A DNA stretch of 64,000 nucleotides from Octopus vulgaris (taxonomy: Eukaryota), in NCBI GenBank assembly GCA_951406725.2, contig OX597814.1, positions 65,286,001 through 65,350,000 on the forward strand, in the 5' to 3' direction. The position numbers and the translations under genes were made by a program. How positions within the stretch are numbered: position 1 is the first letter of the stretch; each line of letters begins with the position of its first letter. Positions 1 to 64,000 of this stretch are shown piece by piece. Under the pieces are notes generated by a model, which saw only the letters and a list, made by a program, of their open reading frames with translations, searched no databases and had not been told where the DNA came from.

Positions 1-210
1 AGCCGTAGAAATGAGTTGCGACGTCACAGGTGCCAAGCTGTATCGGCCTTTGCCTTTCCCTTGGATAATATCAGTGGTGTAGAGAGGGGAAGCTGATATG
101 CATGGGCGACTGCTGGCCTTCCACTAACAACCTTGCCCAGACTTGTGCTTCGGAGGGTAACTTTCTAGGTGCAATCCCATGGTCATTCATGACCGAAGGG
201 GATACCCCTC
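1..210 (+). mobile_element. SINE family C, 3' part (5' end outside window)
   Basis: Aligns with 58346-58555 (GTAGAAATRAGTTGCGACGTCACWGGTGCCAAGCTG...GGTCATTCATGWCCRAAGGGG); that copy has a tRNA-like head. Confidence 0.75.
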
Positions 211-282
211 AATATATAAACATATGCATTTCATGTATATAACTTTTGTTTTGCAAATATATATAATTTATGCTTTAATTTT

Positions 283-399
<117 letters not shown>

Positions 400-526
400 A
401 ACCTTTGTTTAATTTGAAGTTCATATATTTTGAAATTTGTTTTCACAATATTTTGAATATTCAGACCAATGTGTGATTTTATGTCTGTATGTGTGTAAAC
501 ATATACATACTTACACACACACACAC

Positions 527-590
<64 letters not shown>

Positions 591-1384
591 GTATATATAT
601 ATATGATATATTCAATAGATGTATATATACGCACATATATACATATAAGTGTGCGTGTTTGTGTGTATACATGTTCACATGTGCCTATGTATACATGTGT
701 ATTTTCATATACATATATATGTATATGTATATACATATTTATATGTGCGTATACATATAGGTATATATACATATATAAGTATGTACTAATGTGTAGCTAT
801 GTGTATGTAGACACACACACTCACACACACACACACACACATACACACATGATCTTTTCAGCAGCCCCTCCCACGCTGCTGTGATTGATGTGGTTACTGT
901 TCAGCTTGAACATCTGCTGTGCAATGTTGGAAAAGAGGAAAGGTAGGCGTTGACAGTGAAGGTATAGTAATGATTTGTATTCTTGCCCAGAAAACACGAG
1001 AAGACTGCAGAACCAAAGGTACGAAATCTTGAAGGACAGACATATTATGAGTGACAGAAGGAGGAGCGCCGAATATGACGTACGGAACTGGGCGGAGACT
1101 TTTAGCAGGTAGTGAGTTCAGAATTATAATTATCGTCATTATATGCCTACGCATAATAGTTTACTGTTGAAACTCAACCCGACTAGAATTACCTCTCACT
1201 ACCTGGAAGAGATTAACTCAAAAATATACAATTTATGTAAGATAAGCTCAAAACTATCGAATTTTACACTAACGTAAAAGATGCCAAAACATTTACTGGT
1301 GGATTGTTAGTTCAGTGCTTATTATGCTTAAAGGTTATAGACTGAATGTTGCATTTTTTGGTGATCTTTACATAGATAAATATA

Positions 1385-1447
1385 TGAATAAATAGATAAA
1401 TAAATAAATAAATAAATAAAGAAAGAATGAAAGAAAGAAAGAAAGAT

Positions 1448-1486
<39 letters not shown>

Positions 1487-1564
1487 CAGAAAGAAAGAAA
1501 GAAGGAAAGATAGAAAGAAAGAAAGAAAGAAGGAAAGAAAGAAAGAAGGAAAGAAAGAAAGAAA
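1385..1564. repeat. (TAAA)n/(GAAA)n compound microsatellite
   Basis: Direct inspection. Confidence 0.95.
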
Positions 1565-1969
1565 TACTGTTCTTGTTTCTGATGATGTTTAGTGCAAGAC
1601 CAACCCTGATAAAGCGCCCGTTAAATCAAAGACTTTTTAACTTTAAGAGTACTGTTCTCTATAACAAAGAGCATATTTTCAATTGTGTTCTTTTTTAAGG
1701 CTTGAGGATATAATGTGATTGATACTTGTCTGTTATTTCTTATAAGACAAGTACCTGTAGAGGTTCATATATGCAAGAGGGCGGTGGGTTGATATCAATG
1801 AAAGAGTACGGAACAAAATGCCCTCTGATATTTATTTGCGTCTATTAATGATATCAATTTCCGCAATGGACAAAACATGTTTGTCTTTTATTAAAATATA
1901 GATACCGTACTAACTGATATTTTTCTCCCTCCAAATTAATCGACTTACTTTCAGCAAATGCAAATAATT

Positions 1970-2110
<141 letters not shown>

Positions 2111-3242
2111 TTTGTGTGCCTGTTTGTGCGCCCGTGTGTGCGCTCGTGCATTTCTGAACATACATACCAAAATGAATCTTCCGTCCATGTTAGTGTGGAA
2201 CATTCGATTATTCGATGTTAGAAATTGATATGATTATCAAACGGTCGGGTGAATAAAGATTGAGTGAAATATCATCAACATTATAATTTTCCATTGTTAA
2301 CACAAGGTTTGTTGTCTAAGAGAGGGAAAAATGATCGAACATATCTCAGATACTCAAGGCATCTCTGCGTCAGCGATCTGCTCTTATAAATCTTCCGTCT
2401 CCACTTCCAACTGAAAGGATACAGCAACGAGTAACTCAATCTTGACATTGATCAAATATTACTAAAAGCGTGTGCAATCGTTTAATTAATTCCGCCCTTT
2501 ATATTGTGTGTATGCTAAGAATTTACTATGAAGTCTTAGCATCACTTGTTGAAGATGTATTTGTATTTACAAACCACAAATATACAAGAAATTTTAATTC
2601 ATGGCAAACTATGAGATACATTAATGAACAGTACATTTTGCCGCTTTCTGTAGTACTATGTACCACGTACATCATATTATCAGTTGGATGTAAGAATAGT
2701 GGAACTTGGTTACGTATATACACTGTCAAGTACTAGACATGACCTATTCCTATATATTTCATTAATCTGGTACCAAAGTATCTTAATCCATATTTAGTAT
2801 CGCAAGGAAAATAGGCAAATGCGAACTGATTGTGATATGAATTACAGCACGTTCAGTTCATGAACACTTCAGAGTATCAATACTGACTCTGTAATATTAG
2901 TGAATACACCCTCTCCTGTAGAATGTACGTTTATAACCTCCTCATTACGGATTGTAAAGGGTCAAATCTAAAAACAGCAAATGGTTTTCTGGACTTTCTT
3001 CCAATTCTGAACATTTGTCATTTTCGAAGAAGTTCTAAATAAGAAAATTGAGAGTTCATAGATGAGTGATAACATTAGATGTGGAGGAAATTATGTAATT
3101 TTAAGAATAAAACCATAAGGATCGGATAGGAGGGTTGAATTACTTAAAATGTATGTTATAGTCATGAGTTGTCTTTGAATGTTCAGTGAAGATAGACTGC
3201 GAACCAAAGGGATTTTCGGGTTGAAGTTATGCTTGTATTATA

Positions 3243-3615
3243 CTAGCAGCTAAGCCCGGTTTCATCTGGTCTGTTTGGATGATGTGGCTGTGATCATTTT
3301 CGTTTAGGCATAATCTATAACAGCTTTTCTCAACCTTATAATTTCGGGTCCCGTTTCGATTGGAGCGTCCAGCTATATGAAAATTCCCTGATTCTCCCCC
3401 ATTCTTGCCAGAAAACAGCTTCAGGAGTTGTGAAAAGCGAATTTGTACATAGTCTGTTTCTGAGAGTTATTCTATTGGACCTCTGTCTAATCATTAAAAC
3501 ATTTATTTAATTATGAACATAGAAAGAAATTATACATTAATCCCTATTTTTGTAAGCAGTTGTATCCATAAAAAAATTATTTGCAGAGAGCAGAAATTGA
3601 AAGAAGACATATGAA

Positions 3616-3710
<95 letters not shown>

Positions 3711-3974
3711 CGTGCGTGGTTACGCGTGTGTATGTGAGAGAGAAAGAGGGTGGTAAAGAGAGAGTGAGTGAAGATGTGTGTCATGACTGAGGTATTTGTA
3801 CGTAGTCTGTTTCTGAGAGCTATTCTACTGGACCTTTGTCTAATCATTAAAAGATTGATTTAATTATGAACATAGAAAGAAATTATACATTAATCCCTAT
3901 TTCTGTAAGCAGTTGCATCCGTAAAAATTTATTTTCAGAGAGCAGAAATTGAAAGAAGATATTTGAAACGGACG

Positions 3975-4026
<52 letters not shown>

Positions 4027-4479
4027 TGCGTGCCCTCTGTGCTTGCACGTGTGTATGTGAGAGAGAAAGAGTGTGATAAAGAAAGATAGAGTGAGCGAGT
4101 GAGGGTATGTGACGTGATGATTGACGTCTTTTAAGGTAAAGCCCACAAAGAGGTGAAAGAAGAGAGACACCATAACGAAAGTCTTGGCTGACTGTCATCC
4201 TGTACTCCCTTTGTTGTTAGCGAAATGGTATATGCCTGCTGTGTGAGCAACTGCTTGTTTTAATGGCGGAACAAACAGGGGAATTCCATTATAAAAGTTT
4301 TAATCGATTTTCTCTGTAAGTATGGGAACTAAGAAATAAATACTAACCGCATTCCAATGTATGCACCCGACTCCACATGTGTGTCATTTTCCACGCGAAT
4401 CTACCCAGCCATTTGGCTGTGAATCTCAAGACGAGAAAGAATACAACGATTGCCCATGTCCAATTTATATTATTATAGA
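3243..4479 (-). mobile_element. Non-autonomous Helitron with internal ~353-bp tandem duplication
   Basis: Minus strand starts a|TCTATAATAATATAAA and ends GAAACCGGGCTTAGCTGCTAG|t (5'-TC, subterminal GC-rich motif, CTAG-3', between A and T). Units starting ~3442 and ~3795 are duplicates, each with a (TG)n. Confidence 0.7.
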
Positions 4480-6793
4480 TTATAAATGCGCTTATACTCA
4501 CTAAGGAGAAGTGTTGACACACACGACTTTCTTATATGCAGCTCAAAGGAAGTGTTTAACGTATGTTAAGTGGAATTATGAAATGGCTCTCAGGAAATTA
4601 TCTTCAAGAATTTCTTCGGGTAAAATCAATTTATCTCCATATATTAGTGTACTTTAAGTCTGTCAAAATTAATTGTAAAGCGGAACTAAAATGTATAAAC
4701 ATGCACGAAATAACAATACATATTAGAGAAATAACTATTCACAAGAACTGAACCCTTCTTCAATCAATCTGACCAATGGACACTTCACAGGGGATTCAGG
4801 AATCACCAACATTAAACAATCCATTAATAAAAAATAGACACCTTTAAAATTATGTAACTAAACAGTGATCGCTTATAAGCTTTAACCTCATAAATATAAT
4901 TATTATTTAAGGAAAAGCCACATGTCCCCGCTTCTACATTTAACATAGAAAACGCACGTTTGTTTAAAAAACAACACTATAAAGTTATAGTTCTTAAATA
5001 TAAAAGGAAGAAGTGAGTGTTAACGTTGGTGTAATGGTTAGCTCAATTATTGCGAATATAAGAGGTATAGATTCGGGTCCCATGTGTACAGAAAACCCAC
5101 CTTTCTCTTTCGAGGCTTGTATGCCCCAGTATTGGCTTATTTTCTTTAGTCAATACACGGTGATCGCTCGTAAGCTTTAAGCTTATTATTATTTACAGTA
5201 TTATCACACGTCACCGCTTCTACATTTAACGCAGAAAATTTTCACACCTAAAGCAATAAGTATTGTGGAGAGGATATCGGCTGCAAATCTCCCATGGAAA
5301 ATTCCGAAGATAATGGCGCATTTCATAAAAAAACTCTTTTACAAAAGGCGAGATTTATTTCGGTTTGAAAAACTCGTCTCTTGTTAACTCAGCGTAGATA
5401 AATGCATGTCTTTTCTACTGGAAGGACAGGTTTGGAGATTTGTAAATCGATCATAGCTTATTCTAAAGCATGATACTTATTTACCGTTAAAATGTGACGG
5501 CCGAATAAAATAAGGGTTTAGCGGAGTTACAGAATCATCGTAGATACCCTGGTCAGATATGATTTAGATATTTTCTATTGAAAAGGAACTCCCCGAGACT
5601 TGGTTTGTAGAGTGTAAATGTCTGTAAAGCGTGATGCACTGAGGGTATCTAAGTATTATATCCATACTTCAGTTAATAGAGAAAAAAATTGTAGACTAAT
5701 TAAAGAAATAAATAGGTTTCTCGGTCTTAAATTTGATTTAATTCTACTATGTAATGACAGAAAGAGGGCCACGAGTTTTCGAACTATTCAAAGCAACAAC
5801 GTTCTGAATCATTGGCAAATTCAGCCAATTCTTTTGATTTACAGTAGTAGGAAATTATCACTTTTATATTTGTGTATGTGTACTTGCATGTGTCTATGTA
5901 TGTCTAATGTTGAAATATTTGCAAAGTTTATATATATATTTTCGTTTCGTTGGTAACTTTACAGTTCAAGTTGAAAATCAAGAATGGCTGTACCTAAATA
6001 TTTTTTGCTTTCTTTCTCTCCATATCTCCCTCTTTTTCTGTTTATCTCTCTTCTTGTTTTCTCATTTTGTTGCAATTCCTTTATATATATTCCCTTCCAT
6101 ATTTCCATGTTAAGAAAAAGAGGAAGTAAGAAAGAAAGAAAATATTATTATATTCACACTTACAAACGAATGTATCTTTAAATACATGGATGCGATTGTC
6201 TTCAGCATAAAAGATAAAATAACATTGAAGTTATATTACGTTATTTGATGACTTTTCTTTAGATATACAATTTGATATATTTCTTACTGGTTATTACTAC
6301 AGATATTAAAACGGTTTATGACTTTCTTTGTTGATTTTTTTATTACTTACTTTCTTACTGATATTTTGAGACTAATATTATTTTGTTTTCTAGCTTCCCG
6401 TCTTCTTTTAGAAATGTGACTGCATATAAAGGCAAGTAAATGATACAATAATAAGAGTTTGCTCATAACAAACAGCAGGGGTTAAACTTTTATCTAGTGA
6501 GTTTTAGTGACAAGTGGCCATGTTTTATCAATTAAGGAATGCTTGCATTGTATAACATCCAGGTGTATGGGACATTTAAGTATTCTTTCAGATAAATTTA
6601 AAAGTATTCATTCACACATTCACTCATTTTATGTGTAAATGTCTAATTACCTATGTACCTATTGTGTGTGTGTGTGTCTGTCTGAGTATGCATCTCAAGG
6701 TGTAAATTTGATATACAATACCAGCTGGTGTTCATCAAACAGACACACACATGTACAGATACATAACTTAAATAAATTTATCTGTAAGTTTAC

Positions 6794-6847
<54 letters not shown>

Positions 6848-6889
6848 GTCTGTCTATCTGTCTGCCTGTCTGCCTGCCTGTCTGCCTGC

Positions 6890-6936
<47 letters not shown>

Positions 6937-6940
6937 TCTA

Positions 6941-7009
<69 letters not shown>

Positions 7010-7104
7010 TGATAAACATATGCTCACACATACGTACATAAGTACAAATATACATACATGCATGCATACATACATGCATACATACATACAGAGAGACAGA
7101 TAGG

Positions 7105-7220
7105 CGAGTATGTCCATAAATTCAAAATAAGGTTGGAGAAATACTGAAGGTTGAATATTATGCTTTATATTAAAGCCGCAAAAATCTTAGAGTTCCAGGT
7201 TACCGTTCGTCAGACAGTTG
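7105..7220 (-). mobile_element. Penelope-like terminal-repeat fragment with degenerate hammerhead (same family as 10959-11170)
   Basis: Minus strand AACTGT-CTGACGA-ACGGTAACCT-GGAACTCTAAG; similar to both arms at 10993-11085. Confidence 0.5.
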
Positions 7221-7299
7221 TGACGTTGTGACCGTACAGCAATATTTATATTATGTATGTATGTATATACATATTCATATAAATATGTACTTATACATA

Positions 7300-7344
<45 letters not shown>

Positions 7345-7398
7345 GTGTGGGTGTGTATATGTGTATGTGTGTGTGTATGTGTGTGTGTATGTGTGTGT

Positions 7399-7443
<45 letters not shown>

Positions 7444-7572
7444 TTCCTTTAATATAGCTTTAATATAGCGATAATGTAAGCATCAAGATTTTAAAAAGTA
7501 GTGGAGTCAATTCATTCGGTGCCGCAGCATGCTGGAAGTCTAATCGCTGAGCAAATAAAAGATAAAAGATAG

Positions 7573-7645
<73 letters not shown>

Positions 7646-7676
7646 TATATAGTATATATATAGTATAGTATATAAG

Positions 7677-8493
7677 TAAGTACCTGGTCTGTTGCCATAG
7701 TAATGAAGCTAAAGCACGTAGAGTAAAGCTACTGAGCGCAGAGTGACTTTGACTTATGTTTTAACGTTCTACCTCACTTCCACTGTTTACAGAAGTACTC
7801 GGAAGGAACGTGCGTAGGTTGTGATCGTCGTATTAACCATAACAGAGATTCTGCATCAAATTTTATTGAAAGGTTGGTGATGCCTGCACAGAGACCTACG
7901 CAAAGTTTTCATAGTTCTTGACATGATGAAGATCATCTACAACTGAAACTCGGGCGTCTTCATGGTCAGCCGAAACCAGTTTTGACACAAACTTGGCAGA
8001 TACACGTCTCATACACAAATCTTCGGTGATAATGGACTGAACCGAACCGTAACTAATCAGCACATCCTTACAAAACTCACGGATTCGACAGTTTCCCCTC
8101 ACGGCTGCACGCATATCTGTGATGTTTTACTCAGTTCTTCTGGTTGCAGGTCTCCCAGAACAGCTCGTCAATAGGCCATCTTGGAAACGTCTGAACCGCT
8201 CGTACACTTGTGTAAGGCTCATACACACCTCTCCAAACACTTTCTACAACTTTGCGTAGGCCTCTGAGGAGGCATCGCCATGACAACTTGCTCTGTCATT
8301 GTCAATGTCACGATCACACGCTACAAACATTTCTTCCAAGCACTGCTGTAAACCGCGGAAATGAGCTAGATCGCTAAAACTTAGTGCGCATGCACAGCAG
8401 AGTTCAAGGTCAATATTTGCCAAGGGGCTTTCCACTGCGTGATTTAGCTTTGTTACTATGACAACAGCGTGGATACTTATTGATCAGACCTCG
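7677..8493 (-). mobile_element. Non-autonomous mariner derivative with long inverted arms (two 5' ends)
   Basis: Right end GATACTTATTGATCAGACCTCG|TA; left arm is its inverted copy lacking ~14 terminal bases; minus-strand mariner N-terminal remnant (GSVQSIITEDLCMRRVSAKFVSK). Sister copy at 57209-58013. Confidence 0.8.
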
Positions 8494-8527
8494 TATATAA
8501 TATGTATATATATATATGTATGTATGC

Positions 8528-8564
<37 letters not shown>

Positions 8565-8565
<1 letters not shown>

Positions 8566-9180
8566 GAGGGAGAGTCAAAAATTGTTTGCACTTTTGTTTT
8601 TCAAAATATTTACACAAACGCAGGGGATAAACAAGTACATCTTTTTTCTATATAGTCTCATTCAACCATTTATGCACCGCTTCTTCCACATCGTCATTCG
8701 TAGGAAATCAACGACCTAGTAAACCATCTATGACCGGTTCAAAGATAGTCGGAAGGTGTGAGGTCTGGGATATAGGTAGGCTGGTCCAGCATCTCAAACC
8801 CCAATGGATTAATGGTTCCAACGGTCTACGCGTTCGTGTGTGCATGTGCATTGCCATGCAACAACAAAACCTTCTTCGGCAATAGCGTTCCACGTTTGGT
8901 GCAAATTACTGGCTTCAGTTTTTTCGCCAGCAAAACACTGGATCTTGCACTGTCGACCGTACACCTCTTTTACAGAGAAACTGTTCTTCTTTTGCAGACA
9001 TTGTTAGTTGAGCGGCCATGCTTACATTGTAAAGCCAGAAAAGAAAATGGCACGATCAGGCCCAATCTTTAATCACGTGGTTACAATAGTACCAACTATA
9101 AGCAAGCATGCTCAGAAAGCAGTGTGACTATAATAGAAATATATTATGGCGAAAGGGCGGATAATTTTTGACTTCCCCTC

Positions 9181-9181
<1 letters not shown>
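8565..9181 (-). mobile_element. Internally deleted mariner element (617 bp)
   Basis: TIRs CGAGGGAGAGTCAAAAATTGTTTGCAC / CGAGGGGAAGTCAAAAATTATCCGCCC; minus-strand remnant LHGNAHAH...LGFEMLDQPTYIPDLTPSDY (HDNARPH...YSPDLAPSDY-like). Confidence 0.8.
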
Positions 9182-9237
<56 letters not shown>

Positions 9238-9239
<2 letters not shown>

Positions 9240-9986
9240 AGCATTAAAGACCCGTCGTTGCCGGGTCATAGTGCTAGTGCATGTATATATGTGTAGGTAT
9301 ATGTGTACATATTACATGTACATCTATATATATACATCTACACATAAAATGCAAAATACAAAGTTATATCTTGATATCGCTAGTGATAACAATACTCAAA
9401 ATATATAACAGACTGGAATTGTTAGCTCTTCTTTTTTCTCTACATTGTATACTTTATAGACAATAGTCTTTTCTTTAATTTAATTTTTTATTATCCATCT
9501 GGACTATTCCATTTCTGCACGCTAATGATATTTTTAATTTATTCCCATTCATGTGAAACCACTTATTCAAGTTCAAATCATTATGCAATTTTATACCAAT
9601 TGCTATTTTTACTTTTGTATGTTACGATTATATTATACTTTAGTTTGATTTTAATTATTACTTACTACATATAATTCAATTGTTATTATTATTTTTATTG
9701 TTAAAGTGAAAGCATCTGACATAAAATAGAGAAATATTTTTGTTTCACTTTTAACACGTAATACTGAAATAATGGAGAAGATATGATATTGCTATGGGCT
9801 CGCTCTAGGCAAGAAGTTGAACGTTTTTTTTTCCATGAAACTACATGGACCCTAAGTAAGGCATGTGTAAAATTTGAATGAAATTGGTTGTGTAGTTCTG
9901 AAGTTTTAGGGAAACACACAGACAGACAGACAGATAGACAGACAGACAGACACACACACACATTCTCAGTTTTACATATATAAAGA
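9238..9986 (-). mobile_element. Non-autonomous Helitron
   Basis: Minus strand a|TCTTTATATATGTAAAACTGAG ... hairpin GACCCG-GCAACGA-CGGGTC then TTTAATGCTGG|t (CTRR end). Confidence 0.7.
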
Positions 9987-9997
9987 TATATATATAT

Positions 9998-10190
9998 TTA
10001 ACGGGAAGCTTTATGAAAATAGACAAAAGACGAAGGCACGTTTACGGAAATAAACAAAAGACGAAGGCAGGTGGAATACAAACAAACAGTTGTATTAGTA
10101 TGGCGCTCAGGAAATATAAATAAAACAAGTCTTTAACGTTTCGAGCCTACGCTCTTCAACAGAAAGATACACAGAGAAAAAACAGAGAAA
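9998..10190 (-). mobile_element. Short interspersed repeat family H1 (Penelope-terminal-repeat-like), copy 1
   Basis: Shares AAGACGAAGGCAGGTGG...TGTATTAG...GTTTCGAGCCTACGCTCTTCNACAGAAAG with copies near 17425, 51995 and 54243. Confidence 0.7.
10130..10167 (-). ncRNA. Minimal type I hammerhead ribozyme motif, variant core CUGUUGA
   Basis: TCTTT-CTGTTGA-A-GAGC(GTAG)GCTC-GAAA-CG-TT-AAAGA: stem I TCTTT/AAAGA, stem II GAGC/GCTC, palindromic AACGTT stem III. Confidence 0.6.
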
Positions 10191-10298
10191 TATATTTATG
10201 CGTATGTAGGTATATATATATACTTATAAAATAAGGATATAATTATAAAATGATTATATCAGTAGCCTAGCACTGAAAAATGACCGTATGGAAAAATG

Positions 10299-10432
10299 AC
10301 CACATGGTTCCGGGTTCAGTCCCACTGCGTGGCACCTTGGGAAAGTGTCTTCTGCTATAGCCCCGGGCCGACCAATGCATTGTGAGTGGATTTGGTAGAC
10401 GGAAACTGAAAGAAACCCGTCGTATATATGTA

Positions 10433-10490
<58 letters not shown>

Positions 10491-10707
10491 CGTGTATGTT
10501 TGTGTGTCTGTGGTTGTCCCCCTAGCATTGCTTGACAACCGATGCTGGTGTGTTTACGTTCCCGTTACTTAGCGGTTCGACAAAAGAGACCGATAGAATA
10601 AGTACTGGGCTTACAAAAGAATAAGTCCCGGGGTCGAGTTGCTCGATTAAAGGCGGTGCTCCAGCATGGCCACAGTCAAATGACTGAAACAAGTAAAAGA
10701 GTAAAAG
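10299..10707 (+). mobile_element. tRNA-derived SINE family A (5'-truncated)
   Basis: B-box-like GGTTCAGTCCC, internal (TA)/(TG) tract, tail TGACTGAAACAAGTAAAAGAGTAAAAG; near-identical to 16644-17036. Confidence 0.9.
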
Positions 10708-10758
10708 TATAGGTAACATTAATTTTTAAGGGCTACTTTATAATAATATACGTGTGTG

Positions 10759-10847
<89 letters not shown>

Positions 10848-10882
10848 GTATGTATACATATATACATATATATATATGTATG

Positions 10883-10952
<70 letters not shown>

Positions 10953-10958
10953 TATACT

Positions 10959-11170
10959 TTATTAAAAAGCGCCAAAAATATTTTTAAAAACCTACTCAGA
11001 GTTTCAGGTTCCCGTTCGTCGATCAGTTTTGTTTTCTAAACAAAATTGTCCGACGAACGAGAACGTGAAACGTTGTGTAACAGTTTATGTGATATTTTTG
11101 CTGCTTTTTAATAACCCTACCTCTAGTATTCGAGTACTATCTTTTCCACATTGTTTTGCATTTATGTGCT
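10959..11170. mobile_element. Inverted pair of Penelope-like terminal repeats with degenerate hammerhead motifs
   Basis: Arms 10959-11033 and 11038-11114 are inverted; plus arm AATTGT-CCGACGA-ACGAGAACGT-GAAAC-GTTGT-GTA-ACAGTT. Confidence 0.55.
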
Positions 11171-11929
11171 TCCTTTGATATATATATATATATATATATA
11201 TATATTGAGCCTCCTTAAACTAAGCTATGACTGTAACTACCCAGACGTTCATGACCTTAGTATATTTTGCCCCACCAGGTCACAAATGGGAAGACCACCC
11301 ACCATCACCTCGGCAATGAAGAAGAGTATCGTAGATCACTTGATTGGCTGGACCAAATCCACCCAAGACCCTGAAAAGAACAGTTAGATGAAAAGAATGC
11401 TTCCACATGCAATAGGGGTGGCATAAGAACCACATAGTTTAACAGGAAACCATACGCGCACGTTCAAGTTAGATTTGATGTCATCTCAAACAATACTGAT
11501 CAGCTGAGTGGTCAGATCACTAAAACTGCTGTAGGAGTCACTACTTCCAAGAGGTTTATTTCATCACAAATTCATATTTAAAATGTTTAATTAATACTAC
11601 ATCTAGTTTTGATGCATAGATTAGGGATAGGGCTAGAGTGTGGCCGGAAAATTTAAACAATCTCCAGTGGAACAATCTACAATTGCTTAGCTTCACTGTG
11701 AGTATGTAGGTGACATTAATATTCTAGTTAGGACAAATTGTAGTAACTGAACTGTAGAAACCGAGAGGAGCATAATGGAAAAACTTCCAGCGTGTAGCTT
11801 ACTCCATTCACAAAAGTGTCCTACACACCGACCTTAATACTGAACTTTGGTTACAATGAACAACAGAGTGCAGCTCATCCATTCCTATTACATGAAATCT
11901 ATAGCTTCTAAGTATGTTGTTCAACTTTG

Positions 11930-12700
11930 TCCTACAACTTAAAAATCAACATACGCTAGCAGACTTAGTAAGGATAATGATCAACGTGATCCCACTATGC
12001 GAACCCTATGAAACAAAGAAATATGTAAAGATTTTCATGCACCGCATACTGAGGAGGTAGAAAGGAGTTGGATATAATTATATGTAATGAAATCATTGAT
12101 ATCTGCTCTAGATATAGAAAAAAGATTGGAATAAGATACAAAGTGTTTGTGACAAAGCAGAGTGAACACTGGTACAAGACCGACAAATATCAAGGAGGGA
12201 TGTTTGTAGAGGTCACAGCCTATGCAGAACTAGCCCGAAGATTTAGGAAAGGTCTGAAGGAGGGCCAAACCCAACATCATTGAAAAGCCAGGAAACTCAG
12301 ATCACAACTACGTAGGACGTATATGAATACTATGAGAATACCACAAGCACCAATGATAACTGCATGGTATGTAAGATTAACCCTGCCTTTAACTGTAGAA
12401 CTAGAAATGTAGTCTAAAGCATAAGGTGCATAGAGGGTACTTGTAAAGACAAAAACATGATATACATAGGTGAGATATCTAGAAGAACTGGGAGCAGACT
12501 AAATGAAAATTTGAGACAATATGCCGATAAAAAACAATCCTCTATACTCTACCAACATGCTAAATACCAGCATGGAGGCATACTGGGTCAACATCAACAT
12601 TTTATCCAAGCACCCGAATCACCCAACACTCAGACATGTACAGGGGTACGTCCTCATAAATGAAACATCCCAGTACTAAATAGGAAATATACATAGTATA
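11930..12700 (+). pseudogene. Penelope-like retroelement remnant, GIY-YIG endonuclease region
   Basis: From 12361: CMVCKINPAFNCRTRNVV*SIRCIEGTCKDKNMIYIGEISRRTGSRLNE = CxxC...C.T.NVVY.I.C...YIGET.R...RL.E signature. Boundaries approximate. Confidence 0.8.
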
Positions 12701-13391
12701 TATGATCTGTGTATATATAAATTATGCATATATATATATATACTTAGTATATATAATTTGTGGATATAAGCCATACGCTAAAATCCACAGTTTAAATATA
12801 CACAGGTAGAGTTGTTAGTAGGCTATTATGTAGACTATATACATATATGTGTGTGCGCGCACACGCGTGTGTGTAGGTTACTGGCTATGTAAGTAAACAG
12901 ATAGATGGATACAAACATACATATGTAATACGGACAGGCAAGCATACACACGCATATACACATACATACAAACGCACACATATAAACTCACATACATAGA
13001 CATACAAACACACAAGCATGAACATACAAACACATAAATATGCAGAATACATACATACATGCATAGAAACCTACACACATATATATATGCATACACACAT
13101 ACATGCCTACACACTTTCATACATGCATACATATGTACATATGTGTATTCATATGCATATATATGTACGTACATGCATACATATGTACATATGTGTATGC
13201 ATATGGACACTGACGCACACACATGCGCACAAGCAAACAAACAAACAAAATGAACGCAGCTCTGATAACGGACAGAATCAGCGACTTTAGAACAGGTTGC
13301 AAGACGCAACGAAAATTTTAGAACAGGGAAGTAAATGAGTGGAAATTGAACCGATAAGTGTGTATTTAGAGTCAACAATCTGGAGTTAACA

Positions 13392-13493
<102 letters not shown>

Positions 13494-13658
13494 AAACATT
13501 ACCTATCCGTCCGATTAGAATACGAAGAATACGGAGCCTCATTCGTATGTTTTGAATTCGTTAGTACTGGATGTTGAAAATAGTTTGTCTGATGTTACTT
13601 GAATCGGATAGGTGTGTTCAATTTTTTCAGTGCTCTCTAATTTGAAATATTGAAATCT

Positions 13659-13739
13659 TTGTGCTGATGAAGAGAATAATAGAATGGAGATGTAATTCTT
13701 GCATCTCCATATCTATTTAACTCAGAAACGCGTCCACAA
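13659..13739 (+). ncRNA. Type I hammerhead ribozyme with extended stem II
   Basis: TTGTG-CTGATGA-A-[GAG..AATAGA.ATGGAGATG/CATCTCCAT..TCTATT..CTC]-A-GAAA-CGCG-TC-CACAA; canonical core, GUC site, stem I TTGTG/CACAA, palindromic ACGCGT stem III. Confidence 0.8.
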
Positions 13740-15357
13740 GTAATCAAATGCCGGGTGAATTTTCGTTATTTTTCCCTCTATACCCACGTGAATTGTTTTT
13801 GAGTATATATTGTCTGGGAGATTCTTCTTATAGTAGAAGAAATAGCTAAGTTCTTTGACTGCTATTTCTAAAAGTTCAGTATGTGGCAAAGCAATTTTTT
13901 TTTATGAACCCTAATTATAATTATACTCGTAATTATATAAAGTAATGTTTAAGTTTACCGTAAATGGTCCTTTTAACATGGTAGAATTGTTAATTACTAA
14001 TTAATTAATTAATTTTATCCTTTACTATTATTGATTATATTGAAACAGTCTTACAAATGGCTAAACAATTATAGTCTTTCTGTATTCTATAATTTGTCTT
14101 TTGTGCTCCTTGTAATATATTAGAAACCAAACTATGTTTATCTACCTCACTGTCTACATAACAGCTCGATTTTGGATCACTCTTATAGCCATTTTCATAG
14201 CAATGGGCCCGGCCTCGTTTGAGAAAGTCGGAATTTAGTTCTCATTAATTTGAATTCATTTTAGCGTAAATTTGTGTCATCTGTACCGAGCAGCTTATTA
14301 TATTCTTATCCAATCTCTCTCCCTCTCTCCCCCCTCTCTCTCTCTCTTTATATATATGCGCAGTTGTGAATGCCTATATATGTATTTCTGTATCCTATAT
14401 AACAGAAAAGATTATTCTCGAAGAGTTTTCTTCTCTAAATAAGCAACCTATAATTCTGAGAGAATATATGCTGCGCTCAAGATTTGCTTACAAGTCGACA
14501 CATATCCACATTGTTGTCTCATTAATGTTTATCGTAAAAGAAAAAGAAAATTGATAGGCTTTCCATACAATAATGTCCCGTGAACCTGTTCAGCAAAAGG
14601 AAGAATAAGAACCAATATTTAATTACTAATAGTCAATGTCATAAACGTTAGTTAATTGGTTTGTTTGTTTGTTTGTCGGTTGGTTGGTTGGTATATAAAC
14701 TTTCTCCAGCCACAATATAGTATGAGGTGAGAAATTTAAAAACTAAACAGCTTACATTCTTTCTCTAAATGAGCAAAACATTTTAATTGTATGCGTCAAA
14801 GTTTTCACCTAAACTCTTTCAAAAAACTACAAAAGGGAAGAAACTAAGAATGGAAATTATCGGAGATTAGTACAAGAAAGAAAAAGAAACCAAAGAGAAA
14901 GGTTAATCCGATAGAAGTGAAAATATAATTATTCCTAGTTTACCTACACGCACTTTACTGGATAACGCCAGTAAAGATATATCAGTCGCAATTACCATCA
15001 CTCGTTTATACTTCCACAAATATACTCTTACTAGATATAATAATAATTTCAGCTTCTCTGAACTCTGTAATTGCACATAAATAGTTCCCATTTGAGTCTA
15101 AATTCTAATAATTATACTGAACAATTCTGACAGATGGTGATTTGTAAAGGATTGGAATATTAGAATATTGAATAATTAGAAAATAGTTTAATTTACTGAT
15201 CCTCTATCGAATATATTTTTCCAAAATTTCCTAGACAAAATATATAAGGCCCTATAAAGTAAGTTAATAACGACACCCCACCATACACATACGGTTATAT
15301 ATACACATACATACATTAACATCTATATACGTATGGAGGTATTCATATATTCACTTA

Positions 15358-15523
<166 letters not shown>

Positions 15524-15609
15524 CTTACTTGGAAAAGGATGTGTGGTGTTCAATCATATAATAATATAAATAATATATATATGCATAGGAACACAGCCGG
15601 TGGTCACGA

Positions 15610-16030
15610 ACTTGTATTTCTTTCTTTCTTCCTATTTCAGTTCGACAGGGAAGACGTATTGTTCTCTGTCTCCTGTCCAGGCTTGTTTCTTCGCGTTCGC
15701 CACCACAACCTCGTTTAGGCCTAGCAGCCCTTCCTGTTTGATTTCACTGTCCTGTTTTTTGTTCCAATTTTGACCCTCTCCAAGATCGCAAATTTTATTA
15801 AATTTGCTTTGCGGGAGCAACTGTTTTATCGAAGGCGTATCTTGTCGTGAATTGCTCGAAATACGGATTAGAAAAACAGCCGACTAGCGATAAAGGGTCG
15901 TTCCCTGTGATGCTTGTCTTGCTTTCCATTTGATTCTTTCGTTGCTTGCAAAAAAAGCCCTTATTCCATGTCCTCGTACTTCGTATTATTTGTTGTTTAT
16001 GTTCTGTGACGTCCTATGCCCACATATGCA
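15610..16030 (+). mobile_element. Interspersed repeat family H2 (Penelope-like 3' region), related to 41093-41318 and 47690-48170
   Basis: Shared TTCCATTTGATTCTTTCGTTG...TGTTGTTTAYGTT...GACGTCCTRTRCCCA motifs. Confidence 0.55.
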
Positions 16031-16122
16031 TATGTATATACGTAAACTTGTAAGTATGTACGTATACGTATGTTTATATATATATATATTAATATATATA
16101 TATATATTATATATATATTATA

Positions 16123-16635
16123 CTAGCAGTATCGCCCGGTGTTGCTCGGGTTTGTAAGGGAAATAACTATATAAGCATTTTTAGAGAGTTACTTCCCTTA
16201 TATATGCCAATTCGGGCTTTCTTAGCCATTTCTGTTTTAGTGTCTTCAAGCCATGAAGTCGTTGTTCTAAAAGAACGCTGGTCTCCTTGACAACGCTTTA
16301 CGACGTTGATTTCCTTACACTCCCTTCCCCACAGCTTCACGAGGGAGGGAAGAAGGGGGAGAAGCAAACAGGTGCAGGTGTGACCATGGACGCCAACTCC
16401 GCCGCCATCGACACACGAAAAATTATGCATTAAAATGGAATAAAAAATGATGTTAAATTATTTTTAAAATCGTAGACTCATCGTAGACGCGCGCTAATAC
16501 TCAGACGGGCTCGATATGAATCACGACTATAAGATACCCGAACTTGGTTAGACTGCACCGCAAAATGTGGGAGTAGTTAGGAATCTAAATCGAAGGGGAC
16601 AGACACTCACACAACTACAGTTTTATATATATAGA
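16123..16635 (-). mobile_element. Non-autonomous Helitron
   Basis: Minus strand a|TCTATATATATAAAACTG ... CCCG-AGCAACAC-CGGG hairpin, CGATACTGCTAG|t. Confidence 0.75.
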
Positions 16636-16643
16636 TATATATA

Positions 16644-17036
16644 GGCGCAGGAGTGACTGTGTGGTAAGTAGCTTGCTTACCAACCACATGGTTCCGGGTT
16701 CAGTCCCACTGCGTGGCATCTTGGGCAAGTGTCTTCTGCTATAGCCCCGGGCCGACCAATGCCTTGTGAGTGGATTTAGTAGACGGAAACTGAAAGAAGC
16801 CTGTGGTATATATGTATATATATATATGTGTGTGTGTGTTAGTGTGTCTGTGTTTGTCCCCCTAGCATTGCTTGACAACCGATGCTGGTGTGTTTACGTC
16901 CCCGTTACTTAGCGGTTCGGCAAAAGAGACCGATAGAATAAGTACTGGGCTTACAAAGAATAAGTCGAGTTGCTCGACTAAAGGCGGTACTCCAGTATGG
17001 CCGCAGTCAAATGACTGAAACAAGTAAAAGAGTAAA
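16644..17036 (+). mobile_element. tRNA-derived SINE family A, full length
   Basis: Head GGCGCAGGAGTGACTGTGTGGTAAG (A box), GGTTCAGTCCC (B box), tail CAAGTAAAAGAGTAAA. Confidence 0.9.
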
Positions 17037-17158
17037 TATATATATATGTAAAAATATTTTAATCTTCGGATTTTTTTAATATGCTGGGCCACTGGTTTTT
17101 ATTGATTAATATCAATTTCTACCCTTATTAAATTTTATATATATATATATATATATAT

Positions 17159-17355
17159 ATTTATTATATAGAAGGAGCTTCTACAGGACTAGAACTGTTT
17201 CATTCAAGAGAAATCATCAGGCGCTTCCTGATGATTACTCTTGAATGAAACAGTTCTAGTCCTGTAGAAGCTCCTTCTATATAATAAATTATTTTTACTC
17301 TGCTATGTATTGAGTACCTTATTTACTGTGGTTAACCCCGAATCAACCCGGGACC

Positions 17356-17357
<2 letters not shown>
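17159..17357. mobile_element. Penelope-like terminal repeat with 131-bp near-perfect palindrome containing hammerhead cores
   Basis: Arms 17159-17221 and 17227-17289 differ at one base, 5-nt loop; plus arm GCTTC-CTGATGA-TTACTCTTGAAT-GAAAC-AGTTCTA-GTC-CTGTA-GAAGC; flanked by (TA)n. Confidence 0.7.
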
Positions 17358-17424
<67 letters not shown>

Positions 17425-17427
<3 letters not shown>

Positions 17428-17627
17428 TGAGGGGGAGAATTCACACACACACAAAAACAAAAGTCGAAGACAGGTGGTGTAGAAAACAAACAAGATGTAT
17501 TAGTTTAACGCACCGGAAGTGAAAAAGTCTCTAACGTTTCGAGCCTACGCTCTTCCACAGAAAGTAATACAGAAAGAAATAGTGAGAGAAAATAAAGAAT
17601 GTGTAGTTGCTAGCGATCTATCATGGC

Positions 17628-17631
<4 letters not shown>
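17425..17631 (-). mobile_element. Repeat family H1 copy 2; hammerhead motif at 17529-17564 (core CUGUGGA)
   Basis: Minus strand CTTT-CTGTGGA-A-GAGCGTAGGCTC-GAAACGTT-AGAG. Confidence 0.7.
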
Positions 17632-17676
<45 letters not shown>

Positions 17677-18231
17677 TGTATACTGGCAAATACATGCATA
17701 TACATACACACACACACATATATATATATAAATATATTTAGAAGGATTACCCATATACACACATATGTGTGTTTGTGTGTGTGTGTGTAATACATCACTA
17801 CAAAACATAACGTATTATTTTCGGAGAGGGATGTTTTCTATGGAATTCTGAATTCAATTCCATATTTATGTAAACATTCATACAGTAGCATATTGCTATA
17901 TAAACACTCAATAAACATTGAATATATTCTCTTAAGTTTTGAAATAAAACAAAACAAATTATTTTTTATTCTTTGATCTAAACTGTAACAACATATTGTC
18001 TTAATATTTTTTGAATTCCAAAAACTAGTAATGCGATTCATGTTTGCGTTTTTATATATTTATTTATGAAAGACAAACATTTTTAAACGCTTAAAACATT
18101 TCGTCTTTTTCTTCCTTTGATCCTTTTTATTCTCGTCTTTTACTTTCTAATTCTTACTGAACTTATTTTTTTTTATATATTTCTGGCTTATATCCTGATA
18201 TATTACACAAAGTAGTAACAGGATAATGCAT

Positions 18232-20003
18232 TAAACAGGAATGTCGGTGGGCTTGAAATTCAACATTTGAGGAGGTATGTCTACACTAGTTAGCTGCGGT
18301 TGCTGGACGTAAGGTCTGCTTAAAATGCCTGGGGTCTAATTCAGTAAAACGAATCCATAGGTTTAGGAAGTGGGACAAGACGATGAGTAAAGTGTCCGGT
18401 CTAGCCCAGAAATGGGTTGATAGAATTTATGCGGCAAACGTTTGCATCACCTCAATTAAACATCAGGACTGTGTTTTTTACTAAGCCGTGACCAGTTTTC
18501 GCTTTTATTGAATAAACGGCTCGTAGGAGCATCAGTTTGCTTGATGAGCACTCTCTGTACAGAGGGATCGGGTTATTGCAGTATACAATGCTTAGTACTA
18601 TGCCGAAGCTGCAAAACTGAATGTCAGTGTTTATGCGTATATATGAAAGAAATTATGTATAGCAGTGTAATTAACTCCCAATGTTACGCTGATGGAGAAT
18701 TAGGTGATAAAAGAAACACTACTTCGTCAGGCAAATATGTGGGCTTCTAACATGATGAATGGGACGAGAAAAGCTTGTTGATTGCGTCTGTGCCGTTAGT
18801 CAAAGCAAGAAAGCATCTGGTTGAGATGCTTCTAGGTTTGGTTAGTTCGATAGCAATTAGAACGATGTTACGAACAAAGTTGTTAGCCTTAGACAGTAAT
18901 GGACAAAGAGGAAGCTTATCACTGAAAGAACAACTGAAAACGATAAAAATCTTAATCGGCTCCATTGCACATATCTCCTAACCACCGTGGTGTGCGTATT
19001 TTTACCAAGCTGGATCTTCAGTAATTTCGTTCCTTGTGATCAGTTACTCTATCGACAACTATCGTTCACAATATATATATATATGGCTCGGTATGAGGTA
19101 GCTGATGACGTACAATCATGAGCTTTGGCTGCCGCATCTGACTCCTGGACAGTGAGCAGCAATTGACACTATTTGTGAAACATATTAAGCCAGAATGTTA
19201 GCATCTGAAATGCCATCAGGTGATCGTTATAAATTAGATTGTAAGTGAAACTGTACTAGTGGTAAGCACACTTGAAAATATTCTCTAGGAGATCTTAGAT
19301 AGAGACAGAAACCAGTAAATTTATGTAATTTCTAAGAATTTCGGCTTAAGGATAATTGAAGACTTCCATAAGGATTCTGTAGTGCTACAGAGATACTATA
19401 CTTCCGAATAATCTCGTAGCACCAAAACACTGAAAGTTGGGTGCGACTGAAAGGTCCAGAGAGTAACGAAATCATTCCTCTCATACTCGTTTAGTTTCCA
19501 AATATTGCAAAATTCTATAGTTATTAGAAAAACCTGTTATTGAGAATGAAACACATCTGAATGACAGTTGCATCCTTCCTAATTTTCCTCACCGCACTCC
19601 GTTGGTAAGGAGCAATAGATAATTTTGTTCAACCGTATGGCAAATGTGACTTTACGAAGATCACTTGAAACGAAAGAATATTCATGAGTGGATACCGTAC
19701 CGCAACGTAAATTGAAGTAAAGCCCACAAATTGCTCAGTATTAAAGTAGTTATAAAATTTTGTTTGAAGGATTTATTCAGGGATGTGTAACTACAGGGAC
19801 ATCAGTGTGGTAGGGGTCTTCTGATTCTTGTTTGATTGTGATTCTTACCATTTATAGGTATCTTTGCTTTCTACAGTCAACCTGTTTTTATCCTATAACA
19901 TGATGTTTCTCCATCTGCCTCGATAAATCTGAGAGTATTTCAACATGTTTGTAATCATTTTGTTTAAAGTTAATATTATGTGCAGGCAACCTGAGACCAA
20001 TAT

Positions 20004-20073
<70 letters not shown>

Positions 20074-21050
20074 GGTGGTGGTGGTGGTGGTGGTGGTGTA
20101 TGATAGGTAGTTTTTGTTAAGTTTTGAAAAACACTAGAGACTTTGGTGATGGTGTTTGCTGTTGGTAGCATTACTAGTTAGGTAATACTAACGACTTCTT
20201 GTATAACTGTTAGCCAATCTGATCATTATAAGTATCAGTGAAGGTGTTAGTTTCACTGTTTGTACATTCATTGTTGTTGTTGTTAATATTGTTGTTGCTG
20301 TTGTTGCTGGATGTGATGAAACTACTCGCGGTATTACTGGAGCAGATGGTGTTTCTGTTGGTGGTTTTGACGTCAATAGTGATGATGATGGATCCTGTTG
20401 AGGTTCTTTTTTTGTTGACGTTGTTTCTGTTGATGTTTTTGTTGTTGGGTGTGCTACTACTACTTGTAATATTATTGGAGTATATGGTGTTGCTTGTACC
20501 ACTGCTGGTGGTGGTGGTGGTGGTTCTGGTAGAAATGTGTGCTCTGCAGCTTCACTTAAATTAAAGAACTCATCCCCTACCACCTTAGTAGTTGGTGGAG
20601 AGTTTGTTTGGATAGTTCCGCTCAGAGAAAAGACAGGAAAAATAAAATATATGTGAACTTCGTTTTCCCTGACGTCAAATTTTACCCTTTTCAGTCTGTG
20701 ATTTTTTGTTTTTTTCTTTATTCCCTAATATTATTATTGTTGTTGTTGTTGTTCGTATCACAGTATCCTTTGTTAGACTATTCTACCAGCCTTTGTATTA
20801 CTGTTGTCTGTATTATTGACTTGTCGTTGTTGTTGATGTTGTTGTTGTTATCATCATCATCATGGTTATTATTGTGGTTGTCTTTTATTTTTGTTACTGT
20901 TTTGTGGAGAACTAACTGTTCCACCAGGTTTTATATGGAAAATATTATTGTTGTTGTTGTTGTTGTCAGTGGTGGTGGTGGTGGTGGTTGGCAAGGGTGT
21001 AGCTTGCATGAGATGTCAGTATCGGTAAAGAGACGTAGAAAATGACTCAT
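18232..21050 (-). pseudogene. Putative decayed intronless coding region, Thr/Pro/Asn-rich with RVxF motifs; unidentified
   Basis: Open frame 20724-20188 (GIKKKTKNHRLKRVKFDVRENEVHIY...PEPPPPPP...); can be extended to ATG 21050 through one frameshift and two CAR->TAR stops; repeats are almost all trinucleotide. Portion below 20188 has many stops and is weakly supported. Confidence 0.35.
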
Positions 21051-21254
21051 AGAACGTAGCTGAGTTTCTTTACGCGTTCAAATACAACCGAATTTGAAGT
21101 TGCATTTCACTCTTTCGGACGCGATAAAATGTAGGTCAGTTGAGTACTGTTGTCGTAATCGTTTTCACAATTGGGCCAAAATATTTTTGGTTTATATCTA
21201 CTCTCCCAAAGGCTTGACCTTCAGTTTTTCCTAAATCTTGTCATTTCCTGATTA

Positions 21255-23415
21255 CTGTGTGCAACACTCAAAAAATTACAAGAGATCTGTGGCCATTTTT
21301 ATATGCAAAATGACATGGGAAATCCATTTCTGGCCTTTTTTTGCTGAATTTGGCATGGTTTCTACAGAATTGTCACTGTATACTCTTTTTGTCATTATTA
21401 TTAAATAAAATTCTCTACTGCATTGTAAAATGGGTTTAAACCTAGGGCTGGAGACCAATTTTAGTAACACCTGCAATGTGATTCAAAGCTTGTGTTTAAT
21501 GTTATTTTTTATCATTCAGATCTTATTTGTTTTCAACAATGTGTGCAAGACAGTGCAAAAACGATCCAAACAGATACTGTTATATCTGTGGGGAATTGAC
21601 TTTAGCTAAAGAAAAGCGCAGTATTACACGCCATGTCAAGAAAATAAACAAGGCATATTGCGATTATTACTTAGGAGACCAGGATAAGTCATGGGCTCCT
21701 CATGTGTGTTGTCTTACATGTGTGAAGGCATTGAGTACCTGGTATGCAGGAAAAAATGTTCACATGAAGTTTGGTGTGCCAATGATTTGGTGTGAGCAGA
21801 AAGATCACTCTAATGATTGATATTTGTCACCATGACTTTACAGGCTCTACTACAGCAAAGAAAAAAAAACACATTGTTTACCCAAATTTGCAAGCAGCAA
21901 TGCGCCCTGTAGAGCACTGAGAAAATTTACATGTGCCCAAATCTCCAGATCAAGAAATGCAGAGTTCCAGCAGTACTGATGAACATTCCAGTGGTGAATG
22001 TGTGGAGCCCCATGATCTAAAAAGCGAGAATAAAACAATACCATTTTTTCAAGAGGTTCTAAATGACTTATGCAGGTATCTCTATTTAACCAAAGACAAA
22101 AGTGAGTTTCTGGCATCAAGGCTTCAAGAACGTAAGCTTCTTGAGAAAGGAGTGAAAATAAAACTGTACAGAAAACGTAAAGAGGGTCTGATGAAGGATG
22201 ACTTATGCTTTTGTAATGACATCACTGAACCTTTTGAGCCACTGGAAATACCATATGATAAACCCAACTGGCGACTTTTCATAGATGCATCCAAGGACAG
22301 CATCAAAGTTGTTCTGCTACACAATGGTAGCACTGTGCCTTCTATTCTCATAGCTTATAGCACAGCTATGAGAGAATCATATGAAAATCTAAAAGCAATT
22401 CTAACAAGCATACGGTATGATGACCATACCTGGCATATTTGTGCAGATTTTAAGGTTGTAGCCATGCTTACTGGCCTTCAGCTTAACTATACTAAATTTT
22501 GCTGCTTCCCTGTGCTTAGGAATTCCAGAGCAAGAGCTGATTATGTACACAAGGATTGGGCGATCAAATATGAAATTGAGCAAAGTAAACACATCATGCA
22601 TAAACCACTTGTGAAAAGTGATAGAATTTGTTTACCACCTTTGCATATTAACTTGGTTTGTTTAAGCAATTTGTGAAAGCCTTTGACAAGGAATCCTCCG
22701 CATTTGCATATCTTGCAGAAAAGTTACCTTCCCTGAGTCAAGCTAAAATTAAAGAAGGTTTCTTCATAGGTCCCCAAATTCGAAAAGTTGTATTTGATGA
22801 AACCTTCATCACACATCTCAAGAGAAAAGAGAAGCTTGCCTTTGAGTTATTCAAGAAAGTTTGCGATAACTTCCTGGGCAACCATCGTTCAGAAGACTAT
22901 GTGCAAGTTGTGAATGATCTGCTGAGTCATTATCATGATATGGGATGTAACATGTCTCTAAAAGTTCATGTGCTTCACACTCATTTCGATTTTTTGCAGA
23001 AAATCTTGGTGATGTGAGTGATGAACATGGTGAAAGATCCCATCAGGATATTTCAGTGATGGAGCGACGATTCAAAGGAAAATGGAACCCTGGCATGTTA
23101 GCAGACTACTACTGGGGTATAAAAACAGAAGATCGCACTCCACACAAGAGGCTTAGAAGGACAAAAGTTGTTTAAACTGACAGATGTGTTTTTAAAATTT
23201 TTTGTTTTGTTTTCTGTAACTTTCAGTATTTGCAATGTTGTGTTCAGTACGCTATATTATGCAGTATATTATAAAAAATATGGTTCATGGTACGGGGAAA
23301 CGGTGCCTTATCTGGAGAAATAAAGGCCAGAATCAGAATCATGACAATAATTTGACCCAGAAACAAGTCTTACTTAACTTGTACTTTTTTTAAACCTGAA
23401 ATTTGTTGCACAGTG
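21255..23415 (+). mobile_element. Chapaev3-type (CMC) DNA transposon, near full length (2161 bp)
   Basis: Ends CTGTGTGCAACA / revcomp CACTGTGCAACA, flanked by TTA on both sides (3-bp TSD at 21252-21254 and 23416-23418); encodes the transposase below. Confidence 0.8.
21539..23175 (+). pseudogene. Chapaev3-type transposase, disrupted by stops and frameshifts
   Basis: Cys-rich N-terminus CKNDPNRYCYICGE...GDQDKSWAPHVCCLTC; WRLFIDAS, ICADFKV, PPLHINL, SLKVHVLH, DEHGERSHQDI, MLADYYW across four frames. Confidence 0.85.
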
Positions 23416-23570
23416 TTATTAAGAGTTGTAAAAATGGACAGAAATATGAAATCACTAAACAAAATGTTTTGCCGTATTTATTATATCCTTTTCTGTTGTA
23501 GTTTCAAATACCTTGTAAGTGATCACTGACCCGCATCACCATTTATTAATTGGTCAAAAACTGTTTTTAA

Positions 23571-23751
23571 TATTGGTTTGAAATTTTGGCACAAGACCAG
23601 CAATTTCCGCGAGAGTATATGTCGACTGGTTCTTACTTTATCGACCTCGCAAAGATGAAAGTCGACCTCAACGAATTTGAACGCGGGACATAAAGACGGA
23701 CGAAATATCGCAAAGCATTTTACTCGGCGGGCTAACTGACAGATGGTCGCC
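23571..23751 (-). mobile_element. tRNA-derived SINE family B (degenerate)
   Basis: Inverted similarity to 23785-23999; same orientation as 43218-43448. Confidence 0.65.
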
Positions 23752-23784
23752 TTAAAAAATGACATTAATATTATATTGCATTTA

Positions 23785-23999
23785 GGGCAACGAGCTGGTA
23801 GAATATTTAGCACGCCGGACAACATGCTTAGTGGTATTTGTTCACTCATGACGTTCTTCTTTCAAATTTCACCGAGGATGCCTTTGCCTTTTATCCTTGT
23901 GGAGTCGATAAAATAAGTACCAATTGAGCAATGGTGTCGATGTAATTGACCTACGCACTCACTCGAACTTGCCGGCCTTGCGCCAAAATGTTGAAACCA
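23785..23999 (+). mobile_element. tRNA-derived SINE family B
   Basis: GGGCAACGAGCTGGTAGAAT...TTAGCACGCCGG...TTCAAATT...GTCGATAAAATAAGTACCA...GTCGATGTAATTGAC. Confidence 0.75.
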
Positions 24000-24831
24000 G
24001 TATTATATTACATTTAGTTCTATGCCCAGAAGTATTTTATTTGTTTGGCTTTGGGAATTTTCTTTTTTCAAGACTTTCTAAAAAAACAAGAGAAAGAAAT
24101 GGCATCTTTCTGTGATCATTGTTGTTAGGCTGCAAGTTATCCATTTAGAAGCAATTTTAAAAGATTAGTGTTCGGTCGTGATTATTATTATTATTCATAC
24201 AATATTACCATAAAAGTGTTGATCGGAGAAAAGCAATGTACGATACAGGTCGTATTCGGAAAGAATAGCTCTCAAGTTAGAGAAAGAGTTTAGTATAAGC
24301 TTTCGGTACTGTTATTCTTTAGGTTACATAAACCGATAAAATAAAATATCAACAAAATTGATAATTGAACATAGAGTTATTTAGGCTTTGTGATGACTGA
24401 ATTATCAGAGCGTCTAACAACATTTTTGTGATATTTGTTATTACTCTTTATTTCTGAATTAAAATTCCGTTTGGATTGAACTTTGTATTCATTCTTTCGA
24501 GTCGATAAAATAAAGGGCAAATCAAATAATACGACTAATATTAAATAATTAACTAATATTAAAATAATACGACTTGAACCGATGCCGACTTGAAGCTAAA
24601 CCGCATGAAATTACTGTACATAAACATCACTGTAAGGGAGCTGTCAGCATGCTCACCGATGACGTAAAATTAGAGAGGTAATCTCACATAAATACTACAC
24701 TTTTGCCTTAAAAACGAGTGGGTACACTAGATTATGCTCTGAATATATGGAAACGGCACGGTCGCCACTAGCGTGAGACATAAGAATACCAACAACATAT
24801 AAGGAGGCTTAAGAATAACAACAATATAATA

Positions 24832-26086
24832 TTAGGTTGGCAACTAAGTTCCCACCGTTTTGATAATTTAAATTTTTTAAAAAGGTTTAATAAAAAAAAC
24901 AACTAATTAGTCAATAAAGTATTCGCCCTTGTTGTTTACTACTTCTTCCCAACGTTCAACAGGATTTTCAATACCTCGGTGGTAGAAATCACCCGATTTC
25001 GACTCGAAAAATTGATCTAACCAAGCTGTCATTTCTGCATCAGTATTGAACAAAGCTCCGCGCATAGCATTTGAAAGAGATCGAAAGAGGTGGAAATCTG
25101 CTGGTGCCAAATCAGGAGAGTACGGCGGTTGTGGCAGCACTCTCCAGCCATACGATTGAATGTCTTGCTTGGTCATGTTGGCGATATGACGGCGGGAGTT
25201 GTCGCGCTGCAAAAGAACTCCATGCTGCCGAATAGGTCTTTTCTCTTGAATAGTCGTGTAGAATAGTTCCATCTGTTGGTTCCGTTCAAGCAATTCGTAA
25301 TGGATAATCCCTTTTCAGTTCCACCATACGCACAACATCGTTTTATGCGGATGAAGATCTTTCACGCGCGGTGTTGCTTGTTTACCGGGGCTAAGCCATT
25401 CTTTACGCTGCTTCATATTGATGTAGAGGCACGATTTTTCGTCGTCAGTAGCGATTCGGTAAAGAAATTGTTGCTTGTGTCCATGAGTTGAGTGGTGACG
25501 AGCAAGCGAACTAGCAGAGATTGTGGCTTGTTGATTTTTGTTGTTGTCACTTAAAGCATGCGGAACCCGTGCTCCATACTTCTGAACCTTTCCCATCGGG
25601 TGAAGATGCTTCTCTATAGCAATGTGGGAGCATTCTATTGTCTCTGCCAGTTCCATTGTCGTTTGACGAGAATTTTCGTGCAAAAGTTGGTTTAATCGCC
25701 CTTCATCGAACTCAACTGGACGACCAGAACGAGGCAAGTTTTTGAGGTCAAAACTTCCATTTTTGAACATGGCATACCAATCACGAGCGGTTCTTTCAGC
25801 TATGGCACCCTCTTCATACACAGCACAAATGTCACGAGCAGCTTTTGTGGCCTTAGAGCCTTGATTAAAAGCAAGAAGAAGAAGGAGTCAAAAATGCTCG
25901 TTTTTCTTGACATTCCATTTTAATGACCTGAAAAATAAAATTAACTAAAATTAACTAAAAAAAAAAAGACCAAAGATTCCAAAATAATTCAAAAATAGAA
26001 TTCTTGAAAAATTAGATTCCGAAATTTAAATCGCAATAAATTCCAAAATTTAAAGGAACGGCGGGAACTTAATTGTGCCAACCCAA
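24832..26086 (-). mobile_element. Full-length mariner transposon (1255 bp) with TA TSD
   Basis: TIRs TTAGGTTGGCAACTAAGTTCCCACCGTT / TTGGGTTGGCACAATTAAGTTCCCGCCGTT; TA at 24830-24831 and 26087-26088. Confidence 0.93.
24907..25918 (-). pseudogene. Mariner (DD34D-type) transposase pseudogene
   Basis: HTH (WYAMFKNGSFDLKNLPRSGRP), RVPHAL, IATDDEK, MLCVWW, QRDNSRRH, YSPDLAPADFHLF; frameshifts and stops. Confidence 0.92.
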
Positions 26087-27164
26087 TAGGAGGCATACGA
26101 ATAATAACAACATAATCGGAGGCATAAGAATAACAACAACAACGGAAACATAATAGAAGGCGTAGGAATAAAAGCAGTTTAATCAAAGTGAGCTAGTATT
26201 TACGCCTTAATTCTAGCATTTAACCTTTGATGAAAACTAGCATTATTAGTATAAGGAGTATAGATGATAAACACTTAAGTTTTAGGTATAGTTTGAGGTG
26301 ACGTTCCCGACATTTATCGAAAGGAATTCGAATATTATTAGGAAATACTTGAACACCACAAACTATTCTTTACTATGTGGAAACTTAGGCATTTTGTCCA
26401 TTAACGGACTAATACTTTGTATGTTTCTGTTTTGTACTAATCCTTCACCGTTGTTATGTGGAGTTCATTGTGTTGATAGCGATGGTGGTGAGTAAATTTA
26501 GAATTGGAGACAGTGTTGAAGGAACAGATTGCAGTAAAGCAAATTTCCATGTCCGGAATATTTTCTGCTCTATATCTCCATACTTCACCTTTCCTTATCT
26601 ATCTATAACTTGCATTAACTTCCCGGCGTTTGTCTGTTAAAATGGAAAGGAGTTAAAAAAGGAAAAAAAGACTATTTCAAAAATACCACCTGGTAAACCT
26701 GCCAAAATATTTTACCGACACGAACATACTTAAAACCTACCTAAATATCATATAATATGCTAACAGATTGCGTTTGTAAAGACGTCCTGAAATTTGCTTA
26801 AGAATGGCTTTCACTAAGAACTACAAACATATCACAGGATTCACAAACCATAAAACAATAAACATATTTCAAAATAAAAAGTGAAGAAATAATGAATAGA
26901 AATGAGAGTAAAAGAAATAAAGGGAAAAAGTTGTTGCTGAAGACAACGTAGTGCCTTGTATGAACTGTTTTTTAACTTTAGTGGCTACAAAATAGAAAAG
27001 GCTTGTCAACGTTTTAATGATGAATGACACAACTATCACTCAGACATACTAAATATTATGAACTTAATTTTGTTTATATTTTTATTATTGTTCTGTGCAT
27101 ATTTTATCTCTTTCTCATTTTGCATATGTGTGTGTTTGCCTGTAAATATGTACACACACACACA

Positions 27165-27218
<54 letters not shown>

Positions 27219-28024
27219 TACATATAAATATATATATATGAAAAAAATTTGTTTAATTACAAATTAATTATGATATAAAAAATATCTTAAAAGTAAGCAC
27301 AGGTAACTGTGTGTTTTGAAACATCCCATTCATATTTCCCAGCTTCGGTCCATGACTGCCATAAAATGCAGTAGTCTCAAGTGATTATGTTTCAACCAAT
27401 CAGTTACATTGGTGAGTTGACATCTTCCTACCAAATGGTGCTTAGAATATTCTGGAAGTTTTTACTGAAGCTATATAAAAAAAGACGTGGAACTATAACT
27501 AAAAGGGGAGCTATCAAAGAAAGAAATATACTCAATTTAGTGTGACTTGAACATGCAGCACAGAAATGTTCTTCCTCGCCGATGACTCATTGACTAGTTC
27601 ACAATCGCACTAAGGATAATGATACCAACGTGATACGAACTACTTAAAAAACAGACTCGTTCAAGAAAATACCATGTGAGACACCAAAATGTAGACAGCC
27701 ATGTCTTAATTTTAAAATCTAAAATACTTATTTGGCGTTTAAGACGAATCCGTCCGAATGTATCAGACGCGTCTAAATTGGGCATAAAACCAAAGTTCTT
27801 GTGCGTGATGTGCGTGATGTGCGTGATGTGTTTCTATACACATGACTTCGTTATATAACGGCTTTTTGGTTGTTATTTTTAGCGAATTCAGCGTAGCCCA
27901 TTCACCTGTATGAAATATTGTTTCTGCATTTCACTATTAATGATAATTTTACTAAATGTTAATAAAAACATTAATTCTTGGTACGGCGTAAATAGATTGA
28001 TATAAAAAGTTATTTGCTTATTCA

Positions 28025-28396
28025 AGCCAAAAGCGTTGCTGTGTACTAAAATGCTTGGTTCCCAGCCATATGGCTCCGGTTTAAGTCCCATTGCGTGCCC
28101 ATTGGTAAGTGTCTTCTACTATAGCCTCGAGCCGGCTAAAGCCTTGTGAGTGGATTTGATGGAAACAGAAAGAAGACCATCGTATATATATATAATATTA
28201 TGATTAAGGGTATCTAAAAGATACCAACATGCTAGATAAAGCAGGCAAGACTTGACACTAAAACCACATCAAATATTCATACAGCACCATGAGAGAAGAA
28301 TTTATTAATAATTATTACCTATAATGTTTTTATTCCCATGCTAGCCACTTGATATGATCGGTATTTTAAATAACGATCTTATCCTTATTTATATAA

Positions 28397-28439
<43 letters not shown>

Positions 28440-28706
28440 CATATATATATACATACATACATACGTGTGTGTGTTTGTGTGTATGTATGTCTTTGTGTCT
28501 GTGTTTTCTCCACATCAGAACTTTAAAACCGGTGTTTGTGTGCTTACGTCCCCCTTAAATTAGCGGTTAGGCAAAAAAGACCGATAAAATAATTACTAGT
28601 CTTAAAACAAAATAATTCCTAGGGTGGATTTGTTCGACTAAAACCCTTTAAGGCAGTGCTCCAACATGGCCGCAGTCAAATGACTGAAACAAGTAAAAGA
28701 TAAAGG
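28025..28706 (+). mobile_element. SINE family A, interrupted by ~200 bp of other sequence (~28195-28395)
   Basis: Head and tail match 16644-17036; extra sequence lies inside the central (TA) tract. Confidence 0.75.
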
Positions 28707-28949
28707 ATTTATTTCTTTTTGCTAGGTTGTCACCTGTTAGAGATCAGTTGCCTAACTGAAGAAATCGGCTTGCGGAATTCATATTCCAATTCCAAATTGC
28801 TCTGTTTCTTATATACGAGCACATAGTTTTTGGCCGAAATACTTTCTCCGCGGTAACTGCAGCGTATTTGCTTTATAGCTATTAAAATATGTCACAAACA
28901 TATTTTAGCTAACCTAAATTTTGCTTATGTCTAAACACCGCTTAGCGCT

Positions 28950-29927
28950 AGGATGATAGGTGGGAACAAAATCTTCTGCATTGCAAATATGTGGTCCGTA
29001 GCAAACAAGCTGATGTAGACCAGAAGCACACCCATCAGTGGTTACGGAGCTCAGGATTAAATGCAGAGAGTGAAAGCTTTAGCTTTGCTACCCAAGATAA
29101 GCGCTGATTGACCTATCAAGTCAATGTGATGACAAGTGGTGTAGACCCAAATCGTCAATACTACAACGATCGGATAGAAACAGTGGACCACCTAATTTCT
29201 GGATGTAAGCTTTTAGCACCTATTGAGTAGAAATCAAGTCATGACAGAGATGGCCAATATCTACAATGGATAATGTGACAGCATTATAAAATCAAAATTG
29301 CTGACAAATGGTACGAGCACCAGCCAGTGGCTGTAACGGTGAGAGAAAATGTAACTATTCGTTTGGACTTCCCAGTATGTACAAACCGGACCATCAAAGC
29401 AAATAAACCAGATATTGTTGTGAAAGACCATAACAGTAAAATCTGTTTCTTGATTGACATGAGCATACCCTGTGACCATAATATCTCGGCAAACAAATTT
29501 GATAAGCTCAGAAAGTATAATGATTTGCTAATCAAAATCGAAAGATGTGGCATCTCAAGACGGTTACAATACAAGTGATTGTAATAGCAGTTGGAATGAT
29601 CAAAAAAGGAACTGAAAATTATTTAAGAAGGGTCCCTGGCTTACCATCCATGCAGGAAATGCAAAAGATTGTCTTCACTGCTAAGTCACACGTTCTGAGA
29701 AGAGCTTTGTAGCTGTCCATTTTTTCCCCGCTTTCTTTTCTTTGTTTAATTTTTTATTCTTTATTTTTTTCTGTTTCTTTGTCTTTCTTCCCATTTTTCT
29801 GTAAATGAACAATCTGGTGTGTTTATTTTAATAGCCTGCCAATATATACAGAACATTTCTCTGCCCTAGGTGTCAGGAGGCCACTCGGCAAGAAGCGGAA
29901 ACAAAATTGAAAGAAGATGCTAATGTG
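28950..29927 (+). mobile_element. R4/Dong-clade RLE non-LTR retrotransposon, 3' fragment
   Basis: HQWLRSSGLNAESESFSFATQD, ETVDHLISGC (zinc knuckle), SHD (RHD), KPDIVVKD...LIDMSIP...K..KY (PD-(D/E)XK endonuclease), stop 29710-29712, 3'UTR then (AAT)n. Confidence 0.85.
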
Positions 29928-29943
29928 AACAACAACAACAACA

Positions 29944-30004
<61 letters not shown>

Positions 30005-30048
30005 TAATAATGATAATGATAATAATAATAACGATAATAATAATAACG

Positions 30049-30093
<45 letters not shown>

Positions 30094-30153
30094 GTAATAA
30101 TGATAATAATAATAAACGATAATAATAATAATAATAATAATAATGATAATAAT
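29927..30153. repeat. (AAC)/(AAT)n microsatellite
   Basis: Direct inspection; abuts the R4/Dong 3' end. Confidence 0.97.
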
Positions 30154-30700
30154 AAATGCCCTGATACAGTACCAGGCACTGGCTCTCATGGTTTTTGTTC
30201 TTAACTGATTAGAAGTTTTATCGTGTACATAATTTTGTCTTGGTATAAAAGATGGGCTAAACAAATATTCTGCTTAATACCACAGATTTTCTTGTCAGTT
30301 GTTTGACCTTAAACAGTTGAGCATGTCCCTTAGTGGCTGACGATATGTGCATCGTTGATCGCGGGAAGAAGTAGTAGGGAGCATCATAGCTATGTGTTTG
30401 GAGGAATTATTTGCGGTTTGAATAATTCACCCCTGGAAACATGGGTATTTTGTTTATCACCCTTAAAACAAACCTTATTCAGGGACCTTTTGAGTGGGAT
30501 GGGCTTTTCGACCTCACGAAATTTGTCACTGGGCGCCACCTGCAAGGTCATGCGCTGTTTATCTTGATATGAGATCACCATGTCGTGCACACATGATTGT
30601 TATGCATGTGCCTGATGTACACTTATCAGACGGATAGTCATGATGGGTATACTGGGCATCAAAGCGTCACTTTGATAGCATACACTGCTCTCTCACTCAA
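30154..30700. repeat. Unclassified interspersed element bounded by AAT-type repeats
   Basis: Higher-GC block flanked on both sides by (AAT)-like repeats; single copy in window; identity unconfirmed. Confidence 0.35.
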
Positions 30701-30824
30701 TAACAGCAATAATCATAATCCTTTCTACTGTGGGCACAAGGCCTCAAAGCTTAGGCGAGTGGGCTAGTCGATTATATCGATGCCAGTGTTTCACTGGTAA
30801 CTATTTCATCGACACCGGAAGGAT

Positions 30825-30868
30825 GGTAGATGGAAACGGAAAGGAGCCCGTGAGTGTGAGTGAGTGTG

Positions 30869-30899
<31 letters not shown>

Positions 30900-31107
30900 C
30901 TGTGCGTGTGTGTTTCTCCCCCAGCACTGCTTAAAAACAGGTGTTAGTGTGTTTGCGGACCCGCCACCCAACAGCTCGGCAAAAACGACCGATAGAATAA
31001 GTGCTAGGCTTTAAAAAATAAACGAGATCTGAGGTCGCTTTGTTCGACTAAGAAACTCCTAAAGCGGCGCCCCAGCATGGCCGCAGTGAATTTACTGGAA
31101 GAAGTTA
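30825..31107 (+). mobile_element. SINE family A, 3' part (preceded by a minus-strand family B fragment ~30720-30825)
   Basis: GGTAGATGGAAAC...GACCGATAGAATAAG...CAGCATGGCCGCAG. Confidence 0.7.
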
Positions 31108-31156
31108 AATATAGAAAGTAAAAGATAATATATATATATATACACATGTGTTTATA

Positions 31157-31223
<67 letters not shown>

Positions 31224-31353
31224 TCATTAAATGGTATTTGTATCTCGCAAGATTGAGTAGATTTTGCTCATCCTATCAACAATACATTTACCTATATGTG
31301 TATATTTGTGTGTCTATAAATATGCGTACGTGTGTCTGTGTATGTGTGTGTGC

Positions 31354-31404
<51 letters not shown>

Positions 31405-32300
31405 ACATACATTTTACGTAAATTGGTGTATGTCTCTATGTATGGTATTTAGATGTTATTGTGGGTAACGTGTGGCATGTTTGTTCCTGTGTGAGAGTCT
31501 GCGTGAGTTTAAGTGTATTTGTGCTTGTGTGTCTATTCCATTGATGTCTTCAGGCAACTGCTGCTACGATAACAACCTCTTCCGCTGCAGACCGACTGAA
31601 AGCCTTCCAACGAGCTCAGGATATCTACATTAGAAGCTAAGGTTGTGTTAATGTCTTTTTCTGTACTAGTTTTCAATCACTTTGCTTTCACTTTGTTTAC
31701 ACACCTTAGTGTTTATCCCTTTTGCAGACAATTCGTTTCTCGCTTCAATTGACGGACATCTTTATTTAGATAACGTTTATTCATCTATTAGTTAATACCA
31801 GTTTTGAAGGAAACTGTTGCTTGTAAAAATACCTTTTAATTTTTTACACATAAATCCTGGGGTGCTGAAAGTGTGAAAGAGAAATGTATTATTCCATAAG
31901 GACAGAATCTATTGAACTGGTGAACGTAATATTTAACCGCTATAGCATTTGTGTGTGTGCGTGTGTGTGTGTGTGCGTGTATGTGTGTGTGTTTGTGTAT
32001 GTGTATTATGTATGTGTGTATGATATATGCATATATAGCCATACATATAATCATACTTAGTCAAAATATAAAATATATCTTTATATATATATATATGGAG
32101 AGAGAAAGAGAGATGAGTGTGAATGTATATTTATATGTTAGTATATATGTATGTCAATGCAATGAAATAATGAATACAGAAAACAAGAAAAGAAGGAATA
32201 AAAAATGTTTGAAAGAATTTTATCAATGAATAAAAGACAGAACAGCAGTTTGGAAGGAAATGAGCAATGGCGGTAGCTGTACAATTTGGAGATTAGTACT

Positions 32301-32332
<32 letters not shown>

Positions 32333-32344
32333 CAGAGAGAGAGA

Positions 32345-32548
<204 letters not shown>

Positions 32549-33029
32549 ATGAATTTGATTTATTGCCTTTTAATATTTAGTTTAGTTTTATTAAATTCTT
32601 AGTTTAAATCCTAATTACTATGGTTTTGCTGTTCATCCCCACATGATCCATTATGTGAGATTTAATTGAATTGTCGACTCTACCTCCGAACCCATTCATT
32701 TGCCAACTGTTTCACCATTCCCTGAGCACTTGCTAATGATGTCTAATCTCTCATAAGAAAAGATGAATTTTGATGACGAATTATTAGTGTGCGTTAATAT
32801 TTCACCAACGGATAGAGTGTTTAGCATAACTGAATGATAATCGAATCAGTGCCTAAATACAGCACCAAATGTAAACATTAAGACCAACTATTTCATATAT
32901 AGTTAATCACGAAAATAAAAGAAAAAATAAACCAAATATTTACATATAACCGTACTTGAGGTTTTGAAAATATACATCATAAAGCATATAAATTATTAAG
33001 CACCATAAGAAATATTAGTTCACTCTTCA

Positions 33030-33950
33030 CAAATACTTCAGATACCAACCAGTCCGACTTGCCTTTCATCTATTCTAATACATTATTGTGAGATTCAAAT
33101 GGACTGATGGCTATACCACAAGTCGTATATAGTCGCTCGCTATATCAGCACACATCGAATGTGTGTCAATGCTGTTTAGATCGCACTTGAAAGGATATAG
33201 CTGATTTAGCAGGTAGAAACTCATCGGAATGCAAGAGCACATTCTATATTCTTGTTTCGCATGATATATTCCTTTTTCCTCGATGTTCTTCCTTTACCCC
33301 GGCAAAACACTGCTTAAGAGTTCCATCATTCTCTTGTCACTTACTCCATTGCACTGTTGTAGAGTGTACTAATATAGGTATCTTTCACTCATACATAACT
33401 GCATATAGTGCATAATCCTGGTCCTGGCCCTAACTTTAAACCTAATTCTAGCCAAAGCCTAACCTTAATGCCAACTCGGGCACTTCACCTAGTCCTAACC
33501 CTAATCATAACACTAACACTAGCCTTGATCCTAATCGTAACCCCAGTATTAACTCTTATCAAGTAATTCAGGTACCAACCAGTGTGACTTAGCCTTTCAT
33601 TTGTTTTAATTCTATAGTGAGAAATTCAGTGTAAATGTCTTATATGGTTGCCCACTCCATCAGCAATCGTTCAATGAGTGCCAATGCTGTTTACATCGCA
33701 ACCTCAAATGAGGTATTGGATTGTGACAGGTACAAGCTAATCGGAAGGGAAGAACAACTTCTATGTACTTATTTCGCTCGATATCATCTAGCATTTGATA
33801 AATTGTGTCACTGTTATACCTTAGCAAGACACTGCTTAAGAATTCCACCAGTCTCGTTATTTCTTCCATACAGATTTCCATTAGACTGTGCCAGCGTAGA
33901 GTGTGCTAATATAGTATTCATTCGCTTAAACAGTATCGTACTGATTGCAA
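33030..33950. repeat. Diverged ~530-bp tandem duplication with a degenerate (CCTAAC)-like spacer
   Basis: TTCAGRTACCAACCAGT at ~33037 and ~33567; ACACTGCTTAAGARTTCCA and AGAGTGTRCTAATATAG in both units. Confidence 0.7.
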
Positions 33951-34496
33951 AACCATATCACATCGACTTTTCTGTTTTGTCCTTCTCTGGGTAAGGGGAA
34001 AATAAACGCCACAGATAAGTTGATCTCGGTTTAATAATACATTGATTACTAGAGCAACTGAACAATTTGTGCCAAAAGATTCTTAAGACGATGGAATATA
34101 TAGTCTCATGCACTGTTTTTGAACTAAATGCATCCACAGACTGACTTAGATAACCTAGTTGAAGTCCTCTTCGTATTCTAGAGTTCAAAAGTGAATTTGA
34201 GTTTCCGCTTATATAAAATCATCCTCTGATAGTTACGCATGATATTATTATGATAAACTTGAGAACCGGATTGTCGTTCATCTAAATTAGCAATAATCAT
34301 TGGTGTAAGCTAATTCAATACCCAGAATCAATCCCAGGGAAGGAAAATGTCAATATGAAGTCTAGTTTTCCTCTTTCTAACTGAAAATATTGGTTTTCCT
34401 GCTTATACTATATAGCATCACTACAATTATTAATACTTGACTTTCACTTGTAAACAAATAAACATAATTAAAAGAAACAATTTGGAGCCAAGTTCA

Positions 34497-34982
34497 TCTA
34501 TATATATAAAACTCAACTTGTGTGTCCGTGTGTGTATCTGTGTGTGTGTCTGTGTGTTTAATTCCCGGCACATCTCCTCCTAGCCAACAAATCGTAGAAC
34601 CACCAAAAATGGGTCACTTAAAGTTTAGGCGAAGGAAAATTGAACTGCGCTATTTCTGTTCCGAAATTCATCTCGCAAGTGCAAAAATCGATAATGTGTT
34701 TGTTTAGGCCTTATCCCATCCATTGAATAGTGAACTTTACTCAGTCAGCTGTTTGACGTGAACTGTGTTCACCACGCGTGCAAGCATGCGTAAATTGCAT
34801 GAAAAATAAAAAATCAAGATATAAAAACGAATCGCCATAAACATCGTAGAAATTCGGCAGAGAAATGAATTTTCGGTATATATATCGTTTGGTCTTTGTG
34901 AACACGTACCAATTGTTTTCATAATATTTTTAATACTTTGAATTAAATGTGACCATTTTGTAAAGCCGGGCAATACTGCTAG
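34497..34982 (+). mobile_element. Non-autonomous Helitron
   Basis: a|TCTATATATATAAAACT ... GCCGGGCAATACTGCTAG|t; termini resemble 16123-16635. Confidence 0.7.
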
Positions 34983-36669
34983 TTGACAATAAAAACTATA
35001 CCAAAAGTGATCTTGTGCTGGTTAATTAGAAATGTGGTGCGTGGGATAAGTGATGATCCATAAATTACAGTAATTGAACATCTAGGTAAGACTTCAAAAT
35101 TTGTATACATATATACGTATGTATGTATGTATGTATGTATGTATGTATGTATGTATGTATATATGTACAGGCGCTCCCGTGTTATGCTTGTCTAATGTTA
35201 CGTGATTTCGTGCTAACGAAGATTGTGAATATGACCACCAATTTCTAGATACGGTTATAATTTCGCTCTAGCCGTAACTCGGACAAGGTTGGAGAATATA
35301 GAATCTATCTGCGCTGTTTGAATTAGCGATTGCATTCCTTCGTTCATTACCCCAGATTCATGACCATAGGTAAGAATAGTCACGAACACTGAAATGAAGA
35401 TAGTGGCTTTGGCTTTTACACCTACCTTCCTCCCTTCTAATGACCGAATTTTGAAGCCGGCGCATTACTATACCAGCTCCTGCACATCTTGTTCTTAATT
35501 CAGCCCCATGCCTTCCATCAATCGTGAAAGCAGCCTCAAAACACTATCACCAACAACACTATCTATCATCAAAAGCAAATACAACCACATTATAAAAGCA
35601 GTAACTACTCATCACCAACAACAGTAACGTCAACAATACAATGAACAACATAACAACTCTATCTGAAATTTAAAATATCAATCACGTGAGTTGCTGTGGT
35701 ACTCTATTTTAAACTTTGAATGAAGTGTCTTTGATCTTAAGTCAATAAAAATTGACTTGAAACTGAATAGCAACACAACTTCAGTAACAAGAACCTTTTG
35801 AACATCGCTACTGCAAAAAGTAGCCCATAACTGTCACCATCATCACCATCAAGAAAACCAATACAACGAACACAGGCACCGCTACAATTTGAAGAAGTCA
35901 TTGAGGATAATGCGTGTGAGTTGTTAGTGCCTCGGAGTCAATGTAACGAGGATCTAATGAGAGAACAAAGACAATCTGAGAATGCCCATGTGAATACAAG
36001 ACTTCCAGAGACAACACTTAAGTTGACTGCAAAGAATATTGCGAAAAGTCTTGGCACATATATATTGGGGTTGTTATTAGGAATTCGAATGTAACTTAAA
36101 AATTACAAAGACATAAAACTACTATAACTTCAGTTTCTTTACTGAGCTGCACAAAAGGAATATGCGTCATAAATAACAAATTTTTGATAAATTCTTCATT
36201 TCTCAAGTAGATGTTCATGACGACGTCCATAATATAGAAGATAGTATCCCTCATCCTCCCAATAACCCTCATTCCTTCTCCACCCCTCAGATAATAATCA
36301 ACATATATTTTCTTGTAACATACTACAATATTGCGACTCTTATGTATCCCCTGACGTATTTCACTTCAATTCTTCTCACGTGTATAAAGTATAATATCTA
36401 TATTTATGTTTTATCTTTTATTTCTTGACAGCTGCCATGCTGGGGCATCACTGTGATGAAGCTTATAACCACATAGGCAAAATTATACATATATATATAT
36501 ATAACAAGGGCACTAACAAGCACCAGCTTTGCGAAAAGTAGAAGTCAAAAATACTCCGAAATCACAAGAATTAACACAAGATTTTTACAGGCAAGAAAAC
36601 CTGGTATTATTTCGAATTTAGTGTCAAAAGCACTTGAGTCTCTTCAGCTACGTCTACTAATAACAATAT

Positions 36670-36727
<58 letters not shown>

Positions 36728-36914
36728 GTGTGTGTGTGTGTGTGTGTGTGTATATACATATATATACATGCATACACACACACATACGTATATATATATA
36801 TACATACATACATATATATATATGTGTGTGTGTGTGAGTGTGTGTGTGTTTCTGTGTGTATGTATGTATGTATGTATGTATGTATCTACGCATGGATGTA
36901 TGTAGGCATGTATA

Positions 36915-37075
36915 TGGCGAGTTATTTTTTTGAAATTTCCGTCCTCCAAATCCACTCGCAAAGCTTTGAGTACCTCGAGCCTTTAGGACTACAGCAGAAG
37001 AAACTTGTTCAAGGTATCACGCAGTGGGAGTGAATCTGAAACCACGTGGCTGAAAAGCAAATTTTTTACCACACA
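36915..37075 (-). mobile_element. SINE family A head fragment; tail fragment at ~37305-37352
   Basis: TTTCCGTCTCCAAATCCACTCGCAAAGCTTTG...CACGCAGTGGGA is the reverse complement of the SINE A head. Confidence 0.65.
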
Positions 37076-37448
37076 TGAAACTGATTTAGTTGCTTATTTG
37101 TTTTCTGATTTTTTTCTCGAAATACCAGAATGTATTATTGTTTTATATCAAGAACATCAATGGGGAAATGTCACGTTATCGAATTTCTAGTTACTGCAAG
37201 TTTTCAGGGATGCATTACTTGCATAAGGTGCTGTTTCCCATATATGTCTATGTGTGTGTGTGTGTGGATTCAAATATATACATATTTACCTAATTTTTTA
37301 TCTTTAAATTTTACTTGTTTCAGTCATTAGACTATGAGCATGCTGGGGTACCTTGAAGTTAAAAAAGTAAAATAGAACGCTTCATGAATTTGCGTGTCAC
37401 CATTTATATATATATATGTATGTGTGTGAGTGTGTATGTGTATGTATG

Positions 37449-38312
37449 CTGGGTCGTCCTATAAATAATGCGGTTTTATATATTTCTTTTACTTTTCAAA
37501 ATTAAGATAAACAAACTTCATTTTTTAAATCTAAAATATACTCATATTATACAATTCTCTTCCAGAATACACTTGTCCGTGGTGAAAAATATCCTCCAGT
37601 ACTGTTCTGACTTCCTCCACAGAATTCATACTTATTTCCGTCCAAATTATTTCGAAGGCTGTAAAATAAATGATCATCATATGGGTTAATGTCCGGCGAA
37701 TATGGTGGGAGGGACATCGCTTCCCATTCAAACTGCTCCATCCTTTGGAATGTCAACCTCGCTGTATGTAGCCGAGCATTATCCTGATGGAAGAACAACT
37801 TTCGTCTTGAAACCAACGATGGTCTTTTTCCGATAGCACACCAGTGTCGATGAATGGTTGAATGGCCAAATCCAAGTTTCTGTGCTAGTTCCTCAATAAT
37901 CACAAAGGAGTTTTGCTCCACCAGGGATTGCAGCACGTCCCCGTCGAGCTCAACAGATCTTCCAAGAGGAGGCTAATCTTCTAGGCTGTAGTTTACGGCT
38001 CAGAATTTCTGGAATCACCGTTGACACTGGTTTATACTTGTTGTCCGATCCCCATATATTGCATTTATATTCCTCGCACTTGTTGCCTTTACTGAACTTA
38101 TAAAGCAAAATATGCCGAATATGCTTCTTTGTTACTCCCATTATAGCTTTAAAAAAAGAACTGTTAAAATCGAACTGCACTCTTCAAAACTTGCACTAAG
38201 TTAAAATTGCTACCTGATTCTATAGTAAGTAGATGCAGGTAGTTTATCTCGTCCCCCTCTGACTTCAAGTTCATGCAATTGAAAAAATTGCATTATTTAT
38301 GGGAAGACCCCA
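37449..38312 (-). mobile_element. Internally deleted mariner element (864 bp)
   Basis: 28-bp TIRs CTGGGTCGTCCTATAAATAATGCGGTTT / TGGGGTCTTCCCATAAATAATGCAATTT; MGVTKKHIRHILLY, ELAQKLGFGHSTIHRH fused directly to HQDNARLHTA...PPYSPDINPYDDHLF. Confidence 0.9.
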
Positions 38313-38463
38313 TATATATATTGTATTATATTATAGTATGTTACATAATATAATATATATATATATATATCTGTATGTATATACATATATATACATATGT
38401 ATATATGTAGGTATGTACACAAACGCATACATACATACATACATACATACATACATACATACA

Positions 38464-38496
<33 letters not shown>

Positions 38497-40567
38497 GTGT
38501 GAGTGTGGATTTTGGAATGTATGTTTCATTTTGCACGTGTGTGGGTGTTTTTGCGTGGTTATGTGAGTAACTGTCTATTTATTTAATATCTCGCCACAGA
38601 GCTAGAGAGATGTAACCTGTGAAGAAGGAACGCGTCAGGGTGGTAAGCATTACAAGGTTTGTTTATCTCTGCAGAGATTCGCGTCTGCATGCAAACAAGC
38701 AGATTAGATGCGCATGTGCAAGTACATGTTCCTGGTATGAGAGGACAACATTTGGCAATCATAAGAAAACGCCTCCAAAGATACTAGGAAATACAGAGGA
38801 AGGGAAAGACACAGAAAAATATAAACGTACAATTTTAAAAACAAAATATAGTCATCCCTGCAAAACGTCATACAGATGTATTGTACAAACACACAATATA
38901 CATCCATACACACATTTACGAACACGCAGGCATACACACACGCATTTCTCTATAGGCATAAACATATATGTATATGTGTGTGTGTATGCATGCATATATA
39001 AAAATGTATATACATTATCTATATGCAAACATATGCATACATATATATATATCAATAAATATACACATATATATATGTGTGTGTGTGTGTTTTGTATGTT
39101 TGTATTATATGCATGTATGTATACAAACAAACACTTAATTGTGTTTGAACATTCCTTTGTCGATATGAGGTGCATGTTTTTGATTTGGATCACGTGGGTG
39201 TGAGTGAACATAAGTCAGAAATTACCACGATATAATATATACCTGTGTGTGTGTGTATGTGTGTTTTTATGTGTATGTGCACATGTTTGTGTGTATGTGT
39301 CATTGCGTATAAGTGTGCAAGTGCGTATGCATGTGTATTACAAATCATTTAAAAATAAATTGGAGACAAAGAACATATCAAGGAAGAGACAGACTAGCAC
39401 ATTTGTTTGTTTATGGTGATTCTCTTTTCCGTACATGCATGTTTAATTAACTTACTTCTTGATGTTGTTATTTTTCCATTTCCTTCCCATCACTTCTCTT
39501 TATGGACACACATACATACTCACACATAATTTCACGTACACAGACACACACAAACACGCATTCACATATGCGCGCTGCACGCGCACATACACAAACAAAC
39601 ACAAGCGAGACATACACGAATTAGAAGAGAAAAAAAAGAAAAGCAAAGAAAAAGACCTAAAATGAATACATCCAGATGTCAGTATCTAAAATTTATTGCC
39701 AATTCAGAAGATCGGTCTAGCCTGCCTGTGTAATTTTTTAAATTCAAATCACGCTGGGTTAATCGTATTCTTTCATCTTTTTCAGATCAATAACTATCTT
39801 CCTCCCGAGTCATGTTGTCATTTATCTTATTGGAAATAACTGTCAAATCTTCATCAAAGACAAACAGGATAACGTACTTCTATATAAGTTATACTTGAAA
39901 AATAATATTTTAAGATTATAGTTGTTACATCTTTGGTTATATATGTAATAAACAGGGACGGCAGTGACATTGCATAAGCGAACCCTTGTTCAGGTTAACA
40001 CTCAAGCGAATTTAACATTATCAAACAACTGCTTAATATATAGAAGTGAATCTATTAGTTAAAAATGATATAATTCAATGTAATCAACATATTGGTCGAA
40101 AGTATTAATCTTATAATTGAAAATGTTCCAAATGACAGTAGCATACCAGATACATTGAAACACTGGGAAAATGCCGTACAATATTTGTTTCAGCTATTTA
40201 CGTACTAATTTCATTTGCCACAGATGTTGACCTTCATCCTTTCCGATTCCATTTATATCCAAAGGTATATACGATTCCATCGATTAACCCTTCATCCCAC
40301 TTTCGTGACAACATGCTTCATTGCGAACTTCAGAGCTCAGAGCTTCCTCAGTCTTTCTCCTTTCCTTTCATTCCTCTTTTTCAATTTGCGAAAGAACTAA
40401 CGTTTGAGACGGTAAAACAATCCATACTCATTTCATGTACTCTTCTAAGCGATAAACCAATACTGTATATTCCATCCTTTAATCTTTCTAATGGGCTCTT
40501 TTAGTTTTAGGAGATTTGAGTTTACATTAAACTTATACATGTATATTTAGATATAACACACACACAT

Positions 40568-40625
<58 letters not shown>

Positions 40626-40818
40626 TTGTATACATAGTTAGATAAATAGAAATATAGGCATATTATAGATATGCATGTCTGTTCGTGCATTTATTATTTT
40701 ACGTTGCTGTATGCATGTCGGAATGTTCATATGTATATATTCGTATACACTGGCATACATTATCTATCTATCTATTTATCTATCTTTCGGTCTTTCTGTC
40801 TCTTTTCATTTCTATATA

Positions 40819-40884
<66 letters not shown>

Positions 40885-40966
40885 TAAACATATTTGGAAA
40901 TGGATGCGTGGCGTTCAATCATATAATAATATAAGTAATATATACATATATATATATATATATATT

Positions 40967-41016
<50 letters not shown>

Positions 41017-41041
41017 ATATACAGACATATATGTACATGCT

Positions 41042-41091
<50 letters not shown>

Positions 41092-41092
41092 T

Positions 41093-41318
41093 ATATGGAT
41101 ACAGGACGTCATTAAACGTAAACAACACGAAATAAGAGAACATTTCGAGAAATGTGGAGTAGATGAAGAACACCCGACAACAGATGAAGGGTTGTTCTTT
41201 ATATTACATGTCTTGTTTTCCATTTGATTCTTTCGTTGTTCGCAAAAAAATTTCGTATTCCATGTTTTCGTATTTCGTATTTTATGTTGTTTACGTTTTA
41301 TAACATCGTGTACCCATA
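41093..41318. mobile_element. Repeat family H2 copy with inverted termini, inserted in (TA)n
   Basis: TATGGATACAGGACGTCATTAAACGTAAACAACA ... TGTTGTTTACGTTTTATAACATCGTGTACCCATA. Confidence 0.6.
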
Positions 41319-41373
41319 TATGCATATGTATATACATATGTATGTAAGTATGTACATATATGTATGTATATAT

Positions 41374-41472
<99 letters not shown>

Positions 41473-41511
41473 TGTATAAGAATTTTTTGCGTGCGCGCGT
41501 TTATAAACAAC

Positions 41512-41712
41512 AGTTTCAGTCATTGGACTACAGCCATGCTGGTTCACTACCCTGAAGTATTTACAACAAATTGCCCTCGATCTTTACTTCTTTCTAAAGC
41601 CTGGTATTTATACATTTGTTCTTTTTATGTCAAACCGTTAAGTTACGCGAACGTAACCAGCCCATCGCCGCTTAGCGAGCGATGGCGCAGGACAAATACA
41701 AACACACACACA

Positions 41713-41776
<64 letters not shown>

Positions 41777-41922
41777 GGGCTTCTTTCAGTTTCTGCCAAC
41801 CAGGACTTTGGGCAGCCCGGGGGTTTAGTAGAAGACACTTGCTCAAGATGTCGCAAAGTAGCACTGACCTTGAACCATATGATTGGGAAACATGCTTTTT
41901 TATCACCAGTCATTCCTGCGCC
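41512..41922 (-). mobile_element. SINE family A (diverged)
   Basis: Reverse complement of the 16644-17036 organisation, ends CCTGCGCC. Confidence 0.75.
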
Positions 41923-42994
41923 CATCACAGCCATGTCTCTCTACATATGTGTGTGCGCTTGTGCGTGTGTGTGTTTCTGTTTGGGTTTGTATACGCACGC
42001 ACACACGCACATATGTATACATACACTCACATGTGTATGTAAATATATGGGTTTATAAAAACATACGGCTTGTATTAATAGTCCCGCGATTTTATTATTA
42101 ATTCAATCATACTGATTTTTGCCATGGACCGGTTGCATTTGGGATTTATACTTCAATCAGAAAATCTCTCTGAAAGGAAGGAGAAACACGATGGGTAAGT
42201 TCCACGCACTTGCAAATGCATTATGAATCGCATTAATGCTTTCTGGGCACCATTGTACAATTGATTATTATCAGAATAAAAACAATATTGATATAATTGT
42301 CGCAAATTTCTCTTAGTGCTTTAACACTGCCAACACACATTGATACATGCATGTAGTTGAAATTTCTAGAATATAGAAGTATGTGCAAAAAACACGCAAT
42401 GACCCAACAACAGTAGCACATGCTACATAATTCCAATCTACGTGGATACGAAAACGCATAGGTATACATTTCGCTTACAAACTCACACACTCATATAAAA
42501 CACACATGGATATTTATATGTATACATACATACATACATACACGTTTCCATACACACATAGTGTCTGAGTGCTTTTGCGATGGAAACGTACTTGCAGAGA
42601 ACTTATGTGCATGTACAGGATCTTATAATTGCATCTGTTAACCATCTCAGTGCATAATAGATGAAAGCTAATAGATACAAAAGGTCGTTTGTATTTACAT
42701 ATAAGCATTCACTCCTGAATAGCTGGATACACAACACATGTGAAAGGACTCCGCTATGTAAGCGTGACTTAGGAAACCACGCCTTTTGTGAAAGAGTAGT
42801 GAGACAGACAATAAAATTGAATGAGTCTATTGCTGCACCTGTATGTTTGTGTGTGTTTATTTTTATTTACTTTTCAAGAATGGGCACTTACTAATCAACT
42901 TGTGTACACAATGATCATAGATAGCATCCGCGCTTAGTGACAAATACACACACACACATACTTGCATATACGTTTTCAGATATATTTCTTCCTT

Positions 42995-43030
<36 letters not shown>

Positions 43031-43061
43031 ATGAATACATATGTGTGTGTATGTAGGTATA

Positions 43062-43448
43062 TCCTTTCTACAAGGTCACGAATTTATGAGGAGGGGGATA
43101 GTCAATTACATCGACTCCACCACTTCACTGGTACTTAATTTATCGACCCCGAAAGGATGGAAGGCATAGTCGACCTCCGCGGAATTCGAACTCAGAACGT
43201 AGCGGCAGATGCAATAACTATTTCTTTACTACCCACAAGGGGCTAAACACAGTAAGGACAAACAAGGACAGACAGACAGATTAAGTCGATTACATCGACC
43301 CTAGTGCGTAACTGGTACTTATTTAATCGACCCCGAAAGGATGAAAGGCAAAGTCGACATCGGCGGAATTTGAACTCAGAACGTAACTGCAGATGCAATA
43401 CTGCTAAGCATTTCACCCGACGTGCTAACGATTCTGCCAACTCACCGC
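43062..43448 (-). mobile_element. Two tandem SINE family B copies (partial 43062-43215, full 43218-43448)
   Basis: Repeated GGTACTTA...TCGACCCCGAAAGGATGRAAGGCA.AGTCGAC...GGAATTYGAACTCAGAACGTA. Confidence 0.85.
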
Positions 43449-43963
43449 TTAAACCTTTTATAAATTAGTTGAATTAAGTATAGATTTCCATAGTACCATT
43501 TGTTCTTGTGTGATTTGTATTGAATTTTGGAAAAAAAAACGTATATTTTCAGTTCATTAACAGATGATGTGAAATCGTTAATAGTAGTTGCAAATATCTT
43601 CCCAAATTTGAACAGTTGTATATTTTCATATTCGAAAAATGTTACATCAAAATAATCTGCATATTGGCCTTTGTCAGAATTCGACTGTTCCTTGTTTGTT
43701 TTTTTTTATCATGTTAAATTTTCAATGCCTCCTCAAATGTTACGATTTCAATCAGCTTCAAATTGATCAACCCTTGTCCTATTTGGAGCGTTAGCGGAGT
43801 CTGACAATAAACTAACATCTGCTGAAACTAATCTATTTTATAAACCCAGATGTTAGAAAATAGGTATATAATTGGTAATTTAATGATAAAATAGGTTACG
43901 TGACAAAATGAATACACAATTTAATACTTACTTTATATCATATGCCAGCTAATTGTCAATTTC

Positions 43964-45189
43964 CTACATATGCACATCATATTCATTCACTACTTCCTTT
44001 TTGAAGTTGAATCTACTCGTATATCTACGATGACAAGTCTCATCCACTACATCTTTAATAAGTTTAGCTTTCGGCTCCCAAGAAATGCATGACGTTCCCA
44101 TTCTTGTCGCTTGTTTTGTGAGTAGACTATCGGTGATCGTTTCGGCCTTCAACCTATTAGTGAACTTTGTCTTTGTGCAATTTATTTGGGGAAATATGCG
44201 CTCCACGCACGCTGATGAATGAGGTAACAACGTTAAGTTAGTCATGAGTTGTGACAGCCTTTCAAATTTAGAGAAATCAAGCCAGTTTTGGAGATTGCGT
44301 ATGGAATACCGGAATTCAGGGATACTTTTTGAGGAAACAGGAATATCTTTATATTTCCGAAATAATCTGCATTCAGCGTCTAGTTCATCAAGTGTGTTTT
44401 CTGGTGCAATTGCTGGAAAGTTTGAAGCCAAGGGAATTATCGAGTGAAGAGAGTTAGTGAGATCGCGCGCTACTTTTGGATCAAGTATTTCTAAGAGGGC
44501 CAACACACCAGCTTCATCATTTTTAAGTGAGCGCATAATTTTATTAAAAAAAGTTTTGCAATCAGTTTTGAATCACCAACAAGCTGAGTCACCAGCGATG
44601 AGGTTTTGTTCTAGATATCTCATTGCGCGTCCATCGAGGTAAATATCACTCATATCTTTGTGATTTGTTGTGTTACTAAGATCGATATTTGATAATTTAG
44701 ATAAAGCTAAAACATCCTCTTTTATAAAACAACTAAGGATACTTTTATATTCACTGGGTAAGAGTGTATGCAACAGATGCAGTCGAAAGTGTTCCGATTG
44801 AAACTCGATATTAAGAACATTTACTTTCTTTAATATATAATGTAAGAAGAGCAGAATGTGCTTCGTCCCTTTGTTAATCATTGCTTCAGAGATTCTTTTT
44901 GCTCCGTCCACTTTTCTACTTTAGCCTCATACTGAAAATAAAGTACAAGGGTATCTCACTGTTCTATTATGACGTTGATTACATTTTCACCATTTTCTAC
45001 TACAATTGTATCCAGAAGAGCACCCTTGACATTAAGCGATTGTTCATAAAAGAAAAAAAAACGAAGAACTATTGCTAAGATTTGTGTCACTGAGATGTCC
45101 ATACTCTAATCTCTCAATACTGAAAACTCTTGTTTCTTGAGAATTTCCAAGATTTCATTTCGTTCATAATGTGCAAGTAAGTTTTGCAT
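43964..45189 (-). pseudogene. hAT-family transposase remnant
   Basis: LKKQEFSVLRD*SMDISVTQILAIVLR (first catalytic D region), LNIEFQSE, LDP, and C-terminal dimerisation motif LLPHSSACVERIFPQINCTKTKFTNRL. Possible GTAAGT..TTTCAG intron at 43931-43822 downstream. TIRs not identified. Confidence 0.85.
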
Positions 45190-45399
45190 AATGTATGTTT
45201 ATTTAGGTTTTTCATTTGTAGATATTTAGCTATGAATTTATCGCTAAATTCATTATGGGGTATGATTATGAATGATATATAGAAAGTTTACCAAGTGTTG
45301 GAAGAGGTGCAACTTTGGTACATACTGCATGCAAAGAGTATGACACCGAATTCTCTTTAAAAGATAAGTTTACTGCCAAAGCTAGCTCACAAACCCAGA

Positions 45400-46130
45400 T
45401 TTAATGTAAATATGGAAATTAAAACCCATAAACACAACATTGCTCCAAAAAATCCAGACGTGGGTGGAAAAACCCATCAGGGGCATCCCTGCTTCCGACA
45501 ACAAAAGAACAAGAAAAGATCTCCACTTCATACACGTCTTACACGAGCGGCACTCAGCTTGCACCCTCGCCATATCTTCAAAGATGGACCTTGCTATCAC
45601 TGAGGATCTCTCCTAACAATCCTATCTTTGGCACTGCTAGGACCGACTGCGAAAGACTGAACCTTCTCTTCAATAGCAGCTAACATGTGATGCTCAGAAC
45701 GGGTATCATCACCGGGTGACATATGAAACGGTGCTGCTTCCTCTCACACAGATATCTTGGGCTGCATCCAAAGAAGAAGCATTCGACTGATTGGTATTCA
45801 ATCACTAATGGATAAACTTAAGCCTTTGGTATACAGACATACTGTCTCCTTTATAGTTTCTATCAAATGATATGTTCCTTTTGTATGTCCTCATTCAGGC
45901 AACTTCAAACCTCTGTCTTTCCACTTTAATTTACAATTATTGCGTCCATTTCCCTACTCCACAACGTCTCTCACGAACCGCCTAAGTCAGGTCATTCCTT
46001 TCCAAAACAACTGCTCTCACAATCATCGCTCTGTTCATGTCGCTCATGCAAGTGTTTACCTGCAACAGTTTCGATGGAAAATTAACAACATAAAGCTCAC
46101 GGAACTTACCTACAAAGGTAATGAGCACTG
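45400..46130 (+). mobile_element. CR1/Jockey-like LINE ORF2 C-terminal remnant
   Basis: LAITEDLS*, I*NGAASSHTDILGCIQRRSIRLIGIQSLMDKLKPLVYRH, SFLSKTTAL; typical post-RT region. Confidence 0.6.
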
Positions 46131-46245
46131 CGCCTTATTCTAGATTAAATATTTTAAAATATGACGAAATGAATATAGAATTTATTTATGAATCATCTTA
46201 GAGATAATGAAGGAGAATGATATTGAATCACACGCACACGCATAA

Positions 46246-46332
<87 letters not shown>

Positions 46333-46921
46333 TACACACACACAAACACTGTGGACAAACTCATACATACACATATATGTAGAATGACATATCTATGCCA
46401 CAAGCTATGTATTCTTTGTAGTATTAACTGTCAAGAAAGTTTGCTCTGCTGTGTATGGTAAAAATGATTATCAAATATTGTGGTTTAACACAAAACTTAG
46501 ATGTCACAATTCTGAATAGTTATTATAATTCCTTTTTATATGTGTTTGTCTAAGTAAGAATGAATATTTGTATATATGTCGATGTAGTATTTGTTTTTTT
46601 GTTTTTGTTTTTTTGGTGTTTTTTTTTCAGGTCGTAAACAACGAAACATTCTAAAAAGGGAAAAAATATAGACAGCACTAACAGAAATAATAATGAAAGT
46701 ATAAGGAAAATATTTACGGAAAAAAGGAAAATTAAAATGATGATTAAAATGTTTGATATCTGTAAAGAAATAAACGCCACAGTTGTTGGTGGCATATATG
46801 CATATATACAGATAAACCGACATACTTGCGCGCACACATGAATATATGTATGTGTTGTATGTGTATGTTTGTTCACATATATATTTTTTTATATATACAC
46901 GCTAAACATATAAACATACGC

Positions 46922-46995
<74 letters not shown>

Positions 46996-47603
46996 TGTAT
47001 GTATATATATATATATATATATATGCAGAAAGACTGAGATAAAGAGGTAAGTGGGAGAAAACAGAAATGAGATTGCGTGAACGTAGTTGTAGGTGGAAAA
47101 AAAGAGAAAAAGAGAATTTTGAATGTCAAAATATAAATAAAAGGTGTCAGTAGAGATTGTAACGTAAACAGAATAAGTAAATCTTCAAAAACTATTGTTC
47201 GATGAAAATGTGAATTCGCAAAAACGATCTTGTATATATAAATTATTGTTTACACATACATATTTGCATATTCAACAACAATTGAGGAATGGCCTTAATA
47301 GGCCATTCGACCCACTAGAAAGAGCATCCAGGACTCAAACCGCCAAGTAGTAGTAATTCAGAAATTAAAGGTAAATTTAAAAACATTTACCCTAATTCAT
47401 CTTTAGACAATGCATTGTTTCGGTGTTTTTAATGGCAAACCAGCTTAATTAAATTAAATTAAACTAAGTCAATCCACCAAAGGCTACACCTCATCGGTAA
47501 AGAAGCCAAGGAGGGACAGATATACACGAGACAGCTGATTCTATGCCCTAGGAATATCTGCCCTAAAATTTTCAAAACTATCGTACTCGCGCCAACTTAT
47601 CAG

Positions 47604-47651
<48 letters not shown>

Positions 47652-47689
47652 CTTCATTCTTTCTGGCTTCCTCACAACCATTCCCCTTT

Positions 47690-48170
47690 TTTTGTCTCCC
47701 TTTTTCTTGCTCCTAATCCTCCCTCCCGTCGTTGACCCGCGACGAGAGCTCTGCTACTGTCTTTCTGACCTGGCTTCCTTGAAGTGTTGACGGCATTTTC
47801 TGTTGCTCCTTCTCGTTCGGCTTAACAGCCCTTCTTGTCTTGTTATTCTCCTACTCATGTCTTTTACTGTCGTTACTGTCCTGTTTTTGTTACCATTTTT
47901 AACCCTCCGCAAAAAGATCTCAAATTTTATTTAATTTGCTTTTCGCGGGAAGGAAAGTTTCAAATGAAGATGCGTATCGCCTTCACCTTCGAAACGCAGA
48001 GTATATGAAACCATGGCGACTGAAGAAGGGGAATTTTCCTTGTGTTATTTGTCCTGTACTCTACTTTCCGTTGTTTAAGAAAAATGTCCAGTTCCTTGGT
48101 TTTGTGCTTATGTTTTCGTTTCTCATTGTGTTCGGAGGTTTTTTGTTTTTGGTGTCCTGTACCCATATAT
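47690..48170 (+). mobile_element. Repeat family H2 relative with degenerate hammerhead at 47957-48011
   Basis: GTTTCA-A-ATGAAGA-...-GAAAC-GCAGA-GTA-TA-TGAAAC (stem I GTTTCA/TGAAAC; C3 mutated); ends GTCCTGTACCCATA. Confidence 0.5.
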
Positions 48171-48265
48171 GCTTGTATATATACATGTAGAGGTAGGTAC
48201 GTACATATATGTATGTATATATGCATATGTTTTATTTATTAATTTATTATATATATATATATTTA

Positions 48266-49012
48266 CCAACTAAATGTGGCTGTGCCATAGAGGACGACGT
48301 TACTGTTGCTTTTAGCCCCAGGAAGACAACATGTCCAGCTCGCTAACAACACACTGTGTGCATCCGATTAGCATTTGCGAGAGGATGTCATCATTCCCAT
48401 CTCTCTAGCCTTACGTGAAATACACAGACCTGTGTATCTGGGTTGTTACCCGTCTTCAGTGTGTGATAATCACCAGCAAGTGATGAAAACTCATTTCACT
48501 GGCAGAATGCTATATCTTTTTTCCAACGACAAACTGTCGCTGATCTCGAAATAGGAGAAATAAGCTATACTAAATCTCTGAGCGAGAGGTAAACAGTAAA
48601 CGGTACGGAATAGTAAAATATCTTTGACAACTAAATGAGATTTAATGTAGCTTACTTCTTCTTTTAGGAGATGAGCGACAGTTTGTTGCTGAAAAAAAAA
48701 TGACATAGTAGTTTGCGAGTGGAATGAGGTTTTATCATTAGCTGATGATTATCACACACTGAAGACGGGTAACTACGCTGAAACGCGGATCTGCGTGCAT
48801 CAAGTAAGTCTAGAGAACAGAGCGATGAACTCCCCTCGCAAATACTAATTGGACACAGACAGTGTGTCTTTGGCCAACTGGAGGAGATGTCTTCCTGGTA
48901 CTTAAAACTATAACAGCATCGTCCTCTGTGGTATCGTCACGTTTAGTTGGCGAATGTATTTTACGATTCCATACTTTTACTGTTTACCATTCGCTCAGAT
49001 ATTTAATATAGC
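48266..49012. mobile_element. Inverted pair of circularly permuted 361-bp monomers carrying a hammerhead-like core (retrozyme/PLE-like)
   Basis: Left monomer (minus) has CAACTAAAT at 48267 and 48628; right monomer (plus) has GAKATTTAATRTAGC at 48637 and 48998; both periods are 361. Core CTGAAGA-CGGGTAACTACGCT-GAAAC-GCGGATCTGC-GTG at 48759-48797. Confidence 0.7.
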
Positions 49013-49185
49013 GTGGGTATATATAGCGAACAACGAGACAAACAAATGGAAAACAAGTCAAGTAACAAAAACGATCTTTCATAAGTTGTCGGCTGTCCAT
49101 CTACTCCTCTTTTCAAGCAATTAACGACAACTGTATGTATGTATGTATGTATGTATGTATGTATGTATGTATGTATGTATGTATG

Positions 49186-49226
<41 letters not shown>

Positions 49227-49275
49227 GCATATACCCACATATACATATACTTGCATATACATACATATACATATA

Positions 49276-49389
49276 CTTTTATTCTTATATTCTTTTACTT
49301 GTTTCTGTTATTTAACTGCGGCCATGCTGGAGCACCACCTTTAGTCGAACAAATCGCCCCCAGGATTTATTCTTTGTAAGCCTAGTACG

Positions 49390-49425
<36 letters not shown>

Positions 49426-49605
49426 TACATACATATATATATATACGACGTGCTTGACGTGCTACTTTTCGATTCCGTCTACCAAATCAATTCATGAAGA
49501 TTTGGTCGGCCCGAGGCTATAGTAGAAGCCACTTGCCCAAGTGGGACTGAACCCAGAACCATGTGGTTGGGAAGCAAGCTTCTTGCAACACAGCCACTCC
49601 TGCGC
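49276..49605 (-). mobile_element. SINE family A (internal deletion)
   Basis: Reverse complement of SINE A tail and head. Confidence 0.8.
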
Positions 49606-49626
49606 GTATACACACACACATACTTG

Positions 49627-49665
<39 letters not shown>

Positions 49666-49688
49666 ACATACATACATACATACATACA

Positions 49689-49720
<32 letters not shown>

Positions 49721-49806
49721 AATACAGAACCAAATATTTCTATGCACACATAAACGCTATTATTTCAGATCTGCTACTACCTACTGAGCCTTCACAAAGG
49801 AAAAGA

Positions 49807-49890
<84 letters not shown>

Positions 49891-50065
49891 TACAGACAAA
49901 AAAAGGAAAATGTCCTGCTTGAAGGTCTATATATATACATACATACACATATATATGTATATATATATATATATATATACATATACATACATATATACAA
50001 ATATATATATATTCTTTCATACACATACGCGCACACACAGATATATATATATATAGGCGTGTGTG

Positions 50066-50141
<76 letters not shown>

Positions 50142-51295
50142 TATATAAAAAGTTCATGTAAAAAGAAAATTCTATTCATATAAACAAGATAGTTTTTGAT
50201 TTTGGAAATGAAAAGAGATGTCTTACAGGAAGAGCAGCGCAAAACAATAATAAAATTAATAAATAATGCTTCCATTTGATAATTAAACATCTCATAGTTG
50301 TACATCTTATTAAAAGGTGCTTGACCTTAAGTATCCCACAGTTAATATTGTCTTTAATACAAAACCAGCTTAATTGCATATGTATAAAATTATTCAGAAG
50401 TAGAGGAATTGAGCTGAAGTGTGAGAACTAATTAAGACATTGTTACAGGCTAAAATGTAAACAACAGATGGAATTTCTTAGATGTGATCGTTTCCTAAAT
50501 GACATTAATACAAAGAAAAACTGTCAGTTGTAATGTGAACAAACTGTAGTAATTTTCTCTAAAGCTGATGATGAAATTTAATTTTACTATAACGTAAGCA
50601 AAATGTTTAAGTAACATAGAAGCATATGTTTTGATAATCCTAGTTCACGTCTCGCATTAGATTCACATTTAACACAATTTCATTTTTACTTTGCTACTCA
50701 AGTAGCGATTATGGAATCCTAATTTCACTAAATATACAACGTTAATGCCAACGCTTTGAAAAACTAGCTTTGACACATTCGGAAAATACAGGTGAGTCAC
50801 CGAAGCATTTGGCTACAGTAAAGTTTATGACTATATTTTGTGAGTTCTATTTAAGTTAATTTGGAATCAGTTCCTTCTAATTATAACTTTGATAAGTACA
50901 TACACTGTTTTGGGAAAAAATAAAGTATTAACACAGTTTTGTTGAGAAAGGATTATTTAATGGGAAAATATCAAAATTAATTGGTAATGTCGCATATACA
51001 GGGAAAAATACATATCTCTCTTAGTGGGAGGAAGAAGATCAAAGCAGGAAAGAGAAAGAGGATGTTAAGGAAATAACAGTGAACCAGACCAACGAGTTCC
51101 TACATAACTTGAATATATATGTCATGCCGCATTTTACAGTTGCATACCGAAGTGAAATTTCCACTTATTCTTTCCAGGACCAATTATTCAAAAGCGCAAT
51201 GTAGGAACATCCGTCATTGCAGCATAATTTGTTGGAGTCTCGGACTACATACCCCACTTACTGGTTTTCCCTAAATTTCTTTGAATTCCAATATT

Positions 51296-51801
51296 TAATT
51301 AGATGCAGATATGCATCGTTAACCAGATAGAGGAGATGTCCTCTTGGGGGTTAAAAAATCGCATTAAATCCGTTCGAATGGACAGTAATGTTGAAGTGTC
51401 TACGAACATTACTTGTTAGTACAATTGCTGCGTTGATCTCTTACATTTTAGAACTAGCATTTTTGCTAGATGCAAAATCAGCGACTGTAAGTCGCTTGAA
51501 ATTATAAATATTGCCATCTCTAGCAGACGAGATTTCCAGTACTGAAGAGAGACAGAAGTAGCCGAAAACCAGGTTGGTCAGCTGGACCTGTCACTAGAAG
51601 GTGGTAGTGGTTCCCTCCCTTGTTAGCAATATCTCGGATGCCGCTTAGCATTGTTGACAAGCTAGAGGAGATGTCCTCTTGGGGTTAAAAATCGCAGTAC
51701 ACTCTAATCTAACAGACAGCTATGCTGAAGTAGCTATGAACATTACTTGATAGTACAACTACTGCGTTGATCTCTTAGAGATTTTAGAAATAGCATTTTT
51801 G
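51296..51801 (+). mobile_element. ~1.5 tandem copies of a 335-bp unit with a degenerate hammerhead (51536-51585)
   Basis: TAGAGGAGATGTCCTCTTGGGG at 51328 and 51663; CCAGT-A-CTGAAGA-GAGACAGAAGTAGCC-GAAAA-CCAGGTTGG-TC-AGCTGG. Confidence 0.6.
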
Positions 51802-51994
51802 TTTGTTGAAAAACTTAAAAAGTTCTTTGGTGTGATGGTATGAGTACATTCATGTAATACCGCTTCTATCACTAATATATATGTATATATGTGTGTGTGT
51901 GTGTGTGTGCGTGAGTGGTTGTGTGTGTCTGTATGTATCTATGTATGTATGCATGTATGTATGTATTATGTATGTGTGTGTATATGTATGTATG

Positions 51995-52181
51995 TAGAGA
52001 GAAATTACAAAAAAAAATGACGGGTGTGTAAACAACAAACACATGTATTAGTTCAACGCTCGGGAAGTGAGAAAGTCTTTTATGTTTCGAGCCTACGCTC
52101 TTCAACAGAAAGGAACACAGAAATAAACACGGAGAGAAAATAGAAAAAGGTTTAGCGGCTACCGATCTATCATGGCGAATA
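51995..52181 (-). mobile_element. Repeat family H1 copy 3; hammerhead motif at 52077-52112
   Basis: Minus strand CTTT-CTGTTGA-A-GAGCGTAGGCTC-GAAACATA-AAAG (stem III G mutated). Confidence 0.7.
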
Positions 52182-52189
52182 TATGTATG

Positions 52190-52239
<50 letters not shown>

Positions 52240-52242
<3 letters not shown>

Positions 52243-52950
52243 GGTGTGCCAAAAGTCACTGATGCGTTTAAAGTTTTAATAACTTTTAATAACTGTACAA
52301 ATAAATACATGAAATTTTGATACAATATAAAGGACATTAAAAATGAATATGCACTAGTCAAATGTTGCAACAGCACTATATCGTATATGAAAAGTAACAT
52401 CACTTAAATAGCAGCTATTTTCGCCTGCGCACGCCCATGTTCTTTCCTAACCTTGCACCATGACACCCTCAAGAGTTTCAGACTCTGCTCCTCTGATTTC
52501 CCTATTGATGCTCTCTTTCAGTTGCACCTGGATCTCCGCTTTGTTGATGTAAACCCTCTCTTTCATGTATCTCAAGAAAATGCCCGGGCTAGTCAAGTTT
52601 GGGGAACGTGAAGACCATTCAATGTAGACTTCACACAGGGTTCCAGCAAAATGGTACAACAGCTCATACCGCAAGAAAAACAATGCACTTGCTACGGCAG
52701 TGCTTTGGAGAGAGAATAATGACCCGCTACGGCAGTGTCAACTGGCAACTAAAGGAGAACATCAATAGAGAAATCAGAGAGGTGGGGTCTGAATCTCTTG
52801 AGGGTGTTATGGTGCAAGTTTTGGAAAGAGCATGGGCGTGCGTAGCCGAAAGTAGTTGCTATTTAAGAGATGTTATTTTTCATATGTTCAGTAGTAATGA
52901 TATTGTTGATAGTACAATGATCCTGCAGGAACACTTTCAGGTATCCACTG
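52240..52950. mobile_element. Tc1/mariner-superfamily derivative (CAGGGTG terminus, WPPRSPDL-type transposase) with two inverted 3' ends
   Basis: TA|CAGGGTGTGCCAAAAGTCAC; minus WSSRSPNLTSPGIFLRYMKERVY; plus FQQNGTTAHTA...NW|QLKENINREI; arms 52402-52524 and 52745-52866 are inverted. Confidence 0.75.
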
Positions 52951-54070
52951 TATTTATTATACATGATGTGTTGTCAGGCTATTGAATGGTATTCAGGGGT
53001 TTGGCTATTTTGTTGAGTACACAGCCGTGTTTAACGTGCCATTAACATTCTTCCCATACAGCGTTATTAAATCTCGCAGATGTATGTTAAGACTATTGTA
53101 CCAATATTCTGTAATAAGATGTGATCCTGGTAATTTCTTGCTTGTGAGTACGTTTGTGCGTAGGTGTGTGTGTGTAAAATTTTGTAAGTAATATTTGAAA
53201 TTTAATCACTGAGAGCAGATGACTTTCTCAAGAGGAGCAAACTCAACGGTGACCTTAGTAATTTACCATAGATAACATGAGTGACAAACAAAATACAAAA
53301 ATCAATAGACGCTCACAGTACATTAGATGTAAAATAAATTTCAGGTATTCGAAAATTTTTTATTACTATAATTTATCGGATATTGATTTATAATATCTGC
53401 ACTACTTATTTAGAAATGTCAAAAATACGCAACGAGAAAAGGATATGCCAGGAAGGATCTGCAAACATTTAATTAATTATTAATACATACACCGACAAAA
53501 TCATCCGTGTGATATGTTTATACACTCTCTCACACTCACACGCACATGTGTGTAACTGCAATTGGAGAAGCATAAAGGCATATATATATATATATATATA
53601 AAATTTGTATGCAAAAATAGCGCGCGCACGCACACTCACACACACAGGCGCAAACACACATACACACACATACATATTTGTATGCACACACATGCACATA
53701 TATAAACTGAGACAAACAAGCGTGCTCACACACACATAGAAACGTACATTTAATGTCTCTGCAACATTATTTTAATATATATTACATCACTTTATTATTT
53801 TATTACCAAGTGGCGTTTCATGTGTGTGTTGGGGTTGTTTGTCTGTGTGATTCTGTGCACAAACTCATATACATATGTGCCCATATAAGGGTTCTGTATA
53901 AGCCATTGAGATATTTTTGCTCCCAGGAAAATAGACTGTGGCTGCATGGATATATGATAACAGAGAAATATACCACGGCCAACAAGGAACTTACATTCAA
54001 GCACAGGTACACACAACTACGCACATACATATAGCACACATATACACGTACGTTGACATTCATGTGTATG

Positions 54071-54119
<49 letters not shown>

Positions 54120-54197
54120 GTATATATATGTGTGTGTGTGTTTGCGTATACATATATACATATATATATATATACATATATACATATATACGCATAT

Positions 54198-54242
<45 letters not shown>

Positions 54243-54245
<3 letters not shown>

Positions 54246-54455
54246 CGGGAAAGTTAACGAAAATAAACAAAAGACGAAGGCAGGTGGAGCACAAACAAAA
54301 CAAATGTATTAGTATAGCGCTCAGGAATAGAAATAGAAAAAGTCTTTTACGTTTCGAGCCTACGCTCTTCGACAGAAAGATACACAGAAAAAAACAAGGA
54401 GAGAAACAAGGAGAGAAAAAAATGCGTGTAGGAGCTAACGATCTATCATGGCGTC
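54243..54455 (-). mobile_element. Repeat family H1 copy 4; hammerhead motif at 54343-54380 (core CUGUCGA)
   Basis: Minus strand TCTTT-CTGTCGA-A-GAGCGTAGGCTC-GAAACGTA-AAAGA. Confidence 0.7.
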
Positions 54456-54647
54456 CTGACTTCGGACAGTGGTCAGACGCGAGACACTATATATATATAT
54501 ATATATAGTGATAGAAAAGATAAGACAGCAAAAGAATGAAAGAGACCTCGATATTATCTAAATAGACAAATTTATCTGTAAATGTAATATGTGACAATAA
54601 AACTCCGAGTTTCGGTCGTCGGGGTGGAAATCCACGCTGCCATGGCG

Positions 54648-54708
54648 GATAACTGAAGAGATGGTGGTGTGGATTTCCACCCCGACGACCGAAACTCAGA
54701 GTTTTATC
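54648..54708 (+). ncRNA. Type I hammerhead ribozyme within an inverted Penelope-like terminal repeat (54577-54744)
   Basis: GATAA-CTGAAGA-[GAT GGT.GT.GTGGA/TCCAC..AC.ACC]-GAAA-CTCAGAG-TT-TTATC; stem I GATAA/TTATC, stem III CTC/GAG, GUU site; antisense copy at 54599-54635. Confidence 0.7.
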
Positions 54709-54740
54709 ATGGCTACCGAATAATTATCACATATTATATT

Positions 54741-54794
<54 letters not shown>

Positions 54795-55209
54795 GAACAC
54801 TTACTAGTCTTGGATGACTTATACTTATCCACTAACATTTTCTCCTGTAACTAGATAATTTCGAGAACTGTTGCTATGAATCTACATGCATGTATATCTG
54901 TGTCTCTGTGCGCGCGCGCGTGTGTTTGTGTTTGCGTGCGTGCGTGTGTGGTGTGTGTCTATATCTATATGCTTATACACACACACGTACACACACAAAC
55001 GCATACACCCACACGTATACATACGTATTTTCATGTGTATGTGTTTTTGTGAATATGAGTATACAGATTTTGACATACGCTTATAAGTGTGTATGTGCAT
55101 ATGTGTGTGTTTGCTTCAGTACATGTCTGCGTTATATATAGCAACTTATTTGTGAATGGCAACAAACATAGACAGGACACACACGCACACACACACACAC
55201 ACACAGACA

Positions 55210-55260
<51 letters not shown>

Positions 55261-55330
55261 TTGCTTTGAAGCATATGTGTATTGAGTTCTAATACCCAGT
55301 TATTAGTATCGGTATGCCTAAGTGAAATAT

Positions 55331-55338
55331 TAATAATG

Positions 55339-55395
<57 letters not shown>
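55331..55395. repeat. (AAT)n microsatellite
   Basis: Direct inspection. Confidence 0.95.
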
Positions 55396-56239
55396 TATGA
55401 AGAGAGAGAGAGAGAGGGAAGGAGATGGAGATGAGAGGGAGAGAAAGGGAGAGAGCGGAATATAAAATTAAATGATAAACCTATAAAAAAAAGGTGCAGA
55501 CGTTATAAAGAAGTATGTATAATAAACATGAGATAATTGGATAAATACAATTATACTTGGAAATATGAACTTAGTGTTTGCTGTAGTTGTTTAGTTCTAG
55601 GTCAAAATTTCTTGAACACACCTAAGGCCTGTGTCACTCAGTTGTGACAGCTAATCTGATTTTTTATATATATATCTTTCCTTTGCTCCACAACATCTTG
55701 TGCATACTTTTCCTTTGAGGATAGTAGTGTATCATTTGATATTAATGTGGTTCTTTTCAGTGGGACGCGCAAATATGTAGACGTTCTTTAGTTGACTTGA
55801 ATGCACTCAAGTATTCGTGCGTATGTGTGTGCCTGTGTAAGTGCACATATTGTGTGAAGTAACAGTCAATTTGCTCCTAAACTCTCAATGTAGAAGCACT
55901 CCATTAGTAAATATTCCAATATTCTGCAAGTTAATTTAGATAATAACCTTATTTAAACATCTGGGAATCGTGTGTGATAGTGCATATATACATACATACA
56001 TATGTATATATATATATATACATATATATAGATTGGTGGATGGATGCATGCATATAGGTACACATACACACGCGCGCACATACATACATCCACAGACCTA
56101 AACGCATGCACACCCACATACACTCATATATGTATATATACATACATATGGTTTGTCACATTCAATTAGTATATGTGCACGATATTAAGTTTGAGAGAAC
56201 CCTCGGTAGTACTCACGTAAGTAGATCAATGCATTAATG

Positions 56240-56750
56240 TACTTCTGATGGGTGAATTCAACTTTCCAAATATCAGATGTCCAGATGGTGATATAATCAC
56301 AGAAATGACATGCAAAGAGCGATGTCAAACAGAATCTCCGATTCATCTCACGAAAATGGTGTTTATTGAGCTCTCTCCAACCAGAAACGATAACATCTCA
56401 GGATTCTACTTCCCCAACAATGTGGAAATTATCCACAATGTGAAGATATCACCGGTAATCTGCTCAGACCAAAACATTTCAGTACTGACAATGTATGGTC
56501 CAAAACTAGTTAAAGATGTATTTCCCACAGATGACACCCAAAGCCAGTCCAGTCTCAACTTCTACAAGGCTAACTGGAATTCAATTGAAACATCTCCAGC
56601 ACAATTGGCTTAAAAGTTTCTCTATATATGACATTAATAAGAAGCATAAATTCATGTCAATAATGCGAGTCACATGTGTTATATTGGTCCCAGAAAAAGA
56701 GCTATTCCCGAGACAGGAGAGTTCTTATGAGACGAAGGTTTAAGATCTCT
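56240..56750 (+). mobile_element. CR1-like LINE ORF2 remnant, end of APE endonuclease and linker
   Basis: MGEFNFPNI (GDFN), PTRNDNI...FPNN, SDQN (SDH), LNFYKANW. Confidence 0.75.
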
Positions 56751-57208
56751 AATCGTTTAAATAAATATTTTAAGGATAAACTTACAATAAACAATTTATA
56801 TTTGAAAGGGATAACCATTAATTATTACTTATAAGACGCCCAAGGATTCACACATTGGGTGAACATGGACAATTTTTCTTTACGGAATTGCTTGGAATTC
56901 AACTTGGCCGTGATTTTACCTCAGAACATAGAATATCACGCAAAATTCTTTGTTCGCTAACGTAATCTAATCTGGTTATCCACTGACATAAGGATACACA
57001 TGAATTAATAATTAAAAATAACAAGATTACATGTTAACGGATGAACAGAATCTCATGTTTTAATGTAGAATTGTTCTTTCAAACACCCTTCATACGAATA
57101 AGTAGTTCTAATATACGTGTATGCTAAACAAACATTATGCATGAATATATATATTTAGAGATACGCCATGCATAAAATGGAGACGACTCAGTTTAACGAA
57201 TATATATA

Positions 57209-58013
57209 CGAAATCTTATCAATAAGTATCCGGACTGTTGCCATAGTGACGAAACTAAAGCACGCAGAGTGAAGACGCTCGGCACAGACTGACCTTGAAC
57301 TCTGCGGTATTAACGTTCTAGCTCACTGGCACTGTTTAGTACAGCGCTTGGAAGGAAGGTGTATAGCATGTGATCGTCGCTTTGACCATGACAGAGCAAG
57401 TTCTCATGGTGACATCTACTCAGAGGCCTGCAGAAAGTTGCAGAAAGTGTATGGAGAGGAATGTATGAGGCGCACACAAGTGTACGAGTGGTTCAGACGT
57501 TTCCAAGATGGCCAAAAAAATGTCGATATTGACGAACGTTCTGGGAGACCCGTAACCAGCAGAACGAGAACAACATCGCAGATGTGCGTGCAGCTGTGGG
57601 GAAAAATTGTCGAATCAGGATCCGGAGGATGTGCAGATTAGTTACAGTTCAACTCAGTCCATTATCACACTAGATTTGGGAATGAGTCGAGTGTCTGCCA
57701 AGTGTATGCCAAATCTGCTTTCAGCTGACCAAAAAGAATACTCGGGCTTCCGTTGCATAAAATTTCCTTGATTGTGTTGAGAACAATGAAAAGTTTTTGG
57801 CAAAATTTTGATGCGGATTTTTGCTCACCTTTCTCACACGCTACACAACTTCCTTCCAAGCACTGCTGTAAACATCGGAAGTGAGTTAAAGCGGTAAAGC
57901 TTAGTCTGCATGCACAGTAGGGTTGAAGGTCACTCCGTGCCAAGTGGCTTTACTTTCCGTGCTTTAGCTTTGTTACTACAGCAACAGTGCGCATACTTAT
58001 TGATCAGACCACG
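57209..58013 (+). mobile_element. Non-autonomous mariner derivative with long inverted arms (sister of 7677-8493)
   Basis: TA|CGAAATCTTATCAATAAGTATCCGGACTGTTG ... CATACTTATTGATCAGACCACG|TA; HTH remnant KLQKVYGEECMRRTQVYEWFRRFQDG...DERSGRP. Confidence 0.85.
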
Positions 58014-58056
58014 TACATATATATATATGTATGTATGTACATATATTTATAAACTC

Positions 58057-58091
<35 letters not shown>

Positions 58092-58092
58092 C

Positions 58093-58126
<34 letters not shown>

Positions 58127-58296
58127 GGTCAATAAAAAAGGGTAAAATTAATTAATTATTAATTAATTTGACCGAGCAGTGTTCGGTATGTAAAACGACC
58201 ATTTACGGTATATTTGAAATATTACTTGAAATATTTGAAAGTTATAAAGTTATAAAGTAATACCCTATTTTTATAAAGTAATATATATATATATAT

Positions 58297-58557
58297 GAAG
58301 GCGCATTGTTGAGTGTTTAGAGCATCGAGCTTATGATCGTGAGGTTGTAGAAATAAGTTGCGACGTCACTGGTGCCAAGCTGCATCGGCCTTTGCCTTTC
58401 CCTTGGATAACATCGTTGGCGTGGAGACAGAAGGTTGTTATGCATGGGCGGCTGCTGATTTTCCATAAAGAACCATGCCCGGACTTGTACCCCGGAGAGC
58501 AATGTTCTGGGTACAATCCTATGGTCATTCATGTCCAAAGGGGGACACCCTCACCCT

Positions 58558-58559
<2 letters not shown>
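58297..58559 (+). mobile_element. SINE family C with tRNA-like head lacking a B box
   Basis: GAAGGCGCATTGTTGAGTGTTTAGAGCATCGAGC head, body matches 1-210; inserted in (TA)n. Confidence 0.75.
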
Positions 58560-58613
<54 letters not shown>

Positions 58614-59045
58614 AGTAGAGGTTAAAGTAGCCTCATTAAGGGACAGAAAATATCCAATGAATTACTAGTTTGTTGCCTATTATTTTGATGTGAATAATAA
58701 TATTCCTAAAATAATAGGCTGAAGTATAAATCTAGGTTTATAAAAGTTCAAATTGAAATCCAAAAAATGAAGAAGTAGTATTAACATAATTTATTAACTG
58801 CACAAATTCAACATGTTCTCTTACAGCTGTTTTGATTTTGACCGAAAGAATTAAATTACAGCAATAAAGACCTCGTCTGAGATGTAACATGATATACCGT
58901 TAGGTTTTTACATGTTATTCTTTCGAAACATCTCAACAGAATGATTCTCATTTAATTAATTACTAATATTAGTATAAACCTTGCCCAGAGGGTAATAAGT
59001 TGTATAAGGGTAATAACTGGTAAATAAAGGTTATATAAAAATACA

Positions 59046-59258
59046 CGAGGGTCGCTGAAAGGTTCCTGGCTTTAAGGGTATCGCAAAGGGCTTGGTTGGT
59101 GGCCCAACCTTCTGGGTTCTTTTAGAGGGTTTAGAAAAACTGAAGGACCGCTACAGTAACTGTGTGAATCTGAGAGAGGAATATGTTCAATAAATTCATA
59201 AACTGATCGTTCTGTATTTCCTTTAACACAAAGCCAAGAACTTTTCAGTACCCCCTCT
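59046..59258. mobile_element. Mariner-type MITE (~210 bp)
   Basis: TIRs CGAGGGTCGCTGAAAGGTTCCTGGCTTT / AGAGGGGGTACTGAAAAGTTCTTGGCTTT. Confidence 0.75.
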
Positions 59259-59268
59259 CTTATACCCA

Positions 59269-59323
<55 letters not shown>

Positions 59324-59339
59324 ATAAATATAGTTACAA

Positions 59340-60324
59340 ATACATTAAAGGCAGTCTACCATCGTGTCAGAACTTGGGAAAGGAAAAACGGCCATAGAAA
59401 TATCAATAATTCTAGGAAGAGATTACTAAACAGTGAAGAAATATGTGCAGTCTCCTATTTTTGTCTGGTCGAGGACAGATAAGAGTAAGTCGAGGGTTGC
59501 TTCGAATCGTACTCTGTAAACATGTGAAAAGCAAAGTTGTGCGGAACCCATGTCTGACAAGTAGAGAAGTTTTCAAACGTTGTGGCAAGGAAGGCGTAGC
59601 GAAAACTGCCATGTGACGTCTCTTGAAGCAGGTAGCCAGGAATGTTAAACCTGTTACTAGAGGAAGAGGCCGAAATGGGCAGAATAATACATGAAGATAG
59701 ATTTTTCAACAGTTCTGTTCACTGACGAATTCCGTGCTACCCTTGACGGACCAGATGGCTGGAGTAAAAGTTGGGAATCAATCAGCGGGAACCGTCCTCA
59801 TAGTTTGAAACGCCAACAAGGGGAGGTGGGTCATGTTTTGGGCTGGCATCGTTGGTGGTATGATGGTCGGACCATGGATGGTCCCAGATGACATTAAGAT
59901 GACATCGAAAACATGTTTCCTTCTGAAAGAACAATTTCCAACCGTAGTTCAAACCGCAAGATCTTTCATTCTAGAGAAAGTTGGTCTTTATGCAAGTGTC
60001 CTAAAGAGGCGCGTTTACCAAGATGGACGGCTTTTTACAAGTAAAGTTGCCCTCTAGGATGCTATTGAAGATGTTTCTCAAAGCATGACGCAAGAGGATA
60101 TCTTCACCTTGACTAATTCAAAGGATCAGTGCGTAAGGAGGTTTATTGCATGTGGAGGATCATACATAAAACATTAGCAACTGCATGGCAACATAATCCC
60201 ATGATTATTTTCATTCATTTTTTTATGAATTTTTTTTGTTAAACATTTACTGTTGAATTAAATAAACGCTTGTTATGACACAATTATCACTTTTATTATA
60301 TTTGCCTAATAATTTGTGGCGGTG
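59340..60324 (+). mobile_element. Tc1-like transposon remnant, catalytic core partly deleted
   Basis: FSTVLFTDEFRATLDGPDGWSKSW...RQQG, MFWAGIVGGMMVGPWMVPDDIKMTSKT; putative right TIR TTGCCTAATAATTTGTGGCGGTG. Confidence 0.75.
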
Positions 60325-60623
60325 AAAATGTTACACAATTACAAAAATGGTCACAATTTGTTGGCGCCTGCGCAGATCCAATGTATTTTGTCAGAATGCG
60401 CGCAGATAGTTGTCGTCATCAGTCAGTGGGAAAACAATGGTTTTGAACGAATATACATGTATTTACTGAGAGAAGGTTAATTTGCCTGATAATGTGAGAC
60501 GCAGTGTATACAGTATATGTATTTGTGTGTGTGTATGTGTGTGTATGCGTGTGTGTATGTGTGTGTAGGTGTGTGTTCACATATATACTTGTATATACCT
60601 TTAAATATATATGTATATACTTG

Positions 60624-60678
<55 letters not shown>

Positions 60679-61649
60679 CTGTGTGATTGTGTGTGTGTTT
60701 GTATTCGCCTGTAAGTGTGTATATACTTACATATGGTGTTTGCACTTGATTTATATACATTGCTGTTACTATTACGAGTACTCCAACCACAAAAGCTATG
60801 TATTAATGAAGTTTCCGTATGATAGCTTAAAGTCATGTTTTTACATCAGATTTCTTTTGTCAACAGCCGAAGTCTTTTTATTTTATATTTCACAGCAAAG
60901 TTATCATCAAAGGATATCGTAATAAAATTGTAATAAATTATTACACACACATGTAAGAGTATAAACTCGAAACATAAGCATACGCACACACAGATATAGT
61001 TGTGCGTCTGTGAGCATGTGTGTGTGACTAGGAATGAAGTATATATGTGTGTATGTTTGTGTGTGTATATGTATATATGTATGTATGTGTGTATGAATAG
61101 TAATGCGCGAGTTGTTATATATAGACATCTTCATGTCATCAACAGGATGTCACGGAACCTCCGCTAGCATTCTTGCACGGGGCGTAACAGTCGGCACTTC
61201 TGTAGCGTTTATCAGATAATAGCGGTGTCTAACGTCAAGAGCGAAGGAAGGACGGAGGCAGACGGAAGAGATAGTAAAATAGGGATTTTGTTGCTCGTCG
61301 GTGTATGCGTCTGTTTGTATGGAGGAGCACTTTAATATATATCTCTAAGTATGCGCGCCATGATGTATGTGCGTAAATGTCTGTGTGTTTCAGCATGTAT
61401 GTGTGTGTGTGTGTGTGTGTGTACGTGTACACATACATATATATATAAGTTTATGTATGAAGTTTGTGTGTGCCTATGTATTTTAAAGAATTGAATACAA
61501 GGGGAGTGTTTCTAGGTTTAAGAACTGGATTCAGGATAAAGAAAGATTTAGTGAATCGTTTATATTTATACTGTAAAAGAGCGATGACATATATATGTAT
61601 ATATCTATGTGAGTGTGTGCATGCATATATATATGTATGCATATTTCTC

Positions 61650-62490
61650 TATACACGCACACATACACAGACGTACATATACACATACACAAAAAGCACG
61701 CACCCGCACACACACATGAGTACACATATACCTCTCACACACACCACACACATACACACAAAACGCATACATGCACATGCATACACACACAAGCATGCAC
61801 ACTCATACACACACGCACATACACACGCACACACGCGCATACACGCGCGGACACACTCGCTCGCACACAGGAACGCACAGATACCACCACATAACACAAC
61901 CCCACGCACACTCATATGTACACACGCTCATACACGCACACGCACACATACACACACGCATACATACATACGCACAGCTACACGTATGCGCACACGTCAA
62001 TGCCCATATAACTCAAATATACTTCCCACGCACACGACACACAGACAACACGCACATACATGCACACATAACACAACACAAACACCTATACACTCGCACA
62101 CACTCACATACATCCACGCATACACACACGCACATCCGCACACGCGCGCACACACGCACAGGAATGCACGCACACCCAACAGACAAAAGCCCACGCAAAC
62201 AGCTACATACAAACAAAGGCACATATGCACGCACACATGTACACAGAACTACACGCACATACACACGTACGCGCACACACGAACAAGAACGCACAGAAAC
62301 CTCCACACACACAACCCCTCGTTCATATACACATACACACGCACACACACACATATACACACACGCGCACACATACACACATGTACATACGCACATACAC
62401 ACGCACACATACACACATATACACATGCACACACGCACACACACACACACGCACACATACAACACACTCATATATACACGCACACACATA
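61650..62490. repeat. Long degenerate (CA)n-derived array
   Basis: ~840 bp purine-pyrimidine alternation with many substitutions; source of the 383-aa H/T ORF. Confidence 0.9.
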
Positions 62491-63030
62491 CTTCAAACTG
62501 CCAGTCAAACACCTTTGTGCTGACCATTCCTCTACGCACGAGTGAAGAGACACACAACTACACAAAGAATCGCCACTCCTGTTACCACGCTGCTGAATTC
62601 TTCCTACATCATTAAGAGACACAAAGTTCACTCACTCATACATATAAAATAGCCAAAACCACACAAACACCACGCACACAACACAAACACACACATACAC
62701 ACACACGTGATATTACACACAGAGAGACTTGTGCGCATGCACATACCCACACATACAGAAGCATTCCCCCTTTTCTTACTCTTTCCTGTCTTAGAAAGAA
62801 TTTTTTTTTACCCATTCCGTTCCGGTCATTTCAAAATGCAGCCACATGTGGATGGTTGGTGATTTTCTTCCTCCTTCTTCCTTTCTATTTGGACTTTCCT
62901 CTGTTACTCGAAACGTTAAACCACCTTTCTTTCCTTTCCTGACCGTCTGCTAATACTTTATGTGTAGCACGTCCTCGCGTTGTTGTTTTATCATGTTTAT
63001 TCTTCTTTTTGGATTTGCTACATACATACA

Positions 63031-63062
<32 letters not shown>

Positions 63063-64000
63063 CATACATACATACATATATGTGTATGTGTTTGTTATAG
63101 TTTTGAAGGTGTAACGAAATTGCTTTCCCTCAGTCACTCAGCGACATATACTTCGAAGTTACTGGACTTCCGCTTACCATAACTATTAAATTTGTAGCTG
63201 ATTTTTTCTTATCTTATAACTCTAAGTACCAAACGTTTTGTTAAATTAAACCACGCGACATGATTTTGGTGCTCGAGTTGCTGGATATACTAAGAAAATT
63301 GCACTGAAAGCGCATTCCTACTGTCTTATAAAATGAAACCTATATTGGATGATGTAATCTTTTCGAGCATTAGTTCATTCTCAATTCCGTTACTCTATAT
63401 TTGTCCATGTGTAACTTGGTGGTAAACAACACCAAAAATAACCCAGTGTTCTGAAGGTGGAAAGTAGTTTCGATATTTGCACATTTATCCTATGAGAATG
63501 ATTCAGCGTAAGTCAAAATTATGGTACCGTATGTTAAAACTTCTTAATGGCAAATAGTTTCTCACTTTTGCTACTTCATATATTTTCGTTATTTAACATA
63601 TATTTGTTAGTGGCGAAGGTAAAGTATGCACAATACCCACTTCTAGTTTTTTTTTTTCCAAATTTTTTTCAGATTTCTATTTTCGATATAGGAGAATGCG
63701 ATTTTGCCCAAAAATTTTGCTTTCAAAATTTTTATTTCCTCCATCCCCTCCCGACCCCAATTTCTTAATTTTTAACTTTTTTTGATATTTTTTAAAATTT
63801 AATCCACGTAGAAATATACAGAGATTACAAATCTGGGGATTTTTTTGCTTTAAAGTTTCATTTTTCTTAAATGTCTCTCTTCCCACCTCAGCTGCCCATC
63901 ACTTACTTCCCCGCTTTCAAAAATTTTAAATCTCCGAATATTTCACTTTAGTCTGATGTTTCACGCATGCGTAGAATTGTACTGAAATAGCAGACGTCAA

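Follow-up and report, generated by a model that had tools for sequence, protein, structure and literature searches.

The window analysed here, a stretch of 64,000 nucleotides of Octopus vulgaris DNA, contains four minus-strand copies of a short motif which, judged by its sequence, is built like a hammerhead ribozyme in all but position 6 of the core, where it carries U and fails the strict consensus. This U is fixed across the family, as far as the family could be placed, and the motif belongs to a known kind of retroelement ribozyme motif, from which it differs by a core variant shared throughout the family, with no new kind of system involved. The copies lie at 10130–10167 (copy 1), 17528–17565 (copy 2), 52076–52113 (copy 3) and 54343–54380 (copy 4), given here in a 38-nt form; the intervals 17529–17564 and 52077–52112 of an earlier note on this DNA denote these motifs with one base fewer on either side. 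The presence of the four motifs reported in that note was borne out by a 25-base core pattern, which gave four matches in the window, even with three mismatches allowed, and no match in any of 100 shuffles. No fifth family copy was detected in the window by an ungapped scan allowing up to 14 mismatches in 38. The core letters also proved to be as claimed, with U at position 6 in all four copies, T, G, T and C at the free position N7 and GUU, GUU, AUA and GUA as the triplets of copies 1 to 4. Copy 1 has an intact palindrome, copy 2 retains a U–G wobble at stem I position 1.2, and copy 3 has lost the palindrome at 16.2 through a CpG-type change.

The motif runs in the order C3 U4 G5 U6 N7 G8 A9, an extra A, a stem II of 4 bp with a 4-nt loop, and G12 A13 A14, followed by A15.1 C15.2 G16.2 U16.1 and then H17. 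This is the layout of a minimal type I hammerhead, with a stem I of 4–5 bp, CUGUNGA plus the extra A, GAAA and an NUH triplet. Helix III is absent from the motif, and the self-complementary four-mer ACGU stands in its place. Compared with the type I consensus (C3 U4 G5 A6 N7 G8 A9...G12 A13 A14, A15.1–U16.1, H17), the motif fails at position 6 alone, and both the extra base between A9 and G10.1 and the G10.1–C11.1 pair are found in all four copies. In copy 4, the minus-strand positions are 54375 for C3, 54372 for U6, 54371 for N7, 54370 for G8, 54368 for the extra A, 54367–54364 with 54359–54356 for stem II, 54355 for G12, 54349 for U16.1 and 54348 for H17. The core numbering is settled by stem I, since it closes exactly on C3 and H17. 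An alternative numbering with a U insertion after G5 was rejected; it would free position 6 and break C3–G8, yet the free base precedes an invariant G. A strict descriptor with position 6 left free recovered three of the four copies and nothing in any of 40 shuffles. No hammerhead model appeared among the 150 of 406 Rfam matches listed for the window, nor among the four matches returned by a search with copy 4 alone; Rfam is not known to hold a model that lacks helix III. The attribution of the layout to the minimal type I kind found in Penelope-like elements, as proposed in the earlier note, is supported by its fit to the consensus given in the available part of PMC4209133.

Each motif is embedded in a longer host repeat on the minus strand, whose copies occupy, with approximate ends, 9999–10210, 17426–17629, 51995–52179 and 54245–54487, a direct density of four copies in 64 kb. 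These copies measure 185–245 bases, are 76–90% alike and fall into two groups, the subfamilies being 76–78% alike overall. The first copy starts later than the others, contains a short duplication inside the repeat, close to the 3' end, and is bounded by (TA)n on both sides. The second lies between (TA)n tracts and belongs to the second subfamily, which has a gap of 6–7 bases after the motif; the third, of the same subfamily, has (TA)n before it and a TA/CA-rich tract after it. The fourth and longest, with 34 extra bases at the 5' end, again lies between (TA)n tracts. Thus, (TA)n directly precedes all four copies and directly follows three of them, and three different 5' ends are seen among the four. 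All the copies in the window are solitary, with none in tandem arrangement. The window as a whole is AT-rich and crowded with microsatellites and transposon remains.

The host repeat, which is dispersed and very abundant, is likely to be the 3' end of a Penelope-like retroelement; this membership is likely but, with no parent reading frame detected, falls short of proof. None of the 22 window frames scanned (out of 118 listed, the others being mostly simple repeats) matched a reverse transcriptase or GIY-YIG Pfam family, no reading frame with a telomerase-like reverse transcriptase and a GIY-YIG endonuclease lies next to any of the four copies, and a protein search with a frame of the host repeat gave no match. 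Likewise, an exact scan with a 20-base piece of the family found no locus in viral contigs, metagenome contigs or prokaryote genomes. Penelope-like elements account for 6.83% of the O. vulgaris genome, in 190 families, and the part of that genome text searched makes no mention of a ribozyme (PMC13282606). Moreover, (TA)n microsatellite targets have been described for the Neptune, Naiad and Hydra clades (PMC8557442, available in part).

The variation of the family beyond the window was followed in contigs from four of 24 listed public runs, X1, X3, X6 and X13 (organism labels A, B, C and A), which were placed on copy 4 at a threshold of 80% likeness, with differences listed from 2%. This placed 13,212, 18,520, 11,954 and 4,257 contigs, respectively; run X13 is RNA by guess only and was excluded as expression evidence. 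At position 6, no letter other than U reaches 2% in any of the four runs, in a placement that an A6 sister family less than 80% alike to copy 4 would escape and in which clipping could remove simultaneous changes of positions 6 and 7 close to the end of a contig. The claim that U6 is a lineage-fixed core variant is supported by this result. The shares at N7, which like all those given here are depth-weighted contig figures and not copy counts, are 29–47% for U, 24–26% for A and 1–13% for G, with C as the rest. H17 is U in 11–23% and otherwise A, with no G at the 2% listing level. C3, U4, G5, A9, the extra A, G10.1, A13, A14, A15.1 and U16.1 have no listed change in the four runs, while G12 is changed in 1.6–4.0%, like other CpG sites, 15.2 and 16.2 in 3–9% each, and position 1.4 shows a G-to-U change in 4–6.5%, at the cost of one stem I pair. 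Loop 2 has CpG-type change alone. Speaking against clipping within the core, coverage declines at an even rate to either side of the motif, with the top loose ends at 54379, outside the core. Head-to-tail joints were seen in one contig each in runs X3 and X6 and in none in X1 and X13. The changes at 15.2 and 16.2 (54350–54351) are nearly equal within each of the four runs, which may stem from CpG decay acting symmetrically or from a subfamily that has a second palindrome; their reading as a compensatory double change was set aside, as phase is not visible and CpG decay in ACG context explains them equally well.

In all six pairs of copies the motif is identical in 33–35 of 37 columns, whereas the 5' flanks are 62–80% and the 3' flanks 62–82% identical, in agreement with the earlier observation of a motif conserved over diverging flanks. 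The motif is covered about four times as deeply as the flanks, and for hundreds of contigs the match breaks off at 54379 or at 54336–54339, sites that fall at or just beyond stem I. Because an indel and a pyrimidine-rich tract lie at the edges of this conserved island, the contrast to the flanks is exaggerated. Apart from N7 and H17, the changes inside the motif are CpG transitions and the single G-to-U change at 1.4. CpG decay tracks its context, at about 3–10% for ACG and 0.3–4% for TCG or GCG, and the dispersed copies look neutral because this decay strikes G12 like any other site. The C7–G8 dinucleotide is nevertheless lopsided, with U7 at 29–47% against 0.3–2.1% for A8, the mirror change, and this lopsidedness is therefore not explained by CpG decay after insertion; A7 and G7 are transversions. 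The five non-CpG changes in the 37-nt motif comprise three at N7, one at H17 and one at 1.4, so that four out of five fall on N7 or H17 (rough binomial p of 4e-5, or 3e-3 if the four loop 2 bases are counted as free). Since these are the positions that a hammerhead leaves free, it appears probable that constraint acts on hammerhead-shaped RNA in the source elements. The dispersed copies would then be passengers, with the constraint confined to the source elements. Of the proposal that the core variant was maintained by function, a constraint on the motif finds support, as an inference from the N7 and H17 changes, for the source elements; it does not extend to the dispersed copies, which decay neutrally, G12 included.

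All four copies can form a stem I of 4–5 bp and a stem II of 4 bp. In the isolated motif, stem II forms with a probability of 0.99–1.0 and stem I with 0.6–0.95 in three copies and 0.1 in copy 2, and both are weakened by 30 flanking bases. There is no stem II covariation within the family, loop included. In comparison with five pattern-selected motifs of other families, whose homology is unproven, both bases are altered in three of four stem I pairs, and stem II is altered on a single side. The invariance of stem II, as previously stated, is not evidence of covariation. With regard to the ACGT palindrome described as a reduced stem III, it is intact in three copies and lost in the copy at 52076, which has A at 16.2. 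The palindrome duplex alone is weak (−1.7 kcal/mol) and, on co-folding, the active dimer is not the lowest-energy form. A U6–A15.1 pairing closes the monomer with a probability of at least 0.98 in two of the copies, the values in the other two being 0.23 and 0.42. The notion of a monomer lock peculiar to U6 was discarded, given that the A6 version folds closed too. The folding z-scores of the motif are modest (−2.2, −0.5, −2.8 and −0.6) and carry no evidential weight.

Taken as a whole, we regard it as an evenly balanced proposition that the source elements kept the U6 fold under selection and that the motif would cut slowly, probably only with a partner copy or an element protein. The family would have originated from a Neptune-like element, its copies being 5'-truncated or non-autonomous. 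Two motifs might pair through the palindrome and so supply helix III, or an element protein might fold the core, and a slow cut after H17 would then trim the element RNA from a longer transcript. The retention of G8, G12 and NUH in the source lineages was counted for cleavage, and self-cleavage as such would seem about equally probable either way. That U6 marks an active hammerhead subtype with a changed dependence on metal ions, partner RNA or element protein is put forward tentatively. The precedents, from sources available in part, point in both directions. A natural A6C ribozyme has low residual activity and prefers Mn2+ (PMC3088659; PMC7151607), with a more than 10,000-fold cost in Mg2+ relative to Mn2+ in one ribozyme (PMC7151607), and the Penelope hammerhead of Anolis cleaves only upon addition of the element protein (PMC11167929). 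Minimal hammerheads are weak even with A6 and even as dimers (PMC4209133), and in a full mutant scan the single and double changes of the CUGA turn were all of low activity, bar the C3–G8 swap (PMC9901934). Within the family, the rarity of head-to-tail joints, the weak palindrome duplex, the missing stem II covariation and the pair-breaking change at 1.4 likewise weigh against the proposal. Furthermore, hammerhead cleavage is dispensable for insertion in vitro, where catalytic mutants are unimpaired (PMC11167929), and Naiad elements proliferate without a canonical hammerhead (PMC8557442); a dead core could therefore ride along.

The latter observations lend themselves to a different account, which we consider rather unlikely, whereby U6 abolished cleavage in an ancestral source and the fold was kept for protein binding or for positioning the start of reverse transcription. 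The poor activity of CUGA-turn mutants (PMC9901934) fits with it, as does the fact that insertion in vitro is unharmed by catalytic mutants while the element protein acts on the hammerhead RNA region (PMC11167929, available in part). Loop 2, which is free in a ribozyme, has CpG-type change only, and U6–A15.1 closes the monomer with a probability of at least 0.98 in two of the four copies; however, the closed monomer is weak in the other two (0.23 and 0.42) and the A6 version closes as well. Such a disarmed fold does not sit easily with the retention of G8, G12 and NUH in source lineages in which N7 changed three times, and a plain hairpin has no need of C3, G8, A9, G12 and A13. Alternatively, the motif could be under no constraint at all, with U6 as a founder mutation in one successful source and a GC-richer motif that mutates and slips less than its simple-sequence flanks. 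The neutral decay of the dispersed copies, including G12 (1.6–4.0%), would be expected in that case, the flanks are indel-prone low-complexity tracts, elements lacking a hammerhead proliferate (PMC8557442, in its available part), and the argument for constraint draws on five non-CpG changes in all. Yet these changes gather on N7, which takes all four letters, and on H17, free positions that had been named beforehand; C7 goes to U in 29–47% and G8 to A in 0.3–2.1% within one dinucleotide, and subfamilies only 76–78% alike overall have 33–35 of 37 motif bases in common. We hence judge an absence of constraint improbable. Even less credit is given to an incidental likeness, in which the conserved block would act in a SINE-like element as a promoter or DNA-level signal. 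This would accord with the lack of a hammerhead among the Rfam matches listed and of a parent element, but every segment length and place is that of the published minimal consensus, including the extra base, G10.1–C11.1, the palindrome and the U-rich and AU-rich flanks, C3 and H17 are exactly where stem I closes, and the strict descriptor with position 6 free hits three of four copies and none of 40 shuffles.

A further site on the minus strand, at 58818–58944, had been described as a degenerate long-stem motif with CTGTTGA. It can be drawn as claimed, with a loose hammerhead-like layout, U6 and a palindromic loop 3, but it lacks G12, which is A at 58833, and it is unrelated to the family. Its stem II consists of 3 bp round about 95 nt, and four of five stem I pairs are present. 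The CTGTTGA 7-mer is no commoner than chance would give (31 times, against 26.3 ± 5.3 expected), although a relaxed descriptor written after the site had been seen gave a hit in only one of 40 shuffles. The site shows no similarity to the family and has no second copy in the window. Its classification as a member of the family was rejected, and so was that as a piece of a Naiad element. Going by its letters, the site cannot be an ordinary active hammerhead; it is possibly a decayed remnant of another family.

The window also contains a second repeat family of six copies, found by repeat comparison within the window at 10300–10410, 16684–16794 and 28066–28170 on the plus strand and at 36936–37049, 41808–41881 and 49473–49566 on the minus strand, the first two being 96% alike. 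We take this family to be an octopus tRNA-derived SINE. Its copies lie on both strands, and all four hammerhead-bearing copies (10130–54380) lie on the minus strand, for which the chance is 1 in 8. A 177-residue open frame rich in Thr, Pro and Ser at 20188–20724 (minus strand) could represent an exon from a mucin-like gene; it has no Pfam family, and a protein search gave no homologue of similar length. Broken DNA-transposon frames, with mariner-type HTH/DDE and weak hAT matches, are found at 24907–25887, 37547–37972 and 43964–44920 on the minus strand and at 57273–57641 on the plus strand. At 21500–23017 (plus strand) lies a broken set of transposase-like frames whose start is rich in Cys and which match nothing in Pfam. 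Imperfect terminal inverted repeats bound a short element at about 59050–59260, by eye a mariner-type MITE.

A broader U6 pattern was also run over metagenome contigs and gave 46 loci, of which 24 GC-rich ones probably match by chance and were left aside. Twenty of the 46 belong to a coral-like family, with two of them on one contig, and the remaining two to other AT-rich families. In the coral-like family, U6 is found in the pattern-selected copies only; it is considered sporadic there, because all three intact siblings that had not been selected by the pattern have A6. None of 40 frames from 21 of the metagenome loci matched a reverse-transcriptase or GIY-YIG Pfam family. Loci L024 (2468–2494) and L044 (72–98) contain U6 minimal hammerhead motifs of animal type, from other families, with stems I and II intact. 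In L010, L029, L034 and L043, the coral-like motif has an inverted truncated copy immediately upstream, an arrangement that has been described for Penelope-like insertions (PMC8557442, available in part).

Position 6 belongs to the CUGA turn and is fixed in published search descriptors (PMC8557442, PMC13481778 and PMC10945747, each available in part), so that the U6 family is invisible to searches built on them. It is also missed by Rfam. If the motif cuts, the consensus for hammerheads will have to be broadened, and the family amounts to thousands of natural structure–function variants; an active motif would also mean that searches demanding CUGANGA have missed a class, and that Penelope-like clades scored as hammerhead-less may carry such variants. 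If it does not cut, the family offers a natural experiment on whether Penelope-like elements need the chemistry of the hammerhead or just its fold, a question raised by PMC8557442, PMC4209133 and PMC11167929 in their available parts. The literature searched in part, including PMC6765202, PMC7229834, PMC13481778, PMC10945747 and PMC13725137 and covering text outside figures, Repbase and Dfam, holds no U6 family and no hammerhead in this repeat; Lunse et al. 2017 or Arkhipova et al. 2017 could record one. Lunse et al. 2017, to go by its title, reportedly deals with numerous small hammerhead variants tied to Penelope-like elements, and the work on the PAc hammerhead of the Anolis element Poseidon is said to be that of Frangieh et al.

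Among the systems with which the family can be compared, through sources available in part, the natural position-6 variants, A6C of phage Bcep176 and the A6a insertion, likewise leave the core otherwise intact and keep low activity (PMC3088659; PMC7151607). However, such A6C and A6a cases are single phage or bacterial sequences with C and a real helix III, whereas here U is fixed in an amplified animal repeat. The PAc hammerhead of Anolis Poseidon provides a model for a weak core that works or is tolerated; the accessible text names C3 and G8 as conserved and mentions no change at position 6, and the hammerhead belongs to a full element with a known frame, of which none was found here (PMC11167929). 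Within Octopus, Hydra-1_Obim and Naiad are also Penelope-like elements that insert into (TA)n, but the core of Hydra-1_Obim is canonical with A6 and its stem II spans 7 bp, and Naiads are without a canonical hammerhead (PMC8557442). A 12-base piece of the stem II of the family is absent from the available supplement of that source, in which line breaks may hide a match. Animal non-LTR retrozymes resemble the host repeat in being non-coding repeats of 170–400 nt with a type I hammerhead, present in molluscs among others; nevertheless, they have canonical hammerheads and form tandem arrays, while the family here is minimal and dispersed, with tandem copies rare (PMC7229834). The metazoan Penelope-like minimal hammerheads share with the octopus motif a short stem I, the extra base between A9 and G10.1, the G10.1–C11.1 pair, a palindromic 15.2–16.2 in place of helix III, an NUH triplet and a U-rich 5' flank, and their copies are also mostly solitary and dispersed (PMC4209133). 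The core variant named in the accessible text of that study is U3–A8, and all 56 representatives in its Fig. S3, none of them from a cephalopod, have A6, as the descriptor demanded, in contrast to the fixed U6 of the family described here (PMC4209133). The closest described motif is the hammerhead of the Acropora digitifera Neptune element, which has the same length in every segment, including the 4-bp stem II and 4-nt loop, and the same palindrome, but A at position 6 (PMC4209133).

What the first reader, a model, noticed from the sequence alone, without database searches (positions are those of the whole stretch)
48266..49012. Two differently circularly permuted 361-bp hammerhead-bearing monomers joined in inverted orientation (retrozyme-like)
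Seen: 48266-48578 and 48637-48950 are diverged inverted arms, and the spacer 48579-48636 is the reverse complement of the sequence beyond the right arm (48941-48999). Each half is therefore one full monomer plus a short terminal overlap (CAACTAAAT at 48267/48628; GAKATTTAATRTAGC at 48637/48998), both with period 361 but different start points. Each carries CTGAAGA-stem II-GA(A/T)AC-palindromic stem III-GT(A/G); stem III covaries (ACAG/CTGT vs GCGG/CTGC). Established: animal non-LTR retrozymes and Penelope terminal repeats are short HHR-containing units, and retrozymes pass through circular RNAs. Inference: different permutations point to reverse transcription from a circular or multimeric RNA. 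Both copies have core mutations and I could not demonstrate stem I.
Basis: partly seen in the sequence, partly recalled or inferred. Interest (0 to 1): 0.8.

Follow-up and report, generated by a model that had tools for sequence, protein, structure and literature searches.

The report
Decayed retrozyme inserted Penelope-style, head-to-head
Two worn-out copies of a 361-base jumping repeat that carries a self-cutting hammerhead RNA sit back to back in the way Penelope-type retroelements normally insert, so this is a known kind of parasite RNA repeat whose insertion scar supports, but does not prove, the idea that Penelope enzymes copy such repeats from RNA circles.

Summary
The anatomy is real. 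A minus-strand copy (48636→48257/66) and a plus-strand copy (48637→49012) are joined at their 5' ends. Each is one 361-nt unit plus a 10-20 nt overlap, and they are 276/358 identical. Contigs from three studies span the junction.

The unit is a high-copy, non-coding family; other copies run colinearly across the unit closure. Both local copies are damaged.

The two permutations are not random. The layout (head-to-head, one arm 53-62 nt longer, TA-rich target) is the known Penelope insertion form, and three other hammerhead-like palindromes in this window show it (tails 63, 65, 70 nt). A second copy ends at the same base as the right arm.

Verdict: a non-LTR retrozyme mobilised by Penelope-type two-site priming from a more-than-unit RNA. 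Circle versus linear multimer is unresolved. Both arms stopping 15-20 nt past their own start hints at one round on a circle (about 25%). Cleavage, circles and expression are not shown. New member of a known kind.

The parts
48257..48636 (-). Left copy (short arm): one 361-nt unit plus 10-20 nt. 5' end at 48636 (unit position about 304); 3' end between 48266 and 48257, where the element's own AT-rich bases merge into the TA-rich flank
   Evidence: (D15)
48637..49012 (+). Right copy (long arm): one unit (48637-48997) plus 15 nt; 3' end at unit position 15
   Evidence: same end point in another copy, table 7 (48564, X9)
48960..49012 (+). One-sided extension ('tail'), 53 nt, or up to 62 nt if the left 3' end is put at 48266
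48579..48636 (-). Spacer = extra 5' part of the left copy, homologous to 48941-48998
48630..48646 (.). Junction hairpin: both arms start at or 3 nt before the same 7-mer, which occurs at unit positions 4 and 304 (7 bp in the left-copy register, 5 bp left in the window); 1-nt microhomology at 48637
   Evidence: 170 of 122,740 random pairs of truncation points more than 10 nt apart give >=7 bp
48412..48473 (-). Type I hammerhead of the left copy: core 48459-48453, stem II 4 of 4, stem III 2 of 2, cut site after 48427, stem I 5 of 6; core A14 mutated (48436)
48745..48804 (+). Type I hammerhead of the right copy: core 48759-48765, cut site after 48791, stem I 5 of 6, stem II 3 of 4, stem III 1 of 2 (48789 mutated)
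48841..48896 (+). Block with the most family contig depth (unit positions 205-260), also shared with the sister family at 51.3 kb; candidate cis-element (inferred)
   Evidence: table 2
48225..48256 (.). AT-rich / (TA)n left flank, the likely target
49013..49027 (.). Right flank: 5 nt, then a short (TA)n run; no target-site duplication seen
51289..51814 (+). Sister-family copy: direct tandem of about 1.5 units, period about 335, hammerhead core at 51542 with stem I 5 of 6; 3' end within about 7-20 nt of the same unit column
   Evidence: nhmmer E 3.3e-13; score 238 vs shuffles 131+-9, max 159 of 100

Best explanation
This is an old, decayed insertion of a high-copy non-autonomous retrozyme (361-nt non-coding unit with a type I hammerhead), made by a Penelope-like RT/GIY-YIG enzyme acting in trans. 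The enzyme nicked both strands of a TA-rich site. Each end primed reverse transcription inside the RNA, at two neighbouring start sites 53-62 nt apart (unit positions 314-323 and 15). The template was longer than one unit (uncut multimer or ligated circle), so each cDNA ran through an intact ribozyme and a little past its own start. The two 5'-truncated cDNA ends were then joined head-to-head. Shown: anatomy, high copy number, closed unit, ribozyme fold of the family, shared layout with neighbouring palindromes. Inferred: Penelope enzyme, two-site priming, one event, RNA template form. Not shown: cleavage, circles, transcription.
For: 1539, 1070 and 828 contigs of X1, X3 and X5 lie on the 826-nt stretch at >=80%. 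Pieces from other copies run colinearly across the 361/1 closure (e.g. X1 records 1-5, X3 10-14, X5 17-22), and 20 of the 24 listed loose ends (of 778) simply continue the unit (read by eye). At 36 of 40 listed sites (of 249) where one arm departs from the family majority, the other arm has the majority letter, i.e. independent decay. With four majority letters applied to the left ribozyme, all pairs form: stem I 6/6 plus 5/5 distal, II 4/4, III 2/2, core and GUC intact; stem I pairing probability goes from 0.01 to 0.58. A subfamily has a palindromic 4-nt loop 3 (loose ends at 48437: 21 contigs in X1, 18 in X3), as described for animal type I hammerheads (PMC4209133). Three other hammerhead-like head-to-head palindromes in (TA)n have one-sided tails of 63, 70 and 65 nt. 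Inverted 5'-truncated copy, tail and microsatellite bias are Penelope hallmarks (PMC8557442; PMC3846280). A purified Penelope-type protein cuts and extends both strands, starts internally at two adjacent sites that define the tail, and uses mainly uncut RNA (PMC11167929). No RT or GIY-YIG Pfam hit in 27 frames tested, 22 of them from 45-53.5 kb.
Against: The tail (53-62 nt) is longer than the published 30-40 bp. No autonomous partner was found, and no genome was available to look for one. The fixed 3' end rests on one extra copy (2 contigs) plus the approximate sister-family end. Family majority keeps an unpaired C and A on either side of stem II (48779: A in 97% of X1 depth), which departs from the canonical core, so activity is uncertain. 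No Rfam hammerhead hit for either locus. The two monomers do not fold better than shuffles as circles (z -0.05 and -0.75). 3 of 40 listed sites are shared by both arms against the majority, all beside indels; they neither prove nor exclude a single event.
Confidence: 0.75

Rival explanations
1. Same element and enzyme, but specifically two circular RNA monomers as templates: each RT went once round its own circle and stalled 15-20 nt after meeting its own start. This is a sub-case of the best explanation and the reader's idea in a sharper form.
For: Each arm passes the other arm's stop point and ends just past its own start site (unit+15 and unit+10-20). Both stops fall on the same 7-mer, which only 0.14% of random truncation pairs would give. 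Neither copy begins or ends at the ribozyme cut site (position 155). Retrozyme circles of 350-390 nt are shown in mussel (PMC7229834).
Against: The sister copy is about 1.5 units, not unit+20. Three listed joints in other copies look like head-to-head junctions at other positions (252|69, 41|243, 342|199), though each has only 24-28 letters on the short side and is weak. Stalling at a protein-bound motif, or repair guided by the repeated 7-mer, on a linear multimer gives the same picture. The locus was picked for this very feature. Uncut linear RNA was the main substrate in vitro (PMC11167929).
Confidence: 0.25
2. A head-to-tail dimer inserted first and the palindrome arose later at DNA level (inversion with a small deletion), or two copies inserted independently next to each other.
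For: The structure equals a tandem of about 2.2 units with the first part inverted and about 40-50 nt lost (geometry). The arms differ by 23%. The region is dense in repeats.
Against: Both outer ends are 3' ends abutting TA-rich DNA. The same short-arm/tail layout recurs in three unrelated families in 64 kb. There is no host DNA between the arms.
Confidence: 0.12
3. Ordinary pseudo-LTRs or a one-off gutted copy of an autonomous Penelope element, not a self-standing retrozyme family.
For: Insertion layout is Penelope-like. Contig depth is 5-8 times higher on two blocks (positions 205-260 and 352-18) than on the ribozyme, which could come from a parent sharing only those parts. An earlier report of this scan reached such a verdict for another locus (e1-7814458).
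Against: Many other copies are colinear across the closure and along the rest of the unit. None of the 24 listed loose ends shows a dominant exit into other sequence. The ribozyme has the canonical 6-bp helix I and 4-bp helix II rather than the minimal Penelope form (PMC4209133). A sister family has the same closed, tandem form. No coding remnant.
Confidence: 0.08

Closest known systems
Metazoan non-LTR retrozymes (Cervera and de la Pena 2020, PMC7229834; Li, Clavereau, Pollet 2026, bioRxiv 10.64898/2026.07.22.740005)
   Same: Non-coding unit in the 150-450 bp range (mussel 350-390), GC under 50% (41-43%), one type I hammerhead per unit, no LTR/PBS/PPT layout seen, high copy number, more-than-unit and tandem copies, co-existing with Penelope-type hammerhead repeats.
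   Different: Here two just-over-unit copies are head-to-head with a tail and no TSD; the parts of those papers I read describe monomers and head-to-tail arrays only. Self-cleavage and circles are not shown here, and the local ribozymes are mutated.
Endonuclease-bearing Penelope-like elements, inverted pLTR plus tail insertions (PMC8557442, PMC3846280, PMC11167929)
   Same: Head-to-head inverted 5'-truncated copy, one-sided tail, small palindrome at the inverted junction, AT-rich/(TA)n target, internal 3' ends downstream of an uncut hammerhead.
   Different: No ORF; the unit closes on itself after 361 nt; tail 53-62 nt rather than 30-40; canonical rather than minimal hammerhead.
Non-autonomous Chlamys-type PLE derivatives such as MRC1 (PMC8557442, passage)
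   Same: Non-coding PLE-dependent elements that form pLTR-like and multicopy insertions.
   Different: Those are in green algae and mostly lack canonical hammerheads; they are described as head-to-tail.
L1 twin-priming 5' inversion (recalled, no call)
   Same: Both target strands prime on RNA and the two cDNA ends join head-to-head.
   Different: No poly(A), no TSD, both priming sites internal, and the two arms duplicate the same sequence.

Membership tests
Metazoan non-LTR retrozyme | Short non-coding unit of 150-450 bp, low GC | tested here: met
   361 nt, GC 0.41-0.43; no Pfam hit in the six frames of >=45 aa that lie mainly inside it
Metazoan non-LTR retrozyme | One type I hammerhead per unit (helix I 6 bp, II 4 bp, short III with small loop) | tested here: met
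   Family-majority letters give 6/6, 4/4, 2/2 pairs and an intact core with GUC; local copies each have one core or stem III lesion
Metazoan non-LTR retrozyme | Many copies; unit closed on itself (tandem or more-than-unit copies) | tested here: met
   1539/1070/828 contigs; colinear pieces across the closure; sister family 1.5-mer. Full dimers with two ribozymes were not seen; contigs are too short
Metazoan non-LTR retrozyme | Self-cleavage of the RNA | not testable with these tools
   Needs in vitro assay; the unpaired C and A flanking stem II make it uncertain
Metazoan non-LTR retrozyme | Expressed as monomeric circular RNA | not testable with these tools
   Only contigs were served, no raw RNA reads
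Metazoan non-LTR retrozyme | Highly self-paired circular monomer | tested here: inconclusive
   z -0.05 and -0.75 for the decayed copies, -3.09 for the sister unit, 60 shuffles each
Rfam hammerhead families | Covariance-model match | tested here: not met
   No hammerhead hit at E<=10 on 48250-49040 or 51280-51830
Autonomous Penelope-like element | RT plus GIY-YIG ORF between pseudo-LTRs | tested here: not met
   No such Pfam hit in 27 frames (22 of the 98 frames listed for 45-53.5 kb); the unit closes after 361 nt
Penelope-type insertion form | Inverted 5'-truncated copy joined head-to-head | tested here: met
Penelope-type insertion form | One-sided tail of 30-40 bp | tested here: inconclusive
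   Tail present but 53-62 nt; neighbours 63, 65, 70 nt
Penelope-type insertion form | AT-rich or microsatellite target | tested here: met
   TA runs at both outer ends; another copy exits into a microsatellite at the same end. The window is microsatellite-rich, so this test is weak
Penelope-type insertion form | Fixed internal 3' ends across copies | tested here: inconclusive
   One exact repeat of position 15 (X9, 2 contigs) and one approximate (51801-51814); no genome-wide count

The most novel reading that the evidence does not exclude
The locus is a fossil record of a Penelope RT dimer copying two circular retrozyme RNAs once round each, stalling 10-20 nt after meeting its own primer. A genome-wide spike of copies at unit+10-20 nt would be direct genomic evidence that circRNA, not linear multimer, is the retrotransposition template, and that Penelope enzymes move retrozymes.
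Probability: 0.25. Interest if true: 0.65.

Novelty: new member of a known kind. Interest (0 to 1): 0.36.

Why it matters
That Penelope enzymes mobilise animal retrozymes is proposed from shared ribozymes, co-occurrence and pLTR phylogeny (PMC7229834 discussion; bioRxiv 2026.07.22.740005), and the latter says the mechanism remains to be worked out. An insertion scar of the Penelope type on a closed non-coding unit is a different, structural line of support. With over a thousand contigs' worth of copies, end-mapping in one assembly can test both the two-start-site model and circle versus multimer. I found no paper describing head-to-head retrozyme insertions with a tail (searches; open-access library only; supplements not seen). 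Opposite-strand hammerhead pairs 100-700 bp apart are already noted for Schistosoma PLE remnants (PMC4209133). The locus itself is a dead repeat with no sign of host function.

Tried and rejected
Rfam on the whole window returned only microsatellite-driven miRNA-like noise among the 150 of 406 rows shown; on the two loci, no hammerhead. Pattern scans: 0 matches in metagenome and viral contigs for a ribozyme-region pattern; 2 matches for a conserved-block pattern, both the same 50-52% GC context matching only over the 26-nt pattern region, rejected as chance. No RNA holder listed for the stretch; this says nothing on expression. One run guessed to be RNA (X9) had 84 family-like contigs, none 99% or more alike to this locus; DNA can be in it, so it is not used as evidence of transcription. 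Contig depth was not used as copy number or to map ends; table 6 listed no pile-ups. The 'opposite strand' joints were set aside as colinear hops between the two arms of the reference; the 5c joints could not be oriented. My strict descriptor scan missed both local ribozymes and found 5 other sites against 0-3 in 20 shuffles. One printed line (difference count between the two corrected ribozymes) was out of register and is ignored; the right ribozyme still folded poorly after five majority letters because only 40 of 249 sites were listed. A single fold-back of one cDNA was considered: it cannot make both arms longer than a unit with these registers without a second template, and leaves only 1 nt of priming homology. 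Earlier findings: nothing by sequence, by place or by the first word search. PMC5785218 was not held. Two other short-range inverted matches were not aligned for tails (23627-23922 printed only; 52385-52885 not examined).

Full report
1. Observation. The window is 31-39% GC and full of microsatellites. It looks like an octopus-type genome, from recalled repeat sequences; no call established the organism. BLAST of 48200-49100 against the window gives the inverted match 48257-48959 (72%, E 3e-105) and the spacer match 48564-48635 with 49012-48942 (83%, E 4e-15). In the ribozyme sense, the left copy reads from 48636 leftwards and the right copy from 48637 rightwards, so the 5' ends are joined. 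Rotated to one register both units are 361 nt and 276 of 358 columns agree; 50 of 82 differences are transitions and 16 are CpG-type. The left overlap is 10 nt exact and 20 nt at 85%; the right is 13 of 15. Single contigs span the junction in three runs of three studies, one under a second species label (records 6, 15, 21), so the join is real.

2. Family. Laying contigs at 80% likeness put 1539 (of 23.6 million) contigs of X1, 1070 (of 40.6 million read, about 80% of the run) of X3, 828 (of 14.2 million) of X5 and 84 (of 6.6 million) of X9 on 826 bases, most under 90% alike. Pieces from other copies run without a break from unit position about 341 through the closure to 180-221, and from 112 to 291. 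20 of the 24 listed loose ends (of 778) continue the unit, one exits into a microsatellite, and three are short or unclear. So the closed 361-nt unit is a high-copy family and not a one-off deletion product. At 36 of the 40 listed sites (of 249) where one arm departs from the majority, the other arm has the majority letter. Three are shared by both arms, all next to indels, and one has a third letter. Both arms have decayed from a near-consensus source. A sister family lies 2.3 kb away: 51289-51814, a direct tandem of about 1.5 units with period about 335 and its own hammerhead core at 51542 (nhmmer E 3.3e-13). No RT or GIY-YIG domain was found in 27 frames tested, 22 of them from 45-53.5 kb.

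3. Ribozyme. Majority letters repair exactly the lesions: 48436 (97% of X1 depth), 48421 (94%), 48419 (98%), 48789 (76%), 48794 (85%). With four such letters the left ribozyme forms stem I 6/6 plus a distal 5/5 after an internal loop, stem II 4/4 and stem III 2/2, and stem I probability rises from 0.01 to 0.58. A subfamily has a palindromic tetraloop on stem III (table 7). This matches the canonical animal type I description, helix I 6 bp, II 4 bp, III 1-2 bp with a small palindromic loop, which works as a dimer (PMC4209133, parts 1-2 of 4 read). Against: an unpaired C and A flank stem II in the majority, Rfam gives no hit, and the local monomers fold no better than shuffles as circles (z -0.05, -0.75; sister unit -3.09).

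4. Why two permutations. The outer ends are 3' ends: unit position 314-323 on the left, merging into (TA)n, and position 15 on the right, so the right arm has a 53-62 nt extension. Three other hammerhead-like head-to-head palindromes in the window have the same build, each with a short arm ending in (TA)n and a one-sided tail before (TA)n: 10959-11177 (63 nt), 17160-17358 (70 nt) and 54508-54748 (65 nt). Two further inverted matches were not tested. Another family copy leaves the element at position 15 into a microsatellite (2 contigs of X9), and the sister copy ends within about 7-20 nt of that column. The literature gives this as the Penelope form: an inverted 5'-truncated copy, a 30-40 bp tail and microsatellite bias (PMC8557442, passages), and palindromes at head-to-head junctions (PMC3846280, passages). 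A purified Penelope-type protein cuts and extends both strands, starts inside the RNA at two adjacent sites that bound the tail, and mainly uses uncut RNA (PMC11167929, parts 1-2 of 4). The start points therefore differ because of two fixed priming sites plus 5' truncation, not because of random entry into a circle.

5. What remains odd. Each arm is one unit plus only 10-20 nt. Both stop at the same 7-mer, present at positions 4 and 304; 170 of 122,740 random truncation pairs would give such a junction hairpin. Each cDNA passed the other's stop and ended just past its own start, which is what one round on a circle would give. But the sister copy is 1.5 units, three weakly supported head-to-head joints in other copies lie elsewhere (15 of 89 joints listed), motif-guided stalling or repair on a linear multimer would look the same, and the locus was chosen for this feature. 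I put the circle reading at about 0.25.

6. Comparison. It works like, and meets the testable features of, a metazoan non-LTR retrozyme: mussel units are 350-390 bp and form circles (PMC7229834, parts 2-4 of 6; PMC7761336, passages). Penelope dependence is already proposed from co-occurrence and pLTR phylogeny (bioRxiv 10.64898/2026.07.22.740005, parts 1-3 of 5). Octopus vulgaris has many Penelope-like families, with no mention of ribozymes in the main text (PMC13282606, passages); this bears only if the recalled host is right. Seven searches showed no description of head-to-head, tailed retrozyme insertions; other hits were seen as listings only, and no supplements were read, which may list such families. 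It is not an autonomous Penelope element.

7. Verdict. Real feature, ribozyme re-parsed, known kind of element in a known insertion form. The combination is a useful structural clue to how retrozymes move and is testable with one genome alignment. Expression, cleavage and circles are untested. Interest 0.36; 0.65 if the one-round circle signature holds genome-wide.

Noticed in passing
window 51289-51814 (+): Sister retrozyme-like family: 1.5 tandem units, period about 335, hammerhead core at 51542; its unit folds better than shuffles as a circle (z -3.09).
   Followed up: partly
window 17160-17358: Near-perfect young head-to-head palindrome (61 of 62) of a hammerhead-like end with a 70-nt tail, inside (TA)n.
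   Followed up: partly
window 10959-11177 and 54508-54748: Two more hammerhead-like head-to-head palindromes in (TA)n with tails of 63 and 65 nt; in the second, as in the finding, the spacer belongs to the tail-less arm.
   Followed up: partly
window 10162, 17560, 52108, 54375 (all minus): Four copies of a repeat with a minimal, Penelope-type hammerhead motif, all with mutated cores.
   Followed up: no
window 47640-48165 (+) and 49026-49130 (-); related copies 15746-16022, 41149-41316: Both flanks of the finding belong to another repeat group whose ends point toward the palindrome; hammerhead-like words at 47965-48040.
   Followed up: no
window 24907-25887 (-), 43964-44920 (-), 21500-23017 (+): Broken DNA-transposon frames: mariner-type (Pfam HTH_48 and Transposase_1), weak hAT dimerisation hit, and an unassigned transposase-like set of frames.
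   Followed up: no
window 29279-29578 (+), 56221-56613 (+): Frames that resemble LINE endonuclease fragments by recall; no Pfam hit.
   Followed up: no
window 20188-20724 (-): 178-aa Thr/Pro-rich frame, possibly a host exon.
   Followed up: no
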